Below, piece after piece: positions 1-64,000 of a stretch of 64,000 bases of DNA. Both the position numbers and the translations under genes were made by a program. The notes beneath the pieces are model-generated. The model saw only the letters and a program-made list of their open reading frames with translations. It did no database searches and had not been told where the DNA came from. Source of the DNA: a virus (taxonomy: Duplodnaviria; Caudoviricetes); IMG/VR virus record IMGVR_UViG_3300025073_000989; one strand, written 5' to 3'. The stretch's first letter is position 1. Every line of letters starts with the position of its first letter.

Positions 1-721
1 AGTTCCACCCCTGATCAACTTTTGCCATGTGAAGGTACAAAACTGACTCCGGTACATGTTTTCTAAACTCACTAAAAGCCTGTATAGTTCTTGGAATATC
101 TTTTCTTTGTTGATTCCTATTAACGTTTGTAATAATAAACTTGTCTGCATGTTTTCCAAAATATTGTGACCTAAAAGATTTAGTCTTTTCTTCATCTAAA
201 ACAAAAAACTCATTTATATTAACACCGTGTGGTATAACTTCTACATTACCAACACTAGGAAATGCTTTTTTTGCCTCAGTTTTTCCAAATTCTGAATAAG
301 CCACTAATCTATCAACTGGAGAAACATTTTTAATCCATTGTTCTTTAGGAGTACCGTCTACTGGAAAATAACAAATACTTCTATAAGGACGACCTTTACT
401 TTTAAGGTGTCCAACTAATTCTGGGATAAAATCCATAATAAATGTATCTTGAAGTAAAAATAAAATATCAAAATCATCTCTGTGCGCCATTATATTTACA
501 CATTTTTTTTTGCCATAAGGATCCTTTTCTGGATTAGTTCCAGTCGGCCATACACGATATGGAAATACATGTGGATCCCCCCAGTAATTTATTCCAAGAA
601 TATCAATATCATACCTTCCTGTTTTATATAACGCCTCAAAAATGTTTCTACTTACAGTACCAAAGCCTGTCGCACAAGTAGGGCTATCACAATACGCCAA
701 CACTTTAATCTTTTTTCCCAT
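1..721 (-). CDS. Glycosyltransferase, GT-B fold (GT4-like); runs off the window edge (3' partial); absent from the ORF track
   Basis: Own translation from ATG at 721 (AAAGGAG SD upstream): MGKKIKVLAYCDSPTCATGFGTVSRNI...IPHGVN...FIITNVNRNQQRKDIPRTIQAFSEF, typical GT4 N-terminal and NRxxxRK motifs. Confidence 0.8.
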   Translation of the reverse strand, partial: MGKKIKVLAYCDSPTCATGFGTVSRNIFEALYKTGRYDIDILGINYWGDPHVFPYRVWPTGTNPEKDPYGKKKCVNIMAHRDDFDILFLLQDTFIMDFIPELVGHLKSKGRPYRSICYFPVDGTPKEQWIKNVSPVDRLVAYSEFGKTEAKKAFPSVGNVEVIPHGVNINEFFVLDEEKTKSFRSQYFGKHADKFIITNVNRNQQRKDIPRTIQAFSEFRKHVPESVLYLHMAKVDQGWN

Positions 722-756
722 AAACATCTCCTTTAATTAATTTTTAATTATTTAGA

Positions 757-1923
757 TTATTGTCTATCCTTTTTAACCTTCCTAGTAGCCAGAAAAGGCG
801 CTGTATAATTAACAACCATAGCACTTGTGATTTTATCTTTAACTGCTGAATTTTCTTCTAAATATCTATCTACAGCCTTTTTATTTACAGTCACCAGCTT
901 TGGAAAATGCTCAGAAGGGACATACTTATAAACAGTATCTAAATCGTAGGCCTTCCTAGAACTCTGTCTAACATATACCTCATCCTCTAACCCAACAAGG
1001 TTTGCTGACTTAGCTTGTATTCTTTCCATCATAATCATACTCAATTCCCGTTCCCTCATTTCTAATAGTTTTTCCGTATTTTTTACTTCTTTCCACTCAG
1101 ATATAAGAGATATATCATCCATATCAAAAATGGAGTTAAATTTATAATCTGTCTTTTTACAAGCAATCTGATATTCTTCACAATATTCTTTGTAGTCGCA
1201 CCAAGGACAAAAAATATTCATATGAGGTTTAGCGTCTTTCTTTTCCATATTTACCATCTGCTTGTAAACCTCTAAAAGATACTTACTGAACTCTACCTTT
1301 TCTTCATCAGTTCTATATGTATAGACAATATCCTCCCTAAGTAAGTCCAGACTTAATATAATTCTTTTATACTCCGGCCAAAGCGTATGTGCTACCAGAT
1401 TATAAATAGAGAGTTGTATATCGTTCCTTAAATGCTCAGCGTCAGGGGTAGTTTTAGATGTTTTATAGTCAACAATTAGTAATGTATCTTCATCTATTTC
1501 CTCTGCTTTATCTATAGCCCCGATTAAAGGCACACCATCTTCAGTATAAAAAACATCATCACCAAAACCAAATTTTTGCTCTAAGGCTATTAGTTTTCTG
1601 CCTACAATAAAAGACTTTAACCTTGATTTAATTAAATCTTTACCCTCGTTATGGGTACAAGGATCCTCTATACCTTCTTTGATAGAAACTTCATTATATT
1701 TATCTAAAATCTTCTCAATTTCTTTTTTACTAAAACTATCTCTGTCAATTTTATCAAGCCAAATTTTTCCGGCAAACTCTAATGTTTCATGCACAGCTGT
1801 ACCTAATCTAAAAACTGCGTTAGGTACTTTAGGTAACTGCTCGACATAGTTATACCAGTACTTAAGTTTACATTGCAAAAATGTACTAATTCTAGTAGCA
1901 CTAAGTTTTACGTCTTTACTCAT
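757..1923 (-). CDS. PD-(D/E)XK exonuclease, Cas4/RecB/AddB-like
   Basis: LSATRISTFLQC..KY N-terminus, GAIDKAE...IVDYKT nuclease motifs, Q-x-x-x-Y (IQLSIY), C-terminal CPWCDYKEYC cysteine cluster. Confidence 0.8.
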   Translation of the reverse strand: MSKDVKLSATRISTFLQCKLKYWYNYVEQLPKVPNAVFRLGTAVHETLEFAGKIWLDKIDRDSFSKKEIEKILDKYNEVSIKEGIEDPCTHNEGKDLIKSRLKSFIVGRKLIALEQKFGFGDDVFYTEDGVPLIGAIDKAEEIDEDTLLIVDYKTSKTTPDAEHLRNDIQLSIYNLVAHTLWPEYKRIILSLDLLREDIVYTYRTDEEKVEFSKYLLEVYKQMVNMEKKDAKPHMNIFCPWCDYKEYCEEYQIACKKTDYKFNSIFDMDDISLISEWKEVKNTEKLLEMRERELSMIMMERIQAKSANLVGLEDEVYVRQSSRKAYDLDTVYKYVPSEHFPKLVTVNKKAVDRYLEENSAVKDKITSAMVVNYTAPFLATRKVKKDRQ

Positions 1924-2451
1924 TTAACTCTCCTTATATATATTTTTATAAATAAAACCATAATCAGTTGTATCCTTAAATCCAGAAATTCCTAAAATTA
2001 TATCTAAGTAATATATACACATAGCTATAGCATCCACTATATCATTATCTTTTTTAAAAGACCAGGTATCATTATCAAATATATCTGTTACAAAATAAAA
2101 CAATTCCTCTTTTGTTCTGACTTTAAAATAAGACTTAACTGTGTTATTGCTTATTACATATGGAGTTATTTCAGTGAACTCTTTGCAGGTTTCTTTGGCT
2201 ACACCGGCAAATTCTGATAATAATTTTAAAGTTCTAACGTTTAACCCAGAATAAACATCTTCAATTATGATATGTGTCGGCTTATACTCATTAAGAATGC
2301 TTATCAATTGCTGTCTAAAGCTCAACAGCCTTGTAGCACTATCTTCCTTTGAATTAGTTTTTATGGTACCATATTTAATAAAACTATTACTATGTATTAT
2401 ACACCACCCAGTACAGGCGGCAGAAACATCTAAACTAAGAACACTCCACAT
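1924..2451 (-). CDS. ruvC: RuvC-like Holliday junction resolvase
   Basis: VLSLDVSAACTGW, IIIEDV and DIVDAIA acidic motifs of the RuvC fold; 175 aa. Confidence 0.7.
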   Translation of the reverse strand: MWSVLSLDVSAACTGWCIIHSNSFIKYGTIKTNSKEDSATRLLSFRQQLISILNEYKPTHIIIEDVYSGLNVRTLKLLSEFAGVAKETCKEFTEITPYVISNNTVKSYFKVRTKEELFYFVTDIFDNDTWSFKKDNDIVDAIAMCIYYLDIILGISGFKDTTDYGFIYKNIYKES

Positions 2452-3237
2452 TTATAAATTCTCCAATACTTCTATTTGTTCTTTTGTTAAATTATCAACT
2501 GAAGGTAAATTCATTTTTAGCTTTATATATAAATCTCCATCAGGCCCACCGTTTACACCTTTACCACCTCTGTAAGCAAAAGGTAGTATTTTACCATCAT
2601 CTACCCCTTTACTTATTTTAATATCTATATTACGATTTTCTATTAAAGTAGTACCTGAGCCATTGCATTTATCACATTTTGTTTTAACAACCCTACCCAA
2701 ACCGTTACAAGCAGCACACGTTGTCATAGAACGCATCACCATACCACCATCACGACGAATTTGTGAAAAAACGCCCACACCATTACAGTTGGTACAATTA
2801 TCTGACTCAGAAGCACCAGAACCCTTACAATCTATACATATATCATTATAACTAACATTAAAATCATAGTCACCACCAAAAATAAAGTATTTCAAAGGAA
2901 TATCTATAACAAACTTTAAATCTTGGCCTTTCCTTGGAGCATTGGGATCAGGTCTTTGTCTGGTAAAAGGACCATTAGCAAATGGGTTGCCGAAACCAAA
3001 GCCCTTAAAAAGATCTTCCATGTTAGAGACTGGATTATCATACTCCCTACGCTTGGCTTCATTAGATAAAACAGAATAAGCCTCATTTATATCCTTAAAA
3101 ACGGCCTCAGATTCTTTGTCGCCTTGGTTTTTATCTGGATGGTATTTAAGTGCTAGCTTTCGGTAAGCTTTTTTTACTTCGTCACTAGATGTTTCTTTAT
3201 TAATACCTAAAATACTATAATAATCCTTAGTACTCAT
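2452..3237 (-). CDS. dnaJ: DnaJ (class A-like) co-chaperone lacking the second C-terminal domain
   Basis: KDYYSILG...YHPD J domain, short G/F region, four CxxCxGxG repeats (CIDCKGSG, CTNCNGVG, CAACNGLG, CDKCNGSG). Confidence 0.92.
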   Translation of the reverse strand: MSTKDYYSILGINKETSSDEVKKAYRKLALKYHPDKNQGDKESEAVFKDINEAYSVLSNEAKRREYDNPVSNMEDLFKGFGFGNPFANGPFTRQRPDPNAPRKGQDLKFVIDIPLKYFIFGGDYDFNVSYNDICIDCKGSGASESDNCTNCNGVGVFSQIRRDGGMVMRSMTTCAACNGLGRVVKTKCDKCNGSGTTLIENRNIDIKISKGVDDGKILPFAYRGGKGVNGGPDGDLYIKLKMNLPSVDNLTKEQIEVLENL

Positions 3238-3636
3238 TTAGTCTAAAACCTCCCACTCGAAATCACAATCAGGACATTTATATACATTTTTTGATTGTTC
3301 ATAACATATTTTATTACATTTTATACACCTGTCAACATAATCCATCATAGATACAGAATTGACATCTTCTACTACAAGACTGTTCATTAGGTCAGTAAAA
3401 GCATCTTCATTAGAAATCAAATCACTTAGTAAACTGTTACTATCAAAAAGCTTCTCTAGGGCATCTAAATTAACCGGCTCACCAACCAAAACATTATCGT
3501 TAGCAGTCTTCCACATATAACTACAATATCTACAAGTATGGTAAGCTATGCTTATCTTACTACCACAATCTCCACATAAAAAAGACTCCGTAAAAAATAC
3601 AGTATCACTTTCTTTGTTACAATTAGTACAACACAT
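3238..3636 (-). CDS. Multi zinc-ribbon protein, function unknown
   Basis: Five CxxC pairs (CTNC, CGDC, CRYC, CIKC, CPDC); packed in operon. Confidence 0.6.
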   Translation of the reverse strand: MCCTNCNKESDTVFFTESFLCGDCGSKISIAYHTCRYCSYMWKTANDNVLVGEPVNLDALEKLFDSNSLLSDLISNEDAFTDLMNSLVVEDVNSVSMMDYVDRCIKCNKICYEQSKNVYKCPDCDFEWEVLD

Positions 3637-3649
3637 AAATATTCACCCC

Positions 3650-4000
3650 TTAGATCATTTCTAATAATTGTCCAAAAATATCAACAGAGTTATCATTGAA
3701 CTTTATACTTATTGGTGCAAACAGTTGATTGGTCTTTAGATCTGGATACTTTTTAGTAGCAAATAGGACTTTTGATATAGATGGTAAGTATAGTATGTCA
3801 TTATTTAATAAATCAAAAATTCCTGATTTTTTATCAAAGAACTCTGGGTCTATATTATTATAATCCCCTCTTTTTGGTATACTAATTTTATATTGATCTT
3901 TAAGCACCTTGAATTTATAATTTCTAGCTGGTAATAAAACCATACTAGGGGTACCAACTACTTCCTGAGCATCAATCCAAACAACATCATCCATTTCCAT
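3650..4000 (-). CDS. Hypothetical protein
   Basis: 116 aa ORF with GAGGA SD, operon packing. Confidence 0.6.
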   Translation of the reverse strand: MEMDDVVWIDAQEVVGTPSMVLLPARNYKFKVLKDQYKISIPKRGDYNNIDPEFFDKKSGIFDLLNNDILYLPSISKVLFATKKYPDLKTNQLFAPISIKFNDNSVDIFGQLLEMI

Positions 4001-4014
4001 AATAGTATCCTCGT

Positions 4015-4329
4015 CTAAATTAAAATAAAATTATCTACTATAATCTCTGTCCAATATTTTTTGTCAGATCCTTTACAGTACCTACACTGACCGTCATAAG
4101 AGCTTTCTTCTATATGTCCATGTATCCTAACATAACTATCCTTGGGTAATACGCTTAAAGCTTCCGCCAAATTACCCCAAGCACCAATTTTAATATACTG
4201 AAACAAACCACAATCATCTGGGGACGGTATAGCTAATTTAGCTTTAAACATATAGTTATCATTGTCTAACTCTTTAAAACTAGGATATGTAATCTTGCCC
4301 ATTAAAATAACAAAGTTTTCTCCCCGCAT
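4015..4329 (-). CDS. ssb: Single-stranded DNA-binding protein (OB fold only)
   Basis: NFVILMGKI...AWGNLAE...VRIHGHI...TEIIVDNF matches the bacterial SSB OB pattern; no acidic tail. Confidence 0.75.
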   Translation of the reverse strand: MRGENFVILMGKITYPSFKELDNDNYMFKAKLAIPSPDDCGLFQYIKIGAWGNLAEALSVLPKDSYVRIHGHIEESSYDGQCRYCKGSDKKYWTEIIVDNFILI

Positions 4330-5375
4330 TAAAAATATCCCTCTAAATATGACATTATTTTATCTTTGGATAGGTCTGAAGGATCCATACCACTTTCAGT
4401 TATAAATACTGGAATCAACGGTTTAATATTACCATTTAGTTCATTAAAAGACGCAATAGTCCCTTCTACTCCGGCCTTGTCACCATCAAAAAACAAAACT
4501 ACGCCTTTAGGGGCATTTGCATATAGAAGAATCCTCTGGTACTCTGTTACAAAAGATCCCATAATAGCCACTACGTTTCTTATACCATACTCATACAAGC
4601 GCCATACACTCTTAAAACCTTCAACAACAATAATAGGTTTGTTTGTACAAAACTCCCTAGCCTTGTCTAAGTTATACAAAGTTCTATCTTTATCAAAACC
4701 CGGCGTTAGTTTATATTTAAAACTTGAGTCTTTTATGTCGTTATTATCTCTAGTATCCCTTAAACTATAAGCGCGCAGTTTACCATGTTCGTCTCTTATA
4801 GGTATAATGTCTCTAATTATATTATTATAATCTTTATAGCCACCGGCAACTTCAAAGTAATCCAAAGTAGCTTCTTTAAACCCATCCTTTATAAACATTA
4901 AAGACCTAAAGGGCTTAAATTGGTTAAGCGAATCCTCATTTACTATAGGGGGCTTATTGTCTACTTTTTTAACAATTCTGAGAATGCGATCTGTCTCTCT
5001 ATTCATTTTAAATTTAGAAAACTCTTTACTAAAATCACCTATAGCACCAACTAAACCCTCTAGATAGTGAACAGCCGACATAAAATTAGTTTTATGAACA
5101 GCCATTATTAGGCCTATAACATCATAACTAAAAGATTCATGACATTTATTAGTAAAACAAATCCAGGTACCTGTTTCTTTATTAAACCTAAAAGCTGATT
5201 TATTATCACCACCGTGTATTATACAAGCACATCTAATTTCTTTATTAGAATCCCTTTCTATATCAAAACCAAGAGATACTAGAAGATAGTTATAGTCTAC
5301 TGCCAATTTTAAGCATTCTAGTTTATGCTTAAGTTCTAATCTAGCTTCACTATCAATAGAGTTGTTGATGCTCAT
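4329..5375 (-). CDS. dnaG: DnaG-type DNA primase; the current start codon lies inside the IS right end
   Basis: CHC2 zinc finger (CIIH...CFTNKC), TOPRIM motifs IVVEG and FFDGDKAG. Confidence 0.9.
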   Translation of the reverse strand: MSINNSIDSEARLELKHKLECLKLAVDYNYLLVSLGFDIERDSNKEIRCACIIHGGDNKSAFRFNKETGTWICFTNKCHESFSYDVIGLIMAVHKTNFMSAVHYLEGLVGAIGDFSKEFSKFKMNRETDRILRIVKKVDNKPPIVNEDSLNQFKPFRSLMFIKDGFKEATLDYFEVAGGYKDYNNIIRDIIPIRDEHGKLRAYSLRDTRDNNDIKDSSFKYKLTPGFDKDRTLYNLDKAREFCTNKPIIVVEGFKSVWRLYEYGIRNVVAIMGSFVTEYQRILLYANAPKGVVLFFDGDKAGVEGTIASFNELNGNIKPLIPVFITESGMDPSDLSKDKIMSYLEGYF

Positions 5376-5392
5376 CGGGCACCGCCCGACGA
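5372..5392 (-). repeat. IS right-end hairpin
   Basis: Minus strand TCGTCGGGC-GGT-GCCCGATGA, 9-bp stem with one G:T pair. Confidence 0.85.
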
Positions 5393-5836
5393 TTTCAGTT
5401 TACCTTCCTTCAAAGGTATCTGATTTAGGGGAACGTCAATATGCCCCACGGTCGAAACTCTGTCTTCGGCCGTTTGCTCATAAAGAAACCAAGCATTCGC
5501 GGATATATTAAAAGCCACGTTGGCATCTCTATGATCAAAGTGTCCACAAGAGCACTTGTAGTGCTTACCATTTGGTTTGTTGATGCTTCCACAGCGCGAG
5601 CAAACCTGTCTTGTATAAGCTGGATTTACAAACACTACTGGCACTCCAAGCAAAGTCGCCTTGTATTTGATGAAGGTTTCCAACTGATAAAAAGACCATT
5701 GAGATTTCTGAACATAGCTCTTGGCTTTACCTTTCTTGGAAATCTTTCCCAAATCCTCTAATACTATGGCGGAACGATGTAGTTTGGCGTAATCAACTAT
5801 GGTTTTGGAAACTTTATGGTTAATTGTAGTTTTCAC
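5372..5836 (-). pseudogene. tnpB: Internally deleted TnpB (154 aa from GTG at 5836; the ORF track extends it to 5872)
   Basis: AAGGAG SD 8 nt before GTG; retains IVLEDL (RuvC-II), WSFYQL, VNPAYT, CxxC zinc ribbon and HRDANVAFNI (RuvC-III); lacks WED/REC and RuvC-I. Confidence 0.85.
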
Positions 5837-5887
5837 TGGTGGTGCTCCTTTAGATGTTGTTAAAAAATACATACAGGGTCAAACTGG

Positions 5888-5928
5888 TTGAGACTTACCC
5901 CGAGCACCGCTCTGGGATTGTGTCTCAA
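5888..5928 (-). repeat. IS left-end hairpin
   Basis: Minus strand TTGAGAC-acaat-CCC-a-GAGC-GGT-GCTC-GGG-gtaa-GTCTCAA nested inverted repeat. Confidence 0.85.
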
Positions 5929-7319
5929 AAAAATTGTTCATCATAACTTGAGCTGCCTTCATTGTGAGCCACGCCATCTTTGAAATTAAATAATTGCCTA
6001 TCGGCCGGTACTTCCTTAATAAATAACATCTCCTTAAAAAAATTATAACCAATACCTGTATCTCCAGTACCTCCTCCCCTACGGCTATCTTTTATTACTA
6101 GCTTATACGGACCACACTTTCCGCCGTATGTCTCCAATACAGAAGTTTCCTGAGCCATCCAAAAAGACACTATATCGCCGTATCTAGCTATTCTATCGCT
6201 ATCTGCAATATCACCCTGCCTATTTAATTGGACGGCTGTAACAAATGGTATATTTAAATCACCAGACAGATCTTTAAGTCTAGTAGCAACATCCCCTAAA
6301 ATTTGATATTCTTTTCTTTGTGTATTAATACTTGTAGACTCTGGCTCTTTTATATAATCAAAAAAAGCTGCCTGAATATCTTCCTTAATTTTATATTTCT
6401 TATACAGGGCCGTAATCTTATCAAGCGAATATCCAGGCATGTATTCATGAAAAAACTTTTTACCCTCAAATATTTTTATTGCTTTAGTTATTTTAGTATA
6501 TGTAGCATCATCATAACCACCGTGCTTTATTATACGCTCTGGTATACCGGTTACCATAGAAATAAGACGGTCTCTCCACTCACTAAAAGTCATCTCAGTA
6601 TCAACATATAATAACGGTTTCTCTGAAACCAGCGCTATGTGTGCCGCCATATTGGTAATAAACGCACTTTTACCCATTTTCTTTCTTGCAGCTACTATAA
6701 AAAGAGTACCAGGAATTAAACCATCTATCTGTGTATCTAATATCGGGTAACCTGTAGAAATACCAGACATATCCTTATATTCTTTTCGTCTTTCTTCTAA
6801 ATAGTCAAGTAGTCCGTCACAGACATTTACTGGCTCTTTAATTGATTTAGCTTGTGTAGATAGGCTCATTATATCTGATTGAATCTGGCCTATAAATTGA
6901 CCACTGTCTTTAGACCCCCTACTTAGGTCTTCCAGTATCTCAATACTAGTATTGTTAATTTTTTTAAATAATTGATACTTAGTACTGGCCTCTAATATAT
7001 CATTAACATATCTATCAAAATTCCCTGGGTCTGAATCCATAAAGTTATATAGCAAATCAAGATACTTTGCATCTATCAGTTCTGTAGCTCCTAATGACTC
7101 TAACTGACGCTCAACCTCAAAAAACTCAAAAGATTTAATATCATACTTCTCATTAAGCATTTTAAGAACACCAAATAGTGTCGAATGACGTACATCCAGA
7201 AAATCCTGCTTATTAACCTTAGACACTAAAGTATAATAAAAATCTATATTATTTACTGCTTTGGATAAAACATACCTTTCAGCATATTCCTTACAAAAAT
7301 CTGAAACATTATACTGCAT
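5925..7319 (-). CDS. dnaB: Replicative DNA helicase, DnaB family
   Basis: Walker A AARKKMGKS, YVDTEM, FFDYI, AVQLNR, KDSRRG motifs; N-terminal DnaB domain. Confidence 0.92.
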   Translation of the reverse strand: MQYNVSDFCKEYAERYVLSKAVNNIDFYYTLVSKVNKQDFLDVRHSTLFGVLKMLNEKYDIKSFEFFEVERQLESLGATELIDAKYLDLLYNFMDSDPGNFDRYVNDILEASTKYQLFKKINNTSIEILEDLSRGSKDSGQFIGQIQSDIMSLSTQAKSIKEPVNVCDGLLDYLEERRKEYKDMSGISTGYPILDTQIDGLIPGTLFIVAARKKMGKSAFITNMAAHIALVSEKPLLYVDTEMTFSEWRDRLISMVTGIPERIIKHGGYDDATYTKITKAIKIFEGKKFFHEYMPGYSLDKITALYKKYKIKEDIQAAFFDYIKEPESTSINTQRKEYQILGDVATRLKDLSGDLNIPFVTAVQLNRQGDIADSDRIARYGDIVSFWMAQETSVLETYGGKCGPYKLVIKDSRRGGGTGDTGIGYNFFKEMLFIKEVPADRQLFNFKDGVAHNEGSSSYDEQFF

Positions 7320-7780
7320 TATCCCCTCCTCTCCATCCTAGTTTCCCATAATTCATTTTCTCTACGGGTAAGTTCTCTCTTAAAAGTAGCTATGTACTCC
7401 TGTATAGTTTTATCTATACCGTCTAACAGCATAAGTTCCATTTTTAATTCTTCTATTTTTTGCTCCTTTTCGTACAACTCTTTAGTATTTGATGTAATGT
7501 AAGCTACAGCATTACCTTTGGTTTTATATGTTTTCATTATATCTGAAGTAAGTAACTGAGACGTAGCTAGCTCCAATTCACGCTCTAGTTTAAATAGACC
7601 GGCTTTTGATTGGTTTTGCTGATATTTAAAGTAAATTAGGTACTGAGAAAGTGCCAGAGCGTATTGACTCAATTCGGAACCGTCAATAACATCTAATGTT
7701 CTAACATCCATTTCAAATACCTGCCTAATAAAATCGTAGTCTGGCTTAACTTCACTAAAAGATAATACACCTTTATCCAT
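7319..7780 (-). CDS. Hypothetical helical protein (possibly UvsY-like recombination mediator)
   Basis: 153 aa, coiled-coil character, near recA/dnaB; the UvsY idea rests on size and context only. Confidence 0.5.
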   Translation of the reverse strand: MDKGVLSFSEVKPDYDFIRQVFEMDVRTLDVIDGSELSQYALALSQYLIYFKYQQNQSKAGLFKLERELELATSQLLTSDIMKTYKTKGNAVAYITSNTKELYEKEQKIEELKMELMLLDGIDKTIQEYIATFKRELTRRENELWETRMERRG

Positions 7781-7790
7781 TTGTCAACCC

Positions 7791-8054
7791 CTATCTAGCT
7801 TTTTCGTCTATTTCCATCTCATTTTTTTGAAATAAAATTCCACAACAAAGATAATCATAGTTGATTACTTTACCTGTTTTTGGATCCTCTAATTGCACAT
7901 AATCACTTTTGTAGCCGATCTGACGACAATCAAACGACTTTGAGCAATATTTCCACTCTTTTGTAATGGTTCCGTCATCATAGGGCTCGAAATCTGCACA
8001 GTCTTTTTTTAGTTTTAATCCATACACACTATCGGGTGTTATTATTAGGGACAT
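7791..8054 (-). CDS. Small hypothetical Cys-containing protein
   Basis: 87 aa, operon packing, C..C...C/CC residues. Confidence 0.5.
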   Translation of the reverse strand: MSLIITPDSVYGLKLKKDCADFEPYDDGTITKEWKYCSKSFDCRQIGYKSDYVQLEDPKTGKVINYDYLCCGILFQKNEMEIDEKAR

Positions 8055-8407
8055 ATAGGCTCCTTATTTTGTGCTTCTAATATTCTTTGTAAAACTAATT
8101 CTTCGGTAATTATATCATCATAATTAAAAAACACCAAGGTTAATTTTGGATTATCTTCTAAATACATTAACTTTAAATTGTCTCGTTTTTTCTGGGCGTT
8201 GAAATTTGCTGGGTCATTGCCGTGCATATGTCTATTGAACACAAAATGTTGCATACCCTGTATTTCAAATAGTAGAGCTAACTGCTTGATATAAAAGTCA
8301 AAAAACAAACGAGTGTTCTTATATTTTACATAGTATTCCTTTTCTATATGAGAGTATGGAAAAATGATTTTTAGTATGTCATATACTTGATCAGATTGTT
8401 TAGACAT
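8045..8407 (-). CDS. Vsr/DUF559-like endonuclease
   Basis: E..VY..L...F, FDFYI, EIQGMQH, RD..K pattern of the very-short-patch/DUF559 fold. Confidence 0.7.
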   Translation of the reverse strand: MSKQSDQVYDILKIIFPYSHIEKEYYVKYKNTRLFFDFYIKQLALLFEIQGMQHFVFNRHMHGNDPANFNAQKKRDNLKLMYLEDNPKLTLVFFNYDDIITEELVLQRILEAQNKEPICP

Positions 8408-8411
8408 TTAT

Positions 8412-8466
8412 GTGCACCTCAATTCATTAAAACCACATCCAGGTATTTGGTGCACTTGTATGTGGC
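8412..8466 (-). promoter_or_regulatory. Candidate H-type pseudoknot covering the SD of the 8045-8407 nuclease gene
   Basis: mRNA GCCACAU-acaa-GUGCACC-10nt-AUGUGGU-13nt-GGUGCAC-auaaAUG: two interleaved 7-bp helices; the second overlaps GAGGUG. Confidence 0.45.
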
Positions 8467-8482
8467 ACTCTTTAAAGGTTAG

Positions 8483-9550
8483 TTAAATATCCAACAGGCC
8501 TTGTTGTCTATAACCTTCCTCTAGACCCAATGCCTGGATAACTGCTTTACGAACTATTAAATAAATATCATAATTGTCTCTTAAAAATTGAACAGCTTTT
8601 ACTTCCCCTTGTGCTATATTTTTTCCTTCATAAGAATACCAAGCTCCTGATTTTTCAATTATACCAAGGTCTGTAGCCAAAGTTAAACATTCCCATACAA
8701 CATCATACCCTACACCATATACTAATGGAACGGTGCAAGTTCTAAATGGCTTACTCAGTTTATTCTTTTTTATAGTAAATTTTGTTAAATGGCCTACAAT
8801 TTCTTCGGTATCAGGATTAATTATATGAGTGCTTTTTGCCTCCCCGCCCTCCACTTTGATCCTTCCAGTCGCGCTAAAATCAAGCGCAACCCCACCTGTA
8901 GTCACTTCCCCTCCCGAGTAAGATCCTATCTTACTTCTAACTTGATTGATAAATATTAAGAGGGTATTTGTTTCTCCCGCCAAAGGAATAAATTTACGCA
9001 TCGCTTTAGACATTAAGCGGGCCAAAAGACCCATAAATTGGTCTTCCATATCAGAATCTGCCTCAGATTTTGGGATCAAACTAGATACGCTATCTATAAT
9101 TGCTACATTTATCTCTCCAGTAGCCATTATTTTCTCTAAAACATCCAAATTTTCTTCTCCTGAAAAAGCTCGGACCAAAAGCAATTCGTCTATATTAACA
9201 CCCATTGCCGTAAATAATTTTGGATCGGCGGCCCTCTCCGCATCTACAAAACAACAACGTAGTCCTTGTTTCTGGGCCTGTGCGATAAGGCTCATAGTGA
9301 GTGTAGTTTTACCCCCAGATGGGGGCCCAAAAATCTCGTAACAACGCCCAAGGGCTAGTCCAGAAATCCCTAAAGCCGAATCTAATCCTAAAGACCCTGT
9401 AGATACTGTAGGAATAATAACGTCCTTCTGGTCGCCCATTGAGGTTAATACCTTTCCATACTTCTTCTCAATAGCCTTCCTAACTATGTCTAATGAATCT
9501 ACCTTCCTGTCCTTACCTTCATCTTCCTTTACTTCCTTTTTCTTCGCCAT
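8483..9550 (-). CDS. recA: RecA recombinase
   Basis: STGSLGLDSALG, EIFGPPSGGKTT, FVDAE, IIDSVSSL, FINQVR, GGVALDF. Confidence 0.97.
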   Translation of the reverse strand: MAKKKEVKEDEGKDRKVDSLDIVRKAIEKKYGKVLTSMGDQKDVIIPTVSTGSLGLDSALGISGLALGRCYEIFGPPSGGKTTLTMSLIAQAQKQGLRCCFVDAERAADPKLFTAMGVNIDELLLVRAFSGEENLDVLEKIMATGEINVAIIDSVSSLIPKSEADSDMEDQFMGLLARLMSKAMRKFIPLAGETNTLLIFINQVRSKIGSYSGGEVTTGGVALDFSATGRIKVEGGEAKSTHIINPDTEEIVGHLTKFTIKKNKLSKPFRTCTVPLVYGVGYDVVWECLTLATDLGIIEKSGAWYSYEGKNIAQGEVKAVQFLRDNYDIYLIVRKAVIQALGLEEGYRQQGLLDI

Positions 9551-10156
9551 TTAACCTTCTCCCATATTTTTTAATATATTATCAATATCAAATCCCTTTT
9601 GCCCTTCGTACTCTGCGTTTGATTTTCTTACCAAATAATCAAAATAATCGGAATTACTAAAATCACGTTCAGTATTAAGCATACCGATTGCTTTTTCTAC
9701 TACCCATGCCATATCTCCTTGAGTTAGTACTTTAAATCCAATATAAAAAACTAAATTAAAATCATTAGCATTATCTATAATAAAGTTTATAATTTCTGCA
9801 CATTGAATTAATGCTGCCTTTTTTGATATATCACCAGTACTAGATATAGCATCAATAAAATCTTTGGCTATTTTTCTATCACGACTATCGTCTCTAATGG
9901 GCACCAGTTTATCTGGGTAACGCTGTTTAAACTTTTCATAAAAAAAATCTACTAGGTCTATTTGGCTTTTTATATAATTATAATTAAATGTCATTGGAGG
10001 AATAACTTTCCACCCATATGCTTCTAATAAAAGCTTACAGTAAGGAAGTATGTATTCGAATTGATCTGATTTATTAGCATAACGTTTAGACTCTTTTATT
10101 TTATCTGTTAATAGATCTCCAACAGCAATACCATTATTTAGCTCTGCACTAGTCAT
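9551..10156 (-). CDS. Hypothetical protein
   Basis: 201 aa ORF overlapping the dnaN stop; operon packing. Confidence 0.6.
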   Translation of the reverse strand: MTSAELNNGIAVGDLLTDKIKESKRYANKSDQFEYILPYCKLLLEAYGWKVIPPMTFNYNYIKSQIDLVDFFYEKFKQRYPDKLVPIRDDSRDRKIAKDFIDAISSTGDISKKAALIQCAEIINFIIDNANDFNLVFYIGFKVLTQGDMAWVVEKAIGMLNTERDFSNSDYFDYLVRKSNAEYEGQKGFDIDNILKNMGEG

Positions 10157-11306
10157 CGTTATTACTATCTACCTCTCTTCGTTTAATATAGGTAATAAGG
10201 GATTTTTGATCCTGGTTAGTAGCAGAATCAAAAATTAACCAATTTTTATCATCAGTAAATTTAAACATTATTCTATCATCTGTTATTGCATCTAAAGTTT
10301 GTTTTAAAAAAATACCATTTATATCTACTACAAAATCACCATCAAAATTTACCACGTCTTCGTAAACATATTCCACATAATCGTTAAAAAATTTAAATTG
10401 TTTGTTGTTTATAGTTATAGTTATTCGATTATTATCATCTGACACTAAATTACCTAAAACAGACACCAAACCGGATAGCATTATTTCTTTATTTAATTCA
10501 ACTACATATTCAAATTTTTCAAACAAAGGCTTATATTCCGGATAATCTTGACCTATCACCAAAGCGCCGTAGATACAAATATTATCAAATTTAACACAAA
10601 CCGACCTTTCTTTTATTTCAAAAAACACTTGAACGTCATTCGCAATAGCACGTCTAAGTGCCATTATAAAATCATACTTAAAAACAAACTTACCCTTTTT
10701 AATAGTACTTGTATTATTAATTCTATAATCTGATAATAAAAGTCCGTCAGTACCAGCAAAATGAATACTGTCCTCATCAAAACTTAAACATAAGCCCTGT
10801 AGGTGAGTTCTTAACTCCGTATTATTTATAGCATAAACTACTTTATTTATAGCCGATTTAACTGTATCTGAGTTTAATATAAATGTAGTATCTTTAAAAG
10901 GTTTTGGTAAAACCATCATAACTGCTGGATAAGTCTCTAATGTTAAACTGCCCTTAGACTTCCTTTTGTCCTTAAAAACATTGTCTACTTTTATATTTAA
11001 TTTATTATTAACTGTTCTAAATTTAAATTCTTTTGCGCCAAACTCCTCGTTCCAAGCTACAAAAGAGCCAATAAAGTTTTTAATCTTACTAAACAAAACA
11101 GACACTTCACCACGATCTACTATCTGAACATTATCTATAACAACAGTTATAGCATTTATATCGTTATTGGCCAAAAATATTACTGAATTATCTTCGTTTG
11201 TTTTAATTAAAATCCTACCAGCAGTGTCAGTTGTATTGATTTTTGCAATAATACCTATATTTTTAACTGCCTCTTGAACTCTAGCTACATCCACAATAAA
11301 CTCCAT
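10149..11306 (-). CDS. dnaN: DNA polymerase III beta-type sliding clamp (start revised from 11390 to the SD-preceded ATG at 11306)
   Basis: ~385 aa, three-domain pattern, R..LQG, FAGTDG..L, LVIGQDYPEY, IN..FL motifs; AAGGAG SD. Confidence 0.8.
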   Translation of the reverse strand: MEFIVDVARVQEAVKNIGIIAKINTTDTAGRILIKTNEDNSVIFLANNDINAITVVIDNVQIVDRGEVSVLFSKIKNFIGSFVAWNEEFGAKEFKFRTVNNKLNIKVDNVFKDKRKSKGSLTLETYPAVMMVLPKPFKDTTFILNSDTVKSAINKVVYAINNTELRTHLQGLCLSFDEDSIHFAGTDGLLLSDYRINNTSTIKKGKFVFKYDFIMALRRAIANDVQVFFEIKERSVCVKFDNICIYGALVIGQDYPEYKPLFEKFEYVVELNKEIMLSGLVSVLGNLVSDDNNRITITINNKQFKFFNDYVEYVYEDVVNFDGDFVVDINGIFLKQTLDAITDDRIMFKFTDDKNWLIFDSATNQDQKSLITYIKRREVDSNNDD

Positions 11307-11443
11307 ATAACTCTCCTTTTCCTTTTTAAATAGTTTTTTATTGGCGGCTTTATTATAATATAAAACATAGTAATGCCTATGGCAAGACACAATAAAAAAT
11401 TTAATTAATTGTTATTATAAAATATGATATTCTATATTTTTGT

Positions 11444-11472
11444 AATATAACCATTAACAGTATATAAATCAA
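11444..11472 (-). promoter_or_regulatory. Sigma70-like promoter heading the replication cluster
   Basis: TTGATT-17 bp-TATATT on the minus strand in the AT-rich spacer upstream of dnaN. Confidence 0.6.
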
Positions 11473-11484
11473 GTGTATTTTTTA

Positions 11485-13761
11485 TTATAAAGCAGTTATT
11501 GAACCAGAAAGGTTTTTTATTTGGCTGTATATACCTAAACCCCTAACAACCGAATTTAAATTAAACATTGTTTCTGATATACCCAATACGTTAGAATATA
11601 TACTTCTTGATGTTTTATATTTGTGATTTCTAACTTTTACTACTCCACCAAGATCCTTATAACCCCCTGAAGAATTTATATAAGAACTAATATCACATCT
11701 CTGAAACATACTTACTCTATTTATCATATCTCTGATAGCTGAGTCTAAAGAGGTATATTTACTTAGATTAAATACATACTTAGTCCTAACCTTCGCCCTG
11801 TCTATGCCTAGCACTCCATCATTAATACTTTCATATCCTTGTATTCTTATAATCCAATTTTTAGACCTATCTTCCCTGTATACTTTTTTTGCCTCACCAA
11901 AATATAAATACTTATCTGCAATTTCTTGAAACCTTAGTTCTATCTGGCGCTGCCACCTTGGCTCCCCTTTAGTTAGATTAATAGCGACCTCATTTCCTAG
12001 ATAGTCTCCTATAGTACCAGAAACAAAATCGGCATTCTCTATAGCATTTATATATATTGACAGATCTACTGCTCTCATTATACCAGTTATATTTGATCCT
12101 AACAATTTAGAAGAATAGCTAAGTCCCTGACTAATTAGTAGTTTGTCGTAGGTAATTGGTAATTGTTTAAAACTATGCCCTATTTTAAGCATTCCAATAG
12201 CTTCAGTTTTACTAATTAGTAATCTTATTTTGTTTTCAACTATAAAAGAATCATTATTAATACTAGCGCCTAGATTAACTATGTTATCAAAACTACTACC
12301 AAATATGGTACTTCTTATATCCATCTTGCACTGTGCTACCAAACTTGAAATTAAATCTCTATAGCCTGTGCCAAAACAAGAGAAATTTATCATTGATACT
12401 AAATCTATATGTTCTAGTAATGAAACACTAAAAACCCTTGTTATGTAAACAATTTTAGGTATAATTATACTATTTAGATTAAACGATTGCCCCCTGGATG
12501 AAATTATGGAATTAAGGTTTACTGAAGGTATGATATACAAACTGGAAGACAAGTCAAAGTAATCAAAGGCGCCAATATAACTACTTAGGTTCTTAGTTAT
12601 TTTAATTCCTTTAAACCCACCAATTGTTGATTTTAATTCTTTTGGGAGATTAGGGAAAATGCTTGATTGAAAATCATACGGGCCATATACCCCGTCCAAA
12701 GTAGAAGAAAGATTTTTTAAATCAAACCCCTGTATAGATGTATACAAATTTACAGGAACTACTGCATTAAGTGACGCCGGAAAGTTTATTATGTATGTAC
12801 TTCTTATTATAGAACTTAGGTCTTTTGTATATTTAGGTAATATATATGCACCTAGAACAACCTCTTGCCAACCATGAATACTTATAGGAAAATCAGAATT
12901 AGTATGAATCCATCCTTTTATTTTAAAGTTTATATCTAATAATTCTATGAAATTTGTTTTTAAGTACGCTGTGATATTTGACGATAATCCTAAAAAAGTT
13001 GGTCTCAAAAACCCAGGAAAGTTTTTTTCTACACCGCACTCCCAACCTTTGATTGTTGTACCTATTAAACTATACGAACCGTTTATTTGTTTTATATATG
13101 AACTTATATTATATGTTTGTTGTATATTTTGTTTTAAATAGCTTATAAGATTTAAATAATTGTTAGTTGATAGTCCTTTAATTGTTTCATTTAAAGTAAC
13201 TTCGGCTTTGTGTATAGACGTAACAATCGAATACAAATTATAATTAGCTGAATCATACGCTTTTATTATAGACCTAAAAGAGGATGTGTTTCCTACTGAC
13301 CGGCCTTTAATTACATTTTTTAGGTTAATTGCCCCTACATCTTTTCCGCGCAAAATACTTATTAAATTTTGTTCTTCCGATATAGAAGGTTCGATATATT
13401 GACTTAGATCTAAAAAATTCGAAATAGCAAAAATATAGGCACCTAGATCTACATTTGTAGGATTACCATATACATAGATACCGATATCTCTTATACCTCC
13501 GTACTTACATGGTAATTGGATGGTCTGTATACCTAGATTATTATACCCTACAGTAATTGTTGGACAACTTTTTAAGTAAGTATAGGTGCTACTTTGGTAT
13601 AGCTGCATTACATTTATAGCAGACTGCAATGTTGAGGTTTGAGTATAAACTGGACGCAGTCCAAACAAAAAACCAACATTACTAAAATCTGGAGACGAGT
13701 ACCCAGATGATGAGAATGAAAAAGGAATATTATCTATAGGAGGAGTATCATAGGCTGACAA
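11485..13761 (-). CDS. Putative virion fibre-like protein with short quasi-repeats
   Basis: Dozens of [DN][LIF]x[SA]x[IL]x[GAP]-like octamers at ~11-16 aa spacing; last gene of the structural block. Confidence 0.5.
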   Translation of the reverse strand: MSAYDTPPIDNIPFSFSSSGYSSPDFSNVGFLFGLRPVYTQTSTLQSAINVMQLYQSSTYTYLKSCPTITVGYNNLGIQTIQLPCKYGGIRDIGIYVYGNPTNVDLGAYIFAISNFLDLSQYIEPSISEEQNLISILRGKDVGAINLKNVIKGRSVGNTSSFRSIIKAYDSANYNLYSIVTSIHKAEVTLNETIKGLSTNNYLNLISYLKQNIQQTYNISSYIKQINGSYSLIGTTIKGWECGVEKNFPGFLRPTFLGLSSNITAYLKTNFIELLDINFKIKGWIHTNSDFPISIHGWQEVVLGAYILPKYTKDLSSIIRSTYIINFPASLNAVVPVNLYTSIQGFDLKNLSSTLDGVYGPYDFQSSIFPNLPKELKSTIGGFKGIKITKNLSSYIGAFDYFDLSSSLYIIPSVNLNSIISSRGQSFNLNSIIIPKIVYITRVFSVSLLEHIDLVSMINFSCFGTGYRDLISSLVAQCKMDIRSTIFGSSFDNIVNLGASINNDSFIVENKIRLLISKTEAIGMLKIGHSFKQLPITYDKLLISQGLSYSSKLLGSNITGIMRAVDLSIYINAIENADFVSGTIGDYLGNEVAINLTKGEPRWQRQIELRFQEIADKYLYFGEAKKVYREDRSKNWIIRIQGYESINDGVLGIDRAKVRTKYVFNLSKYTSLDSAIRDMINRVSMFQRCDISSYINSSGGYKDLGGVVKVRNHKYKTSRSIYSNVLGISETMFNLNSVVRGLGIYSQIKNLSGSITAL

Positions 13762-13773
13762 TTTATAAACCTC

Positions 13774-16700
13774 TTATGGGGTTATTCTATCAAAAATCAA
13801 TGCGTTATAGTTAGAATCTGGATGTAATGCTACTATATAGTGCTCTTCATTATAATCTGTTTCTATTGAAAATATACCACTAGCTGTAGATGATATATCA
13901 GACCCAATTACCTCCCCATTACTTCTTCTATGCAGTCTTATTGGTATTCCTGAAGCTCTTACCCCCTGCTCTTCTACATAGCCCTGACATAAGAATTTAT
14001 TTACAAATTGGTAAGTAGCACTTGTATCAGAATAACCAGAACTAGTTGCTAATACATACCAACCATACGTAGTACCACTTATAGTATCCATATACACTGA
14101 CACAGGTTGCCCGCTTTCTGTTCCTGACACGGTAGACCCTATTTGAGCATTAAAGCTGTCATAAAAATAGGCATCATATACATACTCTGTGTCTGACCCT
14201 GATAATGTAACTGTTAACAACAACTGATGATTTTTACCATATACTGTAGATAAATCATCAGGTACTTGATTAGAAAAATAAAAGAATATATAATAACTAG
14301 TAAAAGTAATCAAATCATCATATACATTGTAATAGTTAGCTTTTATAAAAGCCTCTGTTCTACCTGAAGAAGATATTCTAACCTCTGCCATACTACCTTG
14401 TAATATATCAGATCCTCCATTTTCTTTTCCTATGTACACACTACCTGTTCCTGTAATATTAGTAGTACAAGCAACATTCTCTTGCACAGTGTTATCCCAA
14501 TATATCTTTAAAACCCCTGAACTTCTTACATAGGTAATATGATGCCAAATGTTATTATAATCATCAATGTCAATACCATCATTCGTATCAAAACCAGATG
14601 CCTGAAATCTAAGCTTATGCACACTGGAAAAATCTCCCGCTGAGCAGTGCCAAAAACTATCACCGGCCCCTATAAAAGAAGCCTGTGCAATTCCTGGCCA
14701 TCCAGTTATATTGGCCCAAAAATCTATAGTAAAATCACCTGTACCAAAGTCCCAAGCAGAATTATCTGCAGTAGAAATATAATCATCTGCACCATCAAAG
14801 TTTAAAGCCTTATGTACTGGTCCAGTTACTAAATCACTGCTGTCCATAGAACCGTTTGGAGTACCATGTAGTACTTTAGAAGTAGAGTCCAAGATACAAC
14901 CTGCACCATTTATCGGAGATTGGCTCATGTGATAAACTAATTTAAAATTACTGTCCCACACTCCTTTGGATGCGTTACTTCCAGTATGCCCAACCATACT
15001 ATTTTCATCTTTGTTTGCGCTATACCATAACGTTACCACAGTATCAGTTCCAGAAGAAACAGTTGGAACTCTAGTCCATAGTTGAGCTTTCTGGTTTATA
15101 TAATCCCAGTAATCTATTTCTACTGGTAAACTTGTAGTAGTACCATCTATATCAGTTGATATAGCTATTCTTCTACTATTTACAATGCTGTCATTGGAAT
15201 GGTATTTTGCGCGCGGAGGATCAAAATTACTAGTCCATCTAACAATCCCTTTTGAAATTCTAAATTCAGATAAGTAACCAGCAAGGTAATTTCCAGTATC
15301 ATAAGACGTTCCCAATTTAAATGTATATGAAGCATTATATGGTATGCTATCAGAGTCGTCTCCAGTGCCTATACTTACACCATTTATGTATATAGTAAAG
15401 GTATTAGTACTTCTAGTTATTGCCACATAATACCACACATTAGCTACTGGTGCCCAAGCAGGGCTTATAGTAATACCTGTACCGCCACTCTGGGCAGCAA
15501 ACTTTATAGTATTACTATACCAATAAATTGACCATCCGTCTACATTGGAACTACTACCAGGACCACCAGCAGATGCTATATATTGATATTTAACAGTAGT
15601 AAACCTTATCCAAAAATCTATAGTAAAATTTCCTGTATCAAAAGCATAATCAGCATTAGCTGGCATACTTATATAATCGTTTGAGCCATCAAAATAATAA
15701 CTTTGATCAAATTTTCCAACTGCACTACTTATTGCATTTCCATTTATTGTTATATCTTTATGATTAGCTAAAGTGTCTCCTTCTGGCTGTATTAATAATT
15801 TTGTAGAATAATCATTATTGTAGGCTTTAAACCCATCTGGAATAGAATAAACAAAAGAAGAATCTCCAAGAGTTATCGTTACATTTGACCCACCGTTATA
15901 TAAGGCCGCCATAGGCATAAAATCCCCAGTAATCCCAGTAAACGCTGGATTTACTGCAGTTACTGGATTACCAGAAGCTTGCCATACTCCATTCTTAGCC
16001 CACCAAATTTTTCCATTATCAAGATCCAAAGCACAACCGATTATATCTCCAGTAGTATAAGAAGCGCCATAAGCTGGATAGGTGTTATTGTTTGTTTTTT
16101 GTCCTCCAGAGGCATTATAACCATAACCATAAGCGTCTTTTCCCAACCAATCGCCTAAAGTAGCAGAAATAGTACCAATACCATTAGCACATTCAGTTAT
16201 AATAGAATTTATAGTAGTTTCCCAGTACCACTTACCTCTGTTCCTACTATTTGTGGCCCTTACACAGTGCCAAGCTGTTCCAGCAGCCCTAGTAGCCGTT
16301 AAGTACTCATTTGATAGCGATATTCCACTAGATTTATCTACTTCTGACCAAGTAAGTGCTGGGGTATAAGCTTCTTTAGCATTATAAACAATCGGCGGAG
16401 TAAAACCAGAAGTCCACCTTGCTAATCCTTTTGTAAATCTATAATCTGCCAAGTAGCCATTTATACCACCAGTCCCAGAAGGACTTTGGAACTGCCCGCC
16501 CAAGTAAAAAAGCATAGAAGCATTATAAATATTGCCAGCAGCATTTGTAGTATTTATAAGAACACCGTCTATAAAATAATACCAATCATTTAGTTTTCTA
16601 ACAAAAGCCACGTGATGCCAAACACCAGTAGTCATGTTTGACGAACCGCCAAAATTATATTGATTAAAAATACCCCATGTACTACCATTTGTAGAAGCCC

Positions 16701-17673
16701 AAACATTAAGATTACCAGAAGTGTTAAGAACCAAGCACAAGGGAGACGCGACAGCAGCCCCACCATCTTGGGCATACAAAGAGGCACCAAAACCAGCAGC
16801 GGGCAGACTTGTTAATTTGATCCAAAAATCTATAGTAAAATCATTTGATCCAAAAGTCCAAACATCGTTATCTGGGGCAGTTATATAATCGCCAGTTCCA
16901 TCAAAAGATATAACATATTTAGTACCAGAGGCTGTTGCATCATACACTATTTTTGGATTACCATTAAACGTCAATGGATGTTTATATGTTGAAATATCCC
17001 CGATTGGATGCAATAAGAGTTTGGTATACGAATCAGGAGTAGAAATATCAGCCAGCTCTGTAAAAATATCAGTAGCATCAAAACCAGTTATACCAGTACC
17101 AGAACTTAAAGTTACTGACAATGGAAAATCTGTAATATCCGCATCTATTTTTGTATGATCTATTGTTAAATTAAAATAATTATCCCAGCCAGAAGAATCA
17201 AAATTAGAATAAATTATATTTTCAAAAGCAGCATCAGCCCCCCAATTTGCCTTATTGGACTGAGAATCTAAAATTATCTCTTCGCCGGAAAAACTACCAG
17301 TACTAGATCCCTCCAAAGTCCAGGCTTTAGGACAAACGTTGTGGTTTGTAGAATATATCTTATAATAATTTACCGATTTAGCAACACCAAGATCTATTTT
17401 TATCCAAGCAGCAGCGCTTGGGTTGGTATTCCACCCCATACCGCTTACCGGAGACGATCCTATATAGCTGTCAAAAGCAAAGTATTTTCTCCAATTACTA
17501 TCACCTTCATTTGAAACACTGGCGGAAACCACATACGGAGATGGAGAACTATCACCGGTCATATTGCTAGGAGATACAAGAGTATCTCCGTCATATAGTT
17601 GAATTTGACCTATATAACTCCAACCAGTAGCATTTGCTTCTGTTATGTTTAGCCTATAATATCTAAAAGACAT
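13774..17673 (-). CDS. Modular virion/receptor-binding protein: F5/8-like, DUF2341 with inserted LamG-SPRY-LamG, LamG, C-terminal beta-sandwich
   Basis: DFTIDFW and WHHVA LamG motifs, GKWYWE...GDIIGCALDLDNGKIWWAKNG SPRY motif, VEIDYWD...LWTRVP...LWY DUF2341 motif. Confidence 0.7.
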   Translation of the reverse strand: MSFRYYRLNITEANATGWSYIGQIQLYDGDTLVSPSNMTGDSSPSPYVVSASVSNEGDSNWRKYFAFDSYIGSSPVSGMGWNTNPSAAAWIKIDLGVAKSVNYYKIYSTNHNVCPKAWTLEGSSTGSFSGEEIILDSQSNKANWGADAAFENIIYSNFDSSGWDNYFNLTIDHTKIDADITDFPLSVTLSSGTGITGFDATDIFTELADISTPDSYTKLLLHPIGDISTYKHPLTFNGNPKIVYDATASGTKYVISFDGTGDYITAPDNDVWTFGSNDFTIDFWIKLTSLPAAGFGASLYAQDGGAAVASPLCLVLNTSGNLNVWASTNGSTWGIFNQYNFGGSSNMTTGVWHHVAFVRKLNDWYYFIDGVLINTTNAAGNIYNASMLFYLGGQFQSPSGTGGINGYLADYRFTKGLARWTSGFTPPIVYNAKEAYTPALTWSEVDKSSGISLSNEYLTATRAAGTAWHCVRATNSRNRGKWYWETTINSIITECANGIGTISATLGDWLGKDAYGYGYNASGGQKTNNNTYPAYGASYTTGDIIGCALDLDNGKIWWAKNGVWQASGNPVTAVNPAFTGITGDFMPMAALYNGGSNVTITLGDSSFVYSIPDGFKAYNNDYSTKLLIQPEGDTLANHKDITINGNAISSAVGKFDQSYYFDGSNDYISMPANADYAFDTGNFTIDFWIRFTTVKYQYIASAGGPGSSSNVDGWSIYWYSNTIKFAAQSGGTGITISPAWAPVANVWYYVAITRSTNTFTIYINGVSIGTGDDSDSIPYNASYTFKLGTSYDTGNYLAGYLSEFRISKGIVRWTSNFDPPRAKYHSNDSIVNSRRIAISTDIDGTTTSLPVEIDYWDYINQKAQLWTRVPTVSSGTDTVVTLWYSANKDENSMVGHTGSNASKGVWDSNFKLVYHMSQSPINGAGCILDSTSKVLHGTPNGSMDSSDLVTGPVHKALNFDGADDYISTADNSAWDFGTGDFTIDFWANITGWPGIAQASFIGAGDSFWHCSAGDFSSVHKLRFQASGFDTNDGIDIDDYNNIWHHITYVRSSGVLKIYWDNTVQENVACTTNITGTGSVYIGKENGGSDILQGSMAEVRISSSGRTEAFIKANYYNVYDDLITFTSYYIFFYFSNQVPDDLSTVYGKNHQLLLTVTLSGSDTEYVYDAYFYDSFNAQIGSTVSGTESGQPVSVYMDTISGTTYGWYVLATSSGYSDTSATYQFVNKFLCQGYVEEQGVRASGIPIRLHRRSNGEVIGSDISSTASGIFSIETDYNEEHYIVALHPDSNYNALIFDRITP

Positions 17674-17683
17674 AACTTATCTC

Positions 17684-17974
17684 CTATACCACATTAATAT
17701 CTACAACAGCATTATTCATAAGCTTATCTCCTGAGCGGCCTGACTTGTCTTTTGAATACCAATCGTATACAGAATAGTTAGCCAAATTTATTACATTCAT
17801 TGTGTTATCATCTGCTACTACATATAAATAATAGTCATCGGACCAAATAGAATTAAAAACATCAGAATTACCGTTGAGAATATATAAATAAGTACCTAAT
17901 AACTCTTCACCAAAATTAAAATTGAATGGTGATGCTGAAATATAACCAGTATGTTCAAAGTTAAAATTATACAT
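17684..17974 (-). CDS. Small putative virion protein
   Basis: 96 aa; the FNFEHTGY...FNFNFG N-terminus resembles that of the 11485-13761 protein. Confidence 0.5.
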   Translation of the reverse strand: MYNFNFEHTGYISASPFNFNFGEELLGTYLYILNGNSDVFNSIWSDDYYLYVVADDNTMNVINLANYSVYDWYSKDKSGRSGDKLMNNAVVDINVV

Positions 17975-17993
17975 TTTTATAATTTCTCATTGA

Positions 17994-19076
17994 TTACTGT
18001 AAACCCCCATGACTAGAAGACGTTGCAAAATAACCGTAACCAGCTACAAGTAAGTCACCAAAGTCAGTTGCATTACCAGTAACTACTATAGTAACATAAT
18101 CTATTACATTAGATGCACTACCAGCATAACCACCGCCAAAAACTGCTCTAGTAGAATTACATGTAGAACCTAAAGCATATCTATTAACAGTTTGATCACC
18201 AAAATCAGTCGCATTACCGGTAGATGCTATAGTAACATAGTCTAAAACATTACTAGCACAAAAAATACCCCTTGTTGAATTACTTGCTGCAGATATTTCA
18301 CTTCTAGAAACAGTCAAGTCACCAAAATCTGTGGCATTTCCTGTACTAGCAATAGTAATATAATCAATTACATTAGAGCCATTTCCCCCACCAACCAAAC
18401 CTCTGGTTGGAGAACTACATGCAGAATTATAAGATCTAGCAACAGTCATGTCACCAAAATCTGTGGCATTTCCTACAGACGCTATAGTAACATAATCAAT
18501 TACATTACCACTACCACAAAAAAGACCTCTAGTAGAAGAACCACAACCAGCCAACCCATGTCTAGCTACTGTTAAATCGCCAAAGTCTGTGGCATTGCCT
18601 ATCGTGTCTATAGTAACATAGTCTATAATATTTGTAGAGCTTCCTCCATTTCCTCCGCCAAAAACTGCTCTAGTGCTTGATGATGTGGCAGAACCATAAT
18701 ATCTAGCTGCTGTTAAATCCCCAAAATCTATAGAATTACCTAAAATTTCTACCTCTAAATAACTTATGACATTACTACTCCATAAATTGCCGGCAAACAA
18801 AGCCCTAGTATTATTTACCTCGTACCAAGACATCTCAGGAAAAACGTTTCCTAAAATTAAATCATTATAACTATCCCCACCAGAAGGATCTAAACAGGCT
18901 ATATAATGAGATCCGGTATAGGTGGTTTCCATATAATAATAACCACCGGCACCAGAAGAAGTGGCAGTGTTGAGCAGCTCACCATTAGATCTATTATGCA
19001 GATACAGTGTTGCAGTCGTAGGAACATCTTTTGTTTTAACATACCCATCAAAATAATATGTATAAAAAATAGTCAT
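17994..19076 (-). CDS. Putative virion protein: N-terminal beta-sandwich plus six-repeat (kelch-like) beta-propeller
   Basis: Six copies of R(A/G)xFxG...N(V/I)IDY(V/I)TIxxxGNATDFGD. Confidence 0.7.
   Translation of the reverse strand: MTIFYTYYFDGYVKTKDVPTTATLYLHNRSNGELLNTATSSGAGGYYYMETTYTGSHYIACLDPSGGDSYNDLILGNVFPEMSWYEVNNTRALFAGNLWSSNVISYLEVEILGNSIDFGDLTAARYYGSATSSSTRAVFGGGNGGSSTNIIDYVTIDTIGNATDFGDLTVARHGLAGCGSSTRGLFCGSGNVIDYVTIASVGNATDFGDMTVARSYNSACSSPTRGLVGGGNGSNVIDYITIASTGNATDFGDLTVSRSEISAASNSTRGIFCASNVLDYVTIASTGNATDFGDQTVNRYALGSTCNSTRAVFGGGYAGSASNVIDYVTIVVTGNATDFGDLLVAGYGYFATSSSHGGLQ
17997..18806 (-). repeat. Six tandem ~125-140 bp coding repeats
   Basis: DNA-level similarity, e.g. CCAAAATCTGTGGCATTTCCT recurs near 18322 and 18454; encodes GNATDFGD. 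Confidence 0.85.
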
Positions 19077-19084
19077 AATACGCC

Positions 19085-19771
19085 TTATGTTTTTAATTTT
19101 AACACTATAAAACTGTTATCTTCTTCGTTTATTATATAAACACCGCTAGTAGTAGCAAGAAATAAACTATTACCAGAAGTATTTTCAATTACATATATGT
19201 CATTAATTTTAATTCCGGACTGTAAAATTCCAGACCCAGTTATATATTTTTTATCAGGAATGCTCCAGTCGTGTGTATTTTTAACTTTATCTAATTCCCA
19301 CCCGCCGGCGCCGGAGAATGTATAATATAAACTACCGTTGGTTATAAAGCATTTTTCTATATATTCGGTTCCAGAAACAACAAAAGACGACCTATAAGAT
19401 TGAGGATCAAACTTAATTATATCCATACCAGTACCAGAAGTTGACACTGAACTTAAAAATGTATCATTGGCGTGTAAATAATTTATACTATTCCCTACTA
19501 TATATGGGTAAGTTAAATAATCATTCAAACAACTAACTAAATCATATGGATTATCTGTACTACCGCTTACACAGGCTTTACTTAAGCTCTTAATACCACT
19601 AGAAGTAGTACCTAAATATACATAAGTTCCATTTCCTGCTACAGTAGTAAAACCACCCACATAATTAATATAAGCATATAACGCTTCCGATGTAATGTCA
19701 TAAACATATAGCCCTTTATCGTGTGCGGCATAAGCAAACACACCATCTGAATACAGTTGATAAAACGACAT
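19085..19771 (-). CDS. Putative virion protein, beta-propeller-like
   Basis: 228 aa, repeated YxYxxx..GLYVYD/GVYIIN strands. Confidence 0.5.
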   Translation of the reverse strand: MSFYQLYSDGVFAYAAHDKGLYVYDITSEALYAYINYVGGFTTVAGNGTYVYLGTTSSGIKSLSKACVSGSTDNPYDLVSCLNDYLTYPYIVGNSINYLHANDTFLSSVSTSGTGMDIIKFDPQSYRSSFVVSGTEYIEKCFITNGSLYYTFSGAGGWELDKVKNTHDWSIPDKKYITGSGILQSGIKINDIYVIENTSGNSLFLATTSGVYIINEEDNSFIVLKLKT

Positions 19772-19774
19772 TGG

Positions 19775-21631
19775 TTACACCGGTTTTATTTGGTCATAAC
19801 TTAGTATATTATACCCATCACCTATTTCAGGCATAATATTTATAAAATAATATACATCGGAGCTTGAAGTAAATTCAAAGTGGCCAGTTCCTGAGTTAGA
19901 TATTAAAGTATCATAAAGTTCCCCGGTATCTCTTTTATACACATAAACAGTTCTTGCTACAGACTGGCCAGCCAACTTTACCTCACCACCAAAAACAAAA
20001 GCAGGTTTTACCTCAGTGGTAGAAAAATTAACTAAAGTACTCAGAGATAGCTCGGTTACTATTTTACTATAGCTGCTATACATTCCTTTTGCGATTCTAA
20101 TACCTGATATACTTCCTGGCAGGTAACCGCCGCTTTCCATATCTCTTGCTATATATAAATTAGCAGAATTTAAAATATCAACAGAACCAGAATGTGTACC
20201 ATTATATACGCCATTAATGTATATTTTAGTTACTCCACCATTCCTGTATGCAGTAAAGTAATACCAAGTATTTGTTAAAATAGTAGGAAAAGTTGTAGTT
20301 ATAATAATTGCTGCCCCATTTCCAGCAATAAAACGAATGGTGCCGTTAGAGAATAGCTCTATATCAAAAGCCACAGCACCTGTCCAAGCAGAATATTTGG
20401 CTAATAGAGTTCTAGTAGCAAGTGTTGTCACTTTAAACCAAAAATTTATAGTAAAATCACTAGTTCCAAAATCAAAAACAGTATTATGAGGAATAATTAT
20501 ATGATCATTACTGCCATCAAAATCTATGGCTTTTCCTATGTTTCCTTCAACCAGATCACTGGCGGTCATTGAACCATAGGTAGTACCATTTAAAGTATTA
20601 GAAGTTGAATCTAATATGCAATTTGTTCCGCCAGAGGGATCTTGGGCCATATGATAAACCGCAGAATAACCTGACCATACATTTTGAGCCGCGGAAGAAC
20701 CTGTTTCTCCTATATAAGTTGTATTGTCTGCTGCTGTATTATCGTAGTATAAATACAAGTTAGAATTTATACCTGAAGAAAGTGCTGGGATTTTAGCCCA
20801 AAGATATGCTACCTCATTAATAGAATCCCAACTTTCTATCTCTGTATAGCACTGATTACTGTTTGAATCATATATAGCTATCTTTTGTTTATTATGTGTA
20901 ATGGTAATTTCATACAACCCGGCATTGAACCCACTGGGTACTGAATAAGAAAACTCTGATGCTCCAAAATTTGCAGTAAATGTTGAATCATAATATGCAG
21001 CTACATGTGCAAAAACACCCCCACTAATATCTGTATCAGTAAATAACGGATTAGTTCCATTTGCTGGATCGCCTGAAGCAAGCCAAGTACCATTCTTCGC
21101 AATCCAAAACTTGCCGGCATCTGCATCAAAAGCTATGGAGATTGTATCAGTAGTTGCAAAATAAGTCCCTATTTCAGTAAAAGAATTAGCATGAACTTTT
21201 CTACCATTACTTCCGCCACCAACATAGTAGCCCCAACCATTTGTGTCATATCCAACATACCAAGTAAATGGGGCAGCAGCTTTGGAAATACCCCAACCAG
21301 CCTCAATAGTACCAGTGCGAACAAATTCAAAATACCACTTTCCTGTAGTTTTACTAATTGTAGATCTTACACCCCCATAACCGGTTGTAGAAAAAGTAGC
21401 TATTAAATCTCCACCAGATAATGCAACATCCGCTGTTTTATCAGATATATTCCATGTGGCATAAGAAATACTACCACTGATTAATAACTCCTCAAATAAA
21501 TCATCATAATTAGTACCAGATAAAGTAACTAATGCTGGAAAATTAGTTAAATCCTCTCCAACTAAATCTCCGTTAATAGTATTAATTATTCTTTTATTAT
21601 AATCATCATTATGCCAAATGTAATTCACCAT
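19775..21631 (-). CDS. Modular virion protein: DUF2341 with inserted SPRY, LamG, C-terminal beta-sandwich
   Basis: GKWYFE...AFDADAGKFWIAKNG SPRY; EIESWD...LWAKIP...LYLYY DUF2341; DFTINFW LamG. Confidence 0.7.
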   Translation of the reverse strand: MVNYIWHNDDYNKRIINTINGDLVGEDLTNFPALVTLSGTNYDDLFEELLISGSISYATWNISDKTADVALSGGDLIATFSTTGYGGVRSTISKTTGKWYFEFVRTGTIEAGWGISKAAAPFTWYVGYDTNGWGYYVGGGSNGRKVHANSFTEIGTYFATTDTISIAFDADAGKFWIAKNGTWLASGDPANGTNPLFTDTDISGGVFAHVAAYYDSTFTANFGASEFSYSVPSGFNAGLYEITITHNKQKIAIYDSNSNQCYTEIESWDSINEVAYLWAKIPALSSGINSNLYLYYDNTAADNTTYIGETGSSAAQNVWSGYSAVYHMAQDPSGGTNCILDSTSNTLNGTTYGSMTASDLVEGNIGKAIDFDGSNDHIIIPHNTVFDFGTSDFTINFWFKVTTLATRTLLAKYSAWTGAVAFDIELFSNGTIRFIAGNGAAIIITTTFPTILTNTWYYFTAYRNGGVTKIYINGVYNGTHSGSVDILNSANLYIARDMESGGYLPGSISGIRIAKGMYSSYSKIVTELSLSTLVNFSTTEVKPAFVFGGEVKLAGQSVARTVYVYKRDTGELYDTLISNSGTGHFEFTSSSDVYYFINIMPEIGDGYNILSYDQIKPV

Positions 21632-21633
21632 AA

Positions 21634-24600
21634 TTATTCTTCAAGCCCCCACCAACACTTAATATTAGTTTCAAAAATAGCTGAGTTTTCCTCAACAGGA
21701 CCAAAAAGCCCACCAAAACCCGTTGGTGGTTCGTAAGCATACTCCGTAGCTCCAAAATTCAATGTAACACTGTCATTAGTATAGAAAGAACCCCAAACAA
21801 TATAGTAAGGTCCTACTTTTATATCATTAAAATAATTAGTAGTATTTACTCCAGTACTCGGATCACCACCATCAAACCAAACACCGTTTCTACCAAACCA
21901 AAGCTTTTTATTACCAACATCTACAGCTAGCATAATCACATCACTGTTGATTAGTGTTTTATCTCCATATAAAAACGTATAACCACCATAAAATCCACCA
22001 GGTGGATTACTGTATCCAAAATTACCTGAAAAATAACTATAACTTAAACCTGCAGCATCCCTACCCAAAGTAGTATTAAAATTAAAAGCGTCTTTTGCTA
22101 TTCCAAAATACTGCTCATTGTAATTATAAGAACCACGACTGCTTGTATTATTTATGATAAATTCCACATAGTATTTACCGGTATTATTAGTCATTATTGT
22201 ACTTCTTATATAACCATATGTATAATAATCGGGAATAGTAAATGTAGTAGTTAATTTATCTGTCCCCAAGACCATATATGTGTTTTTATTCACATCACTT
22301 AAAACTGAGTAACCAGATAAATCTGATATATCACTTGGTAGATTAGATTGTATGTAAACATTACTACTTGTTTGTGGTACTATATCTTGTATTTTTATTA
22401 TTGGTGGAATTAGTATTTTATTAAGTACAGGCACATTGTTATTGTCTGATCTTAGGGTAACTCTTGTTTGGTGGTATCGTTTATACGGTAAAAAATATTC
22501 ACTTCTTTTAACTACATCCCAACCCAACGAGCCAGATATTCCCCACACCGAATCAGTAGATAGTGGTAATTTTATCCCAGTATTTTGATTTTCTAGGTGG
22601 TTTGTTGTATTAAAAAAGAATATATCAGGAGGAGCATGATTACCAGTAACAGTTAAATCTAACACAGTATTGCCAGAAAACTTATTTATAACTTTAATGT
22701 AGTTATATGCTTTACTATATACCACCACATTATCAGTTGAAGATGTTATTCTATATGCCCCAACAATGGGTTTCGATAACACAACAGTTCCTAAACTGTC
22801 CACTCTATACAAAGTAGTTGAATTTATTCCCCAAAATCCATCATAATTATCACTACATAATCTATTTATAGCTACTCCTAAATTAGTAGATAAAATTAAA
22901 TTACCATCCGAAGCATACTTGTTTGCTAGCATGGTATAGTTATCAACAACCCAACATCCATTGTCTATTGTTCCGCACAGCGCTCTAGGAGTGTTTAGAC
23001 TAATAGAGCTTAATGTAGCCCCAGTACTACTAAGATGCATCAGCCTGTTAGTTATTTTGTCTGTATACCAAACACCAGTACCATTTAATTCACTTGCCAA
23101 ATCATAAATCGTGTCAGCAGAAAAAACTAATTTATATTTTTCTGACATAACACTACTAAAATGTAAAAGGGTTATACAGTTATTTGCAGTACCAACCCCA
23201 TATGCCCAAAGACCCCCGTAACTATCAAAATCCATCTTAACATCAAAACTATAATATGTTTTAGTAGTAATGGTATATGCTACTTGTGTACCGCTTCTGT
23301 TGTAAACATAGATATACCCATTATACGGAGAGGCTCCGTGGTAATTAATAGCAATTCTTCCTCTTTTATTATCTATTGCAGTATAATTTCTATATGTACT
23401 ATTTGGAACACTTGTTTTCCAAGAAGTAGTAACTACACCGCTAGAAATATCAGCTTTTAGTATTTTATCATCATAATACATATAAAGCTCTTCTACTCCA
23501 ACGGGGGAAATATCGCTACTTCTAACTTCTATATCCTCCGACTCTCCTGAATAACTAATTGAAGTACCACTTGCGGTTATACCGTCAACTACTAGATACC
23601 CTAAAGATGAATTACTAGAAGAAAGTACTGGAGATGTGTAAGTTCCAGAAATTACTGGTATATTAATTGGACTGAATCCACTTGGCGGTGAATAACTAAA
23701 ACTACTTGTAGTGCCTTTAAGTCTTAACAAACTATACCCGTGCAAGGCCGTGCACAATACATAATATTCAGTGAATGCTATAGAACTATACGCCGGGTTT
23801 GTACCAGCAGAAGGATCGCCAGAAGCTTGCCAAACACCGTTCTTAGAAAACCAAAGCTTACCACTATCTGTATCAATTGCGCATCCTATTATATTACCAG
23901 TTGTATATGAATTGCCATAACTTGTAGCTGCCGCATTATAATATTTATTACCATTAGTATAATACCCATAACTATTTGTAGTTTTACCAGCATAATTATC
24001 GTATACTATTCTAGATGAAGCGTTTCCTATTCCTATAAATATACCATTATCATAATTAAGTATAACCTCAATCTCAAAATAATATTTTCCTGACCCTGAT
24101 AATTTTTTTCCACGCGTATATGAACTACAATAAACGTTATTAGCTCTAGTAACAGACACAAAAGTAACACCGTCACTTGCTATATCTATATACCCCGCAT
24201 TTATCTCCTCAAAAGTAAAATCATAATCTATAGCGCCCAAAATTACACCATTGTTTGTTATCGAATAATTAGTTTTATCATATGCTCCAAGATCCCATGT
24301 ATATTTCATATCACCATAATTACTATCTATAATAACACCATCGTCTAAACCGTAAAAAGGCCCACCAAAAGAAGAAGACAATTTTACATATCCTTCTAAG
24401 CCTATATCATTATAATCAATTGACACATAAGCATTAACTGCACTAGTTCCTATAATATTATTATTAAATATTTTTATTGAATCTACTACTCCTTGTTCTA
24501 TCATCTTATAAGCATCAGTTCCATCTATACCAAAATTTACTATACTGTCATCATTATTAATTACAACCTCATAAATAGTACAACTTATATTCTCTACAGT

Positions 24601-24969
24601 AATTAATATATACCTTGGGGAAAAATTATCTGGAATTATATCTACATAATAATAATCAGTAACTGAGTTTTTATGGCACGTAATATATGTTCCTGATGTT
24701 GTATTTTTATAGTAGAAATTAACACTGCTTAACACCTGTTCCTCAGTCCCACTACTGCTTATATGAATACCAACACTATCTAAAAGTATCCTATTTGACA
24801 TATCTAATTGTAGGTATAAAACATCAGTATTTATTATATTTACACCAGAAATACCAGTATCGACATCATACAAAAGGCTTAATTCACCAAAAGTAAGTTG
24901 TTTATTTCCAGTACCTGACGAGGTAATAGATGAAAAAATACCTTGGTTTATTAAATTATAATTAACCAC
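21634..24969 (-). CDS. Large virion protein: beta-propeller scaffold with two SPRY inserts
   Basis: Two GKYY(F/V)E...(A/C)(I/V)D...KLWF.(K/R)NG SPRY units; D..GG(L/C)W repeats; paralog of 24969-27272. Confidence 0.65.
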   Translation of the reverse strand: MVNYNLINQGIFSSITSSGTGNKQLTFGELSLLYDVDTGISGVNIINTDVLYLQLDMSNRILLDSVGIHISSSGTEEQVLSSVNFYYKNTTSGTYITCHKNSVTDYYYVDIIPDNFSPRYILITVENISCTIYEVVINNDDSIVNFGIDGTDAYKMIEQGVVDSIKIFNNNIIGTSAVNAYVSIDYNDIGLEGYVKLSSSFGGPFYGLDDGVIIDSNYGDMKYTWDLGAYDKTNYSITNNGVILGAIDYDFTFEEINAGYIDIASDGVTFVSVTRANNVYCSSYTRGKKLSGSGKYYFEIEVILNYDNGIFIGIGNASSRIVYDNYAGKTTNSYGYYTNGNKYYNAAATSYGNSYTTGNIIGCAIDTDSGKLWFSKNGVWQASGDPSAGTNPAYSSIAFTEYYVLCTALHGYSLLRLKGTTSSFSYSPPSGFSPINIPVISGTYTSPVLSSSNSSLGYLVVDGITASGTSISYSGESEDIEVRSSDISPVGVEELYMYYDDKILKADISSGVVTTSWKTSVPNSTYRNYTAIDNKRGRIAINYHGASPYNGYIYVYNRSGTQVAYTITTKTYYSFDVKMDFDSYGGLWAYGVGTANNCITLLHFSSVMSEKYKLVFSADTIYDLASELNGTGVWYTDKITNRLMHLSSTGATLSSISLNTPRALCGTIDNGCWVVDNYTMLANKYASDGNLILSTNLGVAINRLCSDNYDGFWGINSTTLYRVDSLGTVVLSKPIVGAYRITSSTDNVVVYSKAYNYIKVINKFSGNTVLDLTVTGNHAPPDIFFFNTTNHLENQNTGIKLPLSTDSVWGISGSLGWDVVKRSEYFLPYKRYHQTRVTLRSDNNNVPVLNKILIPPIIKIQDIVPQTSSNVYIQSNLPSDISDLSGYSVLSDVNKNTYMVLGTDKLTTTFTIPDYYTYGYIRSTIMTNNTGKYYVEFIINNTSSRGSYNYNEQYFGIAKDAFNFNTTLGRDAAGLSYSYFSGNFGYSNPPGGFYGGYTFLYGDKTLINSDVIMLAVDVGNKKLWFGRNGVWFDGGDPSTGVNTTNYFNDIKVGPYYIVWGSFYTNDSVTLNFGATEYAYEPPTGFGGLFGPVEENSAIFETNIKCWWGLEE

Positions 24970-27272
24970 TATGCAATCTCCCTCTGACTAACCAATATAT
25001 TACTGATATATGAGTCCTCATCTCCTGTAGAATAAAAAGCAGACTTAACAAAAATATCTTTATGTGCATTTGGTTGTATATTGTCCAACTCAACCACCGA
25101 TCCTATTTTTATATTTTCAACAAAAGGTGAGAATATATTTTTTATTATTTTTAAATCGTCAAAATACGTATAAGTAGCGCCATAGTGATATACTTCAAAA
25201 TAACCAGAAGTCTGTATTTTATCCCCAAAATTACATGTCCAATCAAAAGATTTTGGCTCTACCTCCAGTTCACTCCATGTTTTTATCCCAACAACTGGAC
25301 CACTTCTAAATATTTTAATATTTTGCCATATAGTAGCAAAGTTAAATATATGAAAAGTAGAACTAAATATAGCTTTATATAAAGAAGTAGTAACTCCGTT
25401 ATATATAACATAAAAGTCTATATAACTACTTATACCAGAATCATATATTGTACAATACAACATATTACTGTCGCTAATATATACAGGCCTGATATAGGTA
25501 GTAACCCCTAACCGTTTAAATTTAAAGCTCATTTCCCAGCAATCTCCTAATTGAAACTGTTGTATAGTCCTAGTCTTTACAACATTACCGGCTCCCTGCT
25601 GTTTCAAATATCCTAAAGAATAATCCTCAGCATCCCCTGAAATATGCTGCCAATTAGACCCATCTACAAAAGTATCGTGAAGTAAAATAGTTGAGTTTGG
25701 TTCTAAACTTATTTTTGCCCTATAGTACCTATTTCTAGGTAATAGTTCACCATTTATATTTACTTCTTTCCAAACCAAACTTCCATTTTCTCCCCACACT
25801 TGATCTTGCCTTGTAGGAAACTCTATTGTAGTATCCTCAGTGTAGTCCAATGTAAAAAAAGTTGGTATTCCTACATTGGTATATTCATCTAAATAAATAG
25901 TTTTTTTTAAGTTTCCAGTAACAGTATCTAATATTATAATTGGAGTTCTATCAAAATTATTTGTATACCCATCATAATTACTAGGCAGAGATTGCAGTAC
26001 TATACTTCTTCTGCCAGCCCACATACGATTATATCCTTGTAAAGCGGTATTAGATACAACCATTCCTCCTGAACCATTAAACCTAAAAACACCTTCAGCC
26101 CCAGAACACCAAAAACCACCATAAAAATCACTTTTCATTACATCTATATTTATGTTTAACGTATTAGATGATAATAAGTCACCAGAATTATTATACTTTA
26201 AAACTTTTTTCTCTGAGGTTTCAAACACCCAACAACCACCATCTATGTCAGAACAAACAGCCTTTGCATTTTTTAATACAAACCCTACAGTTTCGGTTCC
26301 TACACCGTTTAGGTGTATTAGTCTATTAGTTGTTTTGTTTATAAACCACAAACCATCTCCGTACAAATCAGCAGACATGTCCTGTACAAAATCAGTGTAT
26401 CCCATGTTTAATTCATAAATGGATGTGTTAAAGTCAGCACTAATGTGTATAAGCGACCTTATACTACTGCCATCGACATACAAAGCAGAACTATCTACAG
26501 CTGAATGCTTTCCGTACCCCCAATAACCATACCTACCAACAGATTCTAAAAAATAAGAAAGTCCATATTTTAGATAGTAACTGATTATATAACCATCAGT
26601 ACTACTTAATAATATACCATTTCTGTTGTATCTATATGCTCTAGATTGCCAGTGTGAATAATAATTTACATAACAAACGGTAATAATATCACCATTATTT
26701 TTATTAACACTTACAATAGCACTACTAGTAGAACCAGTAAGAGACTCATTAGTTAATGTGTTTATTGAGTTATCTTTAGTATTATATAAAACTATCCCTA
26801 AATTAGTAGGAATGTACAATTCTTCAATGGATTCTGGAGATATATCACTTCCCATAACTTCAAGAGTACAACTAGTACCGCTAGCTATTGTTGCATCTAA
26901 ATAGAAATAAGAAGCTTTAAAATTATCTATAAAATCATAGACAGGTGATACATAATTTCCGCCACTTCCTGTTTGATAGATAAAATTATCCCTTACACAG
27001 GTATTTTCAAAATGACCTAAACTCCAACTATATGCCTTGTTAAAACTCTTACCTACTAGCGTAGTGTCTTCTACATCATAGTAGTTACTTCCTGATGAAG
27101 TAGTAATTTTAAGTCTATTTTTGGTTTCCGTAGGATAAACCATAGCATAGGCATTTATTGAAAAAGTATTATTATTGTATATTGGAATGGCAACAAAACT
27201 ACCTTCTTGATCAAAGTATTCAGTTGGTAACTCCTGTTCTTTTATTGTTCCATCTTCTCCGAAACTTACCAT
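24969..27272 (-). CDS. Large virion protein, paralog of 21634-24969, with a different (ConA-like) insert
   Basis: Collinear blocks: VSFGEDGT, DLYGDGLWFINKTTNRLIHL, GGCWV, DFYGGFW, VWGENGSLVW, LP..RY. Confidence 0.65.
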   Translation of the reverse strand: MVSFGEDGTIKEQELPTEYFDQEGSFVAIPIYNNNTFSINAYAMVYPTETKNRLKITTSSGSNYYDVEDTTLVGKSFNKAYSWSLGHFENTCVRDNFIYQTGSGGNYVSPVYDFIDNFKASYFYLDATIASGTSCTLEVMGSDISPESIEELYIPTNLGIVLYNTKDNSINTLTNESLTGSTSSAIVSVNKNNGDIITVCYVNYYSHWQSRAYRYNRNGILLSSTDGYIISYYLKYGLSYFLESVGRYGYWGYGKHSAVDSSALYVDGSSIRSLIHISADFNTSIYELNMGYTDFVQDMSADLYGDGLWFINKTTNRLIHLNGVGTETVGFVLKNAKAVCSDIDGGCWVFETSEKKVLKYNNSGDLLSSNTLNINIDVMKSDFYGGFWCSGAEGVFRFNGSGGMVVSNTALQGYNRMWAGRRSIVLQSLPSNYDGYTNNFDRTPIIILDTVTGNLKKTIYLDEYTNVGIPTFFTLDYTEDTTIEFPTRQDQVWGENGSLVWKEVNINGELLPRNRYYRAKISLEPNSTILLHDTFVDGSNWQHISGDAEDYSLGYLKQQGAGNVVKTRTIQQFQLGDCWEMSFKFKRLGVTTYIRPVYISDSNMLYCTIYDSGISSYIDFYVIYNGVTTSLYKAIFSSTFHIFNFATIWQNIKIFRSGPVVGIKTWSELEVEPKSFDWTCNFGDKIQTSGYFEVYHYGATYTYFDDLKIIKNIFSPFVENIKIGSVVELDNIQPNAHKDIFVKSAFYSTGDEDSYISNILVSQREIA

Positions 27273-27282
27273 CTATACCCCT

Positions 27283-27299
27283 CTACTATTGTATGGTTA
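27283..27299 (-). promoter_or_regulatory. TAACC-N7-AGTAG motif, copy A (candidate late promoter/operator)
   Basis: TAACC ATACAAT AGTAG, 10 nt before the ATG at 27272. Confidence 0.55.
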
Positions 27300-27301
27300 C
27301 T

Positions 27302-30300
27302 TTAAACAGTTACCAACCAGGACACCATCAAATCTGCAGTATTTTTACTTTGTTTAAATCTGCTGTCTTTATTAGTACGTATGTATAAAACTGCCTTTTC
27401 TCCTACTGGAACTCCTTCATAAACTAAAGGAAGTTGTCCGTCATAAACACCATAAAAATTATTACCATCTTTAGATATTTTTAAAAACTCATTAACTGAT
27501 ATTTTAATATCTTTATCTATATCTTCCTTGTTTATATTAAATGAGGTTTTACAATAATTATACAGTTTTAAATTATCAAAAATACCACTTCCTTCAGAAT
27601 CAGAGTTATAAGCTAAAACAGTGTTTCCTCCACCAAGCCTTAAACATGCGCTTTTACAGTTTTCTATCTCCCACGTAGTTTTGCTGAAAATAACTAACTC
27701 GCCATTCATATATAAACAAACAGTGGCGCCACTATCACTATGACTACCATCATTAGACCAAACCATAGCTAAATGAACTGGCTCCTTACGCTCTACAAAA
27801 AATTTGTCAGGTATTTCCTCAACATCCAATGCATTTAAAAAATTATAATTTGTCTTGGCGCCACCGACCCCAATCTCAAACCACTCAGACCCTTTTATTC
27901 CCAAAGATATTACTTCATTATTATTAGATATTAATGTAAATAGCGTCCTTGACATAGTAGCACCAAAAACATCTTGCCCTTGGTAATCACAATAAAGTTT
28001 TACCCAAAACTCTATAGACCCTTGGGTAAGAGTTAAATCTGATATAGGTATATCCAAACACTCATTCCAAGTAAGACATAGCCCTTTACCAAACTTAACA
28101 TCTGTTTCAAAACGGTTTCGTTCTATTTTTATAGTATCTAGTTTTAAACTAAAGGCCTCTCCAACCCCCCTATACATAATACCGAAAGACGGTATTTCTT
28201 TATTTCTAAAATTCAAAGAACTGTCTAAAAAATTATTAGGTATAGGAACAACTGCAGTATAGTTATCAAAATATAGTTTAACTTTATTCCATCCTGACTC
28301 TAGTACAATATCTTTTAATTGCCATAAATAGTATGCTCCTTTTTTATTACCAAACCCTATGGTACCAAAAGACATATCCAATCTATTTACATCTTCTATA
28401 TATAACCAAAAACTAAGCATATCCATCTCTGACCAACTTACGTCATTGATTAACGGGTAAGCCTCTATAATTTCAACAAAATCTATACCAGAAGAAGTAG
28501 GATAGTCTATATTTAGAGCCCTTCTACCTTCAACAACTTCCATGTAATCGTTACTTAATTCACTAATGTTTGAACGCCACCACCAACTATACTCTGTTGG
28601 GTTGTATATAACATCACCGTAAATAAGAAGCTTATCGATATAATCAGGGCCATAATTTTCTGAAACCCTATCATAAGAATAACCAGTAGCCGTGTCTTTT
28701 TTAATAGAAACCCACTTTATTCCTTCACTAAAAGAAGCAGAAATAGACGGAAGTTTTACTCCCCAATTACCATCTATTTCTTTATGAAGTACTCCTAAAA
28801 CTGAATAGTTGCAACTTCTATTTATAGTTAACGTACTTAGCTGTGAAGCCCAAACATCGTCAGAAAAAGTATCAGCAAATAAATCTATAACATCACTTCC
28901 ATTATATAACCTTAAACTTATTAAATTATAATCAGTAACATTATACGCCTGCCAAGAAACATTATAAAAACCTTCCTCCAAGTACTCACTTGAACTAAAT
29001 GTGTAAGTAGTTGTATCTGACGTATAAGTAAAAGAGTCTACCGAAGAATAATAAACAAAAGCATCCAAAGTTTTACTAACAAATGTAATTTTTTTTGGGT
29101 CATCTGTAACATTATTTGAATACTTAAAATACTGCTCGTTGTTATCCCACAAAGCATCCATATATGGAGCAGACATCCAAGATTTAACCCATCTGGTATT
29201 AATTACAGAATGGGATACAACATTAAACTGCTCTCTTAGGTCTACACAAATTATAGGATAATCCTCACTAGATACCTCACCACCTCCGGCCACAGATAAA
29301 ACCTGAACTTCCCTTAAGAACCCACCGTCAATAAGAACTGTTGTACCTAAAGAATCTATAGTTATATAATCACTACCGGAAATATAATCAGATATGGTAA
29401 CTCTTACACGCCTTGCTTCCGCTGGAGAAAACCTATGATAAGCAACAAAAGCATCATTATCAGATACACTAACGACCTCAGTAAAACTTCCAGATATAGT
29501 TGTACTAATTTCTATGATATAATCAGTAACTAGATAAGATACATCATTACCTATACCATGATAAATAACAACAGTATCAATTGTGTATGTGTCCCCTAAA
29601 TCTATGTCTAATGTGGGGGTGGTGTCACTAGACATAAATCCCCAACAATTACTATACCCGTACTCTGTGTGTATACCATTAACTACATTACTTGGTGACC
29701 AGGAAATAGTATATTCGCCATTGTCTATGACTACACTGGAAGATCCACTTACTGAAGCATTTAATGCTACGTTTATTTGTTCAGTATCATAGTTTGATAC
29801 TTTATTTCCCAAATATTCCCAATCGGAATTGTATGTACCTCCAAGACTATATGGTACAGATATATCAGGGTATATTCCTATTTTATTAATTATTTTATTG
29901 GAACCCCCTACTGCAACATTTATAAAATTAACCCACCTAGTATCATTTGGGCCTGGAAGAGGATCAGCGTAAGTAAGTCCACCAATATCAAAATCAGTTG
30001 TCCACAAAGCCTGACCATTAACAAATCGTATTCTGGCCAAGCTTCCTGTAAAATAAGACCAATAATCTGGCCAAAAAAAGTACCAACCGTGGTTATACCC
30101 ACCAAGCATAAAGTAATAAGGACTATCTTCTCCAACATCAAGATTTGCAACTTCATACCATGAGTTTTTTAAAACCCCGTCCCTAAAACCATAAAAATAA
30201 TTACCGTGCCTAGTAATAGCATAATGTACCCATATATTATAGCTAATTGGGCCAGTATTTATTGAACCACTTCCAGCCTGGCCTAGGTACATGTATATGT

Positions 30301-33300
30301 TTCCGCCGTTGTAATACCCAAGTCTCATATTAGTAAAGCCATTAGGCCGTAGGTTTTCGGTACTAAATGTTATTGCAGAAACATTTTCTTGTGGTGTTGT
30401 TGCATGATACTGCCACCAGTCTATTGTAAAATCACCTCTTATTCTAAAAAGATCACCATAGTCACTATGTGGAATAGTTAATCTAGAACTATCAGGCGAA
30501 CTGAAAAATACACTATAATTATCAATAGCAGGAGAAGATACTAGATGTAAACCACCATTATTAAGCGTGGTTACCTCAATCTCATTCTTAGAATAATCTC
30601 TGTAGTCCCCGTCATTAAAAGTTAAGTATAGTGTCTTATACATTCCTCCCCAAACCACATTGTTTACATCAATATCACTTGTAGTAGAATACTGCATGGA
30701 ACTATTTAGTCTTAAGTCTAACTTGTCAGATAAAGTGCCATAATTTCTTATAAAATCTAAATTATGTCGTTTTTCTAAATCTATTGCTACACAAACATCA
30801 TGTGGGCCATTCAACTTCCTTATATCAGCATCTGACCACTTGATATAGTTATCGCCATTGTCAGAACTAGTATATATCTCAAAAGTATTTATAATATAAT
30901 TAGCATCACTTAAATTACTAGGATCATTGTAGTGCTTAAATGTTATAGTGTTAATTGAAGACCCCGCACCCAATTCTATACCTAAAGCTTTTGAATCATT
31001 TAAAATCGGACAATTTATAATATGATAATCGTAGTGATACGTACTAGAACTTGATGTACTAACTTCAATTAGTACTTTACTTATATAATTAGATGGAGCA
31101 AAGTAACCACTATACTCAGTCCCGCCATTCAAAGAATACACCAAAGTATTACCTGATCTTGTTACATGTATCGTATTACGATCTGCTTTATTTATAGTTA
31201 CAGGGTCTGCATTTAATAAAAAAGTGCCAAACTTATCAGTTACATATTGAACTATATTTGAATTTACTGCACTAGCGTCTTTATAGTTTATTGTTAAAAT
31301 ATTAATATTATTGCTGTCTTTAAAATAAACAATAAAATCAGCAGTAGCATAGCTGGAATTTGTACTATCAGCGCACATAAAAAAATCTAAAGAAAATTCA
31401 AAATTCAAAATAGGAACAAAAACTGTAGAAACTTTTGCTAAAAAAGGAAACACCTGAGGATTAGTAATAATTATATTATTATTCACAACAACAAACTCAT
31501 CGTATTCTGAACTATCAGCTACCCAATCTAAATCTATATAAGCAGAAGTATCAGTATTATATAATAAAGGCTTTGATATGTCTCCTCCTTTTGTATGAAA
31601 TGCCCTATTGGACTGACTTGTATAATCAGGGTCGCTATCATAAAAAACATTTTTTATATCTACCCTATTTCCTGTAATACTTGTACAATATAAACTACTT
31701 ACATATGTTTCTCCGCCAGTTACTTTTACTTTTATAAAGTCATCAGATGTTGGAGAAAAAGTAATAATAGTTTCCCTAAACCCATCTGCTGGAGTATAGT
31801 TTAATGACCCATCAGTTCCTATAACACTGTAGTAACTCCAATTTTCGTAGTCTTCTTTTACATAAACTTTTTTACCTGCTGCCAAATTAATAAGACCGTA
31901 AGTAGGACAATTTATAGATACTAAAAAATCTCTATTTAAAATATCACAATCTTTATTCTTGCGTATAATTCCTCCAGGACCTATTTCTGGGTATAATACT
32001 TCATCCTCAGATCCCAGCTTCATCCAAGATAGTAACTGCCTTCCTTCGTAAATATCCACAGGTAAATCTACAATTAAATCGTAAGGTTTATCGTAGCCAT
32101 TCTCAAATTCTACTTTATTGATATCACCTAAACCACCAGTTTTAGTACCAGTTAATAAAATAGAACTATTACAATCTTCTAATTTAATATCATCACTTGT
32201 ATATAAACATAGACCATATATTTCAGACTCCACCTGAGATGATACCTCAACATTAATAAACCTAGGAGCAGCGCCTATCTTAGAAAATATTTTAGTATTA
32301 TAAACAGGATCTGATTCAAAATCCGCTGTTTTCCAGTAGTCACCATAGTCCGAAAAACGCATAAATATGTTGTCAATCAGTGTAGGCTCTATATATAATT
32401 TACTATATAGCTCCATCTCTGTTATCTTTGTGCTCTTGTGGTAATCCGTATGAATACAAAAACCATTACACGTTACAGGATTAAAATTATGTTCTATGAT
32501 ATTCCATTGTGTTAAATATTGGGCTTTTAGTAAACCACCGTTTACTATAATACCGTCATCCCACTCAGGGGCAACCTCATAGCTTGGGTTTCTGAACAAA
32601 TATTCCTTTAGATAATCATTTTTACCTTGATACTCCAAAAGAAATTCATAAAACCCTGGCGCCTCATAACTAATTCCATCTATAGCTATAGAGGTATAGT
32701 TAGGTACGTATTGAAAACCTGCTGTTGGGATATTAGCATTACCAACACCATGACCAGGCCCCAAATAGTAGGACAAAGACATAGATCTAAAATTATGTGC
32801 TTCTTTAAAATATATTATACTTTTATGTATATCTACAAAAACATTATTAGGAAAAAGTAAAAAGAACGAAATAGGGTCATTTTCAAACTCAGAAGTACTA
32901 GCCCCTGTAGCTGGAGTACAAAACTCATGCTTACCATCACAAACACTTTGATATACCCACTCTGCGTCACCATTAACATAAAAATAAGCATGGCTGCCTA
33001 CAGTTTCTACGCCATTGGCTCCAGCATTGCTATAACTATCCCCCTGCCTTCCATTATCAGCTGTAACTATACCATCATCTAGACAACCTAAACCGTAAGC
33101 TATATTATTATGGTAAGCAACCGAGGCCGGCTGTAAACTGTATGTTATAACATGCATATGATTATGGCCGTACAAATCAACTTGCCACCCTATATCTAAA
33201 CAACTAGCTATATTAAACTCAAAAGTATCTTCAAGCTCTTTTCCTGACAAATAAGCAGTATTTATATTAACCCTATTACCAAGATCTATATCTAATAAAG

Positions 33301-35587
33301 CCCCAGTCTGTCGCCTATCACCACGAGCATAAATACAAAATCCTAAAATGCCTGGAGTATTTAAAGGGCCAGGATCAAAATTACCAAAAACTGGCACTGA
33401 AGTAGTCATTAAAAATTTAGTATATTGATCAACGTTGGACAACTGATAAGACAACCCTTCGTCAAAAGCAGCTTTATATCTAGCAATACCTACAGATATA
33501 TTAAACCCAAACATCCTACCTTTCATTGGATAACGTAAATCTGTATAACTTCCTATTGTAAATTTAGTTGGAGTAGTAGTCTGAGTAATATTTATTACTG
33601 CCCTCTCTATAACTATCTTACCATCAACAAAAATCCTAAACTTATTTAATTCATTATCATTAACAACGGCGACATGGTGCCATGTATTTATTGAAAACTT
33701 ATTAGAAACACTAAGAACTATACTACCCCCATTACACTGCCAAGCTAAATCACCAGAAGAGTTTAAGTATAGCAAATACTGATAACCTGTGGATGTGCTC
33801 CAATCGTAAGAAGTACCACCATAACCAAAAAGACCATTATTATTCCTATGTACATAAACTTTAGCCCAAAACTCCACAGTAAAATTACTATTTTTAAAAC
33901 TAAAATCAGAATGAGCGGCAATACTAGAATAATCACTAGTTCCATCAAAATTTAAACAATACTGTATATTTTCCGCACTTCCTAATGTATCAACCACAAC
34001 ACTTGTATCATAGTTAAGAGTCAAACTATGTGCAGTATTAGCAGCATTTATTACCTCTCGTGAAAATGACCTATCATAAGGCCTTCCATCAAACTGGTAA
34101 TATGTAGCATTTGGCTTTCTAAAATATGAGCTATATGGAACAGTTGGATTTATATTATATAACCCAATAACATCTCCTTTATCGACTAGCTCATTGCAGT
34201 CTATTCTATACGTAACATGCCTAGTAGTATAAACAGCATCTATCGACGATACAATTAGAAATTCCTTTATTACTGTGAAAGTTCCATTTTTCAACGGTCT
34301 GATTATATAAACAAGTACCTCGTCACCAGAAACAACAGTACCATTAACATATATCTTTGTCAACCTACCGCTATCACTTATTGGATGTGACATGTCTACA
34401 ATAGTTTGGCCGTTATTATATAACTGATCATAAGTATCAATATCAGTATGAGTTCCTTCTCCTATATTTGCCGTAGTAGATTCCTCAAAATCACGTCTTC
34501 CACCTTCAACTACATATTGCGCCGGGTTTAAATAAAAAACAGGGTAGTCTAGATCCATAGCAAGTTTATTTATCTCAAAAGCTTGTAGTTTTCTAGAAGC
34601 AGCGTAATCAAAACCAGAAGCTGGATCTATTCCTGACTCCTTTATTGATATATCAATTCCATCTGAATCAAAAAAACCAAGAGTTTCCGCTGCGGGGTTA
34701 TCTCTTACTACAACTAATGAGTCAGCCCTACTGCTCCCAGATATAATCTTTATGGTATTGAACTCAGTAAATTCTACCTCAGAATAAGCATAGCCTCCTA
34801 TGCTTATTTTACTGAGTGCATTAGATATTTTTTTAGCAATATCAGCGCCACTTATATTATTATTTGTCCCCAACCTAACTATTTCATCACCATACCCATT
34901 TATATTGACAAGTAGAGCATCATTAACATCAGAAACAGTTGAGTAAAAACCCATACCTATTCCAGACTCACAGTACCCTTTCTGGCCTACTCCTGGACAA
35001 TTGTGTACATAACTTTCATAGTAAGAACATGAGGTATTAGTACAGGAAAAAGAATCTTTTGAACTGACTTTTATATATTTGATAGCAAAACTGTCTTTGT
35101 TCCTACCATCTATAAAAGGATAAACCCTAATATTGTTTATGTTGCCCTGCCAAAATGATGCTGGCCCCATATTTATAGTGTATAAATGCCACTTATCATC
35201 GTTTATTAAATCAAACTCAAGCTCCTTATTGGAATCCCACACGGTGTCAGCCACAGTAATCCACCTAACTTTACCTTTAGTTGGAAATTTTCCAGCTGAC
35301 GAATTAGCCTCATGCACAGTAAGTTTCATCATTATATATATTAAATAAAAATCCTCTGCCGGAAGGTATGAAAAAACATCAGATCTTCCTATATAACACT
35401 CTCTTTCGTAAGATGAACCAAACAAAATACCAGACCAACAACCATACATATATATATTATCATACATGGTCCAACCATCAACATTACCATTGCTGTTGAA
35501 ATTAGTAGTAAACCCATCCAAAGAATCATATCTACATAAAGACGAATTCTTTATAGACCTGGCTTTTTTTAGATAATTATATGACAC
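27302..35587 (-). CDS. Giant (2761 aa) multidomain virion protein with carbohydrate-binding-like, LamG and F5/8 domains
   Basis: FTVEFW/WHHVA, FTIDWW and GSIEFW LamG units; CWGF...LDIDLG...YxIEIS F5/8 unit; uninterrupted ORF. Confidence 0.65.
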   Translation of the reverse strand: MSYNYLKKARSIKNSSLCRYDSLDGFTTNFNSNGNVDGWTMYDNIYMYGCWSGILFGSSYERECYIGRSDVFSYLPAEDFYLIYIMMKLTVHEANSSAGKFPTKGKVRWITVADTVWDSNKELEFDLINDDKWHLYTINMGPASFWQGNINNIRVYPFIDGRNKDSFAIKYIKVSSKDSFSCTNTSCSYYESYVHNCPGVGQKGYCESGIGMGFYSTVSDVNDALLVNINGYGDEIVRLGTNNNISGADIAKKISNALSKISIGGYAYSEVEFTEFNTIKIISGSSRADSLVVVRDNPAAETLGFFDSDGIDISIKESGIDPASGFDYAASRKLQAFEINKLAMDLDYPVFYLNPAQYVVEGGRRDFEESTTANIGEGTHTDIDTYDQLYNNGQTIVDMSHPISDSGRLTKIYVNGTVVSGDEVLVYIIRPLKNGTFTVIKEFLIVSSIDAVYTTRHVTYRIDCNELVDKGDVIGLYNINPTVPYSSYFRKPNATYYQFDGRPYDRSFSREVINAANTAHSLTLNYDTSVVVDTLGSAENIQYCLNFDGTSDYSSIAAHSDFSFKNSNFTVEFWAKVYVHRNNNGLFGYGGTSYDWSTSTGYQYLLYLNSSGDLAWQCNGGSIVLSVSNKFSINTWHHVAVVNDNELNKFRIFVDGKIVIERAVINITQTTTPTKFTIGSYTDLRYPMKGRMFGFNISVGIARYKAAFDEGLSYQLSNVDQYTKFLMTTSVPVFGNFDPGPLNTPGILGFCIYARGDRRQTGALLDIDLGNRVNINTAYLSGKELEDTFEFNIASCLDIGWQVDLYGHNHMHVITYSLQPASVAYHNNIAYGLGCLDDGIVTADNGRQGDSYSNAGANGVETVGSHAYFYVNGDAEWVYQSVCDGKHEFCTPATGASTSEFENDPISFFLLFPNNVFVDIHKSIIYFKEAHNFRSMSLSYYLGPGHGVGNANIPTAGFQYVPNYTSIAIDGISYEAPGFYEFLLEYQGKNDYLKEYLFRNPSYEVAPEWDDGIIVNGGLLKAQYLTQWNIIEHNFNPVTCNGFCIHTDYHKSTKITEMELYSKLYIEPTLIDNIFMRFSDYGDYWKTADFESDPVYNTKIFSKIGAAPRFINVEVSSQVESEIYGLCLYTSDDIKLEDCNSSILLTGTKTGGLGDINKVEFENGYDKPYDLIVDLPVDIYEGRQLLSWMKLGSEDEVLYPEIGPGGIIRKNKDCDILNRDFLVSINCPTYGLINLAAGKKVYVKEDYENWSYYSVIGTDGSLNYTPADGFRETIITFSPTSDDFIKVKVTGGETYVSSLYCTSITGNRVDIKNVFYDSDPDYTSQSNRAFHTKGGDISKPLLYNTDTSAYIDLDWVADSSEYDEFVVVNNNIIITNPQVFPFLAKVSTVFVPILNFEFSLDFFMCADSTNSSYATADFIVYFKDSNNINILTINYKDASAVNSNIVQYVTDKFGTFLLNADPVTINKADRNTIHVTRSGNTLVYSLNGGTEYSGYFAPSNYISKVLIEVSTSSSSTYHYDYHIINCPILNDSKALGIELGAGSSINTITFKHYNDPSNLSDANYIINTFEIYTSSDNGDNYIKWSDADIRKLNGPHDVCVAIDLEKRHNLDFIRNYGTLSDKLDLRLNSSMQYSTTSDIDVNNVVWGGMYKTLYLTFNDGDYRDYSKNEIEVTTLNNGGLHLVSSPAIDNYSVFFSSPDSSRLTIPHSDYGDLFRIRGDFTIDWWQYHATTPQENVSAITFSTENLRPNGFTNMRLGYYNGGNIYMYLGQAGSGSINTGPISYNIWVHYAITRHGNYFYGFRDGVLKNSWYEVANLDVGEDSPYYFMLGGYNHGWYFFWPDYWSYFTGSLARIRFVNGQALWTTDFDIGGLTYADPLPGPNDTRWVNFINVAVGGSNKIINKIGIYPDISVPYSLGGTYNSDWEYLGNKVSNYDTEQINVALNASVSGSSSVVIDNGEYTISWSPSNVVNGIHTEYGYSNCWGFMSSDTTPTLDIDLGDTYTIDTVVIYHGIGNDVSYLVTDYIIEISTTISGSFTEVVSVSDNDAFVAYHRFSPAEARRVRVTISDYISGSDYITIDSLGTTVLIDGGFLREVQVLSVAGGGEVSSEDYPIICVDLREQFNVVSHSVINTRWVKSWMSAPYMDALWDNNEQYFKYSNNVTDDPKKITFVSKTLDAFVYYSSVDSFTYTSDTTTYTFSSSEYLEEGFYNVSWQAYNVTDYNLISLRLYNGSDVIDLFADTFSDDVWASQLSTLTINRSCNYSVLGVLHKEIDGNWGVKLPSISASFSEGIKWVSIKKDTATGYSYDRVSENYGPDYIDKLLIYGDVIYNPTEYSWWWRSNISELSNDYMEVVEGRRALNIDYPTSSGIDFVEIIEAYPLINDVSWSEMDMLSFWLYIEDVNRLDMSFGTIGFGNKKGAYYLWQLKDIVLESGWNKVKLYFDNYTAVVPIPNNFLDSSLNFRNKEIPSFGIMYRGVGEAFSLKLDTIKIERNRFETDVKFGKGLCLTWNECLDIPISDLTLTQGSIEFWVKLYCDYQGQDVFGATMSRTLFTLISNNNEVISLGIKGSEWFEIGVGGAKTNYNFLNALDVEEIPDKFFVERKEPVHLAMVWSNDGSHSDSGATVCLYMNGELVIFSKTTWEIENCKSACLRLGGGNTVLAYNSDSEGSGIFDNLKLYNYCKTSFNINKEDIDKDIKISVNEFLKISKDGNNFYGVYDGQLPLVYEGVPVGEKAVLYIRTNKDSRFKQSKNTADLMVSWLVTV

Positions 35588-35972
35588 CGTAGTTCCTCAA
35601 CTTGCAGAGTTTAATTACATCCACCAAACAGTTACCACCACCATCATAACCACTACACTTTCCACAAAAAACTAAACCGTTGTCTGGGTCTATCTTACTA
35701 AGCACAGTACTTCTAAGTAACTGGTTCTTTTTAATCTCTATTGCTTTACTTCTTAGAACAGAACTAGTTTTAGTTTCTATATCTTTTAGAGTCATTTTTA
35801 TTTTTTCTCCACAACTCAAACAAGCATATACCATATAATCAGGGTATTCGTCTATATTAATACCTTTACTAGTATTAACAAACTTAGATTTCTCTATATA
35901 TTCAAAAACCGTGTGCATTTGGTCAAGTACTATATCTAGTTTTCCACATTTATTACATTCTAGTTTAAACAT
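35577..35972 (-). CDS. Zinc-binding hypothetical protein
   Basis: CNKC, CLSC, CGKC plus a C...C C-terminal cluster. Confidence 0.55.
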   Translation of the reverse strand: MFKLECNKCGKLDIVLDQMHTVFEYIEKSKFVNTSKGINIDEYPDYMVYACLSCGEKIKMTLKDIETKTSSVLRSKAIEIKKNQLLRSTVLSKIDPDNGLVFCGKCSGYDGGGNCLVDVIKLCKLRNYGVI

Positions 35973-35987
35973 TATACCTACCTAGTA

Positions 35988-38900
35988 TTATAGATTCCAT
36001 AGTAACCAACCACCGTTTGAAGGATCAGTTCCTGTCCACATACCGCCATACACTAAATAATTGTACCAATTCCTATTAAAGTCTGACGCCCAGCCCTCAC
36101 TGGATGTAGGAAAATGTAACATAGCATATGGAGCAGAAGGTAGAATTAAATCAGTAAGGTCTGTAGAAAAAACCTCATATCTAGTTTCTCTATCATAAAC
36201 TTTACTATACTCACTTACCCAATATGCCATATCTCCCCTACGGCCTTCATATATTATATGACTTCCTGTTTGCTCATACCCACGTTCTGACATTGGACCT
36301 CCTGCCTCTGTTACCCATGTACCAAAACCCAAAATATGCTCCTGGTCAGTAACGTAGTCCCGTATTAATAATCCTTGATATTCCTCATCTGGTAGTAATC
36401 CTTTTTCTTTAAGATCATTAATCATAGTATCTGCTGATGGCACAGAGTCTGCTGTAACTGCAGTATATACATACATAAAAGGTCGATCTTCTAACCAGCA
36501 AGCAATCATCATAGTTGGATTATATGATACTGGAAGAAAACTATGACCTGGTGCACTATACCTATCGGGGGTATTTAAAGAAGCAAGTCTCATAAATAAT
36601 GTATTTTCAAACTCACAGTTACCACCTATACCCAAGTATAGACCTTTGCTCCTAAATATATCCTTCAACGGAGCCGGTATTTCGTTTTTGGCACTAAAAT
36701 AAGAGGCACCTTCATTGTACAAATCGTTAAACCACTCAAACTGTTTAGCTTCCATCCTGCTTATTGGTGGCGACAGCCTAGTAAACTCTTTTTCAACAGG
36801 AAGCGCTATCCTACCTCTACACTTATTCATACTTTTAAATGCAACCTCAGAACCAGTAACTACTTCTCCATTTATATTAAGTAGTCCTAAGCGAGAATCC
36901 ATCTGCCTAGCAATTGAAACGTCGTCTACAGGTTTGTGAAAATAACTAATTTCTGCTGGGCCTTGTGGTGGAAAATTTCCGCATCCTCCGTGAGATACAT
37001 AGTATTTTCGTTCATATGTTTCTATAGTTTCTTCAGCATTTACAAAAATAGCCTCGTATAAAGATATTCCTGATATCTCAAATACACTATTATAAGTAAT
37101 TTCCTTATTATCTATAACTTTATATAGTTCCTCATCTAATACTTCCTGTTTAAAAACTATAGATAATTTTGTACTTCCTAAAATTAAATAATCCCTGGTT
37201 ACATCTATATTATATGTCCTAGTTTGTTTAACCGCAGTTTGGCTATTAAAATCAGAGAACTCTATATCTGGCTCACTATATATCTTAACCCAATTACTAT
37301 CAGAATTATCAGCTGAAATAAATATATCAAACGCTGGCCAATGATATAAAGTATCTACCCTTTTTTCATATCCACCGGCCTCGTTTAAAACTGGCGGTTC
37401 TCCCTGTTTATACCCAAACATACAAGTAATTTTAACTCTTGTTATTGTTTTTTGTTTATTGTCAAACTCGTATGACATTAGTAACGTGTCATCTGTATAC
37501 ATTAGTTCTCCAACACCTATTAATGCGTTCAAAACTAAATCATTTAGTATTTCATCTGGGCCAACGTAAACATTAAACTGATTTACATAAACCATAGATA
37601 TTGGCAGATAAGTAAAAAGGCTTGGTATCAATTCTATGTGTAAACCCCTATTATAGTAGGTATCAATTACAGTGTTAACCTGCGTTCCTGTATCTGGATC
37701 TACTACTACTGGCCCATCAAGCTCTATTTTATTATCATCCAAAGTTGCTGATGTACCTTCACTAGTATACAGATTAGCGGAATACACTCCAGCAACAAGC
37801 CCGTTAGAAAATGAATAGGTTTTAGTATCAGAATCATGCCAAACAACCACACTAGCCCCACCTCCAGGAGGTGACACTTGGTTTCTTATCTCATCGTATA
37901 CCCCACCCCCAGAACTATCAGGAAGCTCATCCATAGAAACACCGTTAGCCAACCTTTCGTAATTAGGCGGATCATTTGGATCAGCCCAAAGACCAGAATA
38001 TATATCAAAATACTTTTCTGCTCCGTTGTCCAATTTAACTGCGGCCAATGTGGTGTAAACACCAGTGTGTTCATCTTTTATTGGAGCAATAAACCGTATA
38101 ATGTGTGTACCCTCATTGCATACTATAGTAACCTCTCGTAAAAGCCTATCATGTTTATACTCTGGCTGCTTTATAAAAAAACAATAAAATTTACCTTTAA
38201 TTGAACCACCATAGTTTTTAAATGGGCCAATTATATTTGAAGACTCGTCCAAGGCACTTTCCATTAAAACACCCAAAGAAATATCAGAATTACGCTTAAG
38301 TTCTTTATACTGTTCCCTCCAGGCCCAATGTATAGTTCTATCTGTATTATTTGGGTAAGGCAAAAACTCATACCATGGGTTTGCCTTTGTTCTGTAATCC
38401 CCATTACCCTCAGGATAAATAGTTAGCTTGTCGCCATAACTTCTAAATACTTGATCAAATGTAAATCTGCTTACTGGGTCCAATGTTTCATTCAATAATA
38501 TGTTTTCGACTGTAGAATTAAAAAACATAAAAGCAAACGGATTTATAGGTTTAGGTCCCCAAGCGCTTGTATAATTAATGAACGTGTCCGGCTCTGTATT
38601 GGTTAGATTCAAGTCAGTAAAGTACATCGGCACAGGCATCCACTTCCATTCTAACCTTACAGTACTTATATCTATTTGTGGGTATTGTATACGATCCATA
38701 GATCTAAAACTTCTTAAAAACGGTCTAGAGGCATTCCCAAAAGGTGGTAATAATTCAGTATCACTTATGTTTTTTTGCCAACCAAGTATCCAAGGCGCAT
38801 TTCTCCAAGTAGATAGCATTAAAGGATCACACCCGCTTCTAATAAAACCATAACCATCAAAAATATTACCGCTGTGTCTATGCTGATTATATGTTTTTAG

Positions 38901-41795
38901 ACCACAAGGACATCCAACTGTAATTAGACAAAAGTCATCCTCAAAACCATAATGATCGTTTGGTCCTAACATCCTAAGGTCATGCTGGCCATGCTCGTAC
39001 TTACCCTCCCCGTTTGGTAAAAAATTAGGCATAACATCAAAAGCCGCAGCTGTTCCTTGTGTTACATTCTCATAAAACTGGTAAGCTTCGCAGTTATTAT
39101 AAGGCCACCACATAGGCCCAATTTCAGGATTACCATTAACATCATAATATTTTGGATCAATGTTAATTCTTAATGTATGATCACCACATCGCGGCTGAAA
39201 CCTTTTTTCCGATAAATCTCCGGCAGCAACCTCACTGTATCCCTCTGGAAATTCCGTACAACTACAATTTGGCATATTATAGTAAGTTTTATAGTACGCT
39301 TTCCAATCGTATTTTATTTCTACAGACGGGGCCAACGGCTGCCTTACCCAAGTCACCATCTTAGTTTTGGTTATTCCTATAGAACGCCCTGAAGGTCCCC
39401 TGAATACCGCAGTCATAGTGGCAGGCCCCATAAACCCAGTATGGCTGTACAAAGGCCCTTGCTGCTCTAGGGCCCCTGTGATACCCACAAGTGTTTGGTT
39501 TTCATACTCTATACCTAATCCCTCAGTTGTAAAGAAAGTAGAATCTATAGACGCTTCCTCATCAAAACTTCTTTTCTGATATGTTCTTAGTTTATTAAAG
39601 CGTAATATCGATCCATCAAGACAAAATCGCACATACTCATCTAAGTCCTCTGGAAAAACAATAATTTGGTTTGGCATTAAGCTATAATCAGTTCCATCAG
39701 CCACAGTGACCATTGTATAATTACTGGTTTCTACAATAGCATCTATGCTTTCAAATGACCATGGAAATACTGCATTATTTATATCTATATGTTTTAATGT
39801 AACTACAAGATGTCCGCTCCCAAGCACTTGTATCTCATCGATGTCTGGCATATATAGTTCTTTTTCGCCAACATGAAGTTTGTAAGATAATAATTGTTTA
39901 GCATTATCTTCAAAATCACCAAGTAGGTCAGAGTCTACATACTCAATCACTGTATCATTATATATATAATCCACCTCTGTTTCAAAACCAGACCATGCCC
40001 TTCCGGCATTTTTGAAAGGCACAAATTCAAACTTTATTCCGCCCGGATCAAAACTATCGCCCAATAGATCATTTTCTTCCTGTATAGAAAAATTAAAACT
40101 TTTTTCAAAGTTTGGGCAATGGCCCAACGCTTTATTATCCCCGTATGCTGAAAATTCCTTTTGTAACAGTATCCCTCCAACTACTACTCTTTCAAACGAC
40201 ACTTTACTGTATTCCCACAATCCGTTAATAATAGCAAAAGCAACAACCTCGTTATCCCCAGGATATATAGGAACATCTAATATAAAAGTATTACCTTGTT
40301 TACCATTTACGTTTAATCTCATTTTTTCTGGAGATAGTACTCTGAGCAGATTTAATATACTACTCAATCTAGAATAAAAAGCATCGTAGTTATTTCCTAG
40401 AACTAACTTTACATCTAACATACTATCCCTTTCAAAAATCTCCCTGGGAATTACGTATTTTAAATCCGGGTCGTTTATGTTTATTAAATAAACATCAGTT
40501 ATATCTGGTATAGATCCGTATATAAAAAAACTCTCATTCCATATATCACCATTAGGTAGCGTTTTTGGAACATCCCCCATTATATTTGTAGTCTCTATAT
40601 AGTTATCACCGTAAGCGTTTATATTAAACCTGTTTCTAATTATAGGAACAATTGGTAAATGATTCAACTCTCTTATAAGTGATGGGTAGTTTGGAGGACC
40701 ATTTACAACAGGAATTCCTGCCGTCAAAACCATATGATCATAACCTATGGTAAATGGATCAAAGTTTTCTATATAAACTCTAGTGGCCGGAATTTTATAT
40801 ACCTTACTGCCTCTGTCGTCAATAGTAGTATCAATATCCCCTTCCCAAGAATATATATTACCGTCATCATAAAACAAGGATTTAAAGTTCTTTTCGTCCC
40901 ATGTCTCCATTCTTAGATAGTATCTAAGTTCCTGTATTTGCTCTGCAAGTATTTTATCACCGGGCTTAAGATATTCGTTTATACAGTATCTCCAACAAAT
41001 CCCTGTATATTTAGGGCACATATCATTACAGCCATTACATTTATGCTGTACCAGATTATTAGAATCTTTACCTGTTTTATATGGATCTACCACAGAGTTC
41101 TCATTTGTACATTTACTATCAAAACTTAATATTTCTCCAACATCATCCAATTCAAACAAAACAGGGCTACCGTCCCACCATAAACAGGTAGAAAATTTAG
41201 CCCTAATATTAAGTACCTCATATACTATAGGAAGTATATAAACTAGCCCTTCTCCATCTACAAAACAAGATTCAGTGGCAGCTGAAGTATCTATGTTATC
41301 ATAAGAAATATTCCTAGGAGAATACCCAGAACAAGTAACAGAAGTTCCATTTGAATCACATTGCCCGTCATTGTATTCACTAATATCGTAAAAAGACCAG
41401 TACTTTCCTTCTACCTGACTAAGATTACCTTCTGGGCCATGATTATATAGTGGTGTAGTTTGTTGTTCAGGATCAGATGTTTCTACAACAGAAACCCATT
41501 TTCTACCTGTTTTTTTATTACAAATGTGAGTCTTGGGGTTTGGTAAAATACATTTTGGTAGGTAAATATCTTCATCACTATCTTCGGGCCAAGTAAATTT
41601 ATTGCATGTTAGTGATGTGCCTATTAAATTACAATAAGGATAGTTAGAGGCTCTTTCTTTTTGAACCACTTGGCCTGGGCCTTCTATATCATTTTCTCCC
41701 TCCCAAGTACATATAGTACTAACCGAAGCCCAGTAAACACAAACACGCGGGTCCTTCTCTTGCCAATACTTGCATGTATTGTATACAATAGTCAT
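35988..41795 (-). CDS. Giant (1935 aa) putative virion protein with Cys-rich N-terminus
   Basis: 17 Cys in the first 271 aa; located in the structural block; no recognised catalytic motif. Confidence 0.55.
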   Translation of the reverse strand: MTIVYNTCKYWQEKDPRVCVYWASVSTICTWEGENDIEGPGQVVQKERASNYPYCNLIGTSLTCNKFTWPEDSDEDIYLPKCILPNPKTHICNKKTGRKWVSVVETSDPEQQTTPLYNHGPEGNLSQVEGKYWSFYDISEYNDGQCDSNGTSVTCSGYSPRNISYDNIDTSAATESCFVDGEGLVYILPIVYEVLNIRAKFSTCLWWDGSPVLFELDDVGEILSFDSKCTNENSVVDPYKTGKDSNNLVQHKCNGCNDMCPKYTGICWRYCINEYLKPGDKILAEQIQELRYYLRMETWDEKNFKSLFYDDGNIYSWEGDIDTTIDDRGSKVYKIPATRVYIENFDPFTIGYDHMVLTAGIPVVNGPPNYPSLIRELNHLPIVPIIRNRFNINAYGDNYIETTNIMGDVPKTLPNGDIWNESFFIYGSIPDITDVYLININDPDLKYVIPREIFERDSMLDVKLVLGNNYDAFYSRLSSILNLLRVLSPEKMRLNVNGKQGNTFILDVPIYPGDNEVVAFAIINGLWEYSKVSFERVVVGGILLQKEFSAYGDNKALGHCPNFEKSFNFSIQEENDLLGDSFDPGGIKFEFVPFKNAGRAWSGFETEVDYIYNDTVIEYVDSDLLGDFEDNAKQLLSYKLHVGEKELYMPDIDEIQVLGSGHLVVTLKHIDINNAVFPWSFESIDAIVETSNYTMVTVADGTDYSLMPNQIIVFPEDLDEYVRFCLDGSILRFNKLRTYQKRSFDEEASIDSTFFTTEGLGIEYENQTLVGITGALEQQGPLYSHTGFMGPATMTAVFRGPSGRSIGITKTKMVTWVRQPLAPSVEIKYDWKAYYKTYYNMPNCSCTEFPEGYSEVAAGDLSEKRFQPRCGDHTLRINIDPKYYDVNGNPEIGPMWWPYNNCEAYQFYENVTQGTAAAFDVMPNFLPNGEGKYEHGQHDLRMLGPNDHYGFEDDFCLITVGCPCGLKTYNQHRHSGNIFDGYGFIRSGCDPLMLSTWRNAPWILGWQKNISDTELLPPFGNASRPFLRSFRSMDRIQYPQIDISTVRLEWKWMPVPMYFTDLNLTNTEPDTFINYTSAWGPKPINPFAFMFFNSTVENILLNETLDPVSRFTFDQVFRSYGDKLTIYPEGNGDYRTKANPWYEFLPYPNNTDRTIHWAWREQYKELKRNSDISLGVLMESALDESSNIIGPFKNYGGSIKGKFYCFFIKQPEYKHDRLLREVTIVCNEGTHIIRFIAPIKDEHTGVYTTLAAVKLDNGAEKYFDIYSGLWADPNDPPNYERLANGVSMDELPDSSGGGVYDEIRNQVSPPGGGASVVVWHDSDTKTYSFSNGLVAGVYSANLYTSEGTSATLDDNKIELDGPVVVDPDTGTQVNTVIDTYYNRGLHIELIPSLFTYLPISMVYVNQFNVYVGPDEILNDLVLNALIGVGELMYTDDTLLMSYEFDNKQKTITRVKITCMFGYKQGEPPVLNEAGGYEKRVDTLYHWPAFDIFISADNSDSNWVKIYSEPDIEFSDFNSQTAVKQTRTYNIDVTRDYLILGSTKLSIVFKQEVLDEELYKVIDNKEITYNSVFEISGISLYEAIFVNAEETIETYERKYYVSHGGCGNFPPQGPAEISYFHKPVDDVSIARQMDSRLGLLNINGEVVTGSEVAFKSMNKCRGRIALPVEKEFTRLSPPISRMEAKQFEWFNDLYNEGASYFSAKNEIPAPLKDIFRSKGLYLGIGGNCEFENTLFMRLASLNTPDRYSAPGHSFLPVSYNPTMMIACWLEDRPFMYVYTAVTADSVPSADTMINDLKEKGLLPDEEYQGLLIRDYVTDQEHILGFGTWVTEAGGPMSERGYEQTGSHIIYEGRRGDMAYWVSEYSKVYDRETRYEVFSTDLTDLILPSAPYAMLHFPTSSEGWASDFNRNWYNYLVYGGMWTGTDPSNGGWLLWNL

Positions 41796-42100
41796 TATTT
41801 ATTATCTTGAACTTTAGTTGTAAATTGTCCTGTAAGCTCATCTACTATATAATGAACTTTGGTCGCTCCTTCGTAGAACCCAATAGTTCTTTGTTCTACT
41901 TGAAAAGACTCTTCTATACCAGGAACCATTGACGCTCTATTTTGAACAAAATAGGCTTGTTTGTTAGGTAGGTTCCAAATTCTACCGTCGTACAAGAGAG
42001 ATAGGCAAATTATGTCTTTCTTTGGTACTTTTTTCCACTCCATTTGCGTTTCTTTGATAATTGTTCCGTCCTTTAGCTCTGCCTGCCACCCTCTACGCAT
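41795..42100 (-). CDS. Hypothetical protein (start revised to ATG at 42100); paralog of 47894-48349
   Basis: AAGGAG SD 7 nt before ATG 42100; WQAELKDGT...W motif. Confidence 0.55.
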   Translation of the reverse strand: MRRGWQAELKDGTIIKETQMEWKKVPKKDIICLSLLYDGRIWNLPNKQAYFVQNRASMVPGIEESFQVEQRTIGFYEGATKVHYIVDELTGQFTTKVQDNK

Positions 42101-43703
42101 GTTGTAGCTCCTTATTATACTTAACAAATTTCATGTTACCACAATCCCAAATACGGTTATACCCTTGGGACTTACGAATTTCCCATTCAGTTTGATCTTT
42201 TGGATCAGTTTGGGTTTTTCTTAAAGCAAATCTATGAATTCTATTAGAAGAATCTCTATCTAAATACCAGTAATTAGGTTTAGTGTTTCCTACAAAGTCA
42301 AACCCTATCTTTTCATATAGATTTCCGTCAGACCATCTTCTATCGGCGTAGGAAAAAAGTTCTTTCCACTCGTAGTTGCGCTCGAAATACTTTAGTAATT
42401 TAGAAGCTATTCCAATAACATTATGATTTATTTTAGAACAAAACCTAGATAATTCCAATACCCCATTTTTATCCTTTAAATTTCCCTTCGAACGCAATGG
42501 CTTAGTAAATGTCATAACCGACACCAGCAAATCATTATAAAAAGCACCTAAACAAATTGATGCATTTACATAGCCTTGAATATGATTATCCAAACAAAAA
42601 ACTTTAGCTTCTCTAGAAGTAATGGGTTTTATACTACATTTTCTTCCATATATTCTAATAAAAAAATCTCTAGATAAAATACTACCTAACCTTGACAATA
42701 GTATATCTTTCTTGTTATTAAGTTCATCACTAAAAACAGTTATTAATCTGTAGCCTTTTTCTAGGCACATATTTAACTTGTTTAAGTGATAATTTTTATC
42801 TTTTCCATTTAATTCGGAATGCCAATAAAGTCCGCAATATTCGATAGCTATCTTTTTTTCTGGAATTACTATATCTAGTTCTTTTGGATAACATATGGTT
42901 CTATTACGACACTCAATGTTAGTAATATTAGAAGTTATATAATTAATCAAATAATCTTCTTCGTCTGATACGCCATTACCACATCTTGGACATCTAGAAC
43001 CATTATGATTCCAATTGTCCAAAGTAACAGTATAATTGTGCTTATTCGGACAAATCAAAGACAATGGACTTTGGCAACCAACATAATCTTTAGAGATAAG
43101 AGTATAACCACTTAAAGAAAAACTATGCGCTAAGTCATTAATATCTTTTTTTACATTACCAAAACAATGGTAACATCTCCTTCCTCGTAACCAAGAACTC
43201 AGACATATACTGTGTTTATGCCCTTTTGGGCATATAAAATCTAGTAAAGTTTTATTATTTATATATTTATTTGATAATAACTCATACCCATCTTTACTGA
43301 ATAACTCTTTTATTTGTTCTATAGTGTATATAGGCCTACCATTACAATAAGGACATCTAGATTTCTTACTATTCCAGTCAGCCCAGCTTATTTTGTGTAT
43401 GTGCCCTTTAGGACATAAATAATCAAGTTTATTTTTACTATTTATATATTCCTTTGAAAGTAATCTATACCCTTCCACATCAAAAGCTTTTCTTATCTGC
43501 TCTATATTTAACTTACCGTTTCCTTTACAAAAAGCACATCTGTGTCCCCTACTAAAATCCATCCACGATAAATTATGTATGTGTCCATTACCACATTTAT
43601 ATTTTAGTTTTGATTTACAAGCTATATAATGATCAGTTATTAAATCATACCCTGCTTTATCAAATTCAGATTTGATAAAGTCATATGTTAATTTTATACC
43701 CAT
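42093..43703 (-). CDS. Free-standing homing endonuclease, Hef/Vsr-like, with four zinc-finger repeats and a C-terminal GNAT-like domain
   Basis: Four ~60 aa GY.L....Y......L...C..GH......W......RC..C repeats; ELDIVIP...IAIEYCGLYWHS; ELSRFC...SYADRRWSDGNLYEKIGF. Confidence 0.75.
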   Translation of the reverse strand: MGIKLTYDFIKSEFDKAGYDLITDHYIACKSKLKYKCGNGHIHNLSWMDFSRGHRCAFCKGNGKLNIEQIRKAFDVEGYRLLSKEYINSKNKLDYLCPKGHIHKISWADWNSKKSRCPYCNGRPIYTIEQIKELFSKDGYELLSNKYINNKTLLDFICPKGHKHSICLSSWLRGRRCYHCFGNVKKDINDLAHSFSLSGYTLISKDYVGCQSPLSLICPNKHNYTVTLDNWNHNGSRCPRCGNGVSDEEDYLINYITSNITNIECRNRTICYPKELDIVIPEKKIAIEYCGLYWHSELNGKDKNYHLNKLNMCLEKGYRLITVFSDELNNKKDILLSRLGSILSRDFFIRIYGRKCSIKPITSREAKVFCLDNHIQGYVNASICLGAFYNDLLVSVMTFTKPLRSKGNLKDKNGVLELSRFCSKINHNVIGIASKLLKYFERNYEWKELFSYADRRWSDGNLYEKIGFDFVGNTKPNYWYLDRDSSNRIHRFALRKTQTDPKDQTEWEIRKSQGYNRIWDCGNMKFVKYNKELQHA

Positions 43704-43807
43704 TCTATCCTCCTACTTGAGTTTAAAAATAAAGAAGTTAGACAAAACAAAGTAGTGCTTTGTCAGAAGGCGTCCCTTCTGTCCTCCTTATATGTCATAT
43801 TGTTTAT

Positions 43808-43836
43808 ACCATAAGCACTAGCTGTACAAAAGTCAA
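43808..43836 (-). promoter_or_regulatory. Sigma70-like promoter for the homing endonuclease
   Basis: TTGACT-17 bp-TATGGT, overlapping TGnTATAAA, AT-rich UP-like tract upstream. Confidence 0.45.
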
Positions 43837-43863
43837 CATTATATAAAAAATTATATAAAACTA

Positions 43864-45462
43864 TTAACTATAGTCGAAGTATAAACGACTATTCACTGAA
43901 GAATTTGCCCCGGTCTCAGCCGAACCCAATCTGATATTCATCCAAATAGGGTCACTTATTAACCCTGTACTTCCAACAGTTTGAGAATCGTCAGCTGTAG
44001 ATACCTCGGCCAAGTTGGCTTTAGTTGAATATAAATATGCTGGAGGAGTGTCGCTATCAATATCCTGAGCTGTAACATTCGGATACCACTCAGTAGCTGC
44101 ATTAGTTCCAGTACCTGCTGTATTAGCAGGACCAACAGTACCAAAGCGAAAGAAGGTATCACTATTTCCTTCATTGTGGTGATTAAAAGTACCGTGAGAC
44201 TGTAGTCCAAACTTAACTGTAGAAACTTCTACTGCCCCAGACTCTACCTCAAACATTACGCACTTAACATCGCTTTCAGTACTAACAGTAACATTTCCAT
44301 AGTTCAAACTAGTTATATTATAACCACTTGGTTTAGGAGCAGAGCATATTACATAAAATTGATCTCCTGCTGATAAATTGTCACCACCACCTGTAGGATT
44401 AAATTTAATCTGTAAACCCCTAAGCCCAAACTGAGTAAAAGACCCAGAGCTGGTTGTACCTACAGAGCTACTATCATCGCCTCTATCTGAACTCCAAGCA
44501 TATTGAGCAGTCCCAGCAGCACCAGTAACATTGGTACCGTCTGTATAGTCTGGTTTATAACATTGAATAGTCCAAGCCGGAGAAGCAGATGAAAATACTG
44601 CATCTGAGAATTTTACCATTAGCCCCTTGGTGCCTACATTATACCAATGATTTACATATAACAGCTCAACAGAAGCTGTAGAATCATCCACAGAACCACC
44701 TGTAGTCCATGTCATAGTAGGAACATTTCCTGTACCAGCCCCCATGGTTGAACCATTAGCTATGTTTATAACTATTGTATAAAGAATGTCAGCAGTTGCT
44801 GTAAATAAACCACCAGTAGTCATAGTTCCATCATAGGTATTAGAACCACCCTTAGTAGGAGTAGCAATTCCCCTCACAGCACCATTATCATTTGTAATTA
44901 CTATTTTATAAGTTTCGTCTAAAAACCCATAGTATGTTCCAGAAACAGTAACATCGCCACTAAAGCCGTTAGGAGCCCCTGTAGTCTTATTTACAGTTCC
45001 TCCTTCCTCTACCTTGGTACCGAACCCTAGGGTCGTGTGAGCGCTATTTGTGCCCGAAACAACCACTACTGTTGATGACGACCCCAAAGTTCCTGAATAA
45101 ATTTTAAATCTATTACCGTAGTTATTACCACTGGTTCTATCGTAAGCAGATTCCCACTTACAAACTGCATTATCGTATCCCTCATCAGCCTTCCCGAGAT
45201 TATGCAATTTTTCAGTTATATCTTTTGCTATAAATCTGGGATCCAAAGCAGACCCAGAATATAACGTTATATATGGAGCAGAATCCCCATCTATACTTAG
45301 ATATAATCTATTTGTAGTAGGACCTATGTCAAAAGTATCCCCAACACTAGCAGTACCTATGGAATACCCATTTGTACCTACGCAACCGGCACCATTTCCA
45401 TCCCCTGCCACACCTGCTGCAGACGGCGAATAGGATACCCAACGAGTTATAGCAGCACACAT
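43864..45462 (-). CDS. Putative virion structural protein (Gly/Thr/Ser-rich)
   Basis: 532 aa, strong AGGAGG SD, carries a domain shared with 27302-35587 and 55819-56796. Confidence 0.6.
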   Translation of the reverse strand: MCAAITRWVSYSPSAAGVAGDGNGAGCVGTNGYSIGTASVGDTFDIGPTTNRLYLSIDGDSAPYITLYSGSALDPRFIAKDITEKLHNLGKADEGYDNAVCKWESAYDRTSGNNYGNRFKIYSGTLGSSSTVVVVSGTNSAHTTLGFGTKVEEGGTVNKTTGAPNGFSGDVTVSGTYYGFLDETYKIVITNDNGAVRGIATPTKGGSNTYDGTMTTGGLFTATADILYTIVINIANGSTMGAGTGNVPTMTWTTGGSVDDSTASVELLYVNHWYNVGTKGLMVKFSDAVFSSASPAWTIQCYKPDYTDGTNVTGAAGTAQYAWSSDRGDDSSSVGTTSSGSFTQFGLRGLQIKFNPTGGGDNLSAGDQFYVICSAPKPSGYNITSLNYGNVTVSTESDVKCVMFEVESGAVEVSTVKFGLQSHGTFNHHNEGNSDTFFRFGTVGPANTAGTGTNAATEWYPNVTAQDIDSDTPPAYLYSTKANLAEVSTADDSQTVGSTGLISDPIWMNIRLGSAETGANSSVNSRLYFDYS

Positions 45463-45511
45463 ATTAAATACCTCCTAAATTATAAAATACTAAAAATTGA
45501 TCTTCAATACC

Positions 45512-45529
45512 CTACTTATAATATGGTTA
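45512..45529 (-). promoter_or_regulatory. TAACC-N8-AGTAG motif, copy B
   Basis: TAACC ATATTATA AGTAG in the 45463-45534 spacer. Confidence 0.55.
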
Positions 45530-45534
45530 AATAA

Positions 45535-46896
45535 TTAATTGTCAGGGTCCTCAATAATAAATTCATACTCAAATGGGGCTAATTCGTTACCTGCAAAATC
45601 TTTTACTCCTTCTACTGTTACTTTAAAAGTCCTTCCATAGAAGTAATAAGTACTTTGTGGATAGATTGTAGCGCCCAAATCTTTACTAATTACTGGTTGT
45701 ATGGTAGCCCCTAAATTAACAGCCTCTAAATCCCTAGTAGTAAAATAAAAAGCGGCAGTATTACTATTAGGACAAAAAGCCAAATTACTAGCCCTAGACC
45801 AAACTGCAATTTCTTTATTTGCACCCCAATCAACTACATCACTAAAGGCTACGTCATAACCGCGCAATAAATAGTAGTCTCTTTCTCTACTATCCCCAAC
45901 TACATTTTCAATATGAGCTGTATATACCAACGTGTCTTTACTATAAAAATCATCTATTGGATCATAAGACATTCTGTAGCCGTTATTTATACTAGAAAAA
46001 ATAACAGGAACCCTTTGTCCATCTACAGCAAAATAACTATCATCTGTATTTATATTCCACAAACAATCAACTATATCAACCCAAGCAGTAGCACTTGTTG
46101 TAGTAAATTCCTCTACATCTAAAAAGAAATCACCGAACTCTAAACTCCAAGTCCTTATATCAGTTTTAGTACCACTAACTTCCATTTTAGTAGAATAAAG
46201 GTCTGAGTAGGTAGCAATAAAACCACCGCTAGCAGTAAGCACATCTATATTACAATCTAACATACCTGAGGTAGTACAAAAAATATCATTCTGTAACATA
46301 AATATATTTTCAGCGCACGAAACTAAATCTATATATATACTACTTACCTTTCCATTTTCAGTTTCTACATCGGTTTGTATAAAATTTAATGACGCCAAAA
46401 GACTACTAAATATATCTGTTGGCAAGCTATATCTTATATCATTCCATATGGTTACATCTACATCTGTATTATTTTGAAAACTTAAAGCACCTATATAAAA
46501 CCTAATAAAATTTATAACATCTATAGAATTGTCTTTAGCCTGAAGTTTTGAAAAAACAACCCTTAAATCTTCTAGACTTTCTAGTCTACTCCCAACCAAA
46601 AACTTAACTAGCATACTATCATAATAGCTGGTACCAAAGTTGGTTTTAAAAAAGTTAATTATGTCACTAATGCTTCCTGTGCTTAAAGATGTATTAAACT
46701 CATTTACAATATCATCTGTATTATCATTAAACATTCCTGGAAAAACACCAGTAGGACCAATAGTAGCCTCAACCTGTACCTCGTCTGTTCCAGAAACAGA
46801 ACTATTAATCACTACCGTTATTGGTATTTTGCTACTTCCAGAATAAGAAGTACCAACAATACATACAGTAGGTAGTAATGCCCTCCAATCAGTCAT
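45535..46896 (-). CDS. Putative virion protein with C-terminal Ig-like domain
   Basis: 453 aa; VTVEGVKDFAGN Ig-like signature near the C-terminus. Confidence 0.5.
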   Translation of the reverse strand: MTDWRALLPTVCIVGTSYSGSSKIPITVVINSSVSGTDEVQVEATIGPTGVFPGMFNDNTDDIVNEFNTSLSTGSISDIINFFKTNFGTSYYDSMLVKFLVGSRLESLEDLRVVFSKLQAKDNSIDVINFIRFYIGALSFQNNTDVDVTIWNDIRYSLPTDIFSSLLASLNFIQTDVETENGKVSSIYIDLVSCAENIFMLQNDIFCTTSGMLDCNIDVLTASGGFIATYSDLYSTKMEVSGTKTDIRTWSLEFGDFFLDVEEFTTTSATAWVDIVDCLWNINTDDSYFAVDGQRVPVIFSSINNGYRMSYDPIDDFYSKDTLVYTAHIENVVGDSRERDYYLLRGYDVAFSDVVDWGANKEIAVWSRASNLAFCPNSNTAAFYFTTRDLEAVNLGATIQPVISKDLGATIYPQSTYYFYGRTFKVTVEGVKDFAGNELAPFEYEFIIEDPDN

Positions 46897-46915
46897 AGGC
46901 GTATTTCAGCCCTCT

Positions 46916-47881
46916 TTATGTATATTGATAATGTAATGTTGTTACAAAATCATAATTTCCAGCAGTAAATGAATCATCCATATCAGCCAACCTGGGCAAA
47001 AAAAGTAAGTAATCGCCTATCTCACTCCCAGTAACTCCTCCGTTTGCCACGTATGTTAAATCGAAATCCCCATAATAACTATCATTACCCTTCAAAACCA
47101 AATCAAAACCAGGAGGATGTATAAATAAGTTTGTACCATATACACTAGAACTTGTCCCAGCCTTTGGTACTTGTTTTGTTCCACCTTTAGACCTATAAGC
47201 TAAACAAGTAGCTCTGTAGTGCTCCTCATCTAATATTTTATTACTTGTAGTAGAATGAGTATCGTCATCCCAAGCAGTTAGTCTACAGCTGTATGCTTCG
47301 CCATTAGTTACTTCGTATATAACTGAATTTGAAGCGTGGGCAAAAACGCTGCTATTATTGTCAGAAGAACTGTATTTCCAAGTATACAAGGAGTCTGACC
47401 CACTTACAGTAGTAGTACTACCACTTATTGTTGCTGTTCCTACAGAACCACTAATTGTTATATTGTATCTGTTGTATGTAGTTCCTTCAATAGAAACTGT
47501 ACCTGAAGCTGTAGCCGCAGTTATAATTCCTCTATTATCTTTATCGTGATATATGATTTGGTTTGTCTCTGTTGGTACTATATATAAAGAAATACCGCTA
47601 AAAGTAGTATCTGTTCCAAAAGTAAACGTTGGGTTGTATAAATATAGTTGTGAAAAATAAGTTCCTTGTATGGTTGGCGCGTTCTGATTCCATTGAAATC
47701 TATACATAAAATCAACAGCCTCATACCAGGTACCTATGTATGCACTACCTGGTAATATATGTGATCTTGTCCCAGCAGCAGCAGGGCTGCTTATATTTGG
47801 GCTTGTAAATACTATTTTAGAAATATCTTTATAAGCAGAACCACCAGAGTTCCATAGTTTTTTAGTTATAGTAACAGCCAT
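46916..47881 (-). CDS. Putative virion protein; paralog of 48361-49047
   Basis: RLTAWDDDTHST motif; C-terminal LHYQYT. Confidence 0.5.
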   Translation of the reverse strand: MAVTITKKLWNSGGSAYKDISKIVFTSPNISSPAAAGTRSHILPGSAYIGTWYEAVDFMYRFQWNQNAPTIQGTYFSQLYLYNPTFTFGTDTTFSGISLYIVPTETNQIIYHDKDNRGIITAATASGTVSIEGTTYNRYNITISGSVGTATISGSTTTVSGSDSLYTWKYSSSDNNSSVFAHASNSVIYEVTNGEAYSCRLTAWDDDTHSTTSNKILDEEHYRATCLAYRSKGGTKQVPKAGTSSSVYGTNLFIHPPGFDLVLKGNDSYYGDFDLTYVANGGVTGSEIGDYLLFLPRLADMDDSFTAGNYDFVTTLHYQYT

Positions 47882-47893
47882 TACTTATCTCCT

Positions 47894-48349
47894 TTAGGCA
47901 GCCGCCATTTTCCAATACGGCGATTCTAAAACTTTATCATCCTTTGAAAGTATAACATCTCCTATATTATGTTTAGACACATTATCCTGTTTCAATATTA
48001 TTTTATAATTGAATACCTCATTATCTCCTAACCCTTTTATATTGACAGCGTGAAATAATTTGTCATCGTTTTGTATACTCTGTGAAACTTCAACTAAATG
48101 CATATAAGCTTTAAACTTTGGAATAGTTATTATATGGCCAGTGGACAGTTTATAATGAAGAACGGTAATTCCCTCTCTTAAATCTGCCCAACCTGTATCA
48201 AAAAGATTATTTCCTTCTACAACAGTACCATCTGCGTATTCTGCTATAAAAAAACACTTATAAGGATTTACCATCCTTACAGTATTATGCCCACCGAAAA
48301 TGTTCCCACTTACAGCGTCTAAATCTTTAATATTTTTTAGTTCTGACAT
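47894..48349 (-). CDS. Hypothetical protein; paralog of 41795-42100
   Basis: FIAEYADGT...W motif. Confidence 0.5.
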   Translation of the reverse strand: MSELKNIKDLDAVSGNIFGGHNTVRMVNPYKCFFIAEYADGTVVEGNNLFDTGWADLREGITVLHYKLSTGHIITIPKFKAYMHLVEVSQSIQNDDKLFHAVNIKGLGDNEVFNYKIILKQDNVSKHNIGDVILSKDDKVLESPYWKMAAA

Positions 48350-48360
48350 AAAATATACCC

Positions 48361-49047
48361 TTAAATATATAAATATCTAAATGATATTACTGGTTGATTA
48401 TACATTAACGGAGCAGAGGATGGTAATTCTACATATATGTTAAAGTACAGCATTTGGTTAGTAGCACTATCAGCATCTATAAGTCTTACCCTACTATCAT
48501 ATCCTGAAAGATAAGCGGAACGAGTACCTGAAGAACTAGCTGCTCCGTAAGTCACACCATTCCAACCAGCCGAGGGGGCTCCTTCTGTGCATCTTACTGC
48601 CGAAATCATGGAGTGAGAGAAATCTACAGTTCCAGAAAGTACTGGAAGGTCTGTAGTACTAAAACTATTATCGTCCCACGCCTCAAGATATAGACTTGAA
48701 CTTATAAAACCGTCTATATAAACGCCAAAAACGTACCTGTTGGTGTTTTTACCGGCATTGGGTACGTTAGTCATAATATTATCAGTTGTCGATTCTATGT
48801 ACGTTTGCGGGATAACTAGAGTACCTTCAGATGGGCGCATGGTGGCTTCTCTACTTCCGAACGAAGCAGTAGGTGTTGGTAGAAATTGATTTATACCACC
48901 ACCAGTAAATACTAAACTATCAGGATCTAACCCTGAAACAGTTGTAGTTTTTATGTACTTCCAATCCCCAACCTCTTCACCAGAACCTGAATATGGTGTA
49001 TCAGAAGACCCACTATTAAATAAAAAGTATAAATTTGGAACACTCAC
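48361..49047 (-). CDS. Putative virion protein; paralog of 46916-47881
   Basis: YLEAWDDNSFST motif; C-terminal FRYLYI; GTG start with GGAGG SD. Confidence 0.5.
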   Translation of the reverse strand: MSVPNLYFLFNSGSSDTPYSGSGEEVGDWKYIKTTTVSGLDPDSLVFTGGGINQFLPTPTASFGSREATMRPSEGTLVIPQTYIESTTDNIMTNVPNAGKNTNRYVFGVYIDGFISSSLYLEAWDDNSFSTTDLPVLSGTVDFSHSMISAVRCTEGAPSAGWNGVTYGAASSSGTRSAYLSGYDSRVRLIDADSATNQMLYFNIYVELPSSAPLMYNQPVISFRYLYI

Positions 49048-49095
49048 TATTTACCCCCTCCGCATTCTGTACATTATCTTAATTTATAAAACCTT

Positions 49096-49112
49096 CTACT
49101 ATCTGTAGGTTA
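49096..49112 (-). promoter_or_regulatory. TAACC-N7-AGTAG motif, copy C
   Basis: TAACC TACAGAT AGTAG in the 49048-49114 spacer. Confidence 0.55.
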
Positions 49113-49114
49113 GA

Positions 49115-51817
49115 TTATTGTAACCTATACACAATAGGAACTATGGTAACTATCCTTTCTTTACCTCCTATAGTAACCTCTATACTTTCAGAAACTCCGT
49201 CCCCAACACCATACACCTGAAAACTTATATTGCTTGTATTTCTAGGTAGGGCTTCTACACATCTTCCAGGACTAAAATTAGAATCATTAAACCAAGGAGC
49301 TGTACTTTCAGAACAATAAAATCTCCAAGTATCTAAAAGAGTGTTATTATATTCTGATTTGTCTCCTACTTTAACTTCTACTGAAACAATGTCTTCAAAA
49401 TCAAAACTTTTAGGCGGAGTGTATACTACATTATAATTATTAGTATTGATTTTAGTAACAGTAGGAAAAACTCTCTTGTAATTTACTTGCATCTCAAATG
49501 AATCTATGTCTATTCCTGAACCTATATCTATTATATCAAATGATATAATTGTGTCTATACCAACACTATACTCTTCTCTTGCTGGGTATATATTATTCAA
49601 TGCTGGGGCTCTAAAATCAGGAACCAGCATAAACCAATAGTCTAGTATTATCTTATTTGGTATTACAACAGTGTCATATACTTCCATTTGAACATATACA
49701 ATTCCATTATTGTGAAAATAAATACCAGACTCTGGGTACCACTGAAACTCTAAACCATTTAACCCTCCGCCAGCATCAAAAATAGTTATAGTCCCATTAG
49801 AAGTTATATCTCTCCATTCCTCTTTATCATCATAATAATACTCTTTTATTTTTATTACCAAACTATCCGGATTAAGACTAGCGGCAAAAGGTCTTAATCT
49901 GAGCCAAATATCTGTGTCTAGTGGATTTTTCTCTGACCAAAAAGAAGGCCTTGCCTCTTGTACAAAAGTAAATTGGTCTACAGTGACCGAGTCTTTATGC
50001 CCTGATGTATAATGCCTACTTATATAGGTTTGGCTTACTGGAGCTTGGCTAGTAACTACTGCTTTCTGTGTTATATTTCCCAAATTATTTACTGTCTTCT
50101 TACTAGTAATATACGTCGGTATCAGTATACTTCCTCCTGTTACCGTTCTACCAGTAGCGCTATGCAAGTAAGGAATATAAGCCTGTTTTATTATTTTACC
50201 ATCACCAGCACTTTGTGCTATACCGACGTGCCCTCCAGGAAATTTAAATTGAGTATAAGCACTAAGAAGATTATTTATAGTAGGAGTTTCTTTAATTTGT
50301 TTACAGTATAGTGTGGAAGGAAAACTAACTACTTTTTGTTTTATAAAAGAAGTACCAACCAGCCCTGAAAAATTAGCTTTGGATATTATAATTTTTTTAC
50401 ACCAAACGTACTGACTACCAGTACTTGAACTAGAGCCATCTGATCTAACTGATATAGTCACATTACCATCATAAATATATGAGGTATAAGTTATTTCGGC
50501 GCGGCCATTAATATCAGAAACCTCATGCCCATCTGTAGGAGTAAAATAAGCACCAGCATCACCTTGTTTATAAAAATTAATATTTTTATTAGAAAGAGTT
50601 ACCCCAAACTGGTCCCTTACAGTAGCTACTAAATTTACAGTATCCTGTCTGGTAACTGTCGCAGATGGAGCTATGTCTAGTGACACACTGAAACTATAAG
50701 GCAACAATGCATCCTCTTGATAATTATAATTACTCCAAGTGTATTTAGTATAAGAGTCTAAAGTATCTCCTTTTCTGGTTGTGGCTGATTGTAACCTATA
50801 GATAGTATAACCGTCAAAATCTATATCATAAACAGTTAATATGCTCTTATCATCTACATCAACTACTTGAAATATTTGTGACTTAATTATCTCGTAGTCA
50901 CTTATATCTACTGTTAACATATTTATTTTATTAACAAAAGATAATGCTGCGTAGGTGTTATTCCATTTGGCAGCTATAACATCCGTATAAACACCACCAT
51001 CATCATACCCTATTGTACTAAAATAGTTTTTAATATCCAGTTTATATATTCTCCCGCCAGTTGGTGTAAAAACTGCGGTAATGGTATTATACACCCCTAA
51101 ATTACTAAATAAATAGGCGCCCTTAAATATAGTTACAGGATCACCTTGTACGTATTCATACTTAGTAGGTATATATGAATCAGTTGTTCTTATTTCTATG
51201 GTTTTATCATCAACAACATCTTGTACATAAACATATTCTACCGCGCCAATGTTATCATTATCTGTACTAGGTCCTATCATTATAACATCATATTTTGCTA
51301 AACCACTAGTTGTAGTTATATCAACAAAACTGGTATTTTTAGATACATGCCAATCCAGTTCTATCTTTATAGTCTCTATGGCAAAAGCTTTACTATTAAA
51401 CGGTGTAGTAGAATCAAATGCCCCAGTTTTAGTATAAACTTCACTTAACTCCAGCCGAAAACTCTCCTGATTAAGTATCCATTTTCTTATAATACACTCA
51501 TCTGAATAATTATCTGGATAACCAGTTTTTCTAACCCTCTCCAGTGTATAGAAAGGAAGTCCAGTGTAGAACCCATTCTGATTGTAAGGTCCTACATACT
51601 GTATTGCTACTGGTTTATTATATGGGTAGGTACTAGAATGACTATCTACGTGAAGTGTGTCGGCTGGATAAAAATCGTATGTACGTATTAAGCTACCAGT
51701 ACTACTTTTAACTCTTAAAACAGCCTGCGTAGAAGAGGTATCTATACTACAGAAAGTTCCAGCTTGCGGTCCTATACAGAAATTTGGATAAGCTACTTGT
51801 ATGTTTTCATAAGACAT
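49115..51817 (-). CDS. Virion protein with invasin-like (Big_1) and further Ig-like domains
   Basis: LVATVRDQFG...INF...SDINGRAEITY Big_1 pattern; paralog of the next two genes. Confidence 0.55.
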   Translation of the reverse strand: MSYENIQVAYPNFCIGPQAGTFCSIDTSSTQAVLRVKSSTGSLIRTYDFYPADTLHVDSHSSTYPYNKPVAIQYVGPYNQNGFYTGLPFYTLERVRKTGYPDNYSDECIIRKWILNQESFRLELSEVYTKTGAFDSTTPFNSKAFAIETIKIELDWHVSKNTSFVDITTTSGLAKYDVIMIGPSTDNDNIGAVEYVYVQDVVDDKTIEIRTTDSYIPTKYEYVQGDPVTIFKGAYLFSNLGVYNTITAVFTPTGGRIYKLDIKNYFSTIGYDDGGVYTDVIAAKWNNTYAALSFVNKINMLTVDISDYEIIKSQIFQVVDVDDKSILTVYDIDFDGYTIYRLQSATTRKGDTLDSYTKYTWSNYNYQEDALLPYSFSVSLDIAPSATVTRQDTVNLVATVRDQFGVTLSNKNINFYKQGDAGAYFTPTDGHEVSDINGRAEITYTSYIYDGNVTISVRSDGSSSSTGSQYVWCKKIIISKANFSGLVGTSFIKQKVVSFPSTLYCKQIKETPTINNLLSAYTQFKFPGGHVGIAQSAGDGKIIKQAYIPYLHSATGRTVTGGSILIPTYITSKKTVNNLGNITQKAVVTSQAPVSQTYISRHYTSGHKDSVTVDQFTFVQEARPSFWSEKNPLDTDIWLRLRPFAASLNPDSLVIKIKEYYYDDKEEWRDITSNGTITIFDAGGGLNGLEFQWYPESGIYFHNNGIVYVQMEVYDTVVIPNKIILDYWFMLVPDFRAPALNNIYPAREEYSVGIDTIISFDIIDIGSGIDIDSFEMQVNYKRVFPTVTKINTNNYNVVYTPPKSFDFEDIVSVEVKVGDKSEYNNTLLDTWRFYCSESTAPWFNDSNFSPGRCVEALPRNTSNISFQVYGVGDGVSESIEVTIGGKERIVTIVPIVYRLQ

Positions 51818-51826
51818 AGTATACCT

Positions 51827-53056
51827 TTAGTAGTACTGAGTAGCAGTAACTTCTATAGTAACGTGTTTAGGAGCAACTCCGGCCCTATAATTATTTGTAG
51901 CAACACCGTCCAACCAGGTATATACTTTACTTTGCGTCATATATCCTACATCATCGTTGTCTGTACAAGAAACTGCAGCATAATATAAAGGAATAGCATA
52001 CTGGTCATTTACTATGGTCCTAACCTCTGCGATATTAAAACCGTTTGCTGGAAGTATTGCTGGTGTAATATCAGCAGTAACAGAGTCTATATAATTTCTT
52101 ATAGGAGAAACTTGATAATTATATGTTGTCCAGCTATTGTCAGTTCCAAAATACATTGCTTCTATTTGTAATCTGAACAGGCTATTTCCAATCACAACCA
52201 TATCATATACCTGTATAATAGTGGAATTATTTACCCTTATATTATCTATGGTCATAGAAGTATCTACTGAAACAGAATTTGGATTCAAAAATTTCAACGT
52301 ATTAGTTTTTATGTAAAGTATGGAAAAGAAAGTTCCTAGTTGTGTATTAGATACCTCGCTAAAAGTACTAGCTACAATATTATCATACTCGCTGTCTTTA
52401 ATAATAGATAATAACTCACCATTAGGTATTTTATACTTTAATAAAGTTCCAGTACCATCAGATGGACTAAAGTAATTATTAAATATCCACATATTTCTAT
52501 GTATAATTATTTGATCGCCGGCAGAATATTCATATTCAGTAAAAGTATTAAACCCTACAGATGAGTCAGACAATGTGCCAGTAACGGTCATCTCCTCAAA
52601 GTAACCATTGTAGTTTGGTCCCAAAGTAATTACATCTCCTGGTTCTATCTTATCAACATAAGAAATTAAATCCACATATGTAGCATTTCCAGAAGAAGTG
52701 GTAGCAAAAGTAGTATTATAATGCTCTATGACAAAAGTATTTGAATCATATCTATAGTATGAATCATTATTAAAAGTATAAGTTTTTAAAAGATTACATA
52801 GACTGTTTTGTATAATCCATTTCTTTATTTCTATATTCCAAGTACTAGATGTCCTTTGTAGCGTCCAAAAAAACAAACCATCATACTCTAGACTTACTAC
52901 TTCTACTCCCAAAGTCACAGTTATTGGGTATGTAAATACTATATCTCCTTTGCTGGTTCTTTGTTCTAAAACATTAGAAGATTCATTAAACACATAAAAA
53001 TACTTACCATCACTTGTTAGATTCTTTTTTGTAGACCTAATGTTTTCATATGCCAT
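51827..53056 (-). CDS. Virion protein with C-terminal Big_1 Ig-like domain
   Basis: ILPANG...VNDQY...DGVATNNY; shares SLEYDG..FWTL and F.IEHY with neighbours. Confidence 0.55.
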   Translation of the reverse strand: MAYENIRSTKKNLTSDGKYFYVFNESSNVLEQRTSKGDIVFTYPITVTLGVEVVSLEYDGLFFWTLQRTSSTWNIEIKKWIIQNSLCNLLKTYTFNNDSYYRYDSNTFVIEHYNTTFATTSSGNATYVDLISYVDKIEPGDVITLGPNYNGYFEEMTVTGTLSDSSVGFNTFTEYEYSAGDQIIIHRNMWIFNNYFSPSDGTGTLLKYKIPNGELLSIIKDSEYDNIVASTFSEVSNTQLGTFFSILYIKTNTLKFLNPNSVSVDTSMTIDNIRVNNSTIIQVYDMVVIGNSLFRLQIEAMYFGTDNSWTTYNYQVSPIRNYIDSVTADITPAILPANGFNIAEVRTIVNDQYAIPLYYAAVSCTDNDDVGYMTQSKVYTWLDGVATNNYRAGVAPKHVTIEVTATQYY

Positions 53057-53069
53057 AGTAGTTTAACCA

Positions 53070-54269
53070 CTAAGCTTGATTAACTGTGGCAGTTATAGTT
53101 ATGCTTCCAGCAGTGGTACCAGATGTATATGACGTTTGTGCCTTTCCATCTGAATCGGTATTAACAGTTAAGTTAAGCGGATCTATATAACCATTAGCAT
53201 CACTGTCTGTAAAGGTAACTAAACGCCCTACAACAGGTTGTAAAAATTGGTCTTTAACATAAGCAACTATGTCTGCGCTGCTTACCCCATTAGCAGTTAA
53301 TATCGCAGGATAGGCCGCTAAAGAAATAGAGGACACCAGTGGATTAATGGTAGATAATACGTAGTCAGCACTTTGTAATCTATATATATTTTGATCAACC
53401 ATAGCCATATCAGAAACAGTTGGTGCTGACCCTGTAGTTTCCATAGTCATAGACCCATAATAATCTAAAGACGAGCCGACGGTATCTATATTTATAAATA
53501 GTATATTGTATGATTTAGCAAAACACAGAGTATTTACAGGACCGTAAGTGGCAAAAGAATCAACATTATAAAAAGTAGCTGCATTTATATCTTTATATGC
53601 TCCACCAGTATACCTAGTTAAATATGACCCCACGTAAGCATTAAACTTATATAAAGCCCCAGTAGTACTTAAAAGGCCATCATAGTTATTAAACATCCAA
53701 ATGTTATTGTAAAATTGAGCTAAATCCCCCTCCTCAAAATCATAAGATGTAGGGTCTTCTAGTACTACATAGCCGTCCCCAGAATCAAATACTTGTATTG
53801 TTTCAGAGTAGCCATCTGTGTTTGGGCCTAAAGTAATAGTCATACCGCTAAGTATTTTATTCTGATAGCCCGCACCTATTCCTATATTTGTAGCTCCTGC
53901 AGTGTAAGTTCCAGTAACAGTGGTATGGTAGTGCTCAACAGAAAAAGCACTAGAATCATAATAATGATTAGCGTCTTGTAAAAACTCAAAAGTATCTTGT
54001 AATTTACAAACATAATTATCTATGCGCCATCTACGTATTCTCATACTAGCAGTACCTTTCTCTGTAGTTAAATCCTCTAACGACCAAAAATTTACCCCAT
54101 CATGCTCTAAGCTAATTATAGGATTTATTAGAACAGTATCTAAAGGGTAACTAAAGGCGGTAGTACCATCGTCAGTTTTTTGTATTAAAATATCAGCCGT
54201 ATCATCTAGCATATAAAAATAGCTGTCTACAACCGTCATATTTGCTTTAGTAAAACTTATATTAGCCAT
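53070..54269 (-). CDS. Virion protein with C-terminal Big_1 Ig-like domain
   Basis: ILTANG...VKDQF..PV.G..VTF...TDSDGKAQTSY; shares SLEHDG..FWSL and FSVEHY. Confidence 0.55.
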   Translation of the reverse strand: MANISFTKANMTVVDSYFYMLDDTADILIQKTDDGTTAFSYPLDTVLINPIISLEHDGVNFWSLEDLTTEKGTASMRIRRWRIDNYVCKLQDTFEFLQDANHYYDSSAFSVEHYHTTVTGTYTAGATNIGIGAGYQNKILSGMTITLGPNTDGYSETIQVFDSGDGYVVLEDPTSYDFEEGDLAQFYNNIWMFNNYDGLLSTTGALYKFNAYVGSYLTRYTGGAYKDINAATFYNVDSFATYGPVNTLCFAKSYNILFINIDTVGSSLDYYGSMTMETTGSAPTVSDMAMVDQNIYRLQSADYVLSTINPLVSSISLAAYPAILTANGVSSADIVAYVKDQFLQPVVGRLVTFTDSDANGYIDPLNLTVNTDSDGKAQTSYTSGTTAGSITITATVNQA

Positions 54270-54284
54270 TATTACTCCTAAACT

Positions 54285-54797
54285 TTAATTATATCTTTTA
54301 TGTACTCTTATTTGTGGGTACCAAGAAAGTTTGTACTCATAAGGATCACCTTCAATTGACACTTCGTTTGTTATATCAAAATCCTGAATACTGTTATTTA
54401 GTGTAACCTTAATATTAGATAAATCTAAACCTGAGGACGGAACATCATCTTTAATGGTTATAGCTACATTAGTATTTATATCAACTTCACTTCCATCCTG
54501 TGGAGAAAAACTGTATACGTATGGGGATGATCTATCCTCCTCTAATGCCTCCCAGTCTATCTGATCACACAATTGACCTATTATCACCTCAACTTCTTTG
54601 TTTAGGTTTTCCAAAGTAGTAAGATTTACATACTTAGGAAGTATAACTGAACCGTCAGTCCCAATATGACTAGTGCCTACTTCTAAAAGCCACATATGAT
54701 CTCCATTAGAGGTAGTAAGCACCAAGGACTTTACTGTTGTATTAAACATAACTACTTTTTTAGAATTTAGTGTATTTTTTACATGAATCCTTGCCAT
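54285..54797 (-). CDS. Small virion protein with an Ig-like domain
   Basis: SPYVYSFSP..G..V.I...I.D...SGLDLSNI.V pattern, also in 49115-51817. Confidence 0.5.
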   Translation of the reverse strand: MARIHVKNTLNSKKVVMFNTTVKSLVLTTSNGDHMWLLEVGTSHIGTDGSVILPKYVNLTTLENLNKEVEVIIGQLCDQIDWEALEEDRSSPYVYSFSPQDGSEVDINTNVAITIKDDVPSSGLDLSNIKVTLNNSIQDFDITNEVSIEGDPYEYKLSWYPQIRVHKRYN

Positions 54798-55360
54798 TAC
54801 GATCCCCTAATAAAACTCTTAAATGCAATTAATCCTTTTTGTTCGTCATAAACAGAAACTAATTTATCACTTAAACCTTTATCTATATTTATAATAATCA
54901 CCGTTGGTCCTGATTTCATTGTTCTAAAAAAATTAATTATGTTTTGCTTGTCAAAATTACTTTTGAAGTGACTACTCAAATTATAAAAAGTAAAACCTAT
55001 ATTAAAGAAAATTGTAGCTGCTGATTTATTACTAAATAATGTTGGCTGAAAACCAGTAGATTGATGAAACCCACTATTAAACACAACACAAAATAAATTT
55101 TTATTTTTACTTGTTGCAGCTTGTAAAAAAATCGACAAATCCCCAGATATTGAATCATCAGTACAACATACAAAAACTCTACTTTTTGTGCACATAGACA
55201 ACCCTATAGCTAGCGATAGTCCCTCAACAGTATCAAGATACAAAAAAGAAGATTTGTTGAATTTAATAGTTTGGCTGCATAGGTCTTTGCCATAAAAAAT
55301 AACAATGTCTTCCTTATCTAAACAATCTAGGAATAACTCTACTGATTTAGATAGTCTCAT
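54797..55360 (-). CDS. ThDP-binding (PP) subunit of a sulfopyruvate/phosphonopyruvate decarboxylase-like pair, degenerate (start revised to the ATGA overlap at 55360)
   Basis: LSLAIGLS...RVFV...TDDS...NLFCVVFNSG..QSTGFQPT resembles ComE; the GDG motif reads TDD. Confidence 0.7.
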   Translation of the reverse strand: MRLSKSVELFLDCLDKEDIVIFYGKDLCSQTIKFNKSSFLYLDTVEGLSLAIGLSMCTKSRVFVCCTDDSISGDLSIFLQAATSKNKNLFCVVFNSGFHQSTGFQPTLFSNKSAATIFFNIGFTFYNLSSHFKSNFDKQNIINFFRTMKSGPTVIIINIDKGLSDKLVSVYDEQKGLIAFKSFIRGS

Positions 55361-55803
55361 GTCAAAAACCAATTATCTATAAATAAAACTGTAGTAAGTG
55401 TATTTTCTAAACCTTCGGCTATTATCGACATAGTATTTTTATAATCCTCATTAAGTTCAAATACAGTTATTCCCAAATCCTTACATTTTTTATAAATAGT
55501 CTCCTCAACGCCAAATAGTATTATTAAAACCGGCTGTTTATATTTTATATTAAATCTTGTTAAGTATGGGATTATATCAATAAACAGAGCACTGTCCAAC
55601 AAAATGGCACCATTTACTCCCCCTAAGCAGGCCCCAGTAACCATACCAACTGCAGCTTCTGGTGTAGTTGCAGGAACATAATGCATAAAGTCGGGGCGCA
55701 TTTTACTATAAAGAACTTTACTACCAACACATGGTATTCCTGAAAAAAACCTATAGTCCAATACTTTACAAAGGTAATCCAAAAAACCTTTAGCTTTTAT
55801 CAT
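55357..55803 (-). CDS. Pyrimidine-binding (PYR) subunit of a sulfopyruvate/phosphonopyruvate decarboxylase-like pair, degenerate
   Basis: FFSGIPC...YVPATTPEAAVGMVTGACLGG..GAILL...N.KYKQPVLII resembles ComD. Confidence 0.7.
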   Translation of the reverse strand: MIKAKGFLDYLCKVLDYRFFSGIPCVGSKVLYSKMRPDFMHYVPATTPEAAVGMVTGACLGGVNGAILLDSALFIDIIPYLTRFNIKYKQPVLIILFGVEETIYKKCKDLGITVFELNEDYKNTMSIIAEGLENTLTTVLFIDNWFLT

Positions 55804-55818
55804 AAATTACTATAGCCA

Positions 55819-56796
55819 TTAACTGCTGTAGTCTATAGAATTAATTACATTCTTTAGCCCATATCTAATTATCATATCAATATCATTAAACCATGGGGTT
55901 GGTACAACCTCAGGATCTTGCTCCCTTAAAATTTGAACCATTGCAGAATTATCTGTAGAATAACTGTTAGCTATACCAGTATAACCATTAGTACCACTTA
56001 CTGCTACCGTAATATCGTTATTAGTTACATCCAAAGCTGTAAAGTAGTCTTTTTGTCCTAGACTATCTTTAATCATTAAACAATCACCAGCCTGAACACC
56101 AGTACCAGCGGCTATACTTAACGTAGCTGTATCTGCGGTATAGCTAGAAGTAATTAAAGCCTCGGCTATGGCCGTACCAGCTAGAGTTTCGCTGTCTACT
56201 GGTAAATCAAAACCTAGAATAACAGATGCGTCATTAGTACTTCCAGCAGCAACTTTTACAGAAGACCTGTATGGTCCAGTGTAATATCTGCCTATAGTAC
56301 CTGAAACTATCCAGAGTTTTCCATTTTTATATTCAACAGATGCGTTTTTATAAGCTAACTGGTACCCTAAGTCCGCAGTAACACAAGTTAGAGCCCTAAT
56401 CTTTTCTTCCATATCTGATGCTACATCTTCTCCAGTCCTTGATGTACCTCCCTCATTATAGGCCAGTACTATTTCGTAGTAACCATTACCGTCCGAACCG
56501 CTAACAGTTGCATCTAAACTTATATTTAGTCTATTATGTGTAGCATCCAAAGCAAACTTTCCAGCTGTTCCAGCAAACCCTGAACTTTTACACCACCCAG
56601 CATCAAATTCAGTTATATAAACTTTCTGTATAGCTGTCCTATTGACATTGTCACTATAAGCAGAGGTACTTATTGTGATAACAAACTGCTCATCGCCCTC
56701 ATAATTTACAGGAACAATTTTCTCCTGATCCACCGTTACCCTCTTTATTGTACCAGGGTATAAATCCACATTTTGGGTATCGACATTAAGCGCCAT
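55819..56796 (-). CDS. Putative virion structural protein
   Basis: 325 aa; carries the shared sheath-insertion-like domain (L.ISLD...DVA..M..KI...IVSGT...ILGF). Confidence 0.55.
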   Translation of the reverse strand: MALNVDTQNVDLYPGTIKRVTVDQEKIVPVNYEGDEQFVITISTSAYSDNVNRTAIQKVYITEFDAGWCKSSGFAGTAGKFALDATHNRLNISLDATVSGSDGNGYYEIVLAYNEGGTSRTGEDVASDMEEKIRALTCVTADLGYQLAYKNASVEYKNGKLWIVSGTIGRYYTGPYRSSVKVAAGSTNDASVILGFDLPVDSETLAGTAIAEALITSSYTADTATLSIAAGTGVQAGDCLMIKDSLGQKDYFTALDVTNNDITVAVSGTNGYTGIANSYSTDNSAMVQILREQDPEVVPTPWFNDIDMIIRYGLKNVINSIDYSS

Positions 56797-56827
56797 GCTA
56801 TTTTTCTCCTTTTAGTTGTATTAAGTC

Positions 56828-57235
56828 TTATCTATAAAAATATCTTTGTCCTACACTTACACTTGTATAATATTCACAGTTGTCATCTACACAGGTCCAG
56901 CCATATACAGATCCAAAGTTTTCCCTTATCATTATTCCTCCAGTATCAACGTGGTCAGATAAGGACCCTGAAACGCTAACATTCATCTTAAAATAGTCAG
57001 GATCACCAATAGTAGTATTTCTTATCATATGTATGTCTGCCTGTGTACTATATGGGCACTTTATATGATACACCCTAAAGTCACTAAGTTTAACGTCTGG
57101 GTATGTAATATTTTCTATATTAACTTCACATACACTCTGTCCAACTTTAAATTGTGGAAGATTACCGCTAGTAGTGGTACCTACCCTATTCTCCCAACTA
57201 ACATTGCATTTTTCTACTGGACTCCTAGGCATCAT
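56828..57235 (-). CDS. Hypothetical protein
   Basis: 135 aa, ATGA overlap with the upstream gene. Confidence 0.55.
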   Translation of the reverse strand: MMPRSPVEKCNVSWENRVGTTTSGNLPQFKVGQSVCEVNIENITYPDVKLSDFRVYHIKCPYSTQADIHMIRNTTIGDPDYFKMNVSVSGSLSDHVDTGGIMIRENFGSVYGWTCVDDNCEYYTSVSVGQRYFYR

Positions 57236-57660
57236 TTACCCCTAAAGTTATACAATACGCCGTCATCTTTAATTAAATATGCTACATAATTAAAGTTAAA
57301 CTGATGCTTTTCATCTTCGTGGTTCTTAGTATCTATAACTATATAGTCATTGCCATTTAACTTAGGTACACTATTTATGTTCTTGTTTTTAAGAACTACA
57401 TTATCCAGGTATATCTTACCATCGTTATACCTTACTCCTACCCAGCTAAGTTTAGCTATATAGTAACTAGAAACAAATACTATATACTGACTACTAAAAT
57501 CTAAATTAATATAGTCTATTTCATTTAATTTATCAACGTTTGATATAACTGGGCCAGATAGATAACAACCTTCTAGTTTAGCTAAACCATCTTGCTCATA
57601 TATTACTTTTTCCCAATGAACCTCTAACTTATATCTCTCTGAAATAAAAAATTCCTTCAC
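57232..57660 (-). CDS. Hypothetical protein
   Basis: 142 aa, GTG start with GGGGG SD. Confidence 0.55.
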   Translation of the reverse strand: MKEFFISERYKLEVHWEKVIYEQDGLAKLEGCYLSGPVISNVDKLNEIDYINLDFSSQYIVFVSSYYIAKLSWVGVRYNDGKIYLDNVVLKNKNINSVPKLNGNDYIVIDTKNHEDEKHQFNFNYVAYLIKDDGVLYNFRGK

Positions 57661-57685
57661 CTGTAATCCCCCATAATTCTTAAAA

Positions 57686-58366
57686 TTAACCTAAATACAA
57701 AGGCTGATGTGGAATAGAAGCGCTAGACTGCCCTATTTTACCAGCTTCCTCTAAACCACCGCCACCTATACTAGTAACAATACCATAAGTAGTTGTATCT
57801 GCGTTTCCTAAACCTGGAAACCCTGCAGACACACTTCCTTGAGAACCGGTAACTTGTCCGTTCGGAGCTAATACTATACCCATATTAGAGGCATCCCCAC
57901 TATAGCTACCTTCTGCGGTCCCTTGTAAAACAAAAGTAGGAGCAGAGGTATTTATATAGTCAATACCAACAACCCCAGAATCTACCCATTTTTGAAATGC
58001 CCAAGTCTCTGTACCAAAAGCCTGTGGATCTCCTTTACTGTAACTATAAGAGGTAATATACATTCCAACCTCATTAAAATTAACAGAAGTACCACCTACA
58101 CCACAGGCGCTTGCTGAAATAACAACATCTTTAGTAGCTGTGCTATCATCACAGCTTGTGTTTGGTATAAGATTTACTGAACCAAGTACACCAGCATATG
58201 TAGTAACATTCACTGTTAAAATCTTAGTAACTTGCGTTTTGTAGGCACTCCAATTACCTAACTGCCAAAGACGATTGCTATTAACCTGCACTTGCCAACT
58301 AATATTCTGAAAACCATCAGTGCCTTCTATATCAACAGTAGTAATACTTCCTAGTATAACCCCCAT
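57686..58366 (-). CDS. Putative tail tube-like protein
   Basis: 226 aa beta-rich; YITSYSYS...ETWAF pattern; strong GGAGG SD; preceded by motif copy D. Confidence 0.4.
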   Translation of the reverse strand: MGVILGSITTVDIEGTDGFQNISWQVQVNSNRLWQLGNWSAYKTQVTKILTVNVTTYAGVLGSVNLIPNTSCDDSTATKDVVISASACGVGGTSVNFNEVGMYITSYSYSKGDPQAFGTETWAFQKWVDSGVVGIDYINTSAPTFVLQGTAEGSYSGDASNMGIVLAPNGQVTGSQGSVSAGFPGLGNADTTTYGIVTSIGGGGLEEAGKIGQSSASIPHQPLYLG

Positions 58367-58394
58367 TTTATTCCTCCAAACTAGTATTTAACCT

Positions 58395-58412
58395 CTACTT
58401 TAATAAAGGTTA
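58395..58412 (-). promoter_or_regulatory. TAACC-N8-AGTAG motif, copy D
   Basis: TAACC TTTATTAA AGTAG AGGTTA; perfect 6-bp TAACCT/AGGTTA dyad. Confidence 0.55.
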
Positions 58413-58414
58413 CA

Positions 58415-58618
58415 TTATTTTCCCTTACATTTTGTATACATATTATAATCACATTTATATCTATCATTACAATCTGTACAGTTTATCCTTTTATAGGTTT
58501 CTAATCTAGCTTTAAGTTGTCTTTCTGGCAAATATTTATACCCGCCCAAAACATCATAATTATCTTTACTACTCATTTGACTTATTTCTCTTTTTTTTCT
58601 ACATCCCCCGCAAGCCAT
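58415..58618 (-). CDS. Small Cys-rich protein
   Basis: MACGGC... and CTDC..RYKC...C; AGGAGG SD. Confidence 0.55.
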   Translation of the reverse strand: MACGGCRKKREISQMSSKDNYDVLGGYKYLPERQLKARLETYKRINCTDCNDRYKCDYNMYTKCKGK

Positions 58619-58630
58619 TACTTTCCTCCT

Positions 58631-58864
58631 CTATACCACTGTTGAAATGAGAGTCACTCTGTTTTCATAAAAATTAGTACTAGGTATTGGTACTAAATCT
58701 ACCGAAGCTATATAACCCGAAAATACCCTATCAGCTAGATTAATACGATCGTAAGCTTTTAGTGTTGGTGTATTAGATATTATTGTATATGAAACCGTAG
58801 CTATACCCATAATATCATAGGATATACTAACTGATGTACAATCCACAAACTCTACTGTAGTCAC
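58631..58864 (-). CDS. Small hypothetical (tail/baseplate region) protein
   Basis: 77 aa; SVSISY...ATVSY...FSGYI..V resembles a single hub/tube barrel. Confidence 0.5.
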   Translation of the reverse strand: MTTVEFVDCTSVSISYDIMGIATVSYTIISNTPTLKAYDRINLADRVFSGYIASVDLVPIPSTNFYENRVTLISTVV

Positions 58865-58873
58865 CGCTACCTC

Positions 58874-59227
58874 CTATATAGTTACAGGGCTACCAACATT
58901 AAAATCAGTAGCCGTAGTTAGCTCATCCTCTTCAACATACTCTGGTGTTTTAATTTGCTTTCCTGAAAAAACATTTCCACCTTTTGCTGGTAATCTACTA
59001 AAATTGGCTGAAATAAGATCCCCGCCCTGTCCTCTAAAATCAGCACTTTCTAGTAATCTTTCTGTATACGTATAAGTAACTGTTTCTTTTTTCTCAGCCA
59101 TAAAAGTATGTAAGTGAAAAGTAACAGCTGTATCAGTTCCGGCTATCGGCATAGGAGCCCCTGCTCGGAGCCTATACTCTACTCCCACAATACCAATCAC
59201 ATCGGGATCATTAAGATTAATAGTCAT
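58874..59227 (-). CDS. Hypothetical protein
   Basis: 117 aa, AAGGAG SD. Confidence 0.55.
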   Translation of the reverse strand: MTINLNDPDVIGIVGVEYRLRAGAPMPIAGTDTAVTFHLHTFMAEKKETVTYTYTERLLESADFRGQGGDLISANFSRLPAKGGNVFSGKQIKTPEYVEEDELTTATDFNVGSPVTI

Positions 59228-59239
59228 AACTAAACTCCT

Positions 59240-59884
59240 TTAAACATCAACTTGGTATAAAAATTCATAATTAGCTATAGGTACCTGACCTGGGGTAGTT
59301 TGAATACTAAAACTCTGTAAATAAACAAGACCAGTAATTATATCTAAATCTAACTGCATTAAAACTCCGTTCTGAGGAGACTGGCTATCAGTAACCACAG
59401 AAGTGTCTATGGGCCAAGGCCTACCGGTATAAACTAAACCAAAACTATCAGTATGCATTTCCCTTTGATAAATTGAAGCCGGCCCAGAAGAAGCCGATGC
59501 TTGCAGCGTCCTATACGTTACACTTTTATCCAAACTCCTTAATGTAACATAAGAACCAACCCCACCCTGTGAGTAAGATTTACCCTCTCCAGCAAAAATA
59601 AAATACACTTTATTGTTAACACAATCATACTTTCTTAACCAATTTATAGTCACACCGGCCCTTCCAGCACAATCAGTATGTACTACAGTATTAGCATAGG
59701 CAGAAATAGAAACAGAGGCTATAGTAGGACCGACTATTACCTCTGGAGCCCTTCCCCCTATTACAGATGTAGCCAGTGATAAATCAGTAGAACTATTATA
59801 GTTTATTGATATAATACCTTCTGGAGCATTAGGTCCTAAATCTAAACTGCCTACTAGATTACAACAATCTATTGGGTTTGTCAT
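59240..59884 (-). CDS. Putative tube-like protein, distant paralog of 57686-58366
   Basis: GIISINY...ASVSISAYA and YLQSFSIQ...PIANYEF parallel the 226 aa protein. Confidence 0.4.
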   Translation of the reverse strand: MTNPIDCCNLVGSLDLGPNAPEGIISINYNSSTDLSLATSVIGGRAPEVIVGPTIASVSISAYANTVVHTDCAGRAGVTINWLRKYDCVNNKVYFIFAGEGKSYSQGGVGSYVTLRSLDKSVTYRTLQASASSGPASIYQREMHTDSFGLVYTGRPWPIDTSVVTDSQSPQNGVLMQLDLDIITGLVYLQSFSIQTTPGQVPIANYEFLYQVDV

Positions 59885-59894
59885 CTATGTTTAC

Positions 59895-60338
59895 CTAGCT
59901 AGTTTTTATATTTTTATTAAAATAAGTACCATAAGCAGGACCACCTTGTGCCATAGACGAATGATCATGAATAGTAAAATCACCAATCTCTATTACTGCT
60001 TTTTTACGTGCTCCTAAAAAATATATCCTATTAGTAACTGCAAAAAGATGAGTGTATTTAACTTCAACTAATTGATTAGGGGTGGCTTCTAGCTTACCGA
60101 CATCACGGCCACTTTGATGTGGATGCTGGCAAAACCCTCTTATTACCTCAACGTCCACATCATTTATTTTTATTGTACGCACCAAGTCACCGTGCCCAGC
60201 TATAATATTATCACCTTCATAATTAGTTATTGGTTGCTGCATTATTATAACATCACCTGGATTGGCGTAGTATTTATAATCTGGAGGCGCTGTAATAAGT
60301 TCTTCTATACCATGTAAATTATAAGAATAATTAGTCAT
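59895..60338 (-). CDS. Hypothetical protein
   Basis: 147 aa, operon packing. Confidence 0.55.
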   Translation of the reverse strand: MTNYSYNLHGIEELITAPPDYKYYANPGDVIIMQQPITNYEGDNIIAGHGDLVRTIKINDVDVEVIRGFCQHPHQSGRDVGKLEATPNQLVEVKYTHLFAVTNRIYFLGARKKAVIEIGDFTIHDHSSMAQGGPAYGTYFNKNIKTS

Positions 60339-60347
60339 ACATACCCC

Positions 60348-60989
60348 CTAACTTATACCAATATTTTCATATGAAAAATTAATTGCTGCAGTTCTTTTTT
60401 CTTCCTTTATAGGAACAGGTGCTTGTGGTACATTTATATTATTCATAGGATTACTAGAAGAAGTATTATTACCAAACATATCAGGAACAGCCGGAGAGAT
60501 TATTATTGTAGGCTCACTGGTAAATTGAAATTTACCAGTCTTTAACCCCTGACTAATAACACCATCAATTTTAACCCACGAATTAAAGGATTTAGTTTGT
60601 CTCCTGTTAATTTTTTTACCTTCCAACTCTTGTAACACGTCAGAACCCATTATATTTATTATAACATAGCTAGGATCATCCCAACAAGGATTAATTGTTG
60701 TCTTCCTTACATATCCGGTAAAAATTTTAGGTATAACAGAAGCTTGGTTTAGCTTCATCCCCATATAAATAACTATATATCTTTTTATATCATCTATTTT
60801 ATTCTGTTTAATCTTTACTGACGCATTAAATGTGGAAAATTGGGCCCTACTTTTATTTATATTTATACTTTGTATATAAGGAGTTTCTGCTATAAGACTA
60901 GTAGAAAATAATGAATAATTAGATATATCCTCAGTTGTTTCTAATCTAGCCCTTATAGGTATTTGTATTATCTCGCTTGTAGTAGCCAT
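60348..60989 (-). CDS. Baseplate hub-like protein
   Basis: IQSININKSR..FSTFNASV...KIFTGYV....I...I.GSD.L..L pattern of gp27/XkdQ-like barrels. Confidence 0.45.
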   Translation of the reverse strand: MATTSEIIQIPIRARLETTEDISNYSLFSTSLIAETPYIQSININKSRAQFSTFNASVKIKQNKIDDIKRYIVIYMGMKLNQASVIPKIFTGYVRKTTINPCWDDPSYVIINIMGSDVLQELEGKKINRRQTKSFNSWVKIDGVISQGLKTGKFQFTSEPTIIISPAVPDMFGNNTSSSNPMNNINVPQAPVPIKEEKRTAAINFSYENIGIS

Positions 60990-60991
60990 TA

Positions 60992-63358
60992 TTAAATCTC
61001 CACTGGATTATTATTTATAGTCACATTAACTTTATCGCCTACCCTTATTAATTCTGGACAACCATTAATTGCTTCTCTAACACCAACCCCATCTATTAAA
61101 ACCTTGTATGCTATATGATTTCCTACATCCTGTATAACTGTGGCCTCTTTACTTATATTTTCAGTGGCCTTTATGTATACATTACCAACTATATTAGCAA
61201 GACCACTACCTTCACCAAGAACCCTAGGCCCTTCATTTACAGAAATGGTATAAGATCCTTGATCAGAGTAACTATAAGTAATATTATTTATTACTCCTCC
61301 AGCATAACCTCTGTCCCCTAATTTAGCAGTACAATTGGGTCCGCAAACATAAGTAACCTCAATACCCTCATCTTCTTCTATATACTCATATATAGTCTGC
61401 GCCATTTTTTTAATCTCATCTTCCTCAAGAGAAGCCATATTTATGTTAACAGATCTACTACCAGCATCCATATAAGTATATACTTCTTCTACCTCGGTAG
61501 CTTCTAGATCTTGTGTTGTGGTAGGATCACTATCTCTAAAGTTTACAGTCTGATCTATTACTTTATTTACTCCAGCATAAGCAACAGCCATTGGAGGGGG
61601 AGGATCATCCATAGTTATTGCTGATACCATAGCCTTAGTTTCTATTATTATTCTCCTTGCCCTGCCCTCCTTAGAACCATCATCATGTTCTATTATACCG
61701 TTAGGATCTGTAACAACAAGACAATCTGTATCGAGATCTACAACAGCATATACCTGGTCCACTAGAATAGCAGACTGGGAATTTAGTGGTAAAATTGCAC
61801 CTTTCCCCGTTATTAGATTTCTATAGGCATCTACGTTTATACTACAAAAACCAAGGTCTTTTTCTCCAGAACCTCCGAGTATTAAATTAGTATGCCAGGA
61901 ACTACCTGCTACTATTATAAAATCAACACCATTACCATCAACACCGGTTCCATATTCAGCAAAATCGTTTACATCAGAATTATTAGCAAAGCGTATATAT
62001 GGTTTCTTTCTAAGTAGATCTTGTGGATCCACTATATAGCCAACAACATAATGAACACCCTCAGTGAGAGCTACCGTAACTTCTTTTAGATTATTTGCAC
62101 TCACTAGAACATCCCTATCTTCAGGATTTCTACTAGCCAATCTATCCAAACCAATACCGACTTTGGGCTTACCAAAACAAACATCCAACATTAAACCTAC
62201 AACATAGACCTTAGATATTCTAGTAAAAGCATCCACAGTAGTATTTCTAATAGTCTCATATCGCAAAGCATCAGGAATCTTTACTACAACCCCTTTGGTG
62301 AGCTGTCCGTTACCATAAGTACCAGTAAATTCAGAATCTTCTAATTCAGTACCTAGCCCATCCATACAAGAAACATCAACACCGGAGTTCTGATCGAAAT
62401 CAGCATTATACATTCTTTTATACAGTTTACCTATCTGCGGTTTCTTAGTAGAATCAAATCTATCAGCCATTTCCAATGGCCCGGCATTTTCCCTCATCAC
62501 ATATTCAGGACTACCATCATTGTTTGGTCTAGATATCTCTATAGGAACTGAGCACTGTCTCTTGTATGAAACATTGGTTTCAGGAGTTACCCATTCTTCT
62601 GGCGGTTCTATGGTCCAGGCCCATCCTATTATTTTTTCAAAAGGACTTCTATCTACATTCATATCGTAAATTGTAGATATACCATCCTTATAGTCCGTAC
62701 TAGAAAAATGAGGATTTCTAAAAGTAATAGTAGCATGTCCAGAAAACATATCTTTGTTACAGTTACTTACCATACTGTGTGTATCCCACAAAACAGCACC
62801 ATTACCTTTAACTACCCCCTGGTCTATTGAATCCGATTGAAGTAAATCATACCACTCGCCCTGCTTCCTTAAAGGTAGAGGTTTTCTTCCAGTAATAAGA
62901 ACCGTGGTATCTTTATTATCAAAAGCTTTTGATGGTATTGTATGTAGTATGTATGGTGAAAAATTAGCATTTCTTTTACCTATCTCTACAAACTCTACTT
63001 TACCATCCTCATTTACTATTGGCTCCTTTAAATATGTAGTTGCATAGTTATTACCGATCTTACCAAACTCTTCTATCAGGGACAGCTTAAGTGTAGTTAT
63101 TGCATCAGCATGCTTTAAATCTATTCCTTCTAACGGCCCTCCGCCAGAAGTGTCATATTCCATGGGAATATTAAAAGTATTAAGTATAAACTCAGCAACG
63201 CTTCCAGGTACAGGATTTTTACCTCTAAAGGTCTCTATATCCCTCATAGAAAGATCGCCTTGTGATGGGTCAGCCAAATCAGCAGGCGAAGTATCACAAA
63301 ATGTAGGCCAGGCTTTAGGCCTATCTGCCTCTGTTCTTTCTTCTATAGCCTTTACCAT
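60992..63358 (-). CDS. Large baseplate hub/spike-associated protein with C-terminal OB-like domain
   Basis: LG......G.INNITYSY...YTISV..G hub C-terminus followed by ATVIQD.G..YKV....IRVGDKV.V OB-like strand pattern. Confidence 0.4.
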   Translation of the reverse strand: MVKAIEERTEADRPKAWPTFCDTSPADLADPSQGDLSMRDIETFRGKNPVPGSVAEFILNTFNIPMEYDTSGGGPLEGIDLKHADAITTLKLSLIEEFGKIGNNYATTYLKEPIVNEDGKVEFVEIGKRNANFSPYILHTIPSKAFDNKDTTVLITGRKPLPLRKQGEWYDLLQSDSIDQGVVKGNGAVLWDTHSMVSNCNKDMFSGHATITFRNPHFSSTDYKDGISTIYDMNVDRSPFEKIIGWAWTIEPPEEWVTPETNVSYKRQCSVPIEISRPNNDGSPEYVMRENAGPLEMADRFDSTKKPQIGKLYKRMYNADFDQNSGVDVSCMDGLGTELEDSEFTGTYGNGQLTKGVVVKIPDALRYETIRNTTVDAFTRISKVYVVGLMLDVCFGKPKVGIGLDRLASRNPEDRDVLVSANNLKEVTVALTEGVHYVVGYIVDPQDLLRKKPYIRFANNSDVNDFAEYGTGVDGNGVDFIIVAGSSWHTNLILGGSGEKDLGFCSINVDAYRNLITGKGAILPLNSQSAILVDQVYAVVDLDTDCLVVTDPNGIIEHDDGSKEGRARRIIIETKAMVSAITMDDPPPPMAVAYAGVNKVIDQTVNFRDSDPTTTQDLEATEVEEVYTYMDAGSRSVNINMASLEEDEIKKMAQTIYEYIEEDEGIEVTYVCGPNCTAKLGDRGYAGGVINNITYSYSDQGSYTISVNEGPRVLGEGSGLANIVGNVYIKATENISKEATVIQDVGNHIAYKVLIDGVGVREAINGCPELIRVGDKVNVTINNNPVEI

Positions 63359-63368
63359 TCTCTCTCCA

Positions 63369-64000
63369 TTAACCGAAATAAGGTCTACTTATTTGAGAGT
63401 GTATTTTTGTATTCATTACACCAATATCTCTCGTTAAAACATCTATTTTTTGATTACTAGTATTTATTTTAGCAATTAGTGGTGTTATGTTGTCATTAAT
63501 AATACTGGATATATTATTCTTATTTTCCATATTAATTTCACCAAACCTGTTATCTATATCTTCTTTGAGTGTAGACAAAATAGAACCTATATTATTATTG
63601 GAATTTATAATCTCTATGGCATCTGCATTATTGTTGGTTCTTTCATTTATATTTAAAACCTGTGATCTGACTTCCTCTAATATAGTATCAAATTTATTTA
63701 TCATATCAGCACCAACAGAATTATTTCCGGCGCCAGAAAAATCTTTAGGTATAGACGATACTGCGGTTTTAAACTCATCTATTGACAGCCTTAAATCACT
63801 AGTATCTAATTTTATTGAAGCTGGAGAGTCCACAGGTATAGAAGAAGGTATCCCTGTTACTGGAATTCCTTCTTCTGGAATACCTATAACTTTTACTTCT
63901 ATTTTATCCAAAGAAGACTCATCTATTTTTACTTTAACCCCCTCTGAAACTAAAGTTTTAAGTTGATTAAAACCAATTTCATCTACACCTATTTTTAATT
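63369..64000 (-). CDS. C-terminal part of a coiled-coil protein (possibly tape-measure-like), 5' partial
   Basis: The frame stays open from the track start (TTG 63911) to the window edge (LKIGVDEIGFNQLK...); heptad-rich C-terminus; short GIPxx repeats. Confidence 0.5.
   Translation of the reverse strand, partial: LKIGVDEIGFNQLKTLVSEGVKVKIDESSLDKIEVKVIGIPEEGIPVTGIPSSIPVDSPASIKLDTSDLRLSIDEFKTAVSSIPKDFSGAGNNSVGADMINKFDTILEEVRSQVLNINERTNNNADAIEIINSNNNIGSILSTLKEDIDNRFGEINMENKNNISSIINDNITPLIAKINTSNQKIDVLTRDIGVMNTKIHSQISRPYFG

Follow-up and report, generated by a model that had tools for sequence, protein, structure and literature searches.

The helicase gene (dnaB) and the primase gene (dnaG) of a phage in the class Caudoviricetes are separated by an internally deleted IS200/IS605-family element, whose left end supplies the stop codon of the helicase and whose right end supplies the start codon of the primase. 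In the window, the 64,000-nucleotide stretch of viral DNA analyzed here (IMG/VR record IMGVR_UViG_3300025073_000989), dnaB occupies 7319..5925 on the minus strand and dnaG 5375..4329, and the element fills the space that separates them. It entered an overlap of the two genes and has lost much of its interior, and the donated ATG sits in a hairpin where it overlaps the stop codon of a truncated tnpB. We put the probability of the overall explanation, in which the insertion donated both codons, primase translation became coupled to the tnpB remnant, and the deletion came later, at about 0.8. The features are listed below in window coordinates.

5925..7319, minus strand: dnaB-type replicative helicase, 464 aa (Pfam DnaB_C, E 1e-31, plus DnaB N-terminal domain)
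5937..5944, minus strand: orphaned ancestral dnaG start ATG ATG AA; its ATGAA (5941..5937) is the target and putative left cleavage site CL
5365..5936, minus strand (the top strand of the element is the minus strand of the window): IS200/IS605-family remnant, 572 bp, non-autonomous
5888..5928, minus strand: left-end structure, two nested stems and a guide
5928..5922 and 5894..5888, minus strand: outer stem TTGAGAC/GTCTCAA, with compensatory changes
5920..5917, minus strand: putative left guide GL, CAAT, invariant among copies
5916..5898, minus strand: inner imperfect palindrome CCCAGAGC-GGT-GCTCGGGG, with compensatory changes
5824..5875, plus strand: relic of the tnpA 3' end, last ~17 codons, aligning to L055 4290-4341 inside the opposite-strand 143-aa Y1_Tnp ORF
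5372..5872, minus strand: truncated tnpB ORF, 166 aa (ATG 5872) or 154 aa (GTG 5836 with Shine-Dalgarno AAAGGAG, together 5852..5834), PF07282, E 3e-20
5365..5500, minus strand: 3' region with omega-RNA-like structure, together with the right end, from a consensus fold
5395..5392, minus strand: putative right guide GR, AAAT (GAAT in every other copy)
5391..5373, minus strand: right hairpin TCGGGC-GGT-GCCCGA
5368..5365, minus strand: putative right cleavage site CR, TCAA, the right tip
4329..5375, minus strand: dnaG-type primase, 348 aa (Toprim domains)
5353..5355, minus strand: probable ancestral dnaB stop TGA, from the reconstruction that joins ATGAA to CAACTC; now in dnaG codons 7-8

The 166-aa ORF matches the Pfam Cas12f1-like_TNB domain (the TnpB C-terminus, E 3e-20) and is flanked by the DnaB_C and Toprim matches. 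Ends like those of the remnant occur in more than 20 copies across other viral and metagenome contigs, so the structure is not a chance one, and the flanks of different copies are unrelated to one another. Relatives of 1512 bp on other viral contigs encode a Y1 tnpA, a 143-aa ORF with a Pfam match to Y1_Tnp (PF01797, E 1e-30), and a 384-aa tnpB. Compared with three of the copies (L055, L011 and L069), the remnant shows ~80% nucleotide identity in two blocks that lie ~930 bp apart in these relatives; relative to the 1512-bp elements it carries a 928-bp internal deletion that spared both ends and the last 150 tnpB codons. Residues 17-166 of the truncated ORF correspond to TnpB residues 235-384 (RuvC-II/III and zinc ribbon) with 79% amino acid identity to the L055 protein, and the N-terminal 234 residues, holding the WED, REC and RuvC-I parts, are gone. 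The first 16 residues of this chimeric ORF are antisense tnpA, the same relic providing its Shine-Dalgarno AAAGGAG and its GTG and ATG starts, and gene callers give it 154 or 166 aa on other contigs. Judged by these missing parts, the truncated TnpB cannot be a nuclease. The window copy has only ~17 terminal tnpA codons and we found no Y1 transposase gene (PF01797) elsewhere in the 268.8-kb genome, which makes the element non-autonomous; a second copy of its right end was likewise absent from that genome.

Membership in the IS200/IS605 family, as an IS605-type element with tnpA and tnpB, is indicated by the Y1 TnpA of the 1512-bp relatives and by the RuvC and zinc-ribbon TNB domain of TnpB. 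Terminal inverted repeats are lacking and subterminal imperfect palindromes are present at both ends; in the copies, a fixed tetra- or pentanucleotide stays on the left side of the insertion and the right tip carries a fixed cleavage site, with no target duplication. By sequence logic, the cleavage sites would be specified through guide pairing, as is typical of the family. A group I intron or IStron was rejected, with no group I match at E<=1 in 4800-6500 and only ~70 nt separating the left end from the genes. Searches of 4300-7400 against GenBank phages by megablast and blastn, of the left-hairpin 19-mer of the window against IMG/VR and of the left-end pattern against 185,579 prokaryote genomes returned no match, while searches with 14-15-mers from the hairpins, which gave mostly chance matches in GC-rich phages, were filtered by script. 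The lineage has so far been found only in phage and metagenome contigs.

The right limit of the element is fixed by 20 copies that terminate at ...CCCGATGAGCATCAA (a tip also given as GCCCGATGAGCATCAA) and diverge beyond it, so the primase ATG is element DNA. This ATG is conserved in all copies and the TCAA tip in 20 of 21, the exception being L124, which ends in TCAT; an earlier note on this DNA, made by reading the letters, had proposed such a donated start, and the copies bear it out. The dnaG ATG (5375..5373) is formed by the last base of the hairpin TCGGGC-GGT-GCCCGA plus TG, and since AGCATCAA follows it directly, TCAA ends at 5365. Element DNA thus makes up the first 11 nt of dnaG, ATGAGCATCAA (5375..5365), and supplies Met-Ser-Ile and two bases of Asn4. 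As RNA, the hairpin folds at -16.7 kcal/mol (z -3.2 versus shuffles) with the AUG included. The right guide of the window has a G-to-A change, visible in the copy alignments. The consensus fold of nine close copies contains 45 pairs, 12 of them with compensatory changes, and the window keeps the structure; the hairpins in question have a role for TnpA on DNA as well. Aligning the 3' 220 nt across subfamilies limited the shared structure to the right hairpin, and an Rfam search of 4800-6500 gave two weak, unrelated chance matches (E about 0.6), with no family that fits an omega-RNA. The right-end ATG is possibly a by-product of the hairpin and the tnpB TGA stop and not a selected feature.

At the left end, dnaB terminates in GAT GAA CAA TTT TTT TGA, and its stop codon (TGA, 5927..5925) lies on the 5' side of the outer stem TTGAGAC/GTCTCAA. 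The ATG ATG at 5944/5941 now opens a 21-codon frame, MMNNFFETQSQSGARGKSQPV*, that dead-ends inside the element. The earlier note had described the dnaB end, the dnaG ATG and this orphan frame correctly, and it was also right that the left end donates the helicase stop. Folded as DNA, the left end reaches -9.9 kcal/mol (z -2.7 versus shuffles), and both stems covary between copies, the outer one with AGAGCC/GGCTCT versus TGAGAC/GTCTCA and the inner one with GAAC/GTTC versus GAAG/CTTC versus GAGC/GCTC. In 15 of 16 loci the foot of the left hairpin is preceded, at a distance of 18-20 nt, by the sequence (A)TGAA; wobble or later mutation could account for the target variants, TGAG (twice) and TGAT. 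The IS608 rule links left guide AAAG to left site TTAC and right guide GAAT to right site TCAA, with A+16:T-3 and A+17:T-4 (PMC5934647, PMC3201880). With CAAT as the left guide it predicts TGAA as the left cleavage site, as observed, and GAAT pairs with TCAA at the right end. When the independent copy L044 is excised at ATGAA, the N-terminus MKIKGIKYVGP is restored, and 120 IS-free glycosyltransferase homologues share it as M[E/K]IKGIKY[VI]GP. The pairing rule, the conserved ATGAA and the L044 excision together place the left boundary probably after ATGAA (window 5937). Because a cut there makes CAA TTT TTT TGA element DNA, the last three sense codons of dnaB (5936..5928) would be element-derived together with its stop.

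The earlier note had drawn the left boundary within the run of seven T, probably 6 nt off. The insertion would be the same, with an empty site in which GATGAACAATTT joins CAACTC, a DnaG starting MMNNFNSID and a DnaB ending ...YDEQFQLY*. This boundary recreates an NFN motif present in two relatives, the two closest IS-free primases containing M(K)NFNKED at the corresponding position, and the DnaB tail would equal that of the 60% relative in length. Its global alignment to relative P0002 scores the same as that of the cut after ATGAA (173/173), so that on the window alone the 58-60% relatives cannot separate the two. We nevertheless regard it as unlikely: the CAATTT that it assigns to the host aligns with the CAGCCTT segment of every other copy and is thus element DNA, the IS608 rule with CAAT as guide places the cut after TGAA, and the canonical glycosyltransferase N-terminus at L044 returns only with the ATGAA cut. 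In addition, its alignment requires a 2-aa gap and scores 130 against 139 for P0003 and 135 against 149 for P0005, whereas the ATGAA reconstruction aligns gap-free to the 60% relative. Three further placements fail. With the boundary upstream of the ATG and the whole ATGAACAG block counted as element, dnaG is left startless, and nothing is conserved before the ATG; if the cut followed TGAAC (6 nt), the ancestral ATG would no longer be in frame with dnaG, L011, L044 and L071; and placing it at the outer stem (12-13 nt) breaks the frame in L011, L044, L071 and L124 and does not restore the L044 N-terminus.

With the boundary after ATGAA, the ancestral junction of this phage probably read TATGATGAA followed directly by CAACTC, and the empty-junction 20-mer is predicted to be TATGATGAACAACTCTATTG, the alternative from the earlier note being GATGAACAATTTCAACTC. 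DnaB would then probably have ended in ...YDEQLY* and DnaG begun with M(M)NNSID, the genes overlapping by 17-20 nt; the reading frame of the earlier reconstruction is kept and its protein ends are replaced. IS-free relatives (47-60% DnaG identity) have dnaB/dnaG overlaps of 26, 41 and 44 nt without an insert, which upholds the earlier placement of an IS200/IS605 element in an overlap of these genes; the note had named a non-overlapping junction in such relatives as contrary evidence. An exact search of IMG/VR for the junction that it had predicted, and for any ATGATGAA-N(0-10)-CAACTC, gave no match. The 90% cluster of DnaG has a single member, and no IS-free allele of the phage of the window came to light, so we infer its empty site.

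The donated ATG appears to be in use. Its frame is preceded by an in-frame TAA (5402..5400) and has no alternative start codon before codon 24, where initiation would cut into an N-terminal helix conserved in relatives. The identical DnaG protein occurs on 22 contigs from several samples, and ENA ERZ27254751 and JGI 3300009031 are among the samples holding this phage; the gene neighborhood is the same in 20 of these 22, and the two contigs compared at the DNA level are 100% identical over the insert. Upstream of 5375 there is no good Shine-Dalgarno for the dnaG AUG. The stop codon of the truncated tnpB (TGA, 5374..5372) overlaps the dnaG ATG as ATGA, and this overlap is found in all copies. 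An AUG held in a -16.7 kcal/mol hairpin and overlapping the tnpB stop makes translational coupling likely, and this geometry points to coupling as the likely route of dnaG initiation. The earlier note had covered neither the derivation from a tnpA+tnpB element by internal deletion nor the burial of the AUG in a hairpin and its overlap with the tnpB stop.

Instead of coupling, domestication of the protein itself, perhaps into a small DNA-binding or regulatory factor, could have kept the 154-166 aa frame open. An own Shine-Dalgarno and GTG, 79% conservation across the RuvC-II/III and zinc-ribbon residues and the retained omega-RNA-like scaffold pairs fit this reading, but we consider it quite improbable: the 234 missing residues (WED, REC and RuvC-I) are those that hold guide RNA and target, which excludes the known TnpB and TldR modes, the first 16 residues of the fragment are antisense tnpA, and other remnants reach the same ATGA with just a short leader ORF (14 codons at L067), which fits the view that any translated ORF will do. 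TldR itself, a nuclease-dead TnpB-like repressor whose nearly complete TnpB fold binds guide RNA and DNA and whose RuvC is inactivated, was rejected as a label for the fragment, which keeps the RuvC-II/III motifs and lacks WED, REC and RuvC-I (residues 1-234). Also quite improbable is that the working dnaG start is not the right-end ATG, with an in-frame TTG at codon 24 used or the gene made dispensable by the host primase: no convincing Shine-Dalgarno precedes 5375 and the AUG is paired in its hairpin, but all relatives conserve an N-terminal helix (FKxKLxYLKxxVD) that a codon-24 start would largely remove, the 348 codons are open and identical on all 22 contigs, and the MSI(N/K) fusion heads long ORFs at L011, L025, L036, L044, L067, L071, L076 and L124.

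Relatives of the element seem to occupy gene starts in other phages much more frequently than expected by chance; across the family, 5 of 13 loci have a target ATG that is a genuine gene start. The MSI(N/K) N-terminus heads unrelated genes on other phage contigs, for a glycosyltransferase, a P-loop kinase-like, a HAD-like and an RF-1-domain-like protein; apart from the glycosyltransferase, these labels come from N-terminal motifs. A homologue search with the ORF downstream of L011 returned only itself. Because the right tip ATG AGC ATC AA re-creates the ATG AA of the target in frame, insertion at a start codon costs the host gene two residues (Ser-Ile). It is possible, at somewhat below even odds, that this lineage is adapted to start codons, with a target that contains ATG, a tip that mimics ATG AA and a host gene coupled to tnpB through ATGA. 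If so, it would be a translational counterpart of the IStron splicing trick and would explain a transposon within essential genes of compact phage genomes.

The probable history is as follows. In a jumbo phage (269 kb), a tnpA+tnpB element of IS605 type inserted through 'peel and paste' transposition of a single strand, on the 3' side of an ATGAA that formed the dnaG start within the last dnaB codons, in the 17-20 nt overlap. Since the cut fell three codons ahead of the dnaB stop and two to three past the dnaG start, both proteins would be almost unchanged: DnaB would keep its length (464 aa), its tail turning from ...DEQLY to ...DEQFF with the new stop in the left-end stem, and DnaG would read MSIN-NSID where it had read M(M)N-NSID, the right tip mimicking the displaced ATG AA in the same frame. 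Ribosomes ending the truncated tnpB, loaded at its own Shine-Dalgarno and GTG, probably open the hairpin and then reinitiate at the dnaG start. The 928-bp deletion may have come later, removing tnpA and two thirds of tnpB with the frame still open, and spread by TnpB-guided homing may have preceded this decay; we infer this order of events. With a G-to-A change in its right guide and no Y1 transposase in the genome, the element would now be fixed and immobile in the replication operon.

The ends resemble those of IS608 of Helicobacter pylori, the structural model of the family. Judged by sequence, both elements have subterminal imperfect palindromes, a right hairpin with a GAAT guide on its 5' side and a TCAA cleavage site 10 nt away on its 3' side, a left cleavage site that lies beyond the element, at a distance from the left hairpin of 19 nt in IS608 and 18-20 nt here, and is specified by the four nucleotides preceding the hairpin foot, C as first element base and no target duplication. 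In contrast to IS608, the target here is (A)TGAA instead of TTAC and the left guide CAAT instead of AAAG, tnpA and tnpB diverge as they do in IS605, the left hairpin has an additional outer stem around it, an in-frame ATG at the right end overlaps the tnpB stop, and the copies reside in phage genomes. Like ISDra2 of Deinococcus radiodurans, the element has a pentanucleotide target that may double as the TAM, a structured 3' region (with covariation here) and a scaffold that would be encoded in the tnpB 3' end and right end, as for the ISDra2 TnpB/omega-RNA, with the guide taken from the right flank; the TAM is TTGAT there and predicted to be ATGAA here, and the TnpB of the window is truncated. 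IStrons (CdISt1 and relatives) are IS200/IS605 or IS607 elements fused to a group I intron, and as in these, a TnpB-bearing insertion sequence persists in protein-coding genes by neutralizing its own insertion damage (PMC13565253). IStrons do so by RNA splicing, whereas repair here would act at translation, through a new upstream stop and a new downstream start. Free-standing homing endonuclease genes of the T4 seg/mob type are wedged between conserved phage genes (PMC13565253), and the element is likewise a selfish nuclease gene between essential phage genes, expected to spread by cutting the empty allele in co-infection and to decay once fixed. Unlike in that type, target choice is predicted to be RNA-guided (TAM plus right flank) and not protein-based, and entry would be by Y1 transposition at a defined pentanucleotide, with homing a possible means of spread.

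Phage genomes seldom carry insertion sequences, since nearly all of their bases are coding. The element described here provides a case, at base resolution, of how an insertion sequence can survive inside the overlap of two replication genes. As the target ATG AA resembles the right tip ATG AGC ATC AA, the start codon of the downstream gene is kept and the upstream cost is two residues only. The MSI(N/K) signature on unrelated genes offers a practical flag for annotation, pointing to hidden IS605 insertions and to gene starts that have been mis-called. If the arrangement is adaptive, TnpB elements would have, in addition to IStron splicing, a second way of neutralizing their own insertion, one that acts at translation, and it would provide a defined system, with ATGAA as the TAM and the 5' end of a gene as the guide, in which to study RNA-guided homing between co-infecting phages.

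The source genome (268,764 bp; estimated to be complete in its IMG/VR virus record) carries the element amid replication genes that all run on the minus strand.

7319..5925, minus strand: DnaB-type helicase (dnaB; DnaB_C, E 1e-31)
5872..5372, minus strand: 166-aa ORF between helicase and primase; sole Pfam match PF07282, the TnpB C-terminal zinc-ribbon domain (E 3e-20)
5375..4329, minus strand: Toprim primase (dnaG; Toprim)
4329..4015, minus strand: SSB (ssb)

The dnaG stop and ssb start overlap as TAATG (4326-4331), so the genes 3' of the insert are also tightly coupled. The signals listed in an earlier note are all present in the sequence: dnaB ends GAA CAA TTT TTT TGA, the dnaG ATG at 5375 sits in the 3' arm of the hairpin TCGGGC-GGT-GCCCGA, which is followed by AGCATCAA, and an orphan ATG ATG (5944/5941) starts a 21-codon dead-end frame.

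Related copies, located in IMG/VR by a right-end hairpin search followed by BLAST filtering, are about 80% identical to the window insert in two matching blocks that lie about 930 bp apart. Six copies close to 1.5 kb long (1512 bp in five, 1509 bp in the sixth; 83–95% mutual identity) encode, in divergent orientation, a 143-aa Y1 transposase (PF01797, E 1e-30) and a 384-aa TnpB. The window ORF aligns with TnpB residues 235–384 only, at 79% identity, and therefore lacks the WED, REC and RuvC-I parts, while the antisense of the last tnpA codons supplies its first 16 residues, the Shine-Dalgarno (SD) sequence AAAGGAG and GTG/ATG starts. The insert derives by deletion from an autonomous IS605-type element and is, by every sequence criterion that could be applied, a member of the IS200/IS605 family. 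Other contigs hold further deletion derivatives, 304 to 984 bp long, as well as copies with tnpB alone (1160 and 1188 bp) and, at locus L067, a solo right end of about 55 bp. Within the window's own genome, we found neither a Y1 transposase nor a second copy of the element's right end. An unrelated full-length tnpB (L003 649-1884; about 267527-268764 of the genome record, outside the window) runs off the record end with an open frame of 412 aa or more (PF07282, E 1e-16), and a weak third TNB match lies at 264865-265005.

Twenty copies, some of them with a different TnpB subfamily, terminate in ...TCGGGCGGTGCCCGATGAGCATCAA with unrelated flanks beyond, and a 21st, at locus L124, ends in TCAT. 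The common end places the right limit of the element at 5365, so that dnaG begins with 11 nt of element DNA, its ATG among them, as the earlier note had proposed.

The left boundary differs from the one in that note, which had put it within the T run. In every left flank, a conserved block (A)TGAAC-A-G/A and a short pyrimidine run precede the left-end stems; placing the cut within this block called for outside evidence. IS608 recognises its cleavage sites through base pairs with a 4-nt guide 5' of each hairpin foot: the left guide AAAG with TTAC, 19 nt upstream of the hairpin, and the right guide GAAT with TCAA, 10 nt downstream, including pairs of A+16 with T-3 and A+17 with T-4 (PMC3201880, PMC5934647). 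The present family likewise has a right guide GAAT with TCAA. Its left guide, CAAT, is invariant, and the IS608 scheme predicts a left site TGAA, the exact conserved core of the left flanks, located 18–20 nt 5' of the hairpin foot; G-T wobble remains possible in the two TGAG variants. At L044, a 473-bp copy lies 5' of a glycosyltransferase gene whose product now starts MSIKIKGIKYVGP. In its 120 best IS-free homologues the N-terminus reads M[E/K]IKGIKY[VI]GP, and MKIKGIKYVGP is restored only by a cut directly after ATGAA; a cut placed 3 or 6 nt further to the right leaves one or two extra residues absent from all homologues. The HAD-like gene behind the solo right end at L067 behaves consistently with the same cut. 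At L011, L044, L071, L124 and the window, the flank ATG is in frame with the downstream ORF only for cuts 5, 8 or 11 nt after its A. Together, the pairing rule, the L044 copy and the reading frames define the window element as 5936..5365 (572 bp), so that the CAA TTT TTT TGA of dnaB is also element DNA. The left-end linker has seven T in the window (5928-5934) and two to five in all other copies; this run, which determines the FF* tail of DnaB, looks like a slippage expansion inside the element.

The L044 glycosyltransferase (3065-5248) has 727 aa, compared with about 372 aa in homologues. The extra 350 aa or so begin after ...FQW with CYDDKTRVLTEDG and resemble an intein with a homing-endonuclease core, so this gene seems to carry two selfish elements. 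The 867-bp copy at L124 (925-1805) has both cleavage sites shifted together, the left to TGAT and the right to TCAT. The frame of its host start codon continues uninterrupted across the left end and joins a truncated tnpB frame of 290 codons; the P-loop protein encoded downstream would return to MIISLSGKKGTGKS.

Joining the flanks of the window element gives the reconstructed junction TATGATGAA followed by CAACTC. The ancestral DnaB would have ended ...SSSYDEQLY*, with 464 aa as today and LY in place of the present FF, and DnaG would have started MMNNSID, or MNNSID from the second ATG, with a gene overlap of 20 or 17 nt. IS-free relatives share the gene order and also overlap dnaB and dnaG, by, as gene-called, 26 nt in L005 (47% DnaG identity), 44 nt in the P0003 contig (59%) and 41 nt in L198 (P0002; 60%), or 17 nt counting from an internal ATG in the last. 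The DnaG start MSI is absent from all three. The junction of the earlier note regains an NFN motif and ties in score against P0002 but needs a 2-aa gap, and the cut after ATGAA aligns with the 60% relative gap-free. The window alone does not separate the two junctions, and the choice is decided by the family evidence.

Upstream in the dnaG frame, TAA at 5402..5400 is followed by no ATG, GTG or TTG before the donated ATG. Beyond it, the first possible start is a TTG at codon 24, whose use would delete a helix that all relatives conserve. The donated AUG lies base-paired within a 9-bp hairpin (-16.7 kcal/mol), has no clear SD before it, and overlaps the tnpB-frame stop as ATGA in the window and every other copy. 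The truncated tnpB frame offers 154 open codons from a GTG with a good SD. From these features we infer that the simplest route to DnaG is termination-reinitiation, in which ribosomes would terminate on the truncated tnpB frame and reinitiate at the dnaG ATGA. That the deletion left this frame open fits such a route, as does the smallest remnant, L067, which keeps a host SD-ATGAA, a 14-codon leader and ATGA 5' of the host gene. At this locus (about 392-480, minus strand), the host contributes a strong SD (AAAGGGGAG) and ATGAA, after which come the element's last 50 nt or so, and the leader ORF ends ATGA on the HAD-like gene start. An identical DnaG occurs on 22 contigs from different samples, with the same gene neighbourhood in 20, and the insert is 100% identical in the two contigs compared at the DNA level. 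The arrangement clearly works.

In five of 13 independent loci with both ends known (L011, L044, L071, L124 and the window), a long downstream ORF has the target ATG as its start codon; three loci are inside ORFs and five are intergenic or antisense. With right-end-only loci included, 9 of 18 have a long ORF that starts at the right-end ATG. Only one of 131 ATGAA sites in the 64-kb window is start-like by generous criteria, a rate at which five of 13 has a binomial probability of 3e-8; the enrichment holds at a several-fold higher background. At the three loci whose ATG is not a start, TGAA is likewise preceded by A, so the pentanucleotide is probably the transposase's own target. The start-codon enrichment can stem from survivorship, only such hits being harmless in compact genomes. 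The ATG at the right tip may have been selected for its start-codon role, or may be a by-product of the hairpin and the tnpB TGA. At one insertion locus shared by two related contigs (L055 and L202), the flank ATG has become TTG in one, so once the element is in place the orphaned start codon can drift freely.

The right-end anatomy resembles that of IS608, the element is not an IStron, and ATGAA is not among the targets that we found described. Two points appear to be new, since neither turned up in the literature searched: the demonstration at base level that both ends rebuild translation signals in an essential-gene overlap, and the repeated replacement of phage gene start codons by an MSI(N/K) start. 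An omega-RNA-like fold, with 12 covarying pairs among close copies, is retained in the 3' 130 nt, and its guide would be the first dnaG codons after the tip. With its truncated TnpB, no tnpA in the genome and a right guide changed from GAAT to AAAT, the window copy has most probably lost both mobility and nuclease activity. This decayed state fits a selfish element that was fixed first and decayed afterwards. TnpB-guided homing could plausibly have carried such an element from one co-infecting phage to another.

Follow-up and report, generated by a model that had tools for sequence, protein, structure and literature searches.

The start codon of a phage primase gene as apparent transposon DNA: a decayed IS200/IS605 element between helicase and primase

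How a phage comes to carry part of a TnpB gene whose stop codon overlaps the start codon of its primase, and what such a fragment might do there, is the question raised by this locus. The window analysed here, a stretch of 64,000 nt, is part of a 268,764-nt virus record rated complete (a 269-kb phage). On the minus strand, a gene for a DnaB-type helicase is followed by a short open reading frame (the mini-ORF) and then by a gene for a Toprim primase. The mini-ORF starts either at an ATG at 5872 (166 codons) or at a GTG at 5836 (154 codons), the latter preceded by AAGGAG (5850..5845) at a spacing of 8, and it stops at 5374..5372, where its TGA overlaps the primase ATG (5375..5373) in the sequence ATGA. 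Its sole match in Pfam is the zinc-ribbon family Cas12f1-like_TNB (3.2e-20), and it retains the RuvC-II Glu, the zinc-ribbon cysteines and the RuvC-III Asp. A first reading of this DNA, made from the sequence only, had reported a short frame resembling TnpB whose end overlaps the primase start as ATGA; the ORF table and the Pfam match show that this frame is real.

The region differs in composition from its surroundings, with a GC content of 0.42–0.45 against 0.29–0.35 in the flanking phage DNA. No DNA relatives of the helicase-to-primase stretch were found in the phage collection, and a protein search of the same collection returned only distant TnpBs (at most 41% identity). An Rfam search of 5200..6100 with E-values up to 1 produced a single unrelated match, PtaRNA1 (E = 0.34), and no intron. 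No terminator-like site was found between the helicase gene and the mini-ORF. The primase begins with M-S-I, a start displayed by none of 119 primase relatives.

The explanation favoured here, with a probability of roughly 0.85, is that a transposon inserted at the start codon of the primase gene, donated a new ATG, suffered a deletion of 928 nt and was left with a mini-ORF that would feed ribosomes to the primase. The anatomy and origin of the element, which are drawn from alignments with its relatives, are the part of this account held with the greatest confidence.

Element boundaries and the primase start codon

The comparison with related copies indicates that the stretch from 5936 to 5365 is a non-autonomous IS200/IS605 remnant of 572 nt, a deletion derivative that keeps both ends (Table 1). 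At the right boundary, homology ends exactly after the last 11 nt (ATG AGY ATC AA) in more than 13 unrelated contexts, so that the primase start codon and the next two and two-thirds codons are transposon DNA, donated by design. At the left boundary, homology begins after [A/T]TGAA (5941..5937 in the window), a motif found before the left end in 8 contexts in one alignment and in 13 of 15 in another set. The first 12 nt of the left end (5936..5925) make up the stop codon of the helicase gene and the three codons before it (Q F F). Both ends carry a hairpin with the loop GGT, placed subterminally and standing in for terminal inverted repeats. The element origin of the primase ATG and of the helicase stop codon had been overlooked in the sequence-only reading.

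Table 1. Features of the element and of the two adjoining genes, with positions in the window.
Feature	Position	Strand	Basis or remark
DnaB-type helicase, 464 aa	5925..7319	minus	Tail and stop codon from the element's left end
Transposon-adjacent motif ATGAA	5937..5941	minus	Lies inside the helicase 3' end; recurrent motif and L027/L019 empty site
Whole element, 572 nt	5365..5936	minus	Homology begins just past the motif and ends precisely behind the terminal ATCAA
Left end with subterminal hairpin 5920..5898	5898..5936	minus	Left-end alignment; predicted fold of -19.6 kcal/mol
tnpA 3'-end remnant, about the last 20 codons and stop	5824..5891	plus	blastn to L020, HMMER
Deletion junction	5824..5825	minus	928 nt absent relative to L020
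Mini-ORF	5372..5836	minus	Residues 5–154 correspond to TnpB residues 217–366
Omega RNA-like scaffold, four predicted stems over the tnpB 3' end	5365..5473	minus	RNAalifold
Right-end hairpin, 9 bp, loop GGU	5372..5392	minus	Predicted to pair with the primase AUG
Terminal 11 nt of the right end, ATG AGC ATC AA	5365..5375	minus	Donates the primase start, the Ser and Ile codons and two bases of the fourth codon
Primase, Toprim, 348 aa	4329..5375	minus	N-terminus M-S-I-N
Putative guide region, first 20 nt past the right end	5345..5364	minus	Inferred from the IS200/IS605 layout and the mapped boundary

The element landed just after ATGAA, without target duplication. This ATGAA would be the former start of the primase gene (ATG AAC ...), lying in the overlap with the 3' end of the helicase gene, and the ATG at 5941..5939 would represent the ancestral primase start codon. 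The interrupted gene regains an in-frame start and gains only Ser-Ile after the Met, because the right end finishes in ATG AGY ATC AA, its ATG overlapped by the tnpB stop, and the left end provides the helicase with a nearby stop codon. When the element is removed in silico, the primase begins M(M)NNSIDSE and the helicase and primase genes overlap by 17–20 nt; in an element-free relative (L004, primase 47% identical) the overlap measures 26 nt. No close element-free relative of the window phage was found, the nearest primase being 60% identical and the 90% cluster of the window primase having a single member, so the empty site at this locus is reconstructed rather than observed.

Occupied and empty sites can be compared directly at other loci. 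Locus L019 carries a 480-nt element right after ATGAA, without duplication, at a place where ATGAA runs directly into the gene body in L027; the right flanks of the two are 99.3% identical and the left flanks about 90%. Such insertion 3' of a fixed motif without duplication is a mark of IS200/IS605 elements. The host protein in L019 (727 aa, beginning MSIKIKG) clusters at 90% with proteins of 725 aa that start MKIKG, one of which is encoded by L027. Two more occupied/empty pairs display the same difference of two residues (210 versus 208 aa; MSIKINTY versus MKIYTY).

The addition of a metagenome scan yielded 99 distinct flanks, 75 of them with extended right-end homology and 67 with enough flanking sequence (the strict set). 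An ORF of at least 80 codons follows in the frame of the donated ATG in 31 of the 67 independent contexts, whereas the two remaining frames give 1 and 0 (p = 3.5e-14). Across the unfiltered 99 contexts, 40 host proteins of at least 80 residues are read in this frame and fall into 39 unrelated families, including an epimerase, DnaJ and CysS; their domains begin at residue 5 or later, with the Epimerase and DnaJ domains starting at residue 5 itself. In this family, each right end has a GC-rich hairpin and then an ATG that is overlapped by the tnpB stop (ATGA) and opens the terminal ATG AGY ATC AA, and two TnpB lineages that are just 25% identical agree in their ends and in their C-terminal residues. 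The ATGA overlap is built into the whole family and is not peculiar to the remnant in the window. Other copies have shrunk to about 50–480 nt. Among 185,579 species-representative genomes, one genuine copy was detected, in a bacterial MAG (L141). Chance matches to the right-end pattern without extended homology, namely mycobacterial ArsA (L104), a Streptomyces sequence (L142) and 22 others, were removed.

Origin of the mini-ORF

The nearest full-length elements were obtained by scanning viral contigs with the sequence of the mini-ORF 3' end. In L020, which served as reference, the element measures 1524 nt with the flanking motif included and codes for a 132-aa Y1 (HUH) transposase, TnpA (Pfam Y1_Tnp, 8.9e-31), on one strand and for a 366-aa TnpB on the opposite strand. 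Residues 5–154 of the mini-ORF align with residues 217–366 of this TnpB at 79% identity, and no other mini-ORF residues align with it. At the nucleotide level, window 5824..5365 corresponds to the final 460 nt of this element (81% identity), and window 5875..5824 aligns by blastn to the antisense of the last 20 or so tnpA codons (element positions 85–136). The tnpA remnant matches TnpA residues 106–132 with 79% identity in a HMMER comparison. This tail of about 20 codons is the only trace of the transposase gene, no tnpA having been found elsewhere in the 268,764-nt record.

Element positions 137–1064, i.e., 928 nt, are missing in the window relative to L020, and the deletion spans two genes because window 5875..5824 is homologous to the antisense 3' end of tnpA. 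The deletion took most of tnpA, which is lost as a gene, together with the first 216 codons of tnpB (59% of that gene). The antisense of the tnpA remnant supplies AAGGAG, the GTG and the first four codons of the mini-ORF. This reverse reading of the TnpA C-terminus (AAGGAG, GTG, 'MKTT') is present in all the full elements also. Through the deletion, this accidental Shine–Dalgarno (SD)–GTG pair, antisense to the conserved end of tnpA, became fused in frame to TnpB codons 217–366.

A different origin had been proposed in the sequence-only reading, in which an in-frame deletion within tnpB joined its own start (MKTTI) to the post-RuvC-I segment through an 8-nt microhomology. The breakpoint does lie near the place named there (about 5824 in the window), but the partner joined to the tnpB segment is the tnpA antisense, aligned over 5875..5824, and not the tnpB start. 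'MKTT' is read from the antisense of the last tnpA codons, and TnpB relatives begin quite differently. The 8-nt microhomology is absent, since the nearest full-length relatives (L020, L010 and L024) share at most 1–2 nt at the breakpoints. With 928 nt lost across tnpA and tnpB in the alignment to L020, a deletion internal to tnpB is refuted, and its probability can be regarded as negligible.

The fusion across tnpA and tnpB leaves a fragment without residues 1–216, i.e., without WED/REC and the RuvC-I aspartate. The complete RuvC triad (Asp–Glu–Asp) and WED/REC of an active TnpB nuclease are therefore not present, and the fragment cannot be a nuclease, in agreement with the earlier expectation that it is nuclease-dead; the 154-codon frame would make no active enzyme. 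Whether the 154-aa fragment could be functional in itself, for example by soaking up guide RNA or by poisoning an incoming related TnpB, has to be weighed against the same data. The zinc-ribbon cysteines, RuvC-II Glu and RuvC-III Asp are still there, which speaks for such a role. However, the short relatives in databases are pieces of split or cut genes, all the changes between variants are non-synonymous, and the end points of the deletions vary between loci: other decayed copies are interrupted in many different places, with 14 to 221 codons left, so that there is no conserved mini-protein. As far as TnpB structures are understood, no activity is known for half of a RuvC fold that lacks WED/REC. 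A function of the fragment as a protein is accordingly considered very improbable. A conserved family of mini-TnpBs of about 150 aa was considered separately and rejected, since the short proteins in databases are pieces called by gene finders in copies that are split, cut or carry other deletions.

The only variant of the locus (L005) differs from the window by three changes in the mini-ORF, all of them non-synonymous, and by two further changes in the left end, with none in the 1395-nt helicase gene; all the other sampled copies are identical. In addition, the near-invariant Ser of the TnpB 'TSQ' motif has been replaced in the window lineage. The mini-ORF thus displays no sign of purifying selection as a protein in these sequences.

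Translation of the primase and alternative roles of the remnant

The right-end hairpin, which is kept across the family, has a predicted stability of -14.9 kcal/mol and pairs all three bases of the primase AUG (unpaired probability of at most 0.012). An SD-like sequence, GGCGGUG, is present, of which the hairpin leaves only the GGU loop free. The earlier proposal that a hairpin hides the primase start is borne out by this predicted fold of 9 bp. With the primase AUG locked in the hairpin and no free SD, ribosomes finishing the mini-ORF at its TGA would most probably melt the hairpin and reinitiate at the primase start. Such reinitiation would explain the persistence, here and in other decayed copies, of a frame that is open and carries a start codon.

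The decayed copies of the strict set allow this proposal to be compared across loci. An ORF that has a start codon and ends at the ATGA, ranging from 14 to 221 codons, is present in 15 of 15 decayed copies located before a dependent host gene, as compared with 2 of 5 copies without one (Fisher p = 0.009). In five independent deletions (L042, L068, L116, L023 and L097), the leader begins at the host's own ATGAA, in the tnpB frame, and runs for about 13 to 55 codons; an SD-like motif lies upstream in at least L023 and L068. The idea of a ribosome-delivery leader, already present in the sequence-only reading, gains comparative support from these counts, with the coupling step itself being deduced from them and from the fold. 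On balance, it is somewhat probable that the mini-ORF couples its translation to that of the primase.

Part of the same evidence can be accommodated by a neutral wreck, in which a recent deletion happened to fall in frame and the primase is initiated directly at the donated AUG, through breathing of the hairpin or an RNA-unwinding helicase. The three non-synonymous differences in L005 and the loss of a near-invariant TnpB residue would be expected of such a wreck. The population is otherwise invariant, leaving no time for decay; since no differences occur among the other sampled copies, the frame may have persisted simply because it is young. For two host genes of the unfiltered set (L045 and L048), no ORF with a start codon lies upstream in the tnpB frame, and the length of the open frame upstream of ATGA does not differ significantly between copies with and without a host gene (p = 0.22; p = 0.095). 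These points are set against an AUG that is paired in more than 98% of the predicted ensemble without a free SD, the retention of an ORF ending at ATGA in 15/15 versus 2/5 copies, and the fusion of a host SD–ATGAA in frame to the last tnpB codons on five independent occasions. On the whole, the neutral wreck is considered rather unlikely. An in-frame fusion would in any case have a chance of 1 in 3.

A further possibility concerns RNA rather than protein. Over the tnpB 3' end, RNAalifold analysis of 16 family members predicts a fold of 35 pairs, 20 of which show compensatory changes, and the window copy retains all four stems in its last 110 nt or so. This four-stem region suggests the scaffold expected of a TnpB guide RNA. 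As the guide would be read from the first 20 nt past the right end, it would match an element-free primase allele. The remnant could then be kept as a guide-RNA gene. A cognate TnpB provided in trans, from the host or from a co-infecting phage, would be programmed by this RNA to cut primase alleles that lack the element, and the remnant would serve as a weapon or a homing aid in mixed infections. Besides the retained scaffold with its compensatory changes, the layout sets the guide on the first primase bases next to ATGAA, and in several alleles of other host genes that lack the element the motif is destroyed by the second codon. On the other hand, a cognate TnpB is missing from the phage, in which the one other TnpB-like frame is 26–36% identical, so that any use of the guide needs a partner in trans; and no second copy of the right end was found in the phage genome. 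Retention of the scaffold needs no extra explanation, because it overlaps the stretch required for the hairpin and the ATG. Both the guide-RNA role and its setting in mixed infections are considered improbable.

Under translational coupling, the preferred reading, the old primase start may have kept a part. The ATG at 5941 now opens a frame of 20 codons whose stop (5881..5879) lies six bases before the ATG at 5872; given this proximity, ribosomes might conceivably be passed on from the helicase through the leader and the mini-ORF to the primase.

Relation to known systems and wider reading

IS608 and ISDra2 transpose as single strands by 'peel and paste' and carry a right-end guide RNA used with TnpB. 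The family described here resembles them in several respects: its full-length relatives have a Y1 transposase and a TnpB, hairpins lie subterminally at either end, insertion takes place 3' of a fixed 5-nt motif and duplicates no target sequence, and a structured RNA region is predicted over the tnpB 3' end; with IS608, it also shares a right end that finishes in TCAA. It departs from them in that its motif (ATGAA, sometimes TTGAA) contains a start codon and its right end brings a substitute ATG, in frame, which the stop codon of tnpB overlaps. Because the right end carries this ATG, a gene hit on its start codon can still be read and has a scar of two residues. The combination of a start-codon motif with a right end that regenerates the start and overlaps stop and start sets the family apart from described IS200/IS605 members; no description of a start-codon motif with a start-regenerating right end was found in a limited search of the literature.

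Like PATEs and other MITE-like derivatives of IS200/IS605 elements, the remnant is short (572 nt) and keeps both ends and their hairpins without a functional transposase. In contrast to PATEs, it is partly coding for two essential genes, as helicase stop and primase start, and is not losable by imprecise deletion. IStrons (IS605/IS607 combined with a group I intron) also make their own insertion into genes harmless. However, they repair the mRNA by splicing, whereas this family repairs translation through the donated start codon, and no group I intron was found in 5200..6100 of the window.

Homing endonuclease genes of the seg/mob type in phage T4 offer another parallel, as selfish nuclease cassettes between essential replication genes of a large phage whose expected target is the cassette-free allele. 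In the present family, by contrast, the nuclease is RNA-guided, mobility relies on a Y1 transposase and, in the window, the nuclease has been destroyed. Finally, TldRs are TnpB derivatives without nuclease activity that also occur in phage, but they keep the WED/REC half, which binds RNA and DNA, and lose RuvC function, whereas the window fragment, with its N-terminal 216 residues gone, corresponds to the opposite half.

A broader interpretation is put forward tentatively, as somewhat less likely than an even chance when taken as a whole, homing included. The right end of this IS605 lineage may have evolved as a portable translation-start cassette for colonising the starts of essential genes in gene-dense phages. 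The host gene would then depend on the translation of tnpB or of whichever leader survives and, because of this dependence, the element could be lost only by precise excision and would decay just to a short 'leader ORF'. Intact copies would cut element-free alleles at the start codon by means of TnpB and its guide RNA, and this cutting would drive homing between co-infecting phages. Escape variants at the second codon (ME, MR, MT or MQ starts instead of MK) would be selected.

Replacement of the start codon at the level of translation would represent a third way of making an insertion harmless, beside splicing (introns, IStrons and inteins) and the targeting of safe sites. It accounts for the 'MSI(K/N)' N-terminus that recurs in dozens of phage and bacterial proteins of unrelated kinds, and short 'TnpB-like' ORFs upstream of such proteins are remnants rather than new mini-nucleases. 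It also suggests that transposon debris can turn into an obligatory expression signal of a replication gene. The transposon origin of the primase start is ranked above the coupling idea in interest. The family may serve as a natural test bed for termination–reinitiation coupling through a stable hairpin, and its TnpBs, compact at about 366 aa and predicted to use an ATGAA/TTGAA motif, are prospects for tool development.

TnpB lineages and shared element ends

Two TnpB lineages are found among the IS200/IS605-type elements compared, one at loci L025, L059, L069, L099, L038 and L132 and the other at L020 (the full-length reference element), L010, L024 and L012, with a mutual identity of only 25%. 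Their guide-RNA regions cannot be aligned to each other either, but a left end of ~84 nt and a right end of 34 nt are common to both lineages. The association of divergent TnpBs and unalignable guide-RNA regions with the same two ends suggests that nuclease modules have been exchanged among identical transposase substrates.

The phage record also contains, outside the window and adjoining the record's terminus, a second TnpB-like open frame (loci L002 and L140), showing only 26–36% identity to the TnpB family of the window element. This frame represents a separate TnpB lineage within the same phage as the window remnant.

Coordinates of the features discussed
Feature	Location	Strand	Size
Second TnpB-like open frame	G000:C1:267812-268570		416 codons
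ORF antisense to the mini-ORF (TnpB C-terminal fragment)	window 5441..5761	+	106 codons
Glycosyltransferase-like host gene	L019:3065-5245 and L027		725/727 aa
Region with a decayed copy between two GIY-YIG/NUMOD3 homing-endonuclease genes	L008:474-3768

The antisense ORF in the window has no support as a gene; most likely it arose incidentally, from the GC content of the transposon DNA being raised.

Minimal remnants, paired ends and element-free alleles

The remnants at L023, L097 and L116, of about 50 nt, comprise the host SD-ATGAA, the final 9–12 tnpB codons and the right-end hairpin, forming leader ORFs of 13–14 codons whose stop falls at the host gene's ATGA. Five contigs (L035, L038, L049, L061 and L090) carry two family right ends each, spaced about 100 nt apart in L049; this pairing points to repeated or tandem insertion within one neighbourhood.

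Host genes occupied by the element in some genomes have element-free alleles in others, several of which break ATGAA at codon 2, so that the protein starts with ME, MR, MT or MQ rather than MK. The proteins in question are P0047, P0066, P0060 and P0091, encoded by alleles of the genes that host the element at L019, L045, L115 and L049. Such alleles may represent escape variants, or the element may just never have targeted these sites.

Neighbouring selfish elements

At L019 (occupied) and L027 (empty), the glycosyltransferase-like host protein is interrupted by a LAGLIDADG-type intein. Since the adjoining genes also bear inteins and HNH domains, selfish elements are densely packed here. In the decayed L008 copy the right-end hairpin is degenerate, yet the donated ATG still opens a 308-aa gene.
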